64,000 nucleotides of DNA from assembly GCF_006345805.1 (NCBI RefSeq), contig NC_043004.1:74152001-74216000 (forward strand), in the 5' to 3' direction. The DNA comes from Octopus sinensis. Its lineage: Eukaryota. Shown piece after piece: positions 1 to 64,000 of the stretch. Below the pieces are notes generated by a model that did not search any database, was not told the origin of the DNA, and was given only the letters and a program-made list of their open reading frames with translations. Both the position numbers and the translations under genes were made by a program. How positions within the stretch are numbered: position 1 is the stretch's first letter; the number at the start of each line of letters is the position of its first letter.

Positions 1-3000
1 CAATATAATACTGAAACATACCGAGGGACAACCCCTCGAAAATACATTAGATCATTGGAAGGATACCTGTGAAAAAGAAGAGAGAAATTCTCTCCTACGC
101 TGGGAGAAAAACATGGACTTCTTCCAAAAATATAGTGCAACTTTCAAAAATGAATGGGGGTACAAATAATCCCTTCCTTAAGAAAATTACAAAAAATAAA
201 AAAGAAAAACCAAACAATCCACGAACAACCCCTAACTATCCTCATACACTAAAAACAGAAATCCCCCACAACCAACTTTGAAACCACGCAAGACCTACAG
301 GGAACTAGCTGACAGAGGACGCGTCTATGAAATAAATTACACCAAAAACAGAACACACCAACAACATCCTAATACCAGACCCAACCACCATACAGCACAA
401 AACGACACTAGAATAAGAAATACACCACACACAAGTCGCTACTACCCCATGAACCAAAACTACTGGCACCCCACTAAACACAAGACAAACACAAAAAAAC
501 ACTATGTCAAGCAACATCCCACATACAAGCAGTTCGAAACAAAAATATTCCCATACAGAAATTTCACACACACCAACAAAACAATAAACAACCATAGATT
601 CCCAACACACACAAACGATCGGGGGCAAACAATACCACCACTCCCCGACCAAATATCACACAACCTCACAGACAACTCATACAAACAAAATTACACCCAA
701 CATTTTTTAGCCAGGGACCAGGGACACCAGGACACAGGCTGGAACCTAGTAATAAGGAAAAACCGAAGATAATCAATCTTTCAACAAACCTCTTTCTAAC
801 ATAAAAATTGACATCCTCTCAAAAGGGTTCAAATTTACACCAACTCCACGCAGAGCCAACCTAAATGAAATCAAGGATAATATAACAGAATTTTGCAGAA
901 ATTAAGACTAGCAGAAGCATCAACCAGTTTCAATACTGAAGATGAATCACTAGTCAAGAACAAAAGTGAACACATCCCACACAGAGGAAGAAATAAAGAT
1001 CTTGACGAATTCTGTAACCACATTGAGACTTCCCCTACCATACTATACATAAACAGAAAGCTAACTCAAATTTTAACACTACACAATGGAAAGAACTGAT
1101 AGAACTTCAAAATGATGAGGATATAACCATTAAGGAAGCAGGACAAGGGAAATGCAGTTGTAATAATGGATACATCATACTACAGAAATCTTGATTCCTT
1201 ACTTGATGACGACCTACATTATGAAAACATTACCAACTACACCCCACAAAAAATAATGAAAACTCTATCTTCACTAATTAAAACCCATGAAAAAGAACTA
1301 ACAACCAAAGAGATTGACTTCCTAACAAACTAACAAACCAAAGAAGAATTGACTTCCTAAAAAACTTTAAAATGCAAAAACCTTAAGCTTTTCTATGGTC
1401 TGCCAAAAAATTCATAAAAGTCAAATTATTTATAAAATGAAAATCATTAACAAAATCACCAAAGACAACATACACCACACCTAACCCCGGGGGGGACCTA
1501 AAACTACGACCCATTGTAGCTGGCCCAACCTGTGAAACACACAGATAAGTCTACTTATGGACATCCTCCTGAAACCCTTCCTAAACATATCGATAGCCAT
1601 ATCAGAGATGACTTAGATATGTTAAACCACCTTCCAAAAAAAGCCAAAAGAAGAGGAAGAAGAAACAATCCTGGTTTCATTTGATGTAGTCAACTTGTAT
1701 ACCAATATACCTCATAATTATGGACTGGAGGCAATACAGTTCTGGTTAGACCAATTCCGGAAGAAATACCAAAAAGGATCAGTAAAGAATTCATTACTAA
1801 ATCAATTGAATTCATCCTACACAATAACCACTTCATGTTTGACAATACATTTTACCGTCAAAAATTCGGAATTGCTATGGGTACAAGGGCAGCACCAGTC
1901 ATTGCGATCATTGCGAACTTAACAATGGGATACATGGAAATAATCATTTACCAGGAATCTTTATCATTTTGGAAACCCCCTCTCTCAATACATAAAAAGA
2001 GAACTGGAAAACGATTCTTAGACGATTGTTTTGTTCTCTGGAATGAAAACATAGATAAACTCTAAAATTTAAAAACCTATTGAACAGCATAAACCCAAAT
2101 ATACAGTTCACAATGGAATACAACCAAAAGGAGCACCCGTTCTTGGATATACTAATTAAAAAAAAACCTTAAAATAGAAAACAGACATTTTTACAAAGCC
2201 ACAGACGCCAAACAATACCTTCTCTTTAATTCATGCCACCCAAGACACACTAAAACAAACATCCCCTTCAACCTTGCAAGAAGGATATGCACAATAGTGT
2301 CAGAACAAAATACCAGGAACTTTAGACTGCAAGAACTTAAAAACACCCTAATTGACAGACATTACCCAGCTCAACTCATAGAGGATGGGATCAGACGGTG
2401 CAACAGAAATCAACATAGAAACTTTAAGAAAAGTTAACACAACACACCTTCCCCGAAAATACTACCTTACATATCTACATACAACCCCAGAAACAAAGAA
2501 GCCTTCACCATCATCACCCAGAATTTACCAATACTTCATAAAAAACCCCCCAAATCATTAAAAGCTACAAACAGCCTAAATCACTTAAAAAGATTCTCAC
2601 AAAGGCAAAATTGTATTCTGAAATTACGGATGCAAAAGTAAAAAAATGTGGTAGATCGAACTGTGCAACATGTCCTAACCTGCTAGAAGGATCAGAATTC
2701 CTCTTTAAAGAGGGACAGAAATTCAAGATCAAATCTAACTTTACTAGTGCCTCTGTAAACATAATTTATGTCATAAAATGCTCGGGCTGCCACCAAGACT
2801 ACGTATGTTCCACGGGACTATCACTCAGACGTAGATGCACACTGCATCGACAACAGATTGCATTCCCAGAATATAGAATGATACCTTTTAGTGAGCACAT
2901 TGAGAAATGCGCAAAGCAACTACTACCACAATTTTTAATCTTTCCATTTTACCAATGTGCTTTCGGATCATCAACACAAATTAGACTAAACAAGGAAACA

Positions 3001-3371
3001 TTCTTCATTGAAAAGTACAAGCCCAGACTCAACCATCCGAACATACTGATACAGAGAAATTCACATTAGGGAAAAGGAAAAAAAAATTTTAAGCGATTAT
3101 CTCCCTTACACCGGACGAAATCACCCACTACCTCCCCTTATTTAGAACTCTCCGGAACATAAACACAACGATAACTCTATACAAACATAAACATAACGTC
3201 ACAAGAAATTTGAAAAGCTACAAGCGAAACCGGTCTTTCTTTAAAAATTATGTCATTATAAGAGAAAAAAAATTTTTTTTTTAATTTTCTAATATTCTTC
3301 AGACATATTGACGCAAATATATATATTTTTTAACATTTAAGCCTTCTGTCGTTTTTTCACTCTTTACTATT

Positions 3372-3376
<5 letters not shown>
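1..3376 (+). mobile_element. Penelope-like retroelement (Neptune-like), frameshifted copy running in from the window start
   Basis: RT fragments FYGLPK, LRPIVAGP, SFDVVNLYTNIPH, MGTRAAPV, FLDDCF. Linker CGRSNCATC (C-x4-C-x2-C) and GIY-YIG-like IIYVIKCSGC..DYV in ORF 2611-3069. 3' UTR matches 8627-8962 and ends in (TA)n. Confidence 0.93.
3204..3240 (+). ncRNA. Minimal type I hammerhead ribozyme-like motif (U3-A8 core variant) in the PLE 3' UTR
   Basis: AGAAAT-TTGAAAA-GCT ACA AGC-GAAA-C CG GTC-TTTCT; palindromic stem III ACCGGT; stem I imperfect in this copy. Confidence 0.5.
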
Positions 3377-3430
<54 letters not shown>

Positions 3431-3431
3431 G

Positions 3432-3491
<60 letters not shown>

Positions 3492-3496
3492 GTGTA
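3377..3496. repeat. (TA)n-(TG)n compound microsatellite
   Basis: Direct reading. Confidence 0.97.
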
Positions 3497-4660
3497 TTAC
3501 GAGCAAAATGCCCCCCGTCCAATGGACGGAGGTGAGTTCTCAAACATTTAAACCAAATTTTCTCAAAACAACTTGTCCGACCGTCCCATAGGCCTCCCCA
3601 TTTCAGAAACACTGCTTTAACCTAAATTGTTACTATCAATTTTACAATTTCAAATGTTCCATACAATTGCGTTTCCAAGGACACAGAATTCAAACTTACC
3701 TCTTGATGACAACATTAGAATTTGGTGACTCAGCTGAGGAGAATAACATGTGATTCTGATGCTCGTAAAATATTGTTTAATATTCGTATATCAAGTTTAT
3801 ATTAAGTTTAAATATTGCATGTATATATAACTATATTAACTTTTATAATTGAGCCAATAATTAGTGTGTTGGTATACGTTTTGGAATTATTTTTTATTGA
3901 CAACTATTTGAACAAGAGAAAGAGGAAGTAGAATACTTTTGATGCTATTTTTCTCATCTTTTACTTACATCAGGAAAAACGAAGACAGATATTTTAGCTT
4001 TATTGCAGCGTTTTGGCTGGTTCCCAGGTCAAAGCTGATTATTAAAATTGTTAAAATCAGTTTTATTTTCCCTTGACCTGATTGTTAATTAGAAGCAGAC
4101 ACTTGAGAATTTCTGGTAGTAATATGTATTGAAACAACAGGCATGAATGGGTGACGGACTGGTTTGCAAATATCATTAGCAATTAGATAATTGAAATTTG
4201 TTTGTTTTTGTTATTTGTTTGTTTTGTTTTGTTTTGCATGATCTACTTTTGGTTATGGAAATTTTAAATGAATGCATTTAAGATAATTTGCGAAAATGAT
4301 TTGTTTTCACGTTGCATAACATCTGATTGCAAACTGAATGTCCTTGGATGGTTTCTCAAAAAAAACAAGCCGCTAGAAAATACACTTTCTATTTGAAATG
4401 CAAAATATCTTGAATTTGTAAAGGTCTGAGATCGAATGAGAGCTGGCCAATTTTAGATTTTAACAGGTGTTGTTTTGTAATTCAAATTCATGGGAGAAAT
4501 ATTTAATTTTAATTCAGTAATGCATGCATTTGTGAACAAAATCGTCGTTGAAACAAATACCCAGATAAAGCACCAACGAAGCAATTATTGACTCAATTAT
4601 AACAGTTGACATAATAATATAGACTAACTTGCAAAAGAATTTCATTTTCCTACAAATATT

Positions 4661-4857
4661 GGCTTCAAATTTTGGCAAAGGGCTAGAAATTCGAGGAAAG
4701 AAAGTAAGTCGATTGCATCGACCCCGGTGCTCAAGTAGTATTAATGTTATTGATCCTGAAATGTTGAAAGGCCTAGTTGCCCACGGTGGAATTTGAACTC
4801 AGACCATTATGCATTGTGCCCGGCGTACTAAACGAATCTTCCAGCTCGCTACCATAA
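4661..4857 (-). mobile_element. tRNA-derived SINE with 15-bp target-site duplication
   Basis: Minus strand starts GAGCTGGAAGATTCGTTTAG and has box-B-like GAGTTCAAATTCC. Flanked by TTTCCTACAAATATT at 4646-4660 and 4858-4872. Confidence 0.75.
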
Positions 4858-4885
4858 TTTCCTACAAATATTAAACAATGTTAAA

Positions 4886-5060
4886 CGATGAGCTGGCAGA
4901 ATTGTTAGAAATACTTAACGGCCTTTTGTCCGGCTTTACGTTTTGAGTTCAAATTCCACTGAGTTCATTTGTGCCTTTTTTCCTTTCGGGATCGATAAAA
5001 TAAGCTCCAGAAGAATACAGGAATCGATGCAATCGACTCATTTCCTTCTTCAAATTTCAA
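4886..5060 (+). mobile_element. tRNA-derived SINE, same family as 4661-4857, opposite orientation
   Basis: GAGCTGGCAGAATTGTTAG...GAGTTCAAATTCC...ATCGATGCAATCGACT shared with the neighbour. Confidence 0.7.
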
Positions 5061-5496
5061 ATCAATATTAATAATGTTTTTACAACTACAACTAGTAGGA
5101 TCTCATGTATTATTCATACATGTCGTTCTAGTCAGCTGAGGCAATGAATACTTATGTCATCTACATAAGCTAAGGTTGCATAAATTTTCTGTCCTTGAAA
5201 ACACGATTGTATAAAATATTTGAAATTTTGAAATTGATAATAAAATTCCTGATCATAAATTTGTTCCATTTGCTATATTAATATTTCATACGAGCCTCGA
5301 CATCTATCTTAAAATGAAGATCTTAAAACATTTGGGGGAAGAAAAAGATAATCATGGATGAAAATGACATTACAACGTTAGTAACTGTCTACCAAATAAT
5401 ACATGTTTATTGTTTACTCTTTGTCAGTTAATGAGTGTGTGCGTGTGTGTGTGTGTATGAAAGGGAGAGAGAAAGACAGACAGTGAGTGAACTTAT

Positions 5497-5640
5497 TCAA
5501 GACAAACAATACAAGGAATATTTCCCTTCATCAGCTGCCCCTGGTTGTTTTTTCGTTGTTAAAAAAAGTCCGTTTCCTTGTTTGTATTGATGTTTTCGTT
5601 TCTCGTTGAATTCTACGTTTATTTGTGGTGTCCTGTACCT
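5497..5640. mobile_element. PLE terminal (pLTR-like) fragment with an internal inversion
   Basis: Similar to 34745-34915; the CTGATGA-containing half is inverted relative to the GTCCTGTAC half. Confidence 0.5.
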
Positions 5641-5658
5641 ATATATATATATATATAT

Positions 5659-7201
5659 ATATATAAGAAAATAGTAAAGTGTGAAAAAACGACAGAAGGC
5701 TTAAATGTTAAAAAATATATATATTTGTGTCAAAATGTCTGGAGAATATTGGAAAAATTTTTTTTTTTTTCCTTTCCTTAAAATGACATAATTTTAAAAT
5801 TTTTAAAGAAATTACCGGTTTCGCGTGTAGCTTTTCAAATTTCTTGTGACGTTATGTTTATATTGCATGGAATTATCGTTGTTTTTATTTCCAGGAGATT
5901 TCTAAATAAGGGGAGGTAGTGAGTGATTTTTTCCGGTGTAGGGGAGATAATCGCTTAGAAAATTTTTTTCCATTTCCTTGTTAATTTCTCTGTGTCAGTA
6001 TGTTCGGATGGTTGAGTCTGGGTTTGTACTTTTCAATGAAGAATGTTTCCTTGTTCAGTCTCATTTGTGTTGATGATCCGAAAGCACATTGGTAAAATGG
6101 GAAGATTAAAAATTGTGGCAGTAGTTGCTTTGCGCATTTCTCAATGTGCTCACTAAAAGGTATCATTCTATATTCTGGGAATGCAATCTGTTGTCGATGC
6201 AGTGTGCATCTGCGCCTGAGTGATAGTCCCGTGGAACCCACGTAGTCTTGGTGGCAGCCCGAGCATTTAATAACATAAATTATGTTTTCAGAGGCACAAG
6301 TAAAGTTAGATTTGATCTTAAATTTCTGTCCCTCTTTAAAGAAGAATTCTGATCCTTCCAATAGGTTAGGACATGTTGCACAGTTCGATCTACCACATTT
6401 TTTTACTTTTGCATCCGTAATTTTAGAAGACAATTTTGCCTTTGTGAGAATCTTTTTAAGTGATTTAGGCTGTTTGTAGCTTTTAATGATTTGGTGTATG
6501 TTTAGAATTTCCTTTAATTTTGGGTTTTTATGAAGTATTGGTAAATTCTGGGTGATGATGGTGAAGGCTTCTTTGTTTCTGGGGTTGTATGTAGATATGT
6601 AAGGTAGTATTTTCGGGGAAGGTGTGTTGTTGTGTTGAACTTTTCTTAAAGTTTCTATGTTGATTTCTGTTGCACGTCTGATCCCATCCTCTATGAGTTG
6701 AGCTGGGTAATGTCTGTCAATTAGGGTGTTTTTGAGTTCTTGCAGTCTAAAGTTCCTGGTATTTTGTTCTGACACTATTGTGCATATCCTTCTTGCAAGG
6801 TTGAAGGGGATGTTTGTTTTAGTGTGTCTTGGGTGGCATGAATTAAAAAGAAGGTATTGTTTGGCGTCTGTGGCTTTGTAAAAAATGTCTGTTTCTATTT
6901 TAAGGTTAATTTTTTTAATTAGTATATCCAAGAACGGGAGCTCCTTTTGGTTGTATTCCATTGTGAACTGTATATTTGGGTTTATGCTGTTCAATAGGTT
7001 TTTAAATTTTAGGAGTTTATCTATGTTTTCATTCCAGAGAATGAAACAATCGTCTAGGAATCGTTTCCAATTCTCTTTTATGTATTGAGAGAGGGAGTTT
7101 CCAAAGATTGATAGAGATTCCTGGTAAATGATTATTTCCATGTATCCCATTGTTAAGTTCGCAATGACTGGTGCTGCCCTTGTACCCATAGCAATTCCGG
7201 A
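5659..7201 (-). mobile_element. Inverted arm of the fold-back Penelope-like element
   Basis: Reverse complement of 7406-8962; ORF 5981-7189 (402 aa) matches the C-terminal part of ORF 7235-8626. Confidence 0.95.
5807..5844 (-). ncRNA. Minimal hammerhead ribozyme (U3-A8 variant), mirror copy
   Basis: Reverse complement of 8764-8801. Confidence 0.65.
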
Positions 7202-7234
7202 GAAACAATCCTGGTTTCATTTGATGTAGTCAAC

Positions 7235-8626
7235 TTGTATACCAGTATACCTCATAATTATGGACTGGAGGCAATACAATTCTGGTTAGACCAATTTCCG
7301 GAAGAAATACCAAAAAGGATCAGTAAAGAATTCATTACTAAATCAATTGAATTCATCCTACACAATAACCACTTCATGTTTGACAATACATTTTACCGTC
7401 AAAAATCCGGAATTGCTATGGGTACAAGGGCAGCACCAGTCATTGCGAACTTAACAATGGGATACATGGAAATAATCATTTACCAGGAATCTCTATCAAT
7501 CTTTGGAAACTCCCTCTCTCAATACATAAAAGAGAATTGGAAACGATTCCTAGACGATTGTTTCATTCTCTGGAATGAAAACATAGATAAACTCCTAAAA
7601 TTTAAAAACCTATTGAACAGCATAAACCCAAATATACAGTTCACAATGGAATACAACCAAAAGGAGCTCCCGTTCTTGGATATACTAATTAAAAAAATTA
7701 ACCTTAAAATAGAAACAGACATTTTTTACAAAGCCACAGACGCCAAACAATACCTTCTTTTTAATTCATGCCACCCAAGACACACTAAAACAAACATCCC
7801 CTTCAACCTTGCAAGAAGGATATGCACAATAGTGTCAGAACAAAATACCAGGAACTTTAGACTGCAAGAACTCAAAAACACCCTAATTGACAGACATTAC
7901 CCAGCTCAACTCATAGAGGATGGGATCAGACGTGCAACAGAAATCAACATAGAAACTTTAAGAAAAGTTCAACACAACAACACACCTTCCCCGAAAATAC
8001 TACCTTACATATCTACATACAACCCCAGAAACAAAGAAGCCTTCACCATCATCACCCAGAATTTACCAATACTTCATAAAAACCCAAAATTAAAGGAAAT
8101 TCTAAACATACACCAAATCATTAAAAGCTACAAACAGCCTAAATCACTTAAAAAGATTCTCACAAAGGCAAAATTGTCTTCTAAAATTACGGATGCAAAA
8201 GTAAAAAAATGTGGTAGATCGAACTGTGCAACATGTCCTAACCTATTGGAAGGATCAGAATTCTTCTTTAAAGAGGGACAGAAATTTAAGATCAAATCTA
8301 ACTTTACTTGTGCCTCTGAAAACATAATTTATGTTATTAAATGCTCGGGCTGCCACCAAGACTACGTGGGTTCCACGGGACTATCACTCAGGCGCAGATG
8401 CACACTGCATCGACAACAGATTGCATTCCCAGAATATAGAATGATACCTTTTAGTGAGCACATTGAGAAATGCGCAAAGCAACTACTGCCACAATTTTTA
8501 ATCTTCCCATTTTACCAATGTGCTTTCGGATCATCAACACAAATGAGACTGAACAAGGAAACATTCTTCATTGAAAAGTACAAACCCAGACTCAACCATC
8601 CGAACATACTGACACAGAGAAATTAA
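7235..8626 (+). CDS. PLE reverse transcriptase (N-terminally truncated) + GIY-YIG endonuclease, 463-aa open frame
   Basis: MGTRAAP, FLDD, PFLDILI, HPRHTKTNIPF, CGRSNCATC, IIYVIKCSGC-DYVGST. The SFDVVNL motif lies in frame just upstream of the called start. Confidence 0.85.
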   Translation: MYTSIPHNYGLEAIQFWLDQFPEEIPKRISKEFITKSIEFILHNNHFMFDNTFYRQKSGIAMGTRAAPVIANLTMGYMEIIIYQESLSIFGNSLSQYIKENWKRFLDDCFILWNENIDKLLKFKNLLNSINPNIQFTMEYNQKELPFLDILIKKINLKIETDIFYKATDAKQYLLFNSCHPRHTKTNIPFNLARRICTIVSEQNTRNFRLQELKNTLIDRHYPAQLIEDGIRRATEINIETLRKVQHNNTPSPKILPYISTYNPRNKEAFTIITQNLPILHKNPKLKEILNIHQIIKSYKQPKSLKKILTKAKLSSKITDAKVKKCGRSNCATCPNLLEGSEFFFKEGQKFKIKSNFTCASENIIYVIKCSGCHQDYVGSTGLSLRRRCTLHRQQIAFPEYRMIPFSEHIEKCAKQLLPQFLIFPFYQCAFGSSTQMRLNKETFFIEKYKPRLNHPNILTQRN

Positions 8627-8763
8627 CAAGGAAATGGAAAAAAAATTTTTTAAGCGATTATCTCCCCTACACCGGAAAAAATCACTCACTACCTCCCCTT
8701 ATTTAGAAATCTCCTGGAAATAAAAACAACGATAATTCCATGCAATATAAACATAACGTCACA

Positions 8764-8801
8764 AGAAATTTGAAAAGCTACACGCGAAACCGGTAATTTC
8801 T
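8764..8801 (+). ncRNA. Minimal type I hammerhead ribozyme (U3-A8 variant)
   Basis: Stem I AGAAAT/ATTTCT (6 bp), core TTGAAAA, stem II GC-TACAC-GC, GAAA, palindromic ACCGGT stem III, GTA triplet. Confidence 0.65.
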
Positions 8802-8995
8802 TTAAAAATTTTAAAATTATGTCATTTTAAGGAAAGGAAAAAAAAAAAAAAAAAAAAAAAAAATTTTTCCAATATTCTCCAGACATTTTGACACAAATAT
8901 ATATATTTTTTAACATTTAAGCCTTCTGTCGTTTTTTCACACTTTACTATTTTCTTATATATTCACCCACGTGCTTTACCAAACAAACTTTCTTA

Positions 8996-8996
<1 letters not shown>

Positions 8997-9064
<68 letters not shown>
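8997..9064. repeat. (TA)n microsatellite flanking the fold-back PLE
   Basis: Direct reading. Confidence 0.97.
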
Positions 9065-9068
<4 letters not shown>

Positions 9069-9194
9069 GTATATATACATATAGATGTAGGTATTTACAT
9101 ATATGTATGTATGTATGCATATGTTTTATTTGCTAAATTGTTATTATATGACTGAGCGCCTCGCGTCGTTTCTTAAGTAAGTTTACTCCAAGTA

Positions 9195-9249
<55 letters not shown>

Positions 9250-9251
<2 letters not shown>

Positions 9252-10930
9252 CCAAAAGTGTAGGGGACTTCCAAGGGCTCTTCGTGAAAACCCTACAAAA
9301 CTTACGATCACCCTGACTCAAGAGCAAGTGCCCTCTCCTTCTCATCTACCTTCCATCTACTTGCGCATGCTTTAAGTAGGTCCGTTCACTCGAACCAATT
9401 GCGCTACATTCACCCACCACTTTAAAAAATTGCTGGAAACCAGCAATTTTCTCATTAACTTCATTTTCCTTTTGAGGTGAAACTTGAAAAGGCTGATGAG
9501 GGCTTGGTCAAAGAGGAAAGTGTCGGTCTTTCAACATAGTCCATCACACAACCGCCTTCGCTAAGACCACCAAAAAACATTGACTGCTTTTTACAACCAA
9601 AGGAAGGTGGCGGGATGATGTTTACAATGGATTCAGCCGATAACAGGATTCCTCCTACACGCGACAGAAGGTATTCAACATGAACTCACAAGTCAGTAAT
9701 GCTCGGCCAGTGGACGAAGGCGTTCAGAACAGTTTCGTCGAAATGCTCGCATCTGAATGTTATTCTCGGTTCGAAAGTCAACCGTATGGATCAGCCATCT
9801 CATTCACGTCTCACAGAGAACGTCGCCGCTCTTGTCTGTTACCAACCCACTATAGAACGGCTGAGTCGAACTTCCACCTATCGCATTATCTGACTGACTG
9901 AAGACTGTGAGCGCCTAATGACACTCGTGATGCTAGTCGCCCTGCCTCGGTCTACACTTGATCCAGGGCTGTAGCTCAGACAAAGAGACGAACGTCGTGT
10001 CTGCCAAATGGCGACTACAGCTGCTTACTGTTCAGAAAGCACTGGAGATGTCGTGGCCTCAGTGTATTTCTACACACCAGCCACCACGTCATTCCCTGCT
10101 CTCTATTTAGCGGTTGCTGATAGGAAATGGAGCGCATAGCCAATCAACGCGTCCACTCCACAAAAGCGGAAGTGTACGCACTCCGGTTTGGTAAGACATA
10201 AACTGGAGCAAGTCACAACGGTCAAAAGATATTATTATGACAGGCATGATGTTAACATTTTCCACATCTGACCGACCATTTACGGATGGCTTTCTCTTGA
10301 CCCATTCCTGAGTGGGACTGGCCACCTCCCTTCTCACATAGTCCCAATTTTCCACCAGGAGATTCAGGCCAAACCACACCGCGCAAGTCAATCGATCAGT
10401 CCGTCCAGCATCCCACGACGTTATTAGACTACATGTACCTGCTTCTCCAAGTTATGACGGTGATATCATCTGCATAAGCCGACACAGTTCTGTCACGTCC
10501 TAATTCGTGCGGGGTGCCTCTCAACACCTCCGATTTCCGCAGTAGGGTCTCTAGCGCGGTACATATATAAAAGATGAGAGGGGACCGAACGTATGATGTA
10601 GAAGGTTTCATTAGGTAGCCATTCTCCCGAACTACCGAGCAGATGTCGTTGTACATTGCAGCGAATCAGCCACGGATAACAAGACCGAGACAAACCGCCG
10701 TGAGGTCCAACCGCCATGTATTAGTGATCATCCCTGTAGATGGCTTTAGATTGATCCAAATTGATCACAGCCCCACTTATACCAGCTTCTTTGTTCACCC
10801 TATCTATGATATATTGCATGATGTAGAGATTGTCAAGGATGGATCTCTTTGGAATTATGTATTGTTAGCGCAACCCCTATCAGTTCGACGGCAATCGCCA
10901 ACCTCTTGCTAACGTTTTGGTAAAAAAATT
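9250..10930 (-). mobile_element. Tx1/L1-clade LINE, decayed RT and 3' end
   Basis: Minus-strand NLDQSKA and VSAYADDIT motifs; many stops and frameshifts. Confidence 0.75.
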
Positions 10931-11005
10931 CTTAATTCTACGTTCAGCAACTTTATGGTACTAAATTTTTTTATTTGACCCCACTTGTCTTTTTCTCTTT
11001 TTTAG

Positions 11006-11345
11006 CAGTACCACATGTCCTTCTACTATAGCTTCGGGCCGACCAAAGCTTTGGAGTGGATTTGGTAGAAGGAAACTGAAAGACGTCCGTCGTGTATATG
11101 TATATATATATATGTGCGTGTGTGTGTTTGTGTGTTTGTATGTCTGCGTTTTCCCCCATCATCGCTTAATAACTGATGGCGGTGTGTTTACGTCCCCGTA
11201 ACTTAGCGGTTAGGCAAAAGAGAACGATGGAATAAGTAATAGATTTACAAAGAATAAGTCCTAGGTACGATTTGTTCGACTAAAGGCGGCGCTCCAGCAT
11301 AGCCACAGTCTAAAATAATTAAAAGATATAAAGAATAAAGAATAG
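11006..11345 (+). mobile_element. SINE, 5'-truncated, with a CR1/L2-like 3' tail
   Basis: CTTCTACTATAGCTTCGGGCCGACCAAAGC body, internal (TA)/(TG) tract, tail GGCGGCGCTCCAGCATAGCCACA plus A-rich repeats. Confidence 0.7.
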
Positions 11346-11374
11346 AGAGCATTATATTATTGACCAATATATTT

Positions 11375-11600
11375 TGCGCTTCCCTTCAACCAACATGTGC
11401 CCGTGTTTGGTACTTTCTCTCTCGCTCTTCCGAATGCTGAGATGGTCTTGTTCACACTGTCATTTAGTTCTTGCTTCAGCCTCTGATCACTATTGATTGT
11501 GCTTGCCAAATATGTAAAAGGATCTCCTTCTACCAGTTTTGATGGCGTTAGACTGAATTAGTGCGGCTTCGATTCTATGACTTAGTACTCAAAAGAAAAC
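11375..11600 (-). mobile_element. RTE-clade RT fragment
   Basis: VEGDPFTYLASTINSD...NKTISAFGRAREKV resembles the RTE FTYLGS...ASAAFGRL region; similar copy at 59530-59760. Confidence 0.6.
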
Positions 11601-11715
11601 TACAATTTTCTAACTATTAATATTTGAATGTAATTTTTCGCCTACAACTAAACATCCAACATGCGCGTGTGTGTGTGTTTGTTTGTTGTGTCTGGGGGGT
11701 TGTTTATACATGTGA

Positions 11716-11995
11716 CACCGTGACAGACCAGGCTATCAGATGTTACTACACATCGCTGGTCGCAATGCGCTTCGCATTGTTTTAGCCTACAAATGACGCC
11801 AACCCGCTTTCTAAGCGAGCAGGCCAACAGAAGAAAGAGTGAGAGAAAGTTGTGGCGAAAGTGTACAACAGGGATCGCCACCACCCCCTGCCGGAGCGTC
11901 GTGGAGCTTTAGGCGTTTTCGCTCAATAAACACTCACAAAGCCCGGTCTGGGAATAGAAACCGCGATCCTACCACCGCGAGTCCGCTACCTTCAC
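11716..11995 (-). mobile_element. tRNA(Arg)-like-head SINE, body type A
   Basis: Head GCGGACTCGCGG..GGATCGCGGTTTC; body shared with 28496-28686 and 33138-33447. Confidence 0.85.
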
Positions 11996-12059
11996 CATGT
12001 TTATTCATGTACACACAAAATATTAAATATTTATGATACCTTTATAATTTTCAGTATTC

Positions 12060-12900
12060 ATTCATTGCACACTGACCCATATGCACATTTATAGGTTTCA
12101 ATTCAAAACCAGTTATGTAACATGGGACTTCAATGCTGAATTAGTTTCCTAAGTTCTCTTGAAATGTGCATATATTAGTATTTTTTTGTTTTAGTTTGGG
12201 AAAATTGCCATAACGTTGTAGTATTTTGTTACAAAGTTGACCTTAACTTACATTCTTCTTCGGCTTCGGAAATATATATTTATCAATTTCTCCTGTGGTC
12301 ACGTACACATAGTACAGGAAATTTTTTGTTACTGGTTTCTATTGGCTCCGCATTTCTCTAGCGTTCCTCTCGTTCTTTTTTGATCTGTTGGTGTCTATTT
12401 GAAAGCTGATTTAGAATGATGTTGTTTTCGTAGCCGGAATATGTGGCTTGCTAGTATTAATCTTCGCTTTGTAACGATTTTAAACTGTCTTCAAAAGATA
12501 AATGGTCTTGCCAGAACGATCTCAGGATCTTTCTCAAGCATTTCTGATGGAACACGTGTAGCGTTCTATTTTCACGATATTCTTCCATGCTTCACTGGCA
12601 TAAAGATCTGAGAGGAGACCCATTCTATTATAAATCTGTGTGTTTGAATGTTTAGCCAATGGTGGTAAAGGAACACATGGTGCAAATTTTCTTGAATATG
12701 AATGCAGCTTTGCCATCGTCGCTAGTCTCAATAATGATGTCGTTACCGGTGTTACTATCCGGATAGATGAATCTCTGCTATACCTCTTACAGCTCGATAG
12801 TTTTTCAATTAATCTTTATAATCGTTGTTGTTCGAGGGTCCTAATTTTAATGTTCGTCATTTTGCTCGTGTAAAGCTGTAGTTCTGTCTGTTGATTAAAT
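12060..12900 (-). mobile_element. Heavily decayed Penelope-like fragment (different family)
   Basis: Minus-strand remnants resembling ICTMCSFTTIG..MGS (PLE RT) and TNSALKSHV (GIY-YIG end); many stops. Confidence 0.4.
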
Positions 12901-13496
12901 ATTTCTTGTAAACGTGCCATCAATCGCTAATTTTGTTCTTCCGTTGTCAGCGTAATTATTCGTCATTTATTTTACACTAGCGTATTTGAGTTACTCTGTA
13001 CTCCAATTATATCTCGTATTTTGTACTATTGAGTTCTTGGATCATTTCGGCAGGCTACTGCTTGTTTCAGTAACCGTTGTTTCAGTAACAATTTTTCACA
13101 ATTCTTCTTCTTTAGAGAGTTGCAGTGATAGATGCAATATAGCTTGAGACAGGGTGCTTGGCACCAATGTGCCCTCAGTCCTTCACAGACTTCTGTCAGA
13201 AGGGCAATGTAATCTATACATTCTATAGAGGGTAAGAATTGGCATGAGCGGTGATGTTCTCGGTAAGACTGAGGAGGAACAACTAATTTGTCTATCCAAG
13301 AGGACTTCCAGCCTTGGACAATTTTCAAAAAGTAGTAAAATACGACTGCGCAATCTCCTAGAGTAGTGAATAATTAACAGCAGTGTAATTACTTTTCCAT
13401 TCATTATGTTTCCCATTTTCAAATCTTGCCCTAAATATTTCATCACTCAGCAATTCAATGAGATTTTTCTGCAAACTGTACATCAGTAACATTAGT

Positions 13497-13893
13497 GGAG
13501 GCGCAATGGCCCAATGGTTAGGGCAGCGAACTCGCGGTCGGAGGATCGCGGTTTCGATTCTCAGACCGGGCGTTGTGCATGTTTATTGAGCGAAAACACC
13601 TAAAGGTCCACGAGTCTCCGGCAGGGGGTGGTGGCGACCCCTGTTGTACTCTTTCGCTCCAACTTTCTCTCACTCTTTCTTCCTGTTTCTTGTCCTCGAC
13701 TTCCTACGCAACCTCTGAGCCTGGATGCGCATTCATCCATACGTCGATGTTCTCGGTGTCGGGGTTGACCTGCTTTCTCTTCTGCGGGTCTTACGAATAG
13801 AAAAGGACCATGTATCGGACTTCTCCCACTCCAGAGGCGCGATTTTGCGAGCTCTCGGACGAAGGCCGCTTCGCTCAACAAACAAACAAACAA
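13497..13893 (+). mobile_element. tRNA(Arg)-like-head SINE, body type B, (AAAC)n tail
   Basis: GGAGGCGCAATGGCCCAATGGTTAGGGC (box A) and GGTTTCGATTC (box B); diverges from type A after ACTCTTTCTTC. Confidence 0.85.
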
Positions 13894-14499
13894 TCATCAA
13901 CATTAACATGAACAGGAAATGTCATCCAGTGCGTGTATTTAACTTCAGTAGGTCACTAAACCGAGCTTGCATATTCTCATGCAGGTTTTGAAAATGTTCA
14001 GCATACAATACAAGGTAATCACTATGCGGATTACTGCTCATTAATTCCTAAATAGGAAATCGTAATTATGCACGATATAAAATATACATTTTATAGAGTT
14101 GTGCTTTCCCTAGAAAAGCAGTAATAGCTCTTTAGGCGAATATGAGATAAGCTGTTTATTAATCAGATTTATTTTATCAAATATATCTGCTCAGTAAAAT
14201 ACATCACATTTAGCAGCAACCATTTAATGGTTGTTAGCCAGAAATGAGAACGGACTTTGTAATATCTGTCTAATATGTCGGATTTTCTCCATTTTTGTCA
14301 AATTTTTGCAAATTGTTTTCTATCCAACATTTCGAATCAATGGAGGAAGCTTTTAAAACACAAATTAATCCATGAATTTAAAAGTCTCGAAAGTGCCTTC
14401 AGGAAAACAGCAAATGCTAAAACCTTTTCCGTCTTCGTTATTTTTCATGTTATAGTGTTTTTCTGTATTTCCGTATTTTAATCTGGGATCTCAGCACCG

Positions 14500-16053
14500 T
14501 CATCCTCTGAAAAGCGGGCAGTTTGCTACTCTAATAAGCCCGTATGCACCTACTTTGACTAACTGTGGTGAAGATGAAACTATTTTTTATACCCAGCTGA
14601 GAGCCATACTTAGAACAATCCCTAATTCTGATAGTCATTCTACTGGGGGAATTCAAAGGCAACGTCGGAACAGGCCGGCAAACATGAATCTCTCTAGGAC
14701 GTTTTAGAGTAGGGAAACAGAATAGGAATGATCTTATCCAAGGTCTAAAGTTTGGCACCTGCTAGATTACGTCATCATCCGCAAGCGTGACGTCTGTGAT
14801 ATTTGCAATGTCAAGTCCTTTCATGGATCGGAATGCTGGACAGGCCACAGTCTGGTGCGAGCAAAGTTCCGATTGATGAATAGAGTGAAAGAGAGAAGAA
14901 GGCCAGTTGGCATTCCTCGGCGTCTGAAACATGATGCTGTGGTGAGGGATATAGCTTCCAACTCGCTTGTCCAGAATTGAAAATACTGTAGAATGGGAAG
15001 AGTTTTGAGACCAGGTTCTTCAATATGCTGCTGAATCACTGGGATATGCTACTACCAGATACAGAGACTGGTTTGATGAAAATGATACTGAAGTTCAGCG
15101 ACTATTGGTGTTAAAGCGTCGTGCCCACAATGTATTGCTACACAGAGGACTTTCTGCTGTGCAGCAAAATCTAGTTCTTGCCCACTATAGCAGTGTAAAA
15201 TCACTACTGCAGCGATCTCTCAGGAAGATGCAGAACACTTGGTCGGAGGATCTTGCTCTGATGTTCAGGCTGCTGCTAATGCAAATGACAGCAAGAAGCT
15301 TAACCATCTTATGAAGCAAGTTTATGGGCCTAAGAGCTCTGCATCAGCTCCTTTGCTTTCCAAGGAGTCTTCCACTCTATTTACTAAATCAACAGAAATC
15401 ACAGGTCGCTGGATCAAACAGGTCACTGAACTCCTAAACCATGAGCCAGTTGTGGATGAAACTATGATTGATATTATGCAACAAATACCTATAATTGTCT
15501 CATTAAATTCCACGCTCTCAATAGATGAAGTAATGACATAATGACATCACAAAGTAAATTGAATCTTGGTAGGGCACCTGGAAAGGATGGAATTTGTGCT
15601 GAGGTCTTGCGATTTGGTGGTGATTACATCATACAGTCCCTTGATGAACTTATTAGTGCAATGCCTAAGGGCTGGAAAGATGCAATTATTCTTCTCTATA
15701 AAGGAAAAGGAACCTGAACAATGTGTGGTAACTACAGAGGTATTGCTCTACTATCAGCAGTTGCAAGGTTCTAGCAAATATTCTTCTGACCCGCCTGAAT
15801 GAGTGTCTCGTAAATGATGCTCTTCCTAAATCTCAATGTTGCTTCCGATCTGGTAGAGGGACAATGGATATGATTTTCACAGCAAGATAGGTGCAGGAGA
15901 AGTGCTCTGAGCAGAATATGGATCTGGTCCAGGTATTCTTGATTTAACGAAGGCCTTTGATACTGTGAATAGGACCTTTCTGTGGAAAATACTTGGCAAA
16001 CATGGATGGCCGGATCACATTGTATTTATAATTAAATCATTTCATGATGGGAT
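14500..16053 (+). mobile_element. RTE-clade LINE, decayed APE-RT fragment
   Basis: LLGEFKGNVG..LGRFRVG (APE), GRAPGKDG, SQCCFRSGRGTMDMIFTAR, DLTKAFDTVNR, IIKSFHDGM. Confidence 0.8.
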
Positions 16054-16114
16054 GGATGCTTGGGTCATTGGATGCTTGGGTCATTGGATGCTTGGGTCAT
16101 TGGATGCTTGGGTC
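16054..16114 (+). repeat. 16-bp tandem repeat (GGATGCTTGGGTCATT) x3.8 at the RTE truncation point
   Basis: Direct reading. Confidence 0.9.
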
Positions 16115-16682
16115 TATATGCATATATACCTAGGTACACGTTATTCCCATACACACGCATACATCTATCATTTATGCTTACACACAGTGAAAAGAAAAGT
16201 ATATAAGCGAACACATAAAAAAGCTGAAACATACTGGCAAACATATACATATATATAATGCACACATAGATATCTATACACACATATATATACAACACAT
16301 TCCCCGCGCTTATGTGTTAGTACTCACACTTTATACATAATACACTTCTAACACATACCACGTTTGCTTTTGCTAATAGAAGAGAGACGAAAAGAAAAGA
16401 AAGAAGGCACAAAGCGAATTAGATAAGTTGTGGTAAGTGGGGAGCAGAGTGAATAGAAAAACGTTTGAATTTTGGTACATTACCTTTCAATAAGAGAATC
16501 GCGTGGGATAAGAGAAAAAAATTCAATAGAATTTATAGTTTACTTGAATATTCTTGGAAACTAACTTCAAAAATTCCCTACCTATATTAGTTTTTACGGC
16601 AATGTAAAATGTGGGATTAAACCACTAAACCTTCCTAGTTCTAGTCATACGTGCTCTATTACTGTTAGTTAAGCCTTGACTA

Positions 16683-17917
16683 TACAGGTCAACACTTAAA
16701 TTCTGTCTGAAATTTGAAAAAAAAATGTTATATTTCACTGAAATTTAATCCTCAATGTACTTTCCCTGACTATCTATGACATCCTTCCATCTATTTACTG
16801 GCATTTAAATCCCATCAATGTAAAACTCGTTTGGTTTCAAAGCAAAGAACTCTGAAATGACACTTTCGACCTCCTGCTGGCTTGCGAAAATTATGTCCCC
16901 CAAATGATGCTGTAAACTACGTAACAAAATGTAGTCTGTAGCAACAAGGTCGGGAGAATAAGGTAAGTGAGGAATATTTTCCCAACCAAGCTCTTCGATA
17001 TTCTGTAATGTGATATTTGCATTGTGGGGTCGCGCATTGTCCTGATGAAACATCACTCCTTTTCGATTCACTAAAGCGAGTATTTTCTTCTTCAAAGCTT
17101 GGTTCAAATTGCTGAGAGTAGACTTGAGCATTGACTGTTGCATTAGGTGCTAACAATTCAAAGAGAAGAAACTTTTTCCCATGAAGTTCCCTTCTCGGTT
17201 GTGGTTGAGCTTTTCCTTTTTACCAAGCCACTGTTTACGACATTTAACATTTCGATAGAGAATCCATTTTTTCATCACCAGCCACAAATCTATCCAAAAA
17301 GGGTGAAATGAGTTCGAGAGAATGGAGAGAAGAGCACATGTCAACTCAGGATTTGCGGTTGCTTTCGGACAATTCATGAGGCACCAATTTTCCAAGTTTA
17401 GGAACCTTTTAAAGTTGTTGAAGAGGATGACAAACAGTTGTATGGTTTGAACTAAACTTTGTTGCCAAGTCTTCAACTGATAGTACAGGATTTTCTTCAA
17501 TTAATTCCACAAGGAGCTTATCATCAAGCTCAACTGGACGTCCAGTTCGATCTTCATCTTCAAGGCTAAAATGTCCACTTCTGAATTTTCAAACCATCTT
17601 CTGCAAGTTCTTTCATTCAAGCATCTTTCCCATAAACTAAGTGTATGTTTCAAGTCGTTTCGGCTGCAGAGTTTCCTTTTTTTCTTCTCATAAAGAATTA
17701 TGTGCCTCAAATGCTCTTTGGATACTTTCATGTTAGAAAGGGTTTTAATAAAAGCAATTTTAATTCTATTATTCTGTAAAATAATATTTAATTAGATTAA
17801 ATCTACACAAATGCATAAAAATAATTTTTAATTCCATTGGACATTCTAAAACAGTATTGAATTTCATTCAATTTTAAAAAAGGTAAAATAGGTAACAACT
17901 TATGGGATGACCTGATA
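16683..17917 (-). mobile_element. mariner (DD34D) transposon, full length but disrupted
   Basis: MKVSKEHLRHII, ENWCL (WVP-like), FHQDNARPH, HLPYSPDLVATDY; diverged TIRs (CAGGTCA..TAA.TT) about 1.23 kb apart. Confidence 0.85.
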
Positions 17918-17926
17918 CTTAAAGAG

Positions 17927-18520
17927 GTGAATATCGAAATATGAAGGATCGCTACTAATCTTAAATTTAGTGATAGTATAGAACACATTCACCCACATCA
18001 ATCTTTTATTACCCTTAAGGACCACCAACCCAATTTTCGTAGGATCCCTAAATGTAGACTAATTAACCCAGCTAAAATTAGAAATAGATATTATTAGTGA
18101 GAATATTTTAGAATATATCATACTGAAATATTTGTTCCAGTAGATAGTAAAAGCTAAGCATGTGAGTGCACGTGAGTAAATAAATGTAAACACTTTGTTG
18201 ATGATGCTGTTCTCGGCATCTTTGTTGTTAATGTTGTTTTTGCTCAGTATTATTTCTTTCGCCATTCTCGGAAATTCCCTGGTAAATTTTATGATCAGCT
18301 TCACCGATAAATGTTTTGGGTTTTTGAATTATCTTTTCTTAGTCCTTGGTCTGAAAAGTAAATTTGTAAATTTATTATTATTGAAAAATAAATTAGTAAA
18401 GACAAGATTTCTAGCAATATTTTTCAGGAGATTTTTCAAAGGATTCTAAGACTAAGTGCGCAGGATTGGAAACTTAGAAGACAGAGAGCACATTGGAAGT
18501 TACTGATCTAAAGCACAATT
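17927..18520. mobile_element. Two contiguous pieces of a PLE RT in opposite orientation
   Basis: Plus 17927-18130: IATNLKFSDSIE..FITLKDHQPNF..CRLINPAK. Minus 18191-18520: NIARNLVFTN..NSIINKV. Confidence 0.6.
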
Positions 18521-18960
18521 TCTTATGTCCCTGGACAATTACACTAGATCCCCAATTTCCTACGTTGCACCCGTGTATCCCTACAAATCTTATTTGTACC
18601 CCTAGTCAAAGCAGGCTTACATTTTATTATTTTCAATATTTGTTTTTAGAACGCGGGCATTTAGTAGATGAAAGGAGTGAGCTAGTACATCCTGTTACAA
18701 AACTATTTGATAGTTTTCTAACGAAGCTATTGTACATAAATGCATGAAGCATCATATTGAAATTTTTTCCAGAGGATAGTAAACGTTTAAATTTGTATTT
18801 TGATATCATAATTCACAAACTTAGAATATTTCTTATTTTAAGTAGGATTGTATCTAGTGACTCATTCTCTGCATGAAAAAAATTAATCAAGTTAATGATA
18901 ATGCTATCAGGTGTTAGAAAACGTGATAATTTCAAACACCACCACTCCCGTTTGCTTTAA

Positions 18961-18966
18961 TATAAA
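18961..18966 (+). promoter_or_regulatory. Possible TATA box of the secreted-peptide gene
   Basis: TATAAA 230 nt upstream of the ATG. AT-rich context makes a chance match likely, and an acceptor at 19150-19151 implies an unlocated upstream UTR exon. Confidence 0.2.
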
Positions 18967-19189
18967 CAGTTGAGATTTCTACAAAACAGATGAATAAAAA
19001 TAACCTTTACATATTTGTATTTATATCTATCAATCTTAATTTGCATCTTTTGTTTCTGAATTATTTTTGTGAGAAATTCTCATCACAAACATTTTGAAGT
19101 CCGCTTCAATTGTTCTCCAAACGCATAAGTACCGACAGTAAACTCTTTCAGTATCAGATTTTGTTCTGGCAATTGACCAAAACACAATC

Positions 19190-19238
19190 ATGATGCAAAG
19201 AACATTCATCATCTGCGCTTTGCTGCTCTTTGTAACAG
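19190..19238 (+). CDS. Host gene, first coding exon: signal peptide MMQRTFIICALLLFVT
   Basis: Upstream acceptor CTCTTTCAG (exon starts 19152), ATG at 19190, hydrophobic core, phase-1 donor CAG|GTAAGA. Confidence 0.8.
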
Positions 19239-19756
19239 GTAAGAAATACTAGTCAAACATTTGCCTTCCACTTGTCACATTTCTTTTGCATCTCTTTATT
19301 AATATTGTCCTCTAGTCAAGATATGATGGATTGAAACAATATTCATGCCGTTGTATTAAGTTAAGGCTTTCATGTTCCTCGCTTGGGAACATAAAAAGGG
19401 CCAAGGTCGATGTTAACTTTCACTCATTCACTCATCTGTGGGTCGATGACATACTAGTCCTATACATTTCTTCAACGTATGAAATCCTAGTCAGATTTTG
19501 TGATTATTTGTCGCTGAAATCAACTTTGTTTTCTTAAATTTCTGATAGATAAAACTAATTTCACATCAGGAACTGATATAGATTTAATCGAGTTTGTCCT
19601 TGCACCAACATGTCTTCCTGTGTGATAAATTAACAATCAGTAACTTGGCAGTGTCGGTGGAATGTAAAATACGATTACATGAGACATTTAGTTAAGTAAG
19701 CTGTACTTTACATGTTTCTGTGTTTGTTGTTCTAAAAAAACAAAACTAGCAAAATA

Positions 19757-20850
19757 CGAGGTTGAACTGAAAGGCTCATAGGCGGACAGTGGAGGGTTGA
19801 TATTAGAGATGTAGAATCATGTATGCATTCATTTCAAATCTTCTTCTTAATAACTTCATATTTCTTTCAATGTAAACTGACATCTCCCTTTTCAAAGCAG
19901 ACTTCAAATGTAATTAATACCGATTTCCCTTGATGATGGACAAAATTTTGAATCGTGATGTTATGAATTACCTGCAGAAAAAGGGTTTAGCCCCCAACGA
20001 CATTCATGCTGATATGGTTGCTACATTAGGGGATGATGCCATAGCTTTATAAAACGGTGCAAAAGTGGGCAGCTGAATTTAGGACGGGAAGGGTGAGTCT
20101 TGAATATAACCAAAGGTCTGGACGTTCTGCAACTGCCACCCCGAAGGAAACAATGATCGCGTTCACCACATGGTGAGGAATATAAATGGTGACTGAATAG
20201 AAATAAAACAGCCAATCCTTTTAGCGTATCCCGTGCGAGAGTTGAGAATATTCAGCACACCGAACTTGGTGTGCTCGATGAATGCCAGTCTTCTGACACC
20301 TCATCTAAATAGTATCAGATTTGTTATATCACGAGAAAACCTGACATTTAGACAGATCCAACTGGTTTCCGTAAACGTTTCCTAACCTATGTGGAATATT
20401 AGCTTCATCACTTTGCGCCAGATGCAAAGAGACAATCCATGTAGTGGAAACACTCCAACTCAAACGAGGCCAGGTTTGTTTCATCTGCAGAGAAGGAAAT
20501 GGTCATGGTTTTGGTGGAAACAAAAGGTCCTGTGTTTATTAACTGTTTTCGAAAGGGCCACACTATCAAGGGGGTGTAGTATGCAAACGTGCTGCAGACG
20601 TTACACAACGCTACCATGACCAAACACCCAGAAAAACTGACGGAAGGTGTATTGTTTCATCAGAACAATGCTCCAGCACACAAGTCTTTTGTTTCAATGG
20701 CTGTCGTCCGTAACTGTGGCTTTGGACTTGTTGATCACCTCCCAAATATCTTTGATTTAGCCCTATCTGACTATCATCTGTAACCCAGGTAAAAACAACT
20801 TCGTGGGAAACTAGTATTGTAGTAATCATGATGTCATGTCTGTTGTTGTG
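19757..20850 (+). mobile_element. Decayed mariner transposon in the host intron
   Basis: TIR-like TACGAGG.. start; HQNNAPAHKS and DHLPNIFDLALSDYHL motifs. Confidence 0.75.
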
Positions 20851-21614
20851 ACTTGTTACATTTGGAATCTTCTTGAAAACTCAGATATCAGTATACCTGA
20901 AAAGAAACAATACAGTTAAGTAGAATTGTAAAAATTAATGCAAGTTTCCACAGCTCTTGAATCACTCTTTCATACGTCAGCTTATGAACATTTCAGCCCA
21001 CACTTGTAGTAAATTTATTCTAGTTGGTCATTCTCTGTTGGAAAATGTATTTTATCGATTATAGTAACGTATGAATATCCTAAAGTTATTTCTACTCATC
21101 TACCTTCGTTTGTAGAAATTCTTATATGAAGTAGATATTCACTGGCAGGAAAGATTTTAAACGTCTGACAAAATAATCACTTGAAATTTAGCATCGGTTA
21201 CAAGTCGTTGGTAACTCTTCTCCCACTTACACAAATCTATAACACACGTACGGAAGCATACACATATATACGTATACATATACAATCATATGCATGCTTG
21301 TGAAGGTAGGTTTGCATGTATAATTTTGTCATTAATAAATGCCTCCTGAAAAGTATCAATTTAAGTTGTTAAAACAGTTATAGAAATCATTACATCAACT
21401 TCTCTACACAGACGTAGATGCGGTATTCATGGACGATGTGAAATTATAAAGTTAAATTATGAAACCACTTACACAGCAATCGAATACTCTTATGCCATTG
21501 CAAACAATGGTCATTTCTCTGACTTGAAAATACAGCTAGGATCATGATGAATGTCCTCCTAAAATTGGAGCGACATGCGTGCTAATTTGTGGACGTGCAT
21601 AAATTACATTCACG

Positions 21615-21640
21615 TACACACACACAGACACACACACACA

Positions 21641-21692
<52 letters not shown>
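21615..21692. repeat. (CA)n microsatellite
   Basis: Direct reading. Confidence 0.95.
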
Positions 21693-21696
<4 letters not shown>

Positions 21697-22584
21697 TCCT
21701 GCCTTTTATATATACAGATTTCGCTTTCGCGATCCGTATTATGTAAAATATATATGTTCATAAATTCCGCCATTTTGTAAGGTTATCAGCTTATTTCTGT
21801 TACAAATCAATGGACAATTCTGTACTTACTTAATGAATGAATTATTCAAATAGGATAAAGAGAATACAATTAAGTCAAGTTTTTTACTGTCATACATTTA
21901 ATTATCAAAATTTGAATTACAGCTATGTCAAGTCTATGATACACTTTAATTACACTTATGATCAAGTATGAAAAGTTGAGTCAGTGAAAAGATACAATAG
22001 GTGTGTCCCGGCTTCTGTTAATGTATAATGTTATATTATACCACAGAATAACAACTAAGATAGATCCACCAAGTCCCTATTCCGTTTTATGTTCGTCTTT
22101 CTCCTGATATTTACCTGTATTTATCTGTTTACTCAAAATCTCCAAGAGTTTGCAGCCTTTTGAATCCGTAGATATATTTCTAATACAAATGTTCCCTCTT
22201 ATTTACAACGCACCCAAGTAATATGAAGGACTCGACAATCTTAAGAAGATTATCTTTCACATACATTTTAAGTTGCTGCACAAGTTAATCAGGCGCAGAA
22301 TGACACAAAACTAAAATTTTCTTTAAATCAAAGATATCACATATCGAACTAGATGCAGAAATCAACGACTGTACTCCACGATCAGTATGACTCACAAGGT
22401 CACAATTCGGCAGCATACAGTACGCTCCTTATTAGTGAGGGGAATAGTTCGCTCCTTGCTTGATTAAACACACATTTTGTGATAAATTCATTTTTGTTGT
22501 GGATGTCACGATAGAACATGGTAGCGAAATATATTTCAAAGGTAAAAGTAAACAGAGGTTTCCATCTTCTTCTGCAAAAGCCTG

Positions 22585-22655
22585 AGACTGAACCCCAAGA
22601 GACTGAACCCCAAGAGAGTGGACTCCAAAAGAATGGACCCAAAAGAGTGCTTCCC
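22585..22655. repeat. Degenerate 15-bp tandem repeat (GAGACTGAACCCCAA)
   Basis: Two exact and about three degenerate units. Confidence 0.7.
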
Positions 22656-22699
22656 AAACATTTACTCTGGCTTTCATGTCTTTATGGGATTGTTTTCCC

Positions 22700-23000
22700 A
22701 TAAATTACTATGTGAGGAGGGCGGTTTAGAAAGACACGTTGTGCTTGTGGTGAAGACTAAGGAGCTCGAAAATCGAGATGTTTGAAGATGTTTCCAGAGA
22801 CATAATTAGGGATGTATGTACTCGGTTCCGGAACCGACTTCAGGTTGTGGTGGAAGCTGAGGGCGATTACATTAGTCGACCGTTATCTCCCAGCCATAAT
22901 GCACTTGCTGATTTTTTTATTGTTTTAAATACTTTCATTTCTGGTTGAGAGATTTTCTTTTCCTTTTATGCAAACTGTTAAATTCAACCAGAATACGCTT
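22700..23000 (+). mobile_element. Tc1/mariner-superfamily 3' fragment
   Basis: CTRFRNRLQVVVEAEGDYI resembles the C-terminal helix of Tc1-type transposases. Confidence 0.5.
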
Positions 23001-23018
23001 ACATGCACACGCTCCCTT

Positions 23019-23065
<47 letters not shown>

Positions 23066-23685
23066 CACACACACATATACATGCTTGCGTCTTCGTATCT
23101 TAGCGGTATTGTAGAGCTGCTTCCGTCGGTTGTGATGGTGTTACCTTCAGGCATAATCGCATTAGCGAAATTCCACGTGGTATAAGATATATTTTTGAAA
23201 TCCGCTTTGATTAATGCAACGCTGGTACTGAAAATGATAGGAAAACTAAACCAGTTACTGTTTTAGGCTGGAGGGGTCGGCATAAATGTAGAAGGAAACG
23301 TTCAAAGATATCTTTTGAAACGGCACTCTTCGCTAGCACGTCCGATGATGTTGACAGCACCATTTTATATGTATGTCGCAAAAGCAATATACAATACCAT
23401 ACGGAAGAAAAAGATTATTCTGAAATAAATATAGAGAATCCTCCTGTTATCGAATAGGTACACAAATATCAGTTCAAGAAATACTGGTGGAACATTTCCA
23501 TCAAAACATCTGTCAGTTAGGATTAGCTTTTATTGTAAGAGGAACACTAAAATTATGCAAGACTTTTCGTAAATTTAAAATGTAAATTTAAAATGTAACA
23601 ATGTCTTCGTTATCTACATTCCAAAGATAGAGCTTTCTATCTTTGTTAGAAACCAGCTCCTTACATTTATTTTCTTATTTTACAG

Positions 23686-23924
23686 CTGTGCAGTCTATCG
23701 GTATTTGGCCTCAACCGCCATCAACTCAACCATCTCCATCACTTTCACCATGTGGATGGTATAACACATACTATTTCAGGTGTTGCGCAGGCCATCTCGT
23801 TCACAAACGACATCCCACTAATAATGCTTGTTGTGGTAGTATACCTTACACCTCCGGAAGCCCCTACTACGAACAATGCTGTCATCATAATTGGCCTTTT
23901 TATCATAAATTCGTATGCTGGTAA
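23686..23924 (+). CDS. Host gene, last coding exon: Cys-rich galaxin-like secreted peptide (95 aa with exon 19190-19238)
   Basis: Acceptor TTTTCTTATTTTACAG; phase 1 joins G|CT (Ala); product ..PCGWYNTYYFRCCAG..NACCGSIPY..EQCC..VCW; AATAAA at 24214-24219. Confidence 0.8.
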
Positions 23925-24289
23925 ATCCTAATGTAACGTGAGAATTTGCTCGATCCTGTCTCAATGATTCAATGACATAAATAATTACATTCATTATATA
24001 GATTGTTAATTTTAAAAATATAACAAACGATGCTATTATTAATGTAGGATATATAATGCCGCTGAGGCCGATTTTGAAACCCTTTTTAACGTATTACATA
24101 AAACGCTGTAAATCACTTACTTCTCTTCCTGTAAGACTTTCGTTAACTTCCTTTCGTTAATCAGAGATAATTTGTTTAAATTTTAAAAGTATCATTGTTC
24201 AGAAAATATAATGAATAAAAATCATGAATTGTATCAAATGATGTTTGTTCTTCTCTATGGATGATTTATGTATATTGAAATCAAAGCAT

Positions 24290-25000
24290 TCTTTTACACG
24301 ACCATAAACTTGAAACTGCTGTTTTGCGCGAACAGGTAATGCATTCCTGTAGCACTGACAGGTCAGGGATTTTGGGAAGTTATCCAAGTAGCCCGGCCTG
24401 AAAGTTTTTTTGAACAGGTTGGCAAGTTGGTTCTCGTCGAACCCCTGAGCCCCTCCTAGGACGTCATCGTTTTTAGCCTCTACCAGCCCTCTATAGAACA
24501 CCGAGGTGGTATTCCCGCAGCTGGCTTTGCCCGTCTTGTGGATCGGCCAGAGTGGCTGCCGGCACTCCTTCTGTTATAAAGTCAGGTTACGTCTTTTAAT
24601 GAAACCGGGTTTAAATCTCTCCAAAGAGGCCGGTCACGGCAAGAACTCCTCCGCCAACGGACTCCACACCTTATCACCCTCCAGGTGGCACTAGAGAAGT
24701 CTCAGCCTCAACGCATGTCTGTGCATCATTAGCCAGGGAATCCCCAAGCCACCCTTTAGCGGTTCCTAGCAGCACACGGAGCGCCTCACAAGTGGCTTTC
24801 CCCGTCTCCACAAAAAGCGGAAGAGGAGTCGTACCAGCTTGTTTAGCCAAAAATCGGGGCAAGGCACAACGGACAGGCGGTAGGTGATTACAGATGCTAT
24901 AAACACCGGCACCACCTCCGCCCTGCCCTTCAAAGACAGAGGCCTTCCGGACCACTTCCGTACTATGACCTCCATCTTATCCACTACCTCAAAAACACGA
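24290..25000 (-). mobile_element. Tx1-clade LINE, RT C-terminal fragment
   Basis: KWSGRPLSLKGRAEV..FIASVITYRLSVVPCP..LFRFLW and CYRNALPVR. Confidence 0.8.
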
Positions 25001-25389
25001 GAAACTTGTCACAAATGACAAGAAAAAAATGAATTTTTCAAAAATAACCTGTAAAGGTTAAGAGTTCGCACAAAAAACAGAAATTTTATGCCCCGTAGGG
25101 CAAAAATTACTGTGTGTCAAAAAGACAAGTTTAAAAATTAAACTTGTAACACGAGAACAAAAGGGACTGACAGAAACGAACTGACACAACAGTTAGCTTG
25201 CAGCAGAAAAACATTCGACGTAGATCCAAGGAAAAATGCAAAATAACCACCGGTCTTCGATGCGAAGGGGTCCCCAATGCAAATACATATATTCTTTTTC
25301 CAGTGACGGAAAGTCACTGATCTCGAAAAAGTGTAAACAAGCAATAATAATTCTCTGAACGAGGTATAAACAGTAACTGCATGACAATG

Positions 25390-26400
25390 TGAAGTATATT
25401 TGCTATCTAAATGTGGCTAACCACTAAGGATGGATGCTACTGTAGCTTGTAGCACCAGGAGAACATCATCTCCAGCTGGCTATTGACACACTTTCTGTGC
25501 CTTATCAGCCACATTTAACCACAAATGAGGTGCGTTTTTAGATTACGACCAACCAGTATTTTTACCAAGGTACCATCTTTATTAAGGTGGTCCGCCTAGG
25601 TGGTAGGATCCTTGATCCCCTGGTATTCAGCTCAAAGCTTTCCTTCTCTTAGACTGCTTGCCACTCAAGTTACAGCCTTCCCGGCACACTGGTTATTTCA
25701 AGGCGCCAGATACTCACCTTCTCTCACACTTCTGCAGTTGGTTTGCCGAAGGAGACAACCAGGATTGCAGAGCTCTTACTACCCATAAGTTGGGGCTGTT
25801 TCCTTCGCATTTCTGTGTGTTGTGGGTCATGATCTTGGTTCTTACTAGGGGACAGGTTTGCATCAGTTGGTCCCGTATCTTCATCGAAATATTGTTCCGG
25901 AGTCAAGTCCCGATTCACGGTTCATCTGCTACCATTCCAAGCATGGCACCATTGGACACTGACAGTTTGTCACCACTGTGACTGAGGGGTCCAGTCTACC
26001 CTTAAATCAGAGTATTCTTTCTCGTAGACAGACTGCCATCCAAGGCTCACGAGTTCTGTCTACCCCACTTCGGAGTGGCCATTGACTTTTTAAGTTCCTC
26101 TGCCCTTTGCCTTGTTTTGTTTTTAAACTCGCAGGGTGTCAAAAATCCACTCTCCTCGCCAAGCAAGCTTAGTGGTGTTACCGGTTTAATCGCCGACGAC
26201 GGCGTTATTACAACGCCACTTATTAATCATTCTGGGTAATTCTTCTTCACTATAATAATTTCATTATTACAAATATAATCCCTGTCTTGTTATTTCCTAG
26301 TTCACTACTATAATTGCGCAATTCTTACTATACGTGTATAATTACAATAAGGCCTACGAGTCCTAATAATGTCTACACTAATTTCTTTAGGCAACTAATG
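25390..26400 (-). mobile_element. Probable Tx1-type ORF1/5' remnant
   Basis: Collinear and same strand as the Tx1 fragment; only broken low-complexity frames, no diagnostic motif. Confidence 0.3.
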
Positions 26401-26907
26401 ATGGCTTATTTACGACTGTTGCTTCAGCTGCTGCTGCTGATTGTTGTTGTTGTTGTTGTTGTTGTTAAGCAACAAGACGGGTAAGGGTGATTAGGTGATG
26501 GTCTTGGGCTTAGGGGTGGGAGATCACAGACCTTAGAAAAAAACTTTGGTCGTCTTGTTGTAGTCGAGGGCTCTTCGTTGATGCCCGACACCACTGGGAG
26601 GTGGCTCTCGAAGTCGCTGGAAATGGAGATCTCCAGGTTCAAATTCTTGAACGGATGCTGCTGCTGCTGCTGCAGCGGCGTTAACTAGAAGAGCAGGCAT
26701 GTGACTACTAATACAAGCTGTTTGATTGGACTGCGGCTTCATATGGCAGGCGGTCGATTAAGTGTGGGTGGGAGAAAATACCAGAACAGTCTTACGCATA
26801 TTTTGGGGAAGCTGTTAAATGACGACGTCATCAGGTGGATGACTTCAGCAGCTCTGAGGACCCATTGAAAGTGGAGGGACGAACATGTATATATAAATGT
26901 ATCTATG

Positions 26908-26969
<62 letters not shown>

Positions 26970-27017
26970 TTTGTGTGCTTGTGTGTGCGTGCGTGTGTGT
27001 GTGTGTGTGTCTGAATA

Positions 27018-27060
<43 letters not shown>

Positions 27061-27110
27061 TACAATACATACATATAGATATACATACATTCACACGCAT
27101 ATATACATAC

Positions 27111-28280
27111 ATTATGGCGGTCCCCTCGTTATCGAGTATGGCCATTGCACGAAGCTTATCTGTTACTGGTGCTGTGATCGAATGTGACTTTTTAGTCCAG
27201 CTAAAGATCTACAACGTCTTGTACAGAATTGGCAACTAAAACCTTTACTGGTAATAGCCGGCTGCAGTTGTAACTGGGCTTCATGTACCTTTGCATGTCG
27301 TTTAAGTCCTCCTGCCGAATTACACTCTCTTCCACATGCCCGACAGATATGATTAGTATGGTGTGTTACACCACACCAGTGGCCAGGTTGTCACTCATCT
27401 GTCTCGCTTTATGACTACGAAGATTACTCTTTAGTCCAGCTTTACTGACGCAGGATCTTGCACAGACACTGCATGTCAGCGTCATAGGAAGACCCTTCCC
27501 ATCAGGAAGTGTAACAGCGATGCCCTTCCTGACATCCTTCCTTACTTTCTCCTGTGCAACTCGAGATTTCTCAAAAGTGGCTGTCCGCTCGTGCACAATC
27601 CTTCTCCACCTGCTACGATCAATAGCTATGCCTTCCCATGTGTCAGGAGAGATGCAAGCATCTCTTAAGGAAGCCTTCAGCAAGTCCTTATACCTCTTTT
27701 TTGGTTTATGTGGAGGTCGTTCTCCTTTAGCTAACTCGCCATAAAAGAGTTGTTTTGGCATCCTTGAATTCTTCTTCCTGACCAGATGACCACTCCATCT
27801 GAGCCTTTGCTTTAACACAAGGGCTTCTATACTTTCACACCGAGAGCCTTCCAATATTTCAAGATAACTGAGGCGGTCCTTCCACTTAATGCCATAGATC
27901 CGTCTGAGGCACATCTGATGGAAACGTTGCAGTTGTTTAAGGTGGTATAGATATGTGACCCACGTCGCGCAGGCATAGAGAAGAGAAGGGAGCACAGATG
28001 CCTTGTACACATTTATCTTTTTTTTCTGCATATGTCTCGCCGACTCCAGAGGACATAGAAATAATCGGACTGAATACCTGATCGCGCGGTTAAACCATTG
28101 GGAGTGAAGGACTCCTAGCATTTGTTAGGGCATCCTTCTAGGAGAAGGTAACTCAGGTAACTGGGATAACTCCGACATAAAAGCTGCGGCTCAGTGGTTA
28201 CCGATGATGTTGACTTGTTCTTCTTTTCGGATTATGGCTGCTGTTGCTTAGTGAGTGGAATTGACTCAGTGCACAGCCTT
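27111..28280 (-). mobile_element. RTE-clade LINE 3' part with three C-terminal C2H2-type fingers
   Basis: ORF 27366-28121 (RLRWSGHL, RMPKQLFYGEL); fingers CSVC..SNLRSH, CRAC..RHAKVH, CQFC..SHIRSQH (last two in a shifted frame, stop at 27163). Confidence 0.9.
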
Positions 28281-28495
28281 TTCTCACTTAAAAAAATTCT
28301 TCTTGCACAGGCTTTGCACGATAACAACATTGATTGATTGATTAAATTGATTAACTAATTCATGATTGTTGATGGCGCTGTGAGTCTCAACTGCATGACT
28401 GGCTGTAGCCTTAAAAAGCAAAAAATCAATGATGTACCAAAACAGTATATATATATACATACACATATATATTCAGACATACATATTGTTATTGT

Positions 28496-28686
28496 TGTTT
28501 TAGCTTTCAAATGATTCCACCCCGCTGGCTAAGCGAGCAGGCCAACAGAAGAAAGATTGAGAGAAAGATGTGGCGAAAGAGTACAGCAGGGATCACCCCC
28601 CCTCCCTGCCGGAGGTCAATAAACACTCACAACGCCCGGTCTGGGAATTAAAACCGCTACCCTAACAACTGAGTCATTGCGCCTCC
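28496..28686 (-). mobile_element. tRNA(Arg)-like-head SINE type A, internally deleted
   Basis: Matches 33138-33447 with two deletions. Confidence 0.8.
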
Positions 28687-28743
28687 ACACACACACACAC
28701 ACACACATATATATAAAGGAAAACAAACAAAAGAAAAACAAAC

Positions 28744-29295
28744 ATGACTAACTTGCAGGCCTGCAACAGACGAAATTGGTCTGATAACGAAATTGATGTT
28801 TTAATAAACACATGGTTCTCTCTTTCCCAAACAGAAAATCTAAATGTCTTGTGTTTGAATGAGATTGCCGAAAAAACATCACAAGTGGTCAACACACGAT
28901 CCGTCAAACAGATTCGTAGCAAGCTGAAACATATCGAAGTATCTTTCAAACTGATAAAAGGCCATTATGAAAAGCTTCTTCATATTTTCACAGTTCAAGA
29001 ACAACAACAGCTAGAAAATCAGCAGCCACAACAACAACAACAACAACAGAATGAGCCACTCCTGGTTCCCAGCACAATGGCTGACCCTAACATCGGTCAA
29101 GCACAACAACAACAACAGCCACAGCAACAAGAACAACAACAGCCACTCCTCAACTCTAGCTTACTAGATGATTCACTAAATGCCAGTATCTTTTCACCGC
29201 TCTCACAGCAACCACCACAATTATCATCATCATCATCACCACCGCTGCCACCATCGTCTTCTATCATCAAAAAATACCAACAGAAAACCAAATAA
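28744..29295 (+). CDS. Putative ORF1 N-terminal part: Myb/SANT-like (trihelix-type) domain + polyQ/Ser-Pro linker
   Basis: RRNWSDNEIDVLINTW..NEIAEK..RSVKQIRSKLKHI matches the Myb/SANT-like pattern; (CAA/CAG) runs follow. Confidence 0.7.
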   Translation: MTNLQACNRRNWSDNEIDVLINTWFSLSQTENLNVLCLNEIAEKTSQVVNTRSVKQIRSKLKHIEVSFKLIKGHYEKLLHIFTVQEQQQLENQQPQQQQQQQNEPLLVPSTMADPNIGQAQQQQQPQQQEQQQPLLNSSLLDDSLNASIFSPLSQQPPQLSSSSSPPLPPSSSIIKKYQQKTK

Positions 29296-29367
29296 GAAAC
29301 CACTGCCCTCTTCCCCCACATCACCACCTCAATACTACTGCAGTAACAAAAACTTAAAGAAACATAG

Positions 29368-29919
29368 GAAGCAGAATGCGCCCCCACGGCACAAACAAGA
29401 AATCCCCAAATATGCCGCTATTCACTGCGCCAGAGACTCTGCACAAATAGTGACTGCATCTTCACGCATCTACCCGGCACTAGACGCACTACCGGCCAAG
29501 GCCAAAGCACGCATCCCACAATAACATCAACACCACCAAATAGTAAATCGAAATTCAAAACACACACAACTCGGAGTCCCAAAATCTGCCGGTATTCCCA
29601 ACGTGAGAGAACATGTCTACTGAGTGACTGTCCCTTCACCCATCTTCCAGGGACCCGACGCACAAACAGAAACGGGGCTTCAAGCCAACACACAAACCTG
29701 AATAACAATAAAAATAGAAACACACCATGCTGCAGTAATGCTGGTCCAGTCTTTTCAGGAAGACACAAAAACAACAACAACAAAAGTGGAAACTACAACC
29801 CTATCCAACAGTGCAACCACGCCTCCAGCCAAAAACTGCTCCCTAAGCAGGAAAATTCTTTTTTAGCCATGTTGAACATGGCAAAAGAGATACACAAAAA
29901 CATTCTAGCCATCACTTAA
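29368..29919 (+). CDS. Putative ORF1 C-terminal part with two CCCH zinc fingers (no start codon; not in the ORF track)
   Basis: Same frame as 28744. ICRYSLRQRLCTNSDCIFTHLPGTRRT and ICRYSQRERTCLLSDCPFTHLPGTRRT (C-x8-C-x4-C-x3-H); stop TAA 29917-29919. Confidence 0.8.
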   Translation, partial: EAECAPTAQTRNPQICRYSLRQRLCTNSDCIFTHLPGTRRTTGQGQSTHPTITSTPPNSKSKFKTHTTRSPKICRYSQRERTCLLSDCPFTHLPGTRRTNRNGASSQHTNLNNNKNRNTPCCSNAGPVFSGRHKNNNNKSGNYNPIQQCNHASSQKLLPKQENSFLAMLNMAKEIHKNILAIT

Positions 29920-29942
29920 CACCATCCTATGCTATTACCCCA

Positions 29943-32900
29943 GTGCACCAATTCCCCACATTGCTGCCACTAACACACACAAAAAATCCAAGCCCCTTGC
30001 AACAGTCAAAACCAGCCACTACACTAACCTCCACATTCCTACTCAATGCACAAGGTGTCAGCCCTTCCATCAATGCACAAAAATGGAAGGTCCAATTCAT
30101 TGAAGACTGGGTTGGTAACCATTCACACCACATCCCTTTCTTCATTCTCACTGAGACCCACCTTGACAACTCCCACTTGGAAGCCGAAGTGAGAGTGAAG
30201 AATTTCACAACCATCCGCGCGGATCGTATCGGCAGAAGGAAGGGCGGAACTGCCATTTTCCTGCATGATTTATTTACGGCAGATGGAAATAGTATATTCT
30301 CCAATGGCTACTGTGAATCAGTCACCGTGCACAACAAAGCCAATGACCTGACAGTAATTGGGCTCTATAGGCCGCCCCAAACACCCATACTGTGCTTTAA
30401 AGAATGCCTCAACAGCATTAAGTGCTTTATTCAACAGTGCCATTCTAGCAACATACTCATGATGGGAGACTTCAATCTACCCTGTGTTGACTGGACTACA
30501 AACTGTTTGAAACCAAGCACTCCCGCCTCAACCGCTGACAAAGAAGCAGCAGAGTCACTTTTCGACTTTACGAATGAGTTTTTCTTGTCCCAACTTGTCC
30601 TTGCACCAAGACATCAGAACATTTTGGACCTAGTGTTTAGTAACCACACTAACACTATATATAACGTTACAGTGGAAAAAACCCTTCTTTCAGACCATGA
30701 CATGGTTCTCTGTAACATGAAATTCCACCAGCCGAAAGCTAATCCTAGTGACCTTCCTCCAGCCCACCCATTTGACAACATGGATCTCCATAAAGCCAAC
30801 TGGGATGCAATCAGGAACGAGCTATCAAATGTTGACTGGTCCTTTACACATACACACATCTCCACCAACCATAAAACATCTTGGCAGATCTTTGTAGACA
30901 CCGTCACAGACATATGTGCAAAACACTCCCCACCAAGACCTGTGAACAAAAAGTGCAGAATCCCCCAAAACAGAAAAACCATTATCAGAAAAATAAAAAG
31001 AACAAACAAAAAAATTAACAAACTAAAGTACTGCCAACAGCAACACACACATTCGACGGCTATCGCACTGCTTGAATCCAAAAAATATAACCTCCAACAA
31101 TGCATGAAGACCCTCATCAATAACCAAAGATCAGCTGAGGATAAGTGGGCCATTGAAAAAATCAAACTCAACCCCAAAGTGTTCTTTTCATTTGCGAGGA
31201 AACGCAGGGTCACTGTCTCCACTGTAGGCCCTCTAATTGACGAAACTGGCACTCTCCAAGATAATGCCAAATCCATGGCCGAGATACTGCAGAAACAATA
31301 CTGCTCTGTTTTCAGCAATCCTGATATGGCCGATCTGGGCTGTATCAGTGATGTCAACCCCCAACACACTATATCGGACATAACGTTTAGTGCCCCTGAT
31401 GTCTTAGCGGCGATAAACGAAATAAAACACAATTCAGCAGTAGGCCCCGATAGGTTCCCTGCTTGTGTCCTGAAGGTGTGTCGACACCAACTTGCATCTC
31501 CCCTTGCTAATCTGTGGAGAAACTCACTGGATGCTGGCTATATTCCAAAAAACCTTCTGTCCCAGTCTGTTGTCCCAGTTTTCAAAAAGGGAAACAAGTC
31601 CCTTGCAGTGAACTACCGTCCGATCTCACTCACCTCTCATATCATCAAGGTATTTGAGAGGGTGGTGAGATCTCGAATAACCCAATTTCTGGAAAGCAAC
31701 AGACGGCTGATCTCCAACCAACATGGGTTCCGTAATGGAAGGGACTACCTAACGCAGCTCCTGCATCACTTTGAGGACATTTTGAGAGCTTTGGGAGAGG
31801 GCTCCAACACCGATGTCATCTACCTTGATTTCAGTAAGGCCTTCGACAGGGTCGATCACAAGATCCTATTGAAAAAACTATCCAACATTGGTGTCTCTGG
31901 AAAGATACTGAAATGGATCAAGTGTTTCCTGACAGACAGATCTCAACATGTTGTAGTTGAAGGGGTAAAATCAAGCCCAGCCAAAGTCAGTAGTGGCGTT
32001 CCGCAAGGCACTGTGCTGGGCCCACTTCTTTTCATCATTTACATTAATGACATTAATGACATCATCAAGCACAGCAACATAAAAATCTTTGCAGATGACT
32101 CCAAGCTACAGAAGGTCATAAATGAGGCGAGTGACCGGACATGCCTTCAGTCAGATCTACTGGCTGTTATCCAATGGGCAGAAAAAAAATATGCTGCTGA
32201 ACGAGGATAAATTTGAGCTAATCCACTTTGGAAAAGAGGATGCCCTGAAACTCCCATACTCCCTTCCTTCAGGTGAAACTCTCGCGGCGTCCAACAACAT
32301 CAGAGACTTGGGAGTAATTGTGGACAACAACATAAGCTGGGCCACTCATATAAACACCAAAGTTGACATGGCCCGCAGAATGTGTTCCTGGATTCTCAGA
32401 ACTTTCCAGTCGAGAGATATCCACACAATTATCCTTCTCTTCTCCACTTTTGCCCGACCCCACCTTGAATACTGTTGTCCACTGTGGTCTCCCCACACAA
32501 TACAAGGTATCATAAAAGTTGAAGCACCTCAAAGGGCAATCACAAAAAAGATAGGTGGCATGACAGGCCTCGACTATTGGGGTCGACTAGAAAAGCTAAA
32601 ACTCTATTCTCTCCAACGTCGTCGTGAGCGCTACATCATCTGCATGATGTGGAAAATATTCCATCAGCATTGCCCAAATGATGTTGGCATCACCTTTAAG
32701 GTACATCCAAGGCTTGGGCCCCGTGCCATCCGCCCAAAACAAAAATCGCACTCTCATCTCATAACAACAATACGGCACAATTATTTCACCTCAATTGGCC
32801 CCGCTCTCTTTAACATTACACCAAAACACATTAAAACAGAAACTGACCCTATAGGGTTCAAGAAGTCTTTGGACAGATTCCTTCAAGAAATCCCGGATAA

Positions 32901-32973
32901 ACCCCCTACACCCGGATATGTCTCTGTAAACAATAACTCTCTACTTGAGTGGGCCATAGTGCCCAAATTCTGA
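29943..32973 (+). CDS. ORF2: AP endonuclease + reverse transcriptase, one frameshift in the A8 run at 32182-32189
   Basis: FLLNAQG, LTETHL, MGDFNLP, SDHDMV, NYRPISLTS, YLDFSKAFDRVDH, SGVPQGTVLGP, FADD, HLEYCCPLWSP. Confidence 0.92.
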
Positions 32974-33062
32974 CTTGAAAGACTTCACCAGGTGGTGCTA
33001 TTAAGTTAGACATGGCCTGGGCCAATAATGGCCGAAACCTATCAAAGTATCAAAGTATCAAA

Positions 33063-33127
<65 letters not shown>

Positions 33128-33137
33128 ATATATATAT

Positions 33138-33447
33138 ATCACCGTGATCACCGTGACCGACCAGGCTATCAGATGTTGCTACACATCACTGGTCACAATG
33201 CGCTTCGCATTATTTTAGCCTTCAAATGACGTTACCCCGCTGGCTAAGCGAGCAGGCCAACAAAAGACAGAGTGAGAGAAAGTTGTGGCGAAAAAGTACA
33301 GCAGGGATTGCCACCACCCTCTGCGGAGCCTCGTGGAGCTTTAGGTGTTTTCGCTTAATAAACACTCACAACGCCCGGTCTGGGAATCGAAACCGCGATC
33401 TTACGACCGTGAGTCCGCTGCCCTAACCACTGGGCCATTACGCCTCC
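33138..33447 (-). mobile_element. tRNA(Arg)-like-head SINE type A, full length
   Basis: Complete head with box A/B and CGGTCACGGTGATCACGGTGAT tail. Confidence 0.88.
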
Positions 33448-33485
33448 ACACGCACACACACACACACACAACACATACATATGTA

Positions 33486-33568
<83 letters not shown>

Positions 33569-33847
33569 TACTAATATAGGATGAATTCCATCAAAGAATG
33601 TGGCAGCATATTAAAATACCATTACGGTTGAAATTATAAACAACTTATAAGTAAAGGCTAAAGAAAATTATTTCAATGCCAATATGCTGATAACAGACTA
33701 TTAAATCGTCAATTTCCACATATTATTTACTCGCTACAGAAAAAACACGAAGAACTGAAATCGGGCAAGCCGGCCGATAGAATTTTTACAAAGTTCGTTA
33801 TTTCTATATTGAATCAATTTCGGAATTAATCTCATAATCTCATAAGT

Positions 33848-33896
<49 letters not shown>

Positions 33897-33955
33897 CATT
33901 ATTGGTGAATTGAAGAAATGGAGCTGAACGCAGATTGAACAGAAATCGTTTTATT

Positions 33956-34040
33956 TCATTCTACACGTGTTTCGAAAGGCACAAATTACCAAAATCCGAT
34001 TGAATAATGGGACCATATTGGTCTTTCTCATCCGGAAGAA
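33956..34040 (-). ncRNA. Hammerhead-like motif (U4G), mirror copy
   Basis: Reverse complement of 34221-34306. Confidence 0.55.
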
Positions 34041-34220
34041 AAAGGAAATCCGTTGGAAACACAAAAACAGAACAGAGGCGGAGCAAAAAACAAATCGAAC
34101 TGTGCTCCTAAGAGCCCATGGCGAAACCATGAGTTTCGCCATGGGCTCTTAGGAGCACAGTTCGATTTGTTTTTTGCTCCGCCTCTGTTCTGTTTTTGTG
34201 TTTCCAACGGATTTCCTTTT

Positions 34221-34306
34221 TTCTTCCGGATGAGAAAGACACAATATGGTCCCATTATTCAATCGGATTTTGGTAATTTGTGCCTTTCGAAACACGTGTA
34301 GAATGA
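34221..34306 (+). ncRNA. PLE-type hammerhead-like motif with U4G core change
   Basis: TTC-CGGATGA-GAAAGACACAA...TTGTGCCTTTC-GAAA-C ACGT GTA-GAA; stem II 10 of 11 pairs; palindromic ACACGTGT. Confidence 0.6.
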
Positions 34307-34516
34307 AATAAAACGATTTCTGTTCAATCTGCGTTCAGCTCCATTTCTTCAATTCACCAATAATGTTTTAATTTCAATATCCGCACCAACGCACGGTTGC
34401 AACGCCAGATGGTTGTACCTCCAACCGTGCTGTTTACTGCTGTGATTTTTGCTACTAAGGTATCGGTTAAACTTTTGATTAATCTACTACAAGATTATTC
34501 ATCTTTCTATTTCACA

Positions 34517-34567
<51 letters not shown>

Positions 34568-34639
34568 ATATATACATACCTATATATATATCATACATAT
34601 ATATATATACATACATATATATATATATATGTATATACC

Positions 34640-34687
<48 letters not shown>

Positions 34688-34744
34688 AATAAAATAGAAC
34701 ATATGCATATATATAAACATATATGTACGTACCTACCTCTACAT

Positions 34745-34915
34745 GTACATATACACGCATATATGTGTACAGGACACCAAAAAGACGTCGAACACACAGA
34801 GAGACGAAACACATAGACACAAACCAAGGAACAAGACAAGCAAAAAAAAAGAGAGATACAGGACAATAAGCACAACGAAAAATCCCCTTCTTCAGTCGCT
34901 AAGGTTTCATCTATA
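34745..34915 (-). mobile_element. PLE terminal (pLTR-like) fragment
   Basis: CTGAAGAAGGGG half-core and GTCCTGTAC end next to (TA)n; related to 5497-5640. Confidence 0.45.
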
Positions 34916-35750
34916 TATATATATATATGGAATTGAATATTGAAATGATACCCATCCTGCCCATTCCACAAAATAAGAGTTTACTGGAGAGCATGATAAG
35001 AGGGATGAGTCTGTGAAACATGATTAAGGTTGTTATCTCGAACACGAATGAGAATATCATGATTTTCATGGGGGTCACTAACCATAAGAATGGCTACTTC
35101 ATTAGATGTGGTGTCATAAAAACAGCATAACATGTTCTTTACTATAGTTTACTGTAAACGTGAGGAAGGCAGAAACACACACTCATAGAATTGATCATAT
35201 TGAAAAGAGCAAAATGTACAGATACGAAGTTCAAGTGAAACGAAATGAAGTTAATATAGATGCCAAACGTAATTTCTGTAACATAGTTATTCTATAAAAA
35301 AATACGGCAAGTCACCAATTAACAAAAGTTAATAAATGTGGTCTATATAGGTGCAGAACGTACTTTCTGTAGCATAGTTATGCTATAATATAATGAAAAG
35401 CCAGTAATTTAGCAAAAGTTATTATGCGTCACCAATGTAACAAAGTAGAAATAGTGAACATTTATTTGAAACATGTACTAAATGTTATAACATTCACGAT
35501 TGAATATCATGGTGACGAAAGTGAAAGTCCAAAGTCAGAAGGCATAATTCAGTTCTTCATACGAAAATAATTTATTTTGCAATTTTCAAACGAACGCTGA
35601 ACCAAGTGTATAAAAAGGAAGATGATGTTGTGAACGTTAATTTTAAATATTTACTGAAGAATGTATGTGGCAAGATATAAATTAATTTGATATAACTGCA
35701 TATTTCCTTACGGTGTAACGTTAGAATAAATACTGTATGTGTGTGTGTGT

Positions 35751-35780
<30 letters not shown>

Positions 35781-35785
<5 letters not shown>

Positions 35786-38429
35786 AAAAAAGCAACAAGA
35801 ATGGATTAAAATCTCGGTACGATCGTTTCGTACGAGGACATCTTTAATAAGCTACAAAAAATGCAGTGAATACAGATGGCTCGTACTCGTCAGCCGAAAA
35901 AATATCAGAGAATTCCCAAACATCAAAAGGGGTAGATACAAAAGAGGTTGTAAGATTAACTGCATTGAAGAAAGTTCGATTCATGGAGATCCGATGAAGG
36001 TTTTAAACCTATAGAATTTATGCATGTCTACATATAGCTCATATTGAATATTTGATCAAGTTGTATGAAGAAATTTTCGGATACAGTCATGCAAAATTTC
36101 TGAAAATCCGAGTAAGAGGCAAAGTGACTGCCACATCATGTAGAGGAAAGTCTGAGTAAAAACATAGTGACTGTCATATCGTGTAGAGGAACAGATTGTT
36201 ATTGAAATTTACAAGAATCGCAGATAAGTTCGATTTTTTGGAGATCCGATGAAAAAGTCTTGAACTTACAAAATTTGTGTATGTCCTTATAGTTCGTAAT
36301 CCAGTTTTGTGGAGAGATTTAGGGTACAATCATGCGAAAATATCAGGGAGTCCGAATGAGAAGCAAAAATGACAGTCTTATATTGTAGTGGTTCAGGTTG
36401 TTATGAAATTTTCAAGAATCACAGAAAGAGGAGGAAGGGGTAGGATTTCATCAGTTACTGCTATTTAAGCTGTCAAAGAGAAAGGAAAGGGGAAGCTAAG
36501 GGGATAGGCACAATTTGATACTAACAAAAAAGTCTAAGTTTGTTTGGAACAAATTCGAACTGAGGTCAACAATTTATTTCTTTATTTATAAATGTTACTA
36601 TTAATAGATTGTCAGGTTACAAAGAGGTCATTAGAAAGGGAAGAAAAATGGGGTTGTTTTTAAATGAAATTAAACTATTATATTATTATTATACTAAACT
36701 ATAATACATACATAATGTTTTTAAATGAAATTAAACAATTATATTATTATTATACTAAACTATAATACACTACACTATATTATATTATATTATTTTGATA
36801 TATTATATCACATCACAATACACTACGATAGGTCTGGTATTAGCAGAATTAATTTTTAAAGTTTAAAAGAAATTAAGAGAATTAACTAACTAATATTTGT
36901 AATGGGATAAAAAATAGACTAAGAAATGGAGATAAAAATAGAGCAAAATTTAATTTATTAATAATATGGTCCAATAGAAATAAATCAAATAATTTAAGTC
37001 AATAAGTATTAAATAGTACCATCAGAGAGAGAAAAAATTTTAATCATAGCTAGTTAGAACTTATCTTTCCAGTTAAATATATAATATACTAAGTACTATA
37101 TATAATATACTAAGTACTACTTAGTATATTATATATTTAACTGGAAAGATAAGTTCTAACTAGCTATGATTAAAATTTTTCTCTCTCTGATGGTACTATT
37201 TAATACTTATTGACTTAAATTATTTGATTATTTCTATTGGACCATATTATTAATAAATTAAATTTTGCTCTATTTTTATCTCCATTTCTTAGTCTATTTT
37301 TTATCCCATACAAATATTAGTTAGTTAATTCTCTTAATTTCTTTTAAACTTTAAAAATTAATTCTGCTAATACCAGACCTATCGTAGTGTATTGTGATGT
37401 GATATAATATATCAAAATAATATAATATAATATAGTGTAGTGTATTATAGTTTAGTATAATAATAATATAATTGTTTAATTTCATTTAAAAACATTATGT
37501 ATGTATTATAGTTTAGTATAATAATAATATAATAGTTTAATTTCATTTAAAAACAACCCCATTTTTCTTCCCTTTCTAATGACCTCTTTGTAACCTGACA
37601 ATCTATTAATAGTAACATTTATAAATAAAGAAATAAATTGTTGACCTCAGTTCGAATTTGTTCCAAACAAACTTAGACTTTTTTGTTAGTATCAAATTGT
37701 GCCTATCCCCTTAGCTTCCCCTTTCCTTTCTCTTTGACAGCTTAAATAGCAGTAACTGATGAAATCCTACCCCCTTCCTCCTCTTTCTGTGATTCTTGAA
37801 AATTTCATTAACAACCTGAACCACTACAATATAAGACTGTCATTTTTGCTTCTCATTCGGACTCCCTGATATTTTCGCATGATTGTACCCTAAATCTCTC
37901 CACAAAACTGGATTACGAACTATAAGGACATACACAAATTTTGTAAGTTCAAGACTTTTTCATCGGATCTCCAAAAAATCGAACTTATCTGCGATTCTTG
38001 TAAATTTCAATAACAATCTGTTCCTCTACACGATATGACAGTCACTATGTTTTTACTCAGACTTTCCTCTACATGATGTGGCAGTCACTTTGCCTCTTAC
38101 TCGGATTTTCAGAAATTTTGCATGACTGTATCCGAAAATTTCTTCATACAACTTGATCAATATTCAATATGAGCTATATGTAGACTGCATAAATTCTATA
38201 GGTTTAAAACCTTTCATCGGATCTCCATGAATCGAACTTTCTTCAATGCAGTTAATCTTACAACCTCTTTTGTATCTACCCCTTTTGATGTTTGGAAATT
38301 CTCTGATATTTTTCGGCTGACGAGTACGAGCCATCTGTATTCACTGCATATTTTGTAGCTTATTAAAGATGTCCTCGTACGAAACGATCGTACCGAGATT
38401 TTAATCCATTCTTGTTGCTTTTTTCCTAT
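35781..38429. repeat. 2.65-kb near-perfect palindrome
   Basis: Starts ATAGGAAAAAAGCAACAAG and ends CTTGTTGCTTTTTTCCTAT. Centre AATATACTAAGTA-C-TACTTAGTATATT at 37117, with a 21-nt tandem duplication on the left. Confidence 0.97.
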
Positions 38430-38547
38430 TTATAATCACCCCACTTGTCGTATGGTTAACACCATATAGATATCCGGTGCATCCTAGTTAAGGACCATAT
38501 TCATGTGAATTCTTTAGAATTCACTAGAATCTCAATTACTTAACCGA

Positions 38548-38597
<50 letters not shown>

Positions 38598-38789
38598 CTC
38601 TTCCCCCTCTCTCACATTTCTCTGTCTTTCTCACTTTGCACTCACAAGCCAATCCTTGGCACGCACTCTTTCTTCTCCCCTCTTTAATTCCTTCTTTCTC
38701 TCTCTTCTCCCCCTTTGTTGCCTTCGTCCCTCTTTTTCTCTCTCTCTTTGTTTCCTTTGCCCACTTTCTTTCTCTCTCTTCTCCCACAT

Positions 38790-39226
38790 GACCGCTCGTC
38801 AAATCAGCCTATTTGGCCTCCGACCACTGCCGTGAGAACATCGTTGTCTTCGTCTGCCGATAAAGGCATTTTTTCCAAATACGCCAGTTAAACTTGTTGT
38901 ACTGTTTATTAGTCGTAAGACACCCGCTGTTTTTGTCCTGTTTTTACCATTATTGTTTTTTGCATTTTATATTCGTATGGCATCGTCCGTTTTTCTGTCC
39001 CTGTTTCGTATACATTCGATCCTTCTTCCAAGAAATCTAATGTTCGTAGCTTAGTTTTTCCTTGGGTCTGGCCGGATCGGAGCGATCTCAAGATTAATCA
39101 GCCGAAATTGCTAGGGGGATCCGGTTCTTGACTGAAGATTGAAGGTTTCGAATGTCCCGTCCGTGTTTTTTGTATCGTCTTCTAAATGTTTTACTTTCTT
39201 GTCCCAGTTTTATTTTTCTACATATA

Positions 39227-39230
<4 letters not shown>
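38790..39230. mobile_element. Probable PLE terminal-repeat fragment
   Basis: Pyrimidine-rich, lies between microsatellites, carries isolated CTGAAGA and GAAA half-motifs; no coding remnant. Confidence 0.3.
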
Positions 39231-39292
<62 letters not shown>

Positions 39293-39296
<4 letters not shown>

Positions 39297-39622
39297 TGGC
39301 ACTCCGTTGGTTAAATCGACGAGGGTTCCAGTTGATCCGATCAACGGAACCGCATGCACGTGAAATTAACGTGTAAGTGGCTGACCACTCCTCAGCCACG
39401 TGTTACCTTAACGTAGTTCCCGGGGAGATTCAGCGTGACACAGTGTGTGACAAGGATGGCCCCTTCAAGTACAGAAACAGGAAGAAAGAGTTAGAGAAGC
39501 TGAGCCTTATGGAACATTAGGTGTCTTCGCTCAATAAACACTTGCAACGCCTGGTCGGGGAATCGAACCCGCGATCCGACGACCGCGAGTCCGCTGCCCT
39601 ATTCACTGGGCGATTGCGCCTC
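39293..39622 (-). mobile_element. tRNA(Arg)-like-head SINE, body type C
   Basis: Same head; after ACTCTTTCTTCCTGTTTCT continues into a third body ending AACCAACGGAGTGCCACATC. Confidence 0.8.
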
Positions 39623-40321
39623 TATATATATCGCGTTCATATTTAATCCTAACAATCGCAAATTTATAATTCGAAATATTACACTGAGGAGAGAAATAGG
39701 CAAATATAATTTACTTTAATCTCGAAACGCGTGTGTAATTAATCGAAGTCGTGTGGATTCATCATTTTTCTTTTTACCTACGTAGAAATGAGTGCAATTG
39801 TCTCGGAGATACTTATGGTAGTTGAAAATGACATTAACGTCTATTTCTAATTTCGGTACGTGGCGAAGCAATTAGCTGACCCTGATTATAATTATGCATA
39901 TAATTATAGAATATCATATATATATATATATATTTTTTTAAATATATAAATATATTTTTATATATAAAGTGATCTAACGAATTACATTTAATTTAATTTA
40001 ATCTGAGAATTTAATTAGTCAGACATTATATTAAGTAATTATTAAATGGCTTCTTTATTTGTAAGATTACATTTTAAGTTAATTTGGTATTATATTATTT
40101 GATATTTAGTCAACTTTGTTATAGATTGTTATATTAAATCTATAGATACTACACATGCATATTGATTATATGGTTAGCTTATTTAAGGAGTTTGTCTATA
40201 TTTGAACCATTTCTTATTTGGATTACAATTTAATGGTTTGTGTATTTGCATATTTAATTTAATTTGAAAGTATATAATAATTTAAGTATTGTTTTACTTT
40301 TCAATTATGTATATTTAGTAT

Positions 40322-40365
<44 letters not shown>

Positions 40366-40407
40366 GTATATTTATTAATTAATTATTTTATTATTCTAGT
40401 TTATTTT

Positions 40408-40496
40408 TAATCTGATGAGTGACTATATTGATTTCGAAGTGATTTCTCTACCACTATAACCATTTCTTAAATATAGCCACGAAACACGTGTCGTTA
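40408..40496 (+). ncRNA. Type I hammerhead ribozyme, canonical core, PLE type
   Basis: TAAT-CTGATGA-GTGACTATATT...AATATAGCCAC-GAAA-C ACGT GTC-GTTA; predicted cleavage after C40492. Confidence 0.75.
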
Positions 40497-40629
40497 TTCT
40501 ACAATTTATATAAGTTATTATTATTATTTATTTTTTTGCAATTTACTTAATCTTTGACATTTTATTGTTATTTTAATGTTAATATTTCTAATATATGTAA
40601 TTTTCTGGATTGTGTAATCAGCAGTTGGA

Positions 40630-42220
40630 AAGGTAAATCACCACATTCTGTTAGAAATTGTAAATACCTTCATAGTACCAAATATAGTATCTGAGTCTCA
40701 ATGTGACTTTCGCTTCTCCAGGGGCACAGTTGATCGTAACTTTAGTATCAGACAATTTCAGGAAAAGTGCATTGAACAGAACAGAATCTTGCCTTGTACC
40801 ATTGCATTGTTGATTTAACCAACACAATTGATACTGTTAATTGAAATGCTCTGTGGCTAACTGTAGGGAAAATAGGTTTCCCGGAAAAATTTGATCAGAA
40901 CTTTGCATCAAGATATGAAGGCAGGAGTTAATTTTGGTGGTAGGCTCTCTGAATCTATTGCTGTGGAAAATTGAGTACAGCAAAGAGACCTTGATACACT
41001 CACCCTCTTTGCTATATAATTTTCTGTTCTGCTGTCACAGGCTTTTCATAACTCCGAGGAGGGTATTTACACAAAATATCGGACAGTGAATGTTTTTAAT
41101 CTAACCTGCCTGAAATTCAAAACAAAGGTTTTTACTTCACTCGTTAAGGAATTCTTATACGCTGACGCTTGCGATCTTCTCAGTTACTCTGAAACGGGAC
41201 TGCAATCTCTTGTATCTGCATTTGACACAGCTTGGGGTTGACCATCAGCTTGAAAAAACAGTAGTAAAATTTCAACCGGCACGTGCTCCTGTTTGCATCT
41301 CATTAAAAAGCTTCGTTATGGATAAGTAACTTGAGGTTGTTGACGCTTTCATTTACTTGGGAAGCTCTTCACAAATCATTTGACTTCCTATCCCAGTCGT
41401 ATTCTTCTGAAACATAGACGTGTTATGAAAGTAATTTCAAATTGTTTCGAAGATTCCACCAAAATGCCTTCGACGCATTCTAAACATTAAATGGTTAAAT
41501 GGGGCTTTTTTTCATTCCAGACAGATGTCTATGCGGCTGCAACCATCACCTCAATTAAATCAATGATTCTAAACAAGTTACATGAGATGGTTTGGTGATA
41601 TTGTTCGAATGGCAGATGAACGCACACCGAAACAGCTGTTTTATGAAAAGAATGCAGAGGGGAAACACAATCGGTGTAAACCTAAAAAGAGGTTTAAGGA
41701 CGGCATAAGAACTACCGTGAAATCACTACAAATGGATCCAAAAGCCATTGAAACCGTTGCTTCAGATCGAGCTGGATAGTACATAAAAAATGTGGAGTGG
41801 AATGAAAGCGTCTAAGGAGGCCAGGATATGCAAGAATCAAGAGAGGTTTAAAGAAGGATGTTGCGATCGAGAAGGTGAATCTCAGTCACCTTTTTCTGTG
41901 CACAGTTTGTGACAGACCAAGCATTTTTTTGCTGGGCTCAAATTTCATTTGAAGATCAATGACAAATGAACCTCCACCAACTACTGTGCCTATGTATCTG
42001 TGCATATCTTTTAATGCCGTGTATGACATAAGGTCTACAAATCTAACAGAACCCTCAAAAGACATTTTAACATCCACAAAGATCAGAACTTAACTACAGC
42101 TCTTTGTGATCCAAGCTGGATCTGCCATGTATATGGTATCTTTTCAATACATTGTCTGGTTTAAAAAGCTACATCAGACGCCATGATGTAACTAGAAGAG
42201 GTGGACAAACTCTGCTTTAG
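40630..42220 (+). mobile_element. Decayed RTE-clade LINE with remnants of three C2H2 fingers
   Basis: SQCDFRFSRGTVD, IRQFQEKCIEQN, RWFGDIVRM..TPKQLFY; fingers at about 41890, 42015 and 42118. Confidence 0.8.
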
Positions 42221-42864
42221 ATGTAGACAATTACCACATATATCTATCTATCTCCCTATCTATTTACATATATAATTTTTATATGAATATATATATATAT
42301 ATATATGTGTGTGTGCGTGTGTGCCTGTGTGTGTGTAGAAGAAAATGGAGATTTTGAAGATGATAAGAGTCTATTAGCAACAACAAATCGATCGTTGTCC
42401 CTTACAGCTGTTTCAGTTATACACAATGAAGTCAATCAAAAATTTAATTCCTATTTTTCAGCATAATCTCTTCAGAGAGAAAAATATACCCTTAGATGTT
42501 TTGTATGTTTGTTTGTAGATTCATCACAGAAGACTGAATGATACTGTTTATGATTTATATTCATATGTGACTGGGCGAAGGATTTGCAGGTTGGTTGGAT
42601 ATAAGATAGAATAGGTAAATAGTATGAGTAATAAATGAAAGAATAAAATTATACAGTAAGTTATAATATAAATAAAACACAATACCAATAAGGTAATGAA
42701 GTAAAGTGCATTTATAAGTTGTATATAAAGGTAGGAAAGTTTGAACATATATAATTAGGTACATACGAGATAAAAAACATACACCACAAGCGTGCATATA
42801 TGTATATATACATATATATATCTACACACATGTATACATACTTGTATGCATGTATCACACCCAA

Positions 42865-42904
<40 letters not shown>

Positions 42905-43119
42905 GCATGTATATATGTATGTATTTATGTATGTATGTATTTATGTATGTATGTATGTATGTATATTGTCTATGCGACTGCAAGCATCACTTCATTTAAA
43001 TCAATTAAATTGTCCAGCGGCTGACCTGGCTACAAACACAAAGCTGGAACTATACCTACCACCACATAAGGCCACCACCAACAGATGCAGGATGGCCACC
43101 ACAAACACCAACACACACG

Positions 43120-45995
43120 TCACAAAAATATTCCTACTAAACGTAGAAGGGCTGTTGCACGGCAACTGTAAAAGGAAAATCTCATTCCTGAGAGACCTTG
43201 CGACATGCAATTAACCTCTATGCATGGCACTCATAGAAACGCATCTTGGAACTGATATAGGGGATGCAGAAATAAACATACCGTAATATGTTGTCATACG
43301 CTCAGATAGAAAAGAGAGGAGTCATGGTGGAGTTGCAGTGTACATCCGAGATGACCTCACACCCCAGGTCCTGTTGTCAGAATGAAATTCAGTGTGTGAT
43401 TCTCAAATTGTACACAAAAGACAACTAAATATCGTCTTATATACTACATATCGCCCACCGGATGCCCCAAATCACACAGGCATGTTTGAAGACCGCCTAA
43501 CAAAAATAGAAGTTCTCACCAAACTGGAACAAAACAATAGTGTATTCTTCATGGGTGACTTTAACTTCCTGGGAATGGCCTGGGGGGGGGCAGATGCTCC
43601 CAGGAATGACACACCATCAGCAAGCACAGGCAGAGTCCCGGCTCGACCTCACAAATGCCTCTTTCATTGAGCAAATTGTGCTGCAACCAACCAGGGCAAC
43701 CTATGTATGGACCAAAAGCCCCCGCAGGCGCACAGCCTCTACGAAGCATCCACAATCTCTCCAAACTAAACTTTCATAAAGTAAATTGAAAGTTGATTGA
43801 GAAAGAGATCCTCAAACAAGATTGGCCTAAATGTCTTTCCACACCAGACATTGACATGAAACACAAACGTTTCATGTCCATAATACAAGCCATATATAAC
43901 AAATATGTTCCAGTGTGCACGGCCAGCATACACAAAAGCAGGATCCCTAGGGAAAGGAAGATTCTTATGAGACGAAGGGCAAGGATTGCGAACTGCCTGA
44001 GCAAGTACACCAAAAGTGGTGAGAAAAGTCTACATCAGTCTCATGAAAAGGAGAGAGCAGATAAAGAAGCTTCGGTTATAGAAAATATAAAATTAAACCC
44101 TAAAGCCTTCTTTAAGTTTGCCAAAGAGGCGGCCACAGTGCGCCAGAGGATAGGACCGCTCTTCCAAAAAGATGGTTCCCATGACGATAAGTGAAATGCT
44201 GAACGAACAGTTCCAAAGTGTGTTTACTACACTTCTAGGACACAGGCAAGTAAACAAACCAGAAGAATTATTTGCCACTTTACCTGTAGCCAAAGAGGCA
44301 AAAGTTGAGTACATTAACATTGAAGATGATGATATCACACTAGCCATAGATGAGATTGACACAAACTCAGCTGCTGGACCTGATGGAATACCAGAGATCC
44401 TTCTCAAATCGTGCAAACGAGCCCTTGCAAAACCACTACAGCTTCTTTTTCAGAGCTTTCTTGCAACTGGTAAGCTCCCAGTCAAATTGAAAGGAGGGAT
44501 AATATGCCCTATTCATAAAGGAGGAAGCAGAGCAAATGCTAAAAATTATAGGCCTATCTCTCTGACCTCACACATCAGCAAAGTCATGGAACCAATAGTC
44601 CCCCAGAAACTAATCATGTTCCTTGAAGAAAATGATTTGCTGACTGACACCCAGCATGGATTTTGACCAGGTAGAAGCTGTGTAACACGGCTCCTGTAAC
44701 ACTATGACTGGGTGTTAAAACAGCTACTAAATGGCTCAAGTGTGGATGTGATATATCTCGACTTTGCAAAAGCCTTTGATAAAGTCGACCATGATATGAT
44801 CTCTCATAAACTGCGTGATCTCGGTATAGGCGAAAAACTTGGAGAGTGGCTGCACAACTTCCTAAAAGATAGAAGGCAGGCTCTGGTGGCCAATGGAGCC
44901 ATCTCCAAGGAAACACAAATAACAAGTGGTGTTCCACAGGTCACTCTCTTGGGGCCACTGCTGTTCATAGCAGACATGCCCTCAGTTTCAGACATGCCCT
45001 CAGTTGCTAAGATGGCCACCCTTGCTATCTATGCAAATGACACAAAATTCTGTCAGACAATACAAAACCCTGGAAATATTGCACATCAGCAACGGAAGTT
45101 AAATACAATATACAGGTGGGATGAGGGCACCAACAAGCAGTTTAATGCAGGTAAGTTCCAAGCCCTGCGTTACTGGCACACAAAGATTAACGACATGCAG
45201 AACGGATACACTAGCCCGGGAAGAATTGCAATTCCTGAATCAAAATCAGTGCATAACCTGGGCATTGACATGAGCAATGATGCATCTTTCCAAGTGTATA
45301 TTGCCAATTTGGTAATAAAATGCAGACGGCTAGCTGGATGGATCCTCAGAACTTTCAGAACAAGAGAGAAGCAGACACTGATGGTCCTTTAGAAGACATT
45401 CGTTCTCAGCCGCTTGGACTACTGCTCCCAACTGTGGTCACCACACAATATAAAGTTAACAGCAGAAATCGAAGCAATCCAGCGAAGCTACACTAAGAAA
45501 ATATATTAGCTACTGGGAAAGACTGAAAGTATTAAAACTCTTCTGCCTGGAACGAAGGTGGGAGAGATATGCAGCAATATACATCTGGAAAATCCTGGAG
45601 GGTCTTGTCCCGAATTTTGGTATTGAAAGTTATCACAACAGCAGAACGGGGCGCCACTGCATGGTGCCAAAGATCCCAACATCACCATCAAAATACAGGA
45701 CCAGATACTGCAACAGCTTGGGTTTCAAGGGACCACAGCTCTTCAATATCCTTCCTAAGTGTCTGAGAGACTTGCATTGTGTGGATGTGGGTTTCTTTAA
45801 AACTAAAGTGGATCTCTTCTTGTCAGGGGTTCCAGATGAACCTACCTCTCGGCAGGAAACACAAACGCGAGCAGCGGCGTCGAACTCCCTTGTTGACCAA
45901 GTGCCACGTATAGAGGTAGTTTCACATACTAGTGTAAGTCATTCAACGGTGGTGCCCCAGCATGGCCGCAAACTTCGAGCTGAAACATTTTTAGG
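43120..45995 (+). mobile_element. Decayed CR1/L2-group LINE (APE-RT)
   Basis: IFLLNVEG, MGDFNF, NYRPISLTSH, YLDFAKAFDKVDH, SGVPQ, YANDT, LDYCSQLWSP; 3' GGTGGTGCCCCAGCATGGCC..GAAAC. Confidence 0.9.
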
Positions 45996-46229
45996 GATTT
46001 AAGGATATATCCATATATATATGTGCATATACATATCTATATATATAGAAAGAGAAGGTGAGGAGAAATGTATATATACTTTTTGCTTATTATATGTAAG
46101 GAAGTAAATATTTAAGCTAGCATGATCTTTCCCACCTCTCCTCCCAAACCCAAAAAGCATATACATAAATAACACTTCTTTGAACAAACATTTTAATAAA
46201 AAGTCATGTATCTTACTCCATTAACACCA

Positions 46230-48470
46230 CTAAACCAGACACACACTTAAAACAGAAAGAATTTGGAAAAACAACTGGTCATTAGATTTCTGACCAAAGG
46301 TCAACTATTCAAAGTACGATAACACCATTCGAGAAGAAATAGAAAAAAGAAGCAGTGACAACGTGAGAGATAGAATCTTTGACCTATGGAAGACCGATAC
46401 AACCAGAGAGGGATTAAAATCAAAGAAAATCTTGGCGTCAAGCACACATTAACTACAAGAATAGAAAAAGATCTATGGAAACAAAAACAAATAAAACCCA
46501 GAAAAAGAAATCCATAAGCTCTCAAACTTGAGAAAATTCAAAAACACATGAAATGAAAAACTCTCACGCAACAAACAAACTTCAACCAGAATATCAGAGA
46601 CTCTCAAACACACAATTACACACAGATCAAATACTAAACACTAGAATCAGCTACAACTACTGTCAAAGCCCCAAGAAAAATTACCATAGACAAAATCAAA
46701 GATATGAAAAGAACGAACGGAACAACAGGACCAAACCCTTCACATATTAACCACCAAACAAAATTCTACCACTCAGAAAATTATCAACATGAAATGCCAG
46801 TGAACAGAATATTTCACCACAACAGAAACACCCCTATCCCAAACGGGAATTCATTTTTAGGACAAGGTGTCTCCAGCAAATGAAAGAAAAAAAAGAAAAC
46901 ACCACCCTTGACGAACAAAAACTACAGACACCAAAAATAATCAACATATCGGCCACGAAATGAACACAACAGGAAATCAAACTATTAGAAAACGAACTGA
47001 AGTTCACACCCACCCCGAAAGCCGATCGAGCCGATTTTATAAAGGACAGAGAAGATATTTGTCGCAAATTACTTCTAGAAGAATTTTTCCAGGGTGTAGA
47101 ATATGACGAGGAATCAGTAGTGAAAACAAAAAGAACTTCAATCCACCACTAAATAGAAACATACACCTGGAAGAATACATAACCTGCCTACGACGATCAA
47201 TGCAGTATAACATTATAGAGACGAAACACAAATGTAACATCACTACACACCAACTGCTAGCACTAAGCAAACGACAAAACGACTCCTAAATAATTATAAA
47301 AGAAGCTGACCAGAGTGGAGCAATCACCATCATGGCCAAAAAGCACTACAAAGATATGATCCTAGAACAGTTGAATGACAAAGTATTTTACAGGAAAATC
47401 AACAAATGCGAGAAAAAATCCAATGATTAAAGTAGGTAAACTGACGAAAAGCGCCAAAATAACTTCACACTAAAACTAACTTTGAAATGAAAACCAGCAT
47501 TTTTTATGGATTACCGAAAGTTCACAAATCCAAAGAAATCCAAAACAACATAAATGGCAAAACGTTGAAGTACCAAAAGCGACAGATTTTAAATTACGCC
47601 TAGTTGTTGCTGGACCAGCATGCAATGTCTAAGTAAGTTATTAGACATCCTTTTGAAACCCCAATATAAAAAAAGTGCCGAGCTACATCAGAGATGATAT
47701 GGAATTCCTGAATTATATCCGCCAGAGAGTACACCAAGATACAATCTTAGTCAGCTTTGATGTAACAAGCTTATATACTAACATCCCACACGATTTAGGA
47801 ATTGAAGCTGTTGACATCTGGATTATAAAACATCCAGCTTCCATTTAAGAGAGATTCCCGAAAGACTATTTTGGAAGGGCTCAAATTAACATTGTGGAAG
47901 AAGCACTTCCTATTTCATAACGAGCTATATTTACAAATAAAAGGAACAACCATGGGCACCAAAGAATCCCCAACATATGCAACACTTGTTATGGGAAACC
48001 TAGAGACAAAACTATATTCCCAACTGCAGGAAACGTTCAGTCACGACTTCGCCACCTACATAAATAACAACTGGAAACGTTATCTAGACTATTGCTTCAT
48101 CTTCTCGGATAGAAACCAAGAGGACCAGCAAAGATTCTGCTCCATCATAAATAATCTTTCTGAAGAAATACAAATCACCATGGAATGTAGCAGAAAGGAA
48201 GTATCATTTCTGGATATCCTTATCATTCAAGAAATGGAAAATATCGAAACAGACCTATTTTACAAACCAGCAGACACACATCAATATTTAAATTTCGAAG
48301 CAGCACACCCCTCACATAGCAAAAGGAACATTCCCTTTAACATGATAAAACGCATCTGCACCGTAGTTATACAGTCCACATTACAGGGAAAAAGATTACA
48401 TGAACTAAATTGGTTCCATAAAAGACAAAAGTATTCGATGAAGCATAAGGGGTTATATTGAAGGAAAGCA
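46230..48470 (+). mobile_element. Decayed Penelope-like element, second Neptune-like family
   Basis: FYGLPKVHK, SFDVTSLYTNIPH, MGTKESPTYA, RYLDY, SFLDILI, HPSHSKRNIPF. Confidence 0.88.
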
Positions 48471-48934
48471 GTTTACATAACGTCTGAGATGTTCACACAC
48501 ACACACGCACATATACTTATACACACACATACATACACATATACATACATGCATACTTGTAATAGTGTAATATAAAAAAAAACTGTGAATGAACAATCAT
48601 TGATGGTACGAATGTATATTGTACTTTTAAACACGATATACACAATATATAAGAGATATTATCTCCGGACGAATACTACAATAAATTTGTGTGTCCTGCA
48701 GCGCTTAGGTCGAAAATGTCACATAAATAGCTATTCTAATCTAAAACTGGTTCTGTTGCATGTAACGAATTTTTAGTCAGCCGGACCGCTACTCGCAAGA
48801 TCATTGATTCTTTATTCTCTATTCTTGTAAATCGGTGGTGATAAATTTCGTCTAAGCATGATAGTTCTAAGGACAACCAATTGAAGATACTCAGCGAAAC
48901 CGAAATGCATTAAATGTACTCATTTGCCACTTAA

Positions 48935-49416
48935 TTATTATATTATACTTTAGTTTGGTTTTAATTATTACTTACTACATATAGCTCAATTGTTATTATT
49001 ATCTCTAATTTTTATTTTTAAAGTGAAATATCTGACATAAAATAGAGAAATGTTTTTGTTTCATTTTTAACACGTAATACTGAAATAGTGGAGAAGATAT
49101 GATATTGCTATGGGCTCGCCCTAGGCAAGAAGTTGAACATTTGTTTTTGCCCATGAAACTACATGGACCCTAAGTAAAGCATGTGTAAAATTTGAATGAA
49201 ATTGGTTGTGTAGTTCTCAAGTTTTAGGGAATTGTAGTGGAGAAGATATGATATTGCTGTGGGCTCGCCCTAGGCAAAAAGTTAAAGTCTTTTTTGCCGA
49301 TGACACTCCCCGGACCCTAAGTAAGGCATGTGTAAAATTTGAATGAAATTGTTTGTGTAGTTCTCGGGTTTTAGGGAAACACACAGACAGACACACATTC
49401 TCAGTTTTATATATAT
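48935..49416 (-). repeat. About 480-bp repeat copy A (Helitron-like non-autonomous element?) with two 149-bp subrepeats
   Basis: Direct repeat of 50121-50602; ends in GTGTGTCTGTCTG microsatellite and TATATATAAAACTGAG, resembling Lep1/DINE-type Helitron starts. Confidence 0.5.
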
Positions 49417-49428
49417 GCTAGTATTAAA

Positions 49429-49457
49429 GACCCTTCGTTGCCGGGTCATAGTGCTAG
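49429..49457 (+). other. Helitron-like 3' terminus (hairpin + CTAG)
   Basis: GACCC-TTCGTTGCC-GGGTC, 6 nt, then CTAG followed by T. Confidence 0.35.
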
Positions 49458-50120
49458 TACATGTATATATGTGTATATGTATGTGTACATATTACATGTA
49501 CATCTATATATATATACATCTACACATAAAATACAAAATACAAAGTTATATCTTGATATCGCTAGTGATAACAATACTCAAAATATATAACAGACTGGAA
49601 TTGTTAGCCCGTCTCTTGTAATTTCAATCAATTGTATCTTGCCCTCCCTCTTGTATAGAAGTGTGGCTACAAACCAGCCTACATCTACTTCTGGGGGGGG
49701 GGGGCGCATTAAAATTTTTTTCCGGGACGACCTACGTCCAATATATAAAGGTAAAAATAAAATATTTCCACTTTGCAAGTTCGAGTCGAGTACTCCGTTG
49801 CACACTCCCTTGACTCGACCCTTGCTTCTGTTGTGGCGAATTTACCGCCTCTGATTAGATATCTTTCATAGTCGCACCAAGACACTTTTCGAAGGTGCTT
49901 TCCTCCATGTGTTCAAATCTTCTTTTTTCTCTACATTGTATACTTTATAGACAATAGTCTTTTCTTTAATTTAATTTTTTATTATCCATCTGGACTATTT
50001 CATTTCTGCACACTAATTTTATTTTTAATTTATTCCCATTCATGTTAAACCACTTATTCAAATTCAAGTCATTGATGCAATTTTATACCAATTGCTATTT
50101 TTACTTTTGTTATGTTACGA

Positions 50121-50602
50121 TTATATTATACTTTAGTTTGATTTTAATTATTACTTACTACATATAATTCAATTGTTATTATTATTTTTATTGTTAAAGT
50201 GAAAGTATCTGACATAAAATATAGAAATGTTTTGTTTCACTTTTAACAAGTAATACTGAAATAGTGGAGAAGGTATGATATTGCTATGGACTCGCTCTAG
50301 GCAAGAAGTTGAACATTTTTATTGCCCATGAAACTACATGGACCCTAAGTAAGGCATGTGTAAAATTTGAATGAAATTGGTTGTGTAGTTCTCAAGTTTT
50401 AGGGAATCGTAGTGGAGAAGATATGATATTGCTGTGGGCTCGCTCTAGGCAAAAAGTTAAACATTTTTTGCCGGTGACACTCCCCGGACCCTAAGTAAGG
50501 CATGTGTAAAATTTGAATGAAATCAGTTGTGCAGTTCTCAAGCTTTAGGGAAACACACAGATAGACAGACAGACAGACACACATTCTCAGTTTTATATAT
50601 AT
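50121..50602 (-). repeat. About 480-bp repeat copy B
   Basis: Same organisation as 48935-49416, subrepeat period 148. Confidence 0.5.
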
Positions 50603-51579
50603 AAAGATAGATATATATACAGGAGGGATTCACAAAAAAACAAAAGACAAAGACAGGTGGTGTAGACAACAAACAGATGTATTAGTATAACGCTTGGGAA
50701 GTGAAAAAGTCTTTAACGTTTCGAGCCTACGCACTTCCATAGAAAGGAACACAGAAAGAAACAAGGAGATAAAAGAAAGCATGTGTAGTGGCTTGCGATC
50801 AATCATGCCGAATGCCGGACAGAAGGGTCACACAGGAGAGCGAGAGAGAAGGGGAGATGATAAAGTAGAGGTGATCTCAAAACGAAGGTGCGCGTGCGTC
50901 GGTATAAGAGTTTGTATGTGCATGTTGAAGAAGGCTGGTGATCTTGATGTGTGCGTATGTGTATGTGTAGGTGCGAAAATGTGGGACTGGGAAGTGGTCA
51001 GTGCTGATGTGTGCGTGGTGGTGTGTTGTGTTTTGATGTGTGGTGTATATACACACACACACACATCTTTATACGTATCACATCATTATACAAATCACGT
51101 CCTTAGGTGATATCTTCGCAAGAATACCATAATTCATGAGTCTATAAAAATCTATTTACATCAAGCATGATACATAAATATTTATTTTACTTACAATGGG
51201 ATTAGTTGTATATACCACTATATATATATATATATATGCATGTGTGGATGTATTCATATATAAATCTTTGATAGTTATATATGTGTGTGGATATATGTAT
51301 GTATGCATGCATGTATGCATGCCATTATTCAGCTTATTTCAAGATTTCTTGCCAATATTGAAAGAACCGGTTTCTAACCTAGATCTAAGGTTCCTTTATT
51401 GAGATTTCAACATCAAGAACTGTATTTTCGTATGGATGCATGTATGCATGCGTTTGTGTATGTGTGTATGTATTTATTTATGTATGTATCTATGTATCTA
51501 TGTATGTACAGATTTATATGCTTTATGTATATATTCTCATTCATATAGTTACATATCTAGACATGCTAATATATAATGA

Positions 51580-54353
51580 TAAACTTCTGTTAAGTTTTAC
51601 AGATTTTTACAGCTCCAGTGATAGTCGGGATCTTAGCTTTTCCCTTTCTGGTTTTGAGAAGCCTAAATTCTCAAGATCGGTGTATAGGTACTGTGATACA
51701 TATCCAAGGGCCCCAATGATTACTGACTTAAACCTGAACTTGTGATCTGGATAGAGTAACTGCACGATTCTCAATAGTTCAGCATAGGTGTTCACTTTTC
51801 CACTGATCTTCAGCTTTATGTTAGCATCAGCTGGGCAGCTAATTTCTACAACTGTACGCAGATATCTTCTCTATCCCAAATAATTATATCAGGTCTGTTG
51901 TGCTTACATTTTATTGAGCTCTTCACTGGTGTATTCAACCTGTATTCCTTTTTATTATGAATGGCTATGGATTTTATCACATTGTGGGTTCTTATTTCTT
52001 TGTCCTCGGGATCATCCTTCCGACAGATTTCATTATAGAACGTCCTAGCTACAGCAGCATGATGACATTTTCGGACAACTGTTAATGATATGGGCGATAT
52101 CTTCCTTGTGAATTCCACAAAGCCTGCATCGATTGACACATTTTACAGCTTTTCCTGCATCTCTATCTCTTTTGTGCATCAGGTGCTTGGTTGATATTTC
52201 CTATTGCTGGATTTCAAACGCATACCCTTCAAAGTGGGAGATAGTAATCTTATGATATTATCAGCCTCATGTATGTAATCTTCGTCAAAGGATGCACTCG
52301 TCATTTCGTAGTTAAAATATGTTGCCGAAGGGATATGATGCGACATTTAAAAGGCATTTGGGATCGATGTTAAACTTCTGCTACCTTGTTTTCATTTTAG
52401 GTGGATGCGGTCTACGTCAGTTTATGAGTAAATTATGTATGCTTGTTAGTATTTTTCGGATTTTCACGTCAATGACTCGGATCTCATCAAGCGTCCAATC
52501 AAGTAGCCCAAATGTTGGTATGAGTAGTGGCACTGAAGGCACATTGTGGGCCACTGTTTTATTGAATGCAGTGAGATCTGAGGCCCAAAGTTTCTTTACT
52601 CGGCTGTAATATTCTTTAGTGACAGGTGTCACTGTAGGATATATTTTCATTCACCCCCTGATACTGTAACATTCGTCGTCAGATACGGGAGAAACAGTCA
52701 AATCCTTAATAGAGATGTTACCAGTCTAGTGTACAGTTTGCCCCCTTTTCACAACCATATAACATTTATTCTGACCAAACTCTAGCCCTACATATTTTGC
52801 GTATATTGTGACTAGGTCAAGGCTTTTTTTCATCTCATATATATTCTTTGCATAAAGTTTCAAGTCATCCACAAAGAAACAGTGTGTAATTTTGGTATTT
52901 CTGTTTCCTTGTGATCCAATGAGATATCCTTCAGACTTTCTTAACATGAATGATAAAGGGTTTACAGAATTTATAAACAACATCATAGAGGATCTGTCTC
53001 CTTGGAATATGCCTTTGAGCTACTGTTTTCTAACGGTGATAATACAGTCACTCTGCGTGTAATTTCAAGGTGGTGGCAGAGAAACTTTAGCAAGTTAAAA
53101 AGCTTCTAGCATCCATGAGTGGGGAACAGAGTCAAAGGCTTTCTTATAGTCTAGCCACATTGAAACTAGGTTCCTCCTATGCTCTCGCACCTCTGACATC
53201 ACAATTTATTAACAATTGATTAACAATTGTGCGCCACATCCCAGACTCCCTTCTTCCCAGCTGCTTGTTCTGCTGTGATAATGCTATTGGTCTTATAATG
53301 GTCCTGGAAGAAGAGGTTTAAACATGCAGTATATATTTTATACATTAAGTTCTGGCATTCAATTGGCCGGTAGTTTTTTTTTTTTTTGCCATGTGGGTGG
53401 CTCTGCATTTGGGGATCAATTTTGTCTCTAACAAAGCTAACCAGTGTGGTATGCTACTGTTCCCCATGAAGGCTTGCTGGTACAAATTGATCAGATATGG
53501 TTGTAGAGTGTTAGCTGCTTGTACAAATATCCAAAAATCAAGTGTCTTCAAGGGAGCTTTTCCATCCTGGAGTTTCTGGATCAGAATTGTAAGTTTCACC
53601 ATGAATTTTCTATGTCTTGGATGTTACGCAGGAGCAATAACTTTTTCAGATTTCTTCCAGCCACAGAGTATCTTGGTTAAACTCCTCCGCTTCACTCCAG
53701 ATTTTCCTCCAGAAGGAGTATGTGCCTTCTCGTGAAGGAGCTTTCATGATGTTTACTGCTCCTCTTCAAATGTCTCTGTAAACTGCTGCCTGGTTACGGT
53801 TAAATGTTTTGTTTATTGTTGGTCTCTCGGTTATTCTCTTCTGATGTCGGATTTTTTCATTGACAGCTTTTAGCTCCTACTTGAGGGTAATCAGTTTTCA
53901 AGTGAGTATTCTCATTTTACTGTCCCCAAAAATCATTTCCATCACCTTCTTTACTTTCTGTTGTTGTTGGGACGTATAGTGATTTGCTTGTTTGCATACA
54001 ATAAGCATCATTACATGACTGATGGTCTTCCGTAAACCACTTATCTTTTTCTCCTTCAAAACCAATGATGGTACTTTCTATGTTTCCGTTTTGTTTACCT
54101 TTTGAATATCATTCATGTACTGCTTTACTGTAGTAAATAGAACATACAGACAGGCATTAATCTGCCAGTATGTAGGTTCATTACACTGTTGTAAATACTC
54201 ATCACCAATTTCGTTAACAGCTTTAAATACCGTATCTGATGCGGTGTTTTACTTACTTTGGTAGAGAATACTCTCTCCTCGAGAGAGTCCTTCAGAGCCG
54301 AAGTTATTTTTTCTCGGAAAATTTAAGGGCACGTTCACTGGCATATAATCTAG

Positions 54354-54412
<59 letters not shown>

Positions 54413-54900
54413 AACAATAATCATTGCGGTTGTGCCTCCTAATTACCATAGCCGTAGTAGGGGGACAGTGGCCAGTTACTTGAGCTGGTAATGTCGTTTG
54501 GTTGGCAGGCACTACAGAATCTGTTGGAATGTCGCTAGCTGCAAAACCGCGTTATGGTCTCATATCATTCACGTTTTTTCATAAAGTAACAGTTACTAAC
54601 CTTCTTCCTATGTTCTGCAATTGTCGTTTGTTGGCGTAGGTGCTTCGCGGTAAAATGATTTAATTCTGGATGCAGATCGTCCCAATATGATTTCAATCGA
54701 TTCATATAGCCAACAGCGGAGTTTTGTTTCGCTTTTTCGTTGCAGTTAAAACAGATCAGTATTCAATTCATAACTCCAAAAGAAATGAGTTTTGTAGTTA
54801 CGCTTTCTTCTATTACAACAGCTAAAAAGAATCTGTTTATCCGTTGAGCTTTTGTTTTCGTTCTGTTCCTCGATTGTGTTGTTGATGTTGATGTCCAGTC
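51580..54900 (-). mobile_element. R4/Dong-like non-LTR retrotransposon (RT + restriction-like endonuclease), decayed
   Basis: NYRPIECQNLMYKIYT, FFVDDLKLYA, KEYYSRVKKLWAS..FNK..FGLLDWT, CHHAAVA, HNRPDIIIWD, VIIGALG. Confidence 0.85.
54355..54411. repeat. (CTA)19 microsatellite inside the R4-like N-terminal frame (poly-Ser)
   Basis: Direct reading; 19 Ser in ORF 54249-54512. Confidence 0.95.
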
Positions 54901-55086
54901 ATGTTGTTTGTAGTAACTCTCTGCAAGTTCAAGTTTCAGTCGAAAATCACTACGATCGTAAATAAAAAGCTCCCTCAGTTAATTCATTTGAAGATTAACC
55001 AGTTATTTAACAAGGCTGATAGCTGTGGCTCCAACGTTGGAGATATTATTCATCGTATTTTCGATAAATAACTTCCCACGCCAAAA

Positions 55087-55190
55087 CGCGACTTGTCGTT
55101 TCGAATGCATGTATGTATGTATGTATGTATGTATGTATGTATGTATGTATGTATGTATGTATGTATGTATGTATGTATGTATGTATGTAC
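55087..55190. repeat. (ATGT)n microsatellite
   Basis: Direct reading. Confidence 0.97.
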
Positions 55191-56997
55191 GTGAGAGGAT
55201 CGTCTCCTGGATATGAAATTAAACTTCATCCAGTTTAAAGGTCCAGTTAGAAAGTTCTGAAACTGTGTGGGGCATGAAATCCACCCTTAATTACTATTTC
55301 TCCCCGATCCATTCTGACCTGGAACGTTAATACCTGTCAGGGTCACATCTAAGTGTTATATTTCACTGGGGTGGAAGAGGCTACCGTTATCATTGACAAA
55401 GCCGTGGAGAAGGAAGCATTTCTATGAGAAAGATTCTCTGACATAAAGCTTGCAGTCAAAATTGTGCCAGTCCTGTTGCAATGCTTGTCACTGGAACCTA
55501 CTATAGTGTCTGGGCGAATACAGGGAGATGTTGAAATGTTCCTGGTTTTCAGTAAAAGAAAATACAAGAAGATCAGTTAATTATGATTATATTCAAAATA
55601 TTCCCCTCACAACTTCACACACTGGTTGCAGCGGTCCTTCAGTAAAATAACTCAGAATGTTGGGGAGGGGGGGTCTAACCAGAAACTTTTCAGCACCTCC
55701 ACGTAGCAAGTGTATTGCACAAGCTTTTCTTACTAGAAACCAATCACCTACGGATTTCTCTCTATCATTTCCCTTCTTGATCGCTTCTGTATTTTATATA
55801 GTCTTATGGCGATGGATATCCACGCACTTGCAATGATGAAAGTAAATCAGAACAACCAGGCCGAGTGTGAGACGATTATCATCAACACGATGAAGCAACT
55901 TATGATACGATGTAGCTTCAAAGATTATAAGAATCACATACGATACTGAAGTCACGTTTGAGTTAACAATTCCAACAGAAACTTAGCTTATACTGAGATG
56001 TTTTGTGCCTTTCTGTATGAATTGTGGCCTAGCCTAAACATCTCTTCGTCTCTTTAAATGATCGTTTAGGCAATGTTTGTCAGACATTTTGTCATTTCAC
56101 TCTCGAATTTTCTGTTCCTGCCTTCTTTACATCTTACTAGTTCTGCTACCACGATTCTTTTACACTTATCCTTCACCCATTGATTTTCTAGTTTCCATCT
56201 CAATTGAAATACAACACACAGTGCGTATCAACACGCATACTGAGCACTTGTGAGTACATTCGAGATGATAAAGGAACACGTATAGGCACAGATACAAAAA
56301 GAGATGCTGAGTGAGAGAGAAGCAAATGTATTTTATAAGTAATTATTTTCATGTCTGCATAAACCTCATGTAGGGGCATGGCTTGGTGACTGGTAGGTTC
56401 ATCTGAACGTCATAAGATCGTTCTTTCGATCCCTTGACATTTGATGTGTTGAATCCTTCATTACATAATTTCATCTTACGCAGGTGAAATGAGTCCTAGT
56501 ACTGTTCACTCTCACTCCTCGTCTACCATTATGTCGCTGTTTCTCTGGAGCATGTGTGATTAACCCAGAAAATACCTATGACGATGGTGACGCCTAAATC
56601 TTAGAGTGAAACCATGATGCATGTTACCATCTCACACTCTCCTAAGCGTGACATATACTCTCCCTCGTTATTTATTCTATAAATAAATTACTTACGGAAT
56701 TTTATTACAATCAGTTTAACCATATTTTCAATCATATGTTAAATATGTTAATTATGTTTCTAATTATATGTTGAAGGACTATGCACAATTCTGATTTATA
56801 ATTTAGAACCGGAATTTCAAGCTGTACAAATTTTTCTGCAATTTAACAATAGAACATGAAAACCACCAAGTGCAATTGAGATATTTAAATTTAGCACGTT
56901 GCTTACAATACTTTGGAGTTTAAATTTGGAACAATACATTACTGGTTGTTAATGCTTGTGAATTTACAATGTCCTTGAAATGAACAAGTTTATGATA

Positions 56998-58287
56998 CGA
57001 GGGACGTTCAATAAGTAATGCCCCTGACCCACTTCCCATAGCAGTAGAGCAACGACACTTGGCACAGTTATTAGTCTTTTCCCACATAGGAACTACCCAG
57101 AGTTATGCATTTCTCCCATCGTTTGATACAGCTCTGAAGACCGTTTTTGTAGAAGACCCCAGCTTGGTCCTCCAACCACGACGTGACTTCAGAAATCAAG
57201 GCTGCATCATCTGTGAAACGCTTTCCTTTCAAAAACAACTTCATGGCTGGAAGAGATGAAAATCAGAGGGTGCAAGGTCAGGAAAGTAGGGGGGATGGGG
57301 GATGAGTTCATAGCCGCACGCCTGTGCTTCTGATCTGGCAACAAGCGAGTTGTGGATCGGTGCGTTGTCCTGCAAGAGGAGGATGCCTTTGCTGATCTTG
57401 CCCCGCCGCTTGATTTTGATAGCTTCTCTTAATTTCCTCAAAAATGAAGCACATAGACTCCTGTAATTGTGGCACCCTTTGCCAGGAAATCTGTCTTCAC
57501 TACTCCGTCCTGGTCCCAGAAGACTGTAAGCATGACCTTACCAGCGGAGGGCTGCACCCTTGCCTTCTTTGGAGGAGGTGAGTCACGGTGCTTCCACTGC
57601 ATTGACTGGGCTTTGGTCTCTGGATCATAGTGATGGACCCAGGTTTTATCCTATGCAATCAGTCTTTTGAAAAATGTTGACTCATCTTCTTGGCACATCT
57701 CCAAATTCATCCACGAGCAATCGACGCGTTCTTGCTTCTGGAAAGGTGTGAGCAGCCTGGGAATCCATCTGGCAGACACCTTTTGCATATGCAAATGGTC
57801 ATGAATGATAGTTTCCTCAGACCCGGTACTAATCTTGACCTCATGGGCTATTTGGCGAATAGTTATGCGTCGATCTTCCAAAATGGCAGCCTCAACTTGA
57901 CAGACAGATGCTTCATCAATGGCAGAAGGGGGCGACCAGATCTGGGAGCTGTTTCCACAGAGTTCCGACCATGTTTGAATTCACGATGCCAGCGTTTTAC
58001 AAGGTTATATGATGGGGCATCATCACCATAAGTTACTTTCATTTCATCAAAAGTCTCCCGTGGTGTGCGTCCTTTCAAATACAAAAACCGGATCACTGCT
58101 CGACACTCAACATGCGCCATTTCACACTTGACTCAGTTCAAACACCGGTAAATCGGAAACCACAATTAGTTCAGAGCTGTAATTTGCTACTTCATCTATA
58201 GAGATATAAATAATTGCACATGCAAAATTTCAGCTAGATCAAACAACTGTAAGGGGATCAGAAGCACTACTTATTGAACGCCCCTCG
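56998..58287 (-). mobile_element. mariner (DD34D) transposon, 1290 bp, TIRs and TA duplication present, ORF disrupted
   Basis: TA-CGAGGGACGTTCAATAAGTA...TACTTATTGAACGCCCCTCG-TA; RAVIRFL, PRSGRP, ARWIPRLL, QDNAPIH, HPPYFPDLAPSDFHLF. Confidence 0.95.
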
Positions 58288-59167
58288 TACGGTTTCAAAT
58301 GAAGGTACATTGTGCTTCGATAGATATCAACGGTTTTAATTTTTCAATAATATCTCATGAATTAATTCAAAGATTCGATAACGAAACATTAAATAAAATA
58401 CAGAATATTGGAAAATATTTGTTTCATTTTCTAGTTTCAGCTCAGAGCTGCGCCTATGCTGATGCGCCGCCGTGTTGTGCTACACTGTTATTACTAAGAG
58501 CGTCCACTAATATGTGGCACTTGGTGAAGAATGGAGTTTGATATAGCTACCCTCATTTGCACCTCTTGCCGTGAGGTAGGTTCATCTGGGACTCTCGACA
58601 GGAAGAGGTCCAATTTTGATTTAAAAACACCTACATCTACTTTGCGCAATTTCCTCAAACTCTTTTTAAATAATTTAAATCAAATAATTTTAATCAAATA
58701 GTGTATTGAATGGAATTACTAACAACACAAAGAGATCTGAAATAGACAGTATAATAAATGACAGGGCTAAGTTGTATAGTCGACGATAATTATCCATATA
58801 TAAAGTCAGAGTATGAAAATGTATGGATTCCACGAATGGTTTATATGGTGAGCTTAGCTTACATGTATCAGTTAAGCCAGCTTATATAATTTATAGATAT
58901 ATAATTATGTTTTTGCTGGGGTCTAACCAGATATCTCGTACTTGTAGCCAGTTGTGAATAGAACATTAGCAATTGCCTTCCTTAGTAAACCTGTTTCCTC
59001 AGTTTTTGTTTTTTTGGCATTTCTAAGATAGCGTATGTTCCACTGCATCAAAATTCTTTTCCTGCTAAGTCTTATTCAATATGTCACTATCCCAAGTATT
59101 TCTTCATGAATACATATTTTAGCATTTTTACCTGTTTCATGTTTAATCATCTTTCTGTACAATAGAG

Positions 59168-59395
59168 TAAGGGCACGTTCACTGGCATATAATCTTGACT
59201 ACCACTACTACTACTATTACTACAATAATCATTGCGGTTGTGCCTTCTAATTACCATAGTCGTAGTTGGGAGACAGTGGCCAGTTACTTGAGCTGGTAAT
59301 GTTGTTTGGCTGGCAGGCACTACAGAATCTGTTGGAATGTCGTTAGCTGCAAAACCGCGTTGTGGTCTCATATCATTCACGTTTTTCATAAAGTT
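59168..59395 (-). mobile_element. Second copy of the R4-like N-terminal segment
   Basis: Matches about 54325-54585 (QVTGHC.PTT..VIRRHNRNDYC) with a much shorter CTA run. Confidence 0.8.
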
Positions 59396-59529
59396 TTTCA
59401 TAAGTGTGAGTGAATCTTTAGCACATTGGCATTTTTTCCTGCCGTCTATGCTATGATTTCAAATCCTGACAATGACCAACATTTCGCTTCGTCCTTTATG
59501 ATAAACCACTCCCTTCAATTTGCCAATAT

Positions 59530-59760
59530 ACTTTACGCATCCCTTGAATCAACATGTGCTCGTCTTTCGTACTTTCTCTCTCGCCCTTCTTTATACTGAG
59601 ATAGTCTTGTTCACCCTGCAATCTAGTTCCTGCTTCAGCCTTTGATCACTACTGATTATGCCTACCAAGTACGTTAAATGATCTCCTTCTACCAGTTATG
59701 ATGACGATAGGTTGAGTTTGTCCTGCTTGGATTCATCGAGTTAGGACTCGAAAGAAATTA
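59530..59760 (-). mobile_element. RTE-clade RT fragment
   Basis: Similar to 11375-11600. Confidence 0.55.
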
Positions 59761-60307
59761 AAAATTTTCTAAATATTAATATTTAAATCTAATTTTCCGA
59801 CAACAACGACAAAAACATCCATCTTGTTTTATATGTCCACCGCACAATAAGAATTAGAAATGCCATTATCGACGAAAAACATTCATCCCACGAATACACG
59901 TGTAATCTTGGTCATAGTTTGGGCTGTGGCACTATAATTTGCTTAATATCATGTCTTGTTTGTTTGTGTATACCTTTAGTTGAGCTGCAGAATGCTTCTG
60001 TAAGTATCGCTGATATATTGAGCAAGAGTAATTTTGATACTAATACTCACACCTGCTCAAATTACGCAGCAATATACGTATTCAGAACCCTAGTTCTAAC
60101 GTGTGTTATTAGAAAGAACTTTACCGAATACCAAAATTTCTAAGTAACAACACAGTTCTTATCATTATTTCGTATTCAGTATTTTCCTTGTGATTTTATC
60201 CTCTTTCTTCCGTACATTTCAGTCAATGATGTCAGCGCAAATCAGGTAGTATCACACTCTTTACACTTAGCTTTCTTTTGTATTAGAATTAACAATTTGA
60301 TGACAAT

Positions 60308-60425
60308 TCGTGGAGCTTTTAGGTGTTTTCGCTCAATAAACACACACAACGCTCGGTCTGGGAATCGAAACCGCGATCCTGCGACCGCGACTCCGCTGCC
60401 CTAACCACTAGGCCATTGCGCCTCC
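60308..60425 (-). mobile_element. tRNA(Arg)-like SINE head only
   Basis: GGAGGCGCAATGGCCTAGTGGTTAGGGCAGCGG..GGTTTCGATTCCC. Confidence 0.85.
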
Positions 60426-60450
60426 ATATATGTATATATATATATATATA

Positions 60451-60975
60451 TATACCAATTAAGGACTGAACGCGAAAAGTGGACAGTCAACATGCTAGAT
60501 ATAGACGTCAAATCGCCATTCTCCACAAAAAGTTTATGTTCTCAGATCAAACTCAACACAAAACCAAAGCAATAAACAAGTGAAAATATACGAAATAAAT
60601 ATTTACCCATGTACTAATTTAGTTTCGGCTGTTATTTTCCGCAAGGAAAAGTGCAGCCATCATCAGCATGGTCCCATATAAAATGCAATTTGCTGGACTA
60701 GATGCCAACACGATACCGAAATATCGCGTGCATGGAGTACGGCCTATTACATTTGAAATGTATATTTCAAATGTCTTTACTTTTGGCGCGATGAGACACG
60801 AGAAACTAGCCTGCAGCTAATAGTTAGCAGCAGTTAATTTATCGGTTAGAGAACAAATATTTATATAAAATTAAATTTAGGGTAGAAATTGATATTTATC
60901 AATTAGAACCAGTGGTCTAGCATATTAAAGAAAGAATCCGAAGATTAAAATATTTATATATACCAATTAAGGACT
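60451..60975 (-). mobile_element. Non-coding hammerhead-bearing unit (508-bp period) bounded by 17-bp direct repeats
   Basis: TATACCAATTAAGGACT at 60451-60467 and 60959-60975; (TA)n on both sides; no ORF in the track. Confidence 0.6.
60607..60671 (-). ncRNA. Complete type I hammerhead ribozyme with an extra U after A9
   Basis: CCATG-CTGATGA-T-GGCTG-cac-TTTTCC-ttgc-GGAAAA-taa-CAGCC-GAAA-CTA-aat-TAG-TA-CATGG; all three stems pair. Confidence 0.88.
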
Positions 60976-60978
60976 ATA

Positions 60979-61015
<37 letters not shown>

Positions 61016-62492
61016 AACTTAGATAAACTTAGATATGTTTCGACCAAAGATTGGTCCAGGCCATGTCTAACTTAATAGCACCACCTGCTAGGATTATTCG
61101 AATCCTGTTTAAGTCAAGTTTTGTTTAAGTCAAGTTTTGTTTAAGTCAAGTTTTGTTTAAGTCAAGTTTTGTTCAAGTAGTGAGTTCTTGTTGGGTGAGT
61201 TGTATCCAATTATGGGTGGCTTATCTGGTATTCTTTGAAGGAATCTATCCAGACTCTGTTTAAAGTTGATGGGATCCTTTTCCTCTTTGATCTCTCTCGG
61301 GACAATGTTAAATAGGGCAGGGCCTGTTGAGGAAAAGAAATTATGTTGTAGTGTACATGTATGTTGTGATCTTGAATTGGGCAGGGGACGTATAGCCCGT
61401 GGTCCAAGTCTTGGATGGACCTTGAAGCTAATGTTTAGGTCGTTTGGGCAAAGTTGGCGGTATATTTTCCACATCGTACAAATGATGTACCGCTCACGGC
61501 GACGCTGTAGGGAGTAACGTTTCAAGGCTTTAAGGCGATCCCAATAATCGAGAGCAGCCATGCCTTCAATTCGTTTAGTGAGTGCCCTCTGGGGTGACTC
61601 AATTCTGGAGATGTTTTGTCTTGTGTGAGGAGACCACAGTGGGCAGCAGTATTCAAGGTGTAGCCGTACAAAGGAGGAAAAATGTGGTATGATGACACCT
61701 TGTTCTCTGGACCGGAAAGTTCTTAAGATCCAGGAACACATCCTACGAGCTATATCGACCTTCTTGTTGATGTGTGCACTCCAACTGAGATCGTCATCAA
61801 CAATTACACCCAGGTCTCTGATATTGTTAGAGGCTGTGAGCGGTTCCCCTGAAGGAAGAGAGTATGGCTGTTTTAGTGAGGAGTTTCTTCCAAAATGCAT
61901 CAGCTCAAATTTTCCCTCGTTCAGTTGCATTTTGTTTCTGTCTGCCCATTGACTCACAGCATATAGATCAGACTGGAGTTGAGTTCGGTCTGCTTCTTCA
62001 TTGACGATTTGCTGGAGCTTGGTGTCATCAGCGAATATTTTCACTTTGCAGTAATGTACGACACTGGAAAGGTCGTTTATGTAGATTATGAAGAGTAGCG
62101 AACCCAAGACAGTCCTCTGGGGGACACCGCTGGTGACTTTTGCTGGGCTTGAGTGGACTCCATCAACTACAACATGTTGTGTTCTATTCGCCAGGAAATA
62201 CTTGATCCAGTGTAGAACTTTTCCACGGATTCCAACATTTGCCAATTTTGAGAGTAGGATATGATGGTCTACCCTGTCGAACGCTTTACTGAAGTCAAGA
62301 TATATGACATCAGAGTTCGAACCTGTTCCCAAGGCTTTGAGTACATCTTCAATGTGGTGTAAGAGCTGTGTTAGACAGTCCCTGCCACAGCGAAAGCCAT
62401 GCTGATTTGCATTTAGGAGTTTCTGGGTCTCCAGGAAGTCAGCCATCCTTGATCTTAACACTCTTTCAAACACTTTGATGATGTGGGAGGTG
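61016..62492 (-). mobile_element. 5'-truncated CR1/L2-group LINE related to 28735-33065
   Basis: 438-aa open RT frame 61157-62473; 3' end shares 32 identical nt with 32989-33020; (ATCTAAGTTT)2 tail. Confidence 0.92.
61107..61170. repeat. 16-bp tandem repeat (GTTTAAGTCAAGTTTT) x4 at the ORF2 stop
   Basis: Direct reading. Confidence 0.95.
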
Positions 62493-62556
<64 letters not shown>

Positions 62557-62646
62557 GCTCGTTTCAAGCGGTTGCAATTAATTTAACAATGCAATCATTA
62601 CATGTGTATGTGTGTGTGTATTTATTTATTTTATATATGTATATAT

Positions 62647-62650
62647 AGAG

Positions 62651-62716
<66 letters not shown>
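62647..62716. repeat. (GATA)n microsatellite
   Basis: Direct reading. Confidence 0.95.
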
Positions 62717-62717
<1 letters not shown>

Positions 62718-63386
62718 AGGAAGCGTAGCAATGTGGTAAGAAGTTTCCTTCGTAATCACACGGCTCCGCGGTTGGGATTTTCTATCGGGTTCTCTTTCTC
62801 TGGTGTTCCTCTCTTTATTTCTCGATCTTTCTCAAGCATCTTTGATGGAACGCCTCTAGTTTTCTCTTTTCACAATGCTCTTCCTTGTCCTTGTTGTCGT
62901 GAACAGCTGTTGAGAGGTACATTCTATTATAGATTTGTATCATTGTGTATAGACCGTTGTTGGTAAAGAACTATATACCACAGATTCTCCGGAATACTGT
63001 GCAGATCCCAGATCAAATTACCCAAAACGGAAAAATAGCATTCAGCCAAAATAGCTTTAAACGTAGCAAAGTTTTACAATAATAGTTAATTACAAGTATA
63101 CTTTTATTAGTTTCTATTTAATAGATTTAATGTTTCTATTAGTTACAGGTAAGTTTACATTAATGAGTATGCAGTGTTTTTATTATTAACTTTTGATTTA
63201 TGAAATGATGTATTTCACTCATAATTAGTTTATTATTCGTAAATTCAATTCAATCAATTGTGTTTTCTTTTGGAGAGGAAATAAAGTTTTCATCTTTTAT
63301 TATAGTAGTAACTATGGAAGACTGACGGGATGCATATTTGTAAGGACTTTAAGATTGCTGGTTATTTAGTATATAATTTAGTTATT

Positions 63387-63697
63387 ATATTGTTGTATTT
63401 AGGAATGGTCATTTTGCCAGTTTAGCCAATAAAAACACACGCACTATATATTTGGAGTTACTTTGCTTCAGCGTTATTTATTTTTTTACTTTTTTACATT
63501 AATCTTAATCTTATTTCGGCCCCAGTTCTTTCGGCACACACCTGTGACCTCATCAGTGGTCCTTTGCTGTCTTCTTTCTTATTTGTGTGTCTCTCCTTAC
63601 TAACGGTCAGCCATTTTGTATTTTGTATTCCTATTGTATGTGTCTTCATTTGCGCATATTAAACTGGCAAAATGACCATTCCTAAATACAACAATAT
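63387..63697. repeat. Perfect 38-bp inverted repeat with a 235-nt spacer
   Basis: ATATTGTTGTATTTAGGAATGGTCATTTTGCCAGTTTA (63387-63424) and its reverse complement (63660-63697). Confidence 0.95.
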
Positions 63698-64000
63698 CTG
63701 TTTCAACACACGATTTCGCATAAAAATTCTTGAAAAGCAATATATTAGTTATTATAGGTTTACTATTATACTGATACAGATATACATAGATTTATGTATA
63801 TCTTTTTTGTGTAGTTTAATTTTAAAGTTAGTGTTTAAATCCTGCCTTTACTTAAAGGTTTGGTCGCTGTTTAGTTACATATTTAGGAGTTGGTTTTTGG
63901 TTTACTTATTGAATTTTTTATTGATACTGTTGTACATTGGGTAAATGTGTTTGAAATTTGTTGTTTCTTTGGCATGTTTGTTCCCAAACAACACTTATTT

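Follow-up and report, generated by a model that had tools for sequence, protein, structure and literature searches.

A stretch of 64,000 nucleotides on the forward strand of the Octopus sinensis genome (contig NC_043004.1, positions 74,152,001 to 74,216,000; hereafter the window) carries a LINE in which the open reading frame (ORF) for the APE and RT domains is directly preceded by a Myb/SANT-like ORF and by a further segment containing two CCCH zinc fingers. This raises the question of whether a transcription-factor-type domain forms part of ORF1 of a retrotransposon or only lies beside it and, if it is part of ORF1, whether the Myb and CCCH parts make up one protein. The original prediction, made from the letters of the window, held that the domain had been recruited into ORF1, perhaps with a role in targeting or autoregulation, that no ORF1 of this type was among those described, and that two compensating indels would give one protein of about 390 aa.

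Structure of the LINE copy in the window

The features of the copy are collected in Table 1. Translation showed the arrangement that had been predicted, namely the Myb ORF, three stops in the same frame, and a pair of C-x8-C-x4-C-x3-H modules with LPGTRRT after each, all upstream of the APE-RT ORF. The +1 frame, likewise claimed to be open across the gap between the Myb and CCCH parts, had no stops from 29180 to 29524 in the ORF list. The first 85 residues of the Myb ORF were NWSDNEIDVLINTWFSLSQTENLNVLCLNEIAEKTSQVVNTRSVKQIRSKLKHIEVSFKLIKGHYEKLL. The sense strand was A-rich and G-poor continuously from the Myb part through ORF2. The sequence upstream of the ATG was approximately 29 nt long, compared with approximately 100 nt in a copy from Argonauta hians (L007) and approximately 350 nt in the copy on contig L004; the window copy may be slightly truncated at its 5' end.

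Table 1 Features of the LINE copies in the window (positions count from the first nucleotide of the window)
Feature	Position	Strand	Remarks
Whole LINE copy, defective	28715-33063	+	~4.35 kb; CR1/L2-like 3' end
5' leader	28715-28743	+	Short, A-rich; directly adjoins an upstream SINE-like repeat at its (CA)n(TA)n tail
Myb/SANT-like ORF	28744-29295	+	183 aa; starts NWSDNEIDVLINTWF; from ORF list and three-frame translation
ORF1 N-terminus with Myb_DNA-bind_4-like domain	28744-29007	+	Core residues 9-74 = 28768-28965
Low-complexity linker	29008-29292	+	PolyQ from (CAA/CAG)n, then Ser/Pro-rich part; from translation
ORF1 break	29293-29367	+	In-frame stops at 29293, 29344, 29365; +1 frame open here
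ORF1 C-terminal half	29368-29919	+	CCCH-1, CCCH-2, N-rich spacer, C-terminal helix; stop 29917-29919
CCCH-1	29413-29469	+	CRYSLRQRLCTNSDCIFTH, then LPGTRRT to 29490; from translation
CCCH-2	29587-29643	+	CRYSQRERTCLLSDCPFTH, then LPGTRRT to 29664; from translation
ORF1 C-terminal helix	29851-29916	+	ENSFLAMLNMAKEIHKNILAIT; same frame as the CCCH fingers
ORF2	29862-32973	+	No ATG; frame open from position 29862, overlapping the last part of ORF1
APE domain of ORF2	~30096-30707	+	Exo_endo_phos_2, E 5.3e-14 (Pfam)
RT domain of ORF2	~31590-32180	+	RVT_1, E 6e-26 (Pfam)
3' UTR	32974-33063	+	Includes ~50-nt block with two predicted hairpins, conserved between genera
Tandem-repeat tail (TATCAAAG)3	33040-33063	+	(TA)n tract adjoins at 33064-33140
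Second copy, related family	60950-62492	-	5'-truncated in ORF2; 69% identity over 3' 1.5 kb

ORF2 was listed as two frames, 29943-32210 and 32122-32973, with a single frameshift at approximately 32122-32210, and these encode 755 aa and 283 aa, respectively. The nearest named relative of ORF2 was a protein of A. hians (52% identity), and identities of 42-46% were observed with many LINE ORF2s on metagenome contigs of 4-6 kb. The predicted fold of the block of approximately 50 nt in the 3' UTR comprised 15 base pairs, one of which showed a compensatory change. The tails (TATCAAAG)3, (TATCTAAGTT)2, and (TATCTAAGTG)2 each follow this block, which is kept between genera, and no poly(A) was present. 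The second copy in the window, which is without ORF1, shared this 3' UTR block, had a tail of (TATCTAAGTT)2, and was flanked by (TA)n at either end. (TA)n also borders the entire 28715-33063 unit on both sides, which would be expected if the unit were a single insertion. Judging from its domain content, 3' end, and 5' truncations, the element is an APE-type non-LTR retrotransposon (LINE) that probably belongs to the CR1/L2 group; its ORF2 relatives in the database carried no clade names.

Identity of the N-terminal domain

The predicted Myb/SANT-like identity was checked using Pfam and profile comparison. Residues 9-74 of the window ORF matched Myb_DNA-bind_4 (PF13837) with an E-value of 7.2e-6 and 26.8 bits, which is 0.2 bits short of the gathering cut-off of 27 bits. 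The homologue P0121 was above this cut-off (31.7 bits, E 2e-7), and the homologue P0123 scored 15.5 bits. Alignment of five LINE domains with 15 canonical Myb_DNA-bind_4 repeats by hhalign gave a probability of 96.6% and an E-value of 6e-10 over 63 columns. Across the copies, the key positions of the domain (NWS..E motif, helix 1 W, R52, Q56, K60, I64, H74, and L78) were kept. At the level of profile homology, the N-terminal domain of ORF1 therefore qualifies as Myb/SANT-like.

Structural comparison was carried out with an AF2 model built from only four sequences, which contained helices at residues 14-27, 35-48, and 54-73, where three helices would be expected, as well as a fourth helix (pLDDT 77.8). 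A Foldseek search of the PDB using this model yielded nothing significant, the best matches, weak three-helix ones with E-values above 1 (lowest 1.7), being a homeodomain and the Myb-like domain of ZZZ3. When PDB sequences were searched with the Myb profile, the matches were coiled-coil noise only (E at least 0.1).

Related proteins were searched for exhaustively with phmmer, using the Myb part alone as the query against 1.84 billion representative proteins. Nine matches were obtained, consisting of three short proteins (31-43% identity), which are encoded on contigs L004, L005, and L006, and six long proteins with tandem Myb_DNA-bind_4 repeats. In a word-indexed protein search, the Myb part joined with the CCCH half gave zero matches and a four-sequence Myb profile gave nothing beyond three Logan proteins already found, in a protein database from which called genes for this ORF1 are nearly absent. 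Host Myb_DNA-bind_4 repeat proteins (trihelix/MSANTD/ZSCAN20-like) are related in sequence to the LINE domain (phmmer E 2e-7 to 8e-4), whereas they have 3-7 tandem repeats and are without CCCH, APE, or RT. In addition, the LINE Myb domain is without the 'QC' cysteine and the Gly that are conserved in the canonical host repeats.

CCCH fingers and C-terminal helix

Both modules in the window matched the pattern C-x8-C-x4-C-x3-H exactly, and the ligand spacing agreed with the predicted CCCH fingers. The thresholds of the curated Pfam models, on the other hand, were not reached by the window modules or their homologues (zf-CCCH_2: E 7.6e-4, 20.4 bits against a cut-off of 25.8; zf-C3H1: 15.8 bits against 20.9). 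Short zinc fingers often miss the cut-offs of curated models, so that these scores concern the formal assignment and leave the pattern unaffected. On alignment, the residues C, C, C, and H and the following G were invariant across five elements, distant ones included, and the FL with which the helix begins was invariant among the window, L004, Argonauta, L002, and L003. In the octopod elements, each CCCH finger is followed by L-P/K-G-T-R-R.

Copies on other contigs and in Argonauta hians

The order Myb, linker, CCCH, and helix was identified in three copies other than that of the window: L004, L006, and the Argonauta copy L007. L004, a contig of 4.6 kb, contained a Myb ORF, polyQ, an S/T-rich stretch, and a single CCCH finger with its LPGTRRT, after which came TPCCGDAG, IQQCN, and the helix NSFLDMLNLVKEIQRSILSI. 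These parts were collinear with those of the window, and the Myb ORF was 43% identical to that of the window. The ORF2 on this contig had an identity of only 25% with that of the window, which points to a nested insertion or a chimeric assembly. L006, a contig of 1.4 kb, carried a decayed copy that starts at (TA)n and in which Myb, a stretch rich in Ser, the two CCCH fingers, and the helix are all present. The linkers in L004 and L006 are Q- and S/T-rich. On a third contig, L005, Myb and polyQ were present, after which the element is interrupted.

In L007, one frame extends from the ATG at 3661 to the stop at 4810 (383 codons), with a single premature TAA at 4402 that is TAC (Tyr) in the sister copies L001 and L009. 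This frame encodes, in order, a Myb-like domain (KKKWSTAEISIIVNKWHEL...RRSEKQLKAKLQSIISAYKII), an Asn-rich linker, CCCH-1, CCCH-2, and the helix. The linker in Argonauta is polyN, as the CAA repeat that gives polyQ in the window is read in another phase. The ORF2 of L007 is intact and encodes 1022 aa. Four Argonauta copies were 99% identical and had a common 3' end, and the others start at positions 3932, 4299, and 5107 of L007; such nested starts with a common 3' end constitute a classic LINE 5' truncation series. L001 begins just after the Myb domain and contains the two CCCH fingers and the helix without Myb. The 99% identity of the copies and the intact ORF2 of L007 show that the family was recently active. 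The Myb region is reached by only one Argonauta copy (L007), and its Myb-like segment showed only 26-31% identity to the window domain and no Pfam match when analysed alone. The L007 frame showed that the Myb and CCCH parts are encoded as one predicted protein in the Argonauta family.

Because the whole order recurs in other copies, the arrangement in the window is well beyond chance.

Distant relatives with a different N-terminal part

L002, L003, and L008, the nearest relatives identified outside the octopods, have ORF2s with 42-46% identity to that of the window and an intact ORF1 of 362-446 aa. Read from the N-terminus, their ORF1 has an unrelated domain, a PHD-like finger, three to four CCCH fingers, and finally a helix beginning with EDFLKHL. 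The PHD finger was found only in these three elements, and it gave a weak Pfam match with a clear Cys/His pattern. The last CCCH finger of the distant relatives (CQNGLKMGCCLNDKCTFVHIKG) fits the octopod pattern C-x8-C-x4-C-x3-H-x2-G, and the helix aligns too. Since the CCCH fingers and the helix are common to the distant relatives, they probably represent an old core of ORF1. The presence of a PHD-type N-terminal part on the same core suggests that the octopod lineage swapped in a Myb/SANT domain for the N-terminal domain and PHD finger. These relatives thus lend support to the predicted recruitment of Myb into ORF1, and the swap fits the modular, reticulate evolution of ORF1 put forward by Metcalfe and Casane (PMC4120745).

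Reading of the interrupted ORF1

The CCCH part is not joined to Myb by an open frame in either the window or L004. The three stops in the window fall inside 25 of the 391 codons, a clustering with a probability of approximately 0.011 in simulation, and the ORF2 frames contained zero stops. As to the origin of the break, alignment with L004 placed the window +1 frame in phase with the L004 CCCH frame near NKNLKKH, which favours two indels. In the alignment with L006, the window's own frame was in phase and the stops differed by one base each from AAA, TTA, and TCA, a result in favour of three nonsense substitutions. Both alignments were made at approximately 60% DNA identity in a low-complexity stretch, and neither is trustworthy. 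The alignments thus disagree, and either two compensating indels, in which case the stops would be out-of-frame codons, or three nonsense substitutions are possible. An equivalent break is absent from L007.

Would the stop in the window lineage instead be genuine? The element would then have three ORFs: a separate Myb protein ('ORF0'), a CCCH ORF1, and ORF2. The occurrence of three stops within 75 nt, with none in approximately 4 kb of coding sequence, is consistent with such an element, as is the finding that the Myb ORFs of the window and L004, at 43% identity, stop at nearly the same aligned place, approximately three codons apart. However, neither in the window nor in L004 does the CCCH segment contain an in-frame ATG, and the relation between the Myb and CCCH frames differs between the two copies, being the same frame in the window and shifted by one in L004. 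In addition, the Argonauta frame runs straight through, and AAA and CAA codons, each a single change away from TAA, abound in the break region. A three-ORF element is therefore improbable. Programmed frameshifting or readthrough from Myb into CCCH was also considered and was rejected as the main reading, since the differing frame relation argues against a conserved recoding signal.

We concluded, with a probability of roughly 85%, that the window copy is a defective member of an element type with a single ORF1 of approximately 380-390 aa. One protein of approximately 390 aa, as originally predicted, was thus found for Argonauta in the form of the 383-codon frame; the compensating indels that had been proposed for the window were favoured by the L004 alignment, and nonsense substitutions by that with L006.

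Even as part of a single ORF1, the Myb segment might be a captured 5' sequence that the element carries as a functionless passenger. The linker is unconstrained, with Q in one lineage and N in another, and the relatives work with a different N-terminal module, both of which would be consistent with a passenger. Against this, the Myb domain stays open, and its key positions are kept at approximately 60% DNA identity and across two genera, whereas a passenger would have decayed; this explanation is very improbable. The probability is close to negligible for chance adjacency, that is, a Myb sequence from a host or Harbinger/PIF-type gene beside a LINE 5'-truncated near 29300: although Myb_DNA-bind_4 domains occur commonly in proteins of hosts and DNA transposons, the nearest non-LINE matches were multi-repeat proteins of this kind, and the 5' leader in the window is very short, the same order occurs in L004, L006, and L007 at Myb identities of 26-43%, which marks these copies as old and independent of one another, neither a transposase nor another exon is found nearby, and the strand composition is continuous within a unit bounded by (TA)n on both sides. 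We also looked for full-length copies from which Myb is absent. Myb was kept in L004, L006, and L007, and the copies without Myb were ordinary 5' truncations. As far as sequence comparison can tell, it was confirmed that the Myb segment belongs to the LINE and is not there by chance adjacency.

Comparison with known systems

Four ORF1 types (I-IV) have been described in the CR1/L2/Jockey group, with RRM and CCHC, Tnp22/L1-like, PHD, and esterase domains (PMC4120745). The pieces of the window ORF1 gave no Pfam match to RRM, the CCHC knuckle, transposase_22, PHD, or esterase at E-values up to 1. Myb, SANT, and CCCH are unmentioned in the survey of Jockey-superfamily ORF1s (PMC4120745) and in a 2026 survey of the vertebrate CR1 group (PMC13343379), and the claim that Myb/SANT is not among the described ORF1 types was borne out in these surveys. 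A full-text literature search for Myb/SANT with ORF1 and non-LTR, which covered published papers, returned nothing relevant. The Myb+CCCH ORF1 is thus undescribed in these two surveys, and a family consensus may well have been deposited in Repbase/Dfam without a description of the architecture.

The PHD-type CR1/L2 LINEs (Type III of Khazina and Weichenrieder) resemble the octopod elements in having an ORF2 with APE and RT, a 3' hairpin with a short tandem-repeat tail, and a modular ORF1 with an exchangeable N-terminal domain (PMC4120745). They differ in that the octopod elements carry Myb/SANT in place of the N-terminal domain and PHD finger, on a core of CCCH fingers and helix.

In R2, an N-terminal ZnF+Myb region binds target DNA upstream of the nick in target-primed reverse transcription (PMC12503042). 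R2 and the octopod LINE are alike in that a LINE-encoded Myb domain is combined with zinc fingers, and the Myb domains are likened here by type, not by homology. In R2, which has one ORF only, the endonuclease is restriction-like, the fingers are of the C2H2 type, and Myb lies on the RT protein itself, whereas the octopod LINE has Myb and CCCH on ORF1p and an APE endonuclease. TRAS, a telomere-specific, APE-type element of the R1 clade, has a Myb-like domain in ORF2 between EN and RT that is thought to aid target recognition. Unlike this domain, which lies inside ORF2, that of the octopod LINE lies in ORF1.

Possible role of the Myb domain and implications

In general, the ORF1 proteins of LINEs bind RNA and act as chaperones, and CCCH fingers are usually RNA-binding. 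Given the general roles of these domain families, the CCCH fingers and the C-terminal helix would be the ancestral part of ORF1p, which would bind the LINE RNA and build the RNP, and the Myb/SANT module would add a contact of the RNP with dsDNA or chromatin. By analogy with the ZnF+Myb of R2, this contact would most likely be used where the element integrates, in the course of target-primed reverse transcription; binding of Myb to the element's own 5' end would be a less likely use. That Myb makes ORF1p a sequence-reading, DNA-binding subunit, which steers integration, for example to (TA)n, or binds the element's own 5' end, is a tentative proposal, and we consider it rather unlikely.

(TA)n tracts make up only 1.5% of the window, and both LINE copies in the window are bounded by them on both sides. 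However, (TA)n flanks were not seen at the Argonauta copies, and targeting to (TA)n by Myb was kept as a lead only. The pattern is also explicable without Myb, if the tail anneals to the target or if (TA)n is generally fragile.

A recently active element that joins a transcription-factor-type domain, predicted to be DNA-binding, to CCCH fingers in ORF1 widens the catalogue of ORF1 proteins, and it would provide a clean example of a module swap from PHD to Myb on a conserved core. If the targeting reading is true, the targeting device would sit on ORF1 rather than on the RT protein, and Myb+CCCH would form a new class of ORF1. To our knowledge, recognition of DNA or chromatin in target-primed reverse transcription is known so far only for domains of the RT protein, as in R2. 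The octopod elements could serve as a test system for the contribution of the ORF1 protein to this recognition. In the repeat-rich genomes of cephalopods, such ORFs could also be misannotated as Myb-type host genes.

Organization of ORF1 and ORF2

The start of ORF2 was compared between the window LINE and L007, the longest LINE copy of Argonauta hians. No ATG was found near the ORF2 start in either genus, and the last 19–30 codons of ORF1 were overlapped by ORF2 in another frame. From these sequence features, shared by both genera, it was suggested that ORF2 is translated unconventionally, by reinitiation or frameshifting.

The ORF1 linker is encoded by a (CAA)n-type repeat, which is translated as polyQ in the window and in L004 and L006 (contigs with close Myb matches), and as polyN in Argonauta. 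The repeat itself was retained and its reading phase varied.

The best Myb match was located on contig L004. Its ORF1 is of the Myb-CCCH type, and downstream of this ORF1 lies an intact APE-RT ORF of 1093 aa, which shared only 25% identity with ORF2 of the window. The homology between the window and L004 ended at about L004:1470. Either a different LINE is nested in L004 right behind ORF1, or the contig was assembled as a chimera, or two LINE clades have genuinely exchanged their ORF1.

Conserved block in the 3' UTR

A 3' UTR block of approximately 50 nt was nearly identical between the genus of the window and Argonauta, despite an ORF2 protein identity of approximately 52%. Two hairpins were predicted in this block, and one G-C pair was replaced by A-U in window copy 2, the 5'-truncated LINE of a related family.

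Positions of the features described in this section
Feature	Sequence	Position	Strand	Remark
ORF1 linker repeat	Window	29008-29140
	L007	3990-4200
ORF2 start region, overlapping ORF1	Window	29862-29943
	L007	4722-4812
APE-RT ORF	L004	1282-4563
3' UTR block	Window	32988-33039
	Window	61035-61085	minus
	L007	7805-7855
	L001	8805-8855
(TA)n, window LINE	Window	28690-28717; 33064-33140
(TA)n, window copy 2	Window	about 60980-61010; 62493-62560
MITE-like sequence	L001	4490-4945
SINE-like copies	Window	28495-28707; 33144-33450; 11712-11997; 13495-13681; 39499-39622; 60308-60426
251-aa ORF	Window	27366-28121	minus	RLRWSGHLVRK...GERPPHKPKKRYKD...
N-terminal domain	L002	497-800
	L008	333-650

Flanking sequences

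Both LINE copies within the window (2/2) were flanked on either side by (TA)n, and (TA)n of at least 6 units made up only 1.5% of the window. The start in L006 lay immediately 3' of (TA)n, and L005, another contig with a close Myb match, showed a TG/TA-rich 5' flank. Such flanks were absent from the 99%-identical Argonauta copies. The flanking could reflect target preference, tail-target annealing, or microsatellite fragility. In the Argonauta copy L001, the 5' truncation point adjoined a palindromic MITE-like sequence of approximately 450 nt, with (TA)n immediately upstream of it.

A SINE-like repeat, 200–290 nt long and ending in (CA)n(TA)n, occurred in at least six copies in the 64 kb (72–92% identity), one at each side of the window LINE; its 3' end did not resemble the LINE 3' UTR. 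A 251-aa ORF on the minus strand had no Pfam match, and its sequence presumably resembles the C-terminal part of ORF2 of another LINE family.

N-terminal module of the PHD-type relatives

The distant PHD-type relatives, L002 and L008 among them, shared a conserved N-terminal domain of approximately 100 aa with the motif DELLIGKLKSL..DT..K.LFD.Y..DK..., for which Pfam gave no match. This domain is a further uncharacterised ORF1 module.
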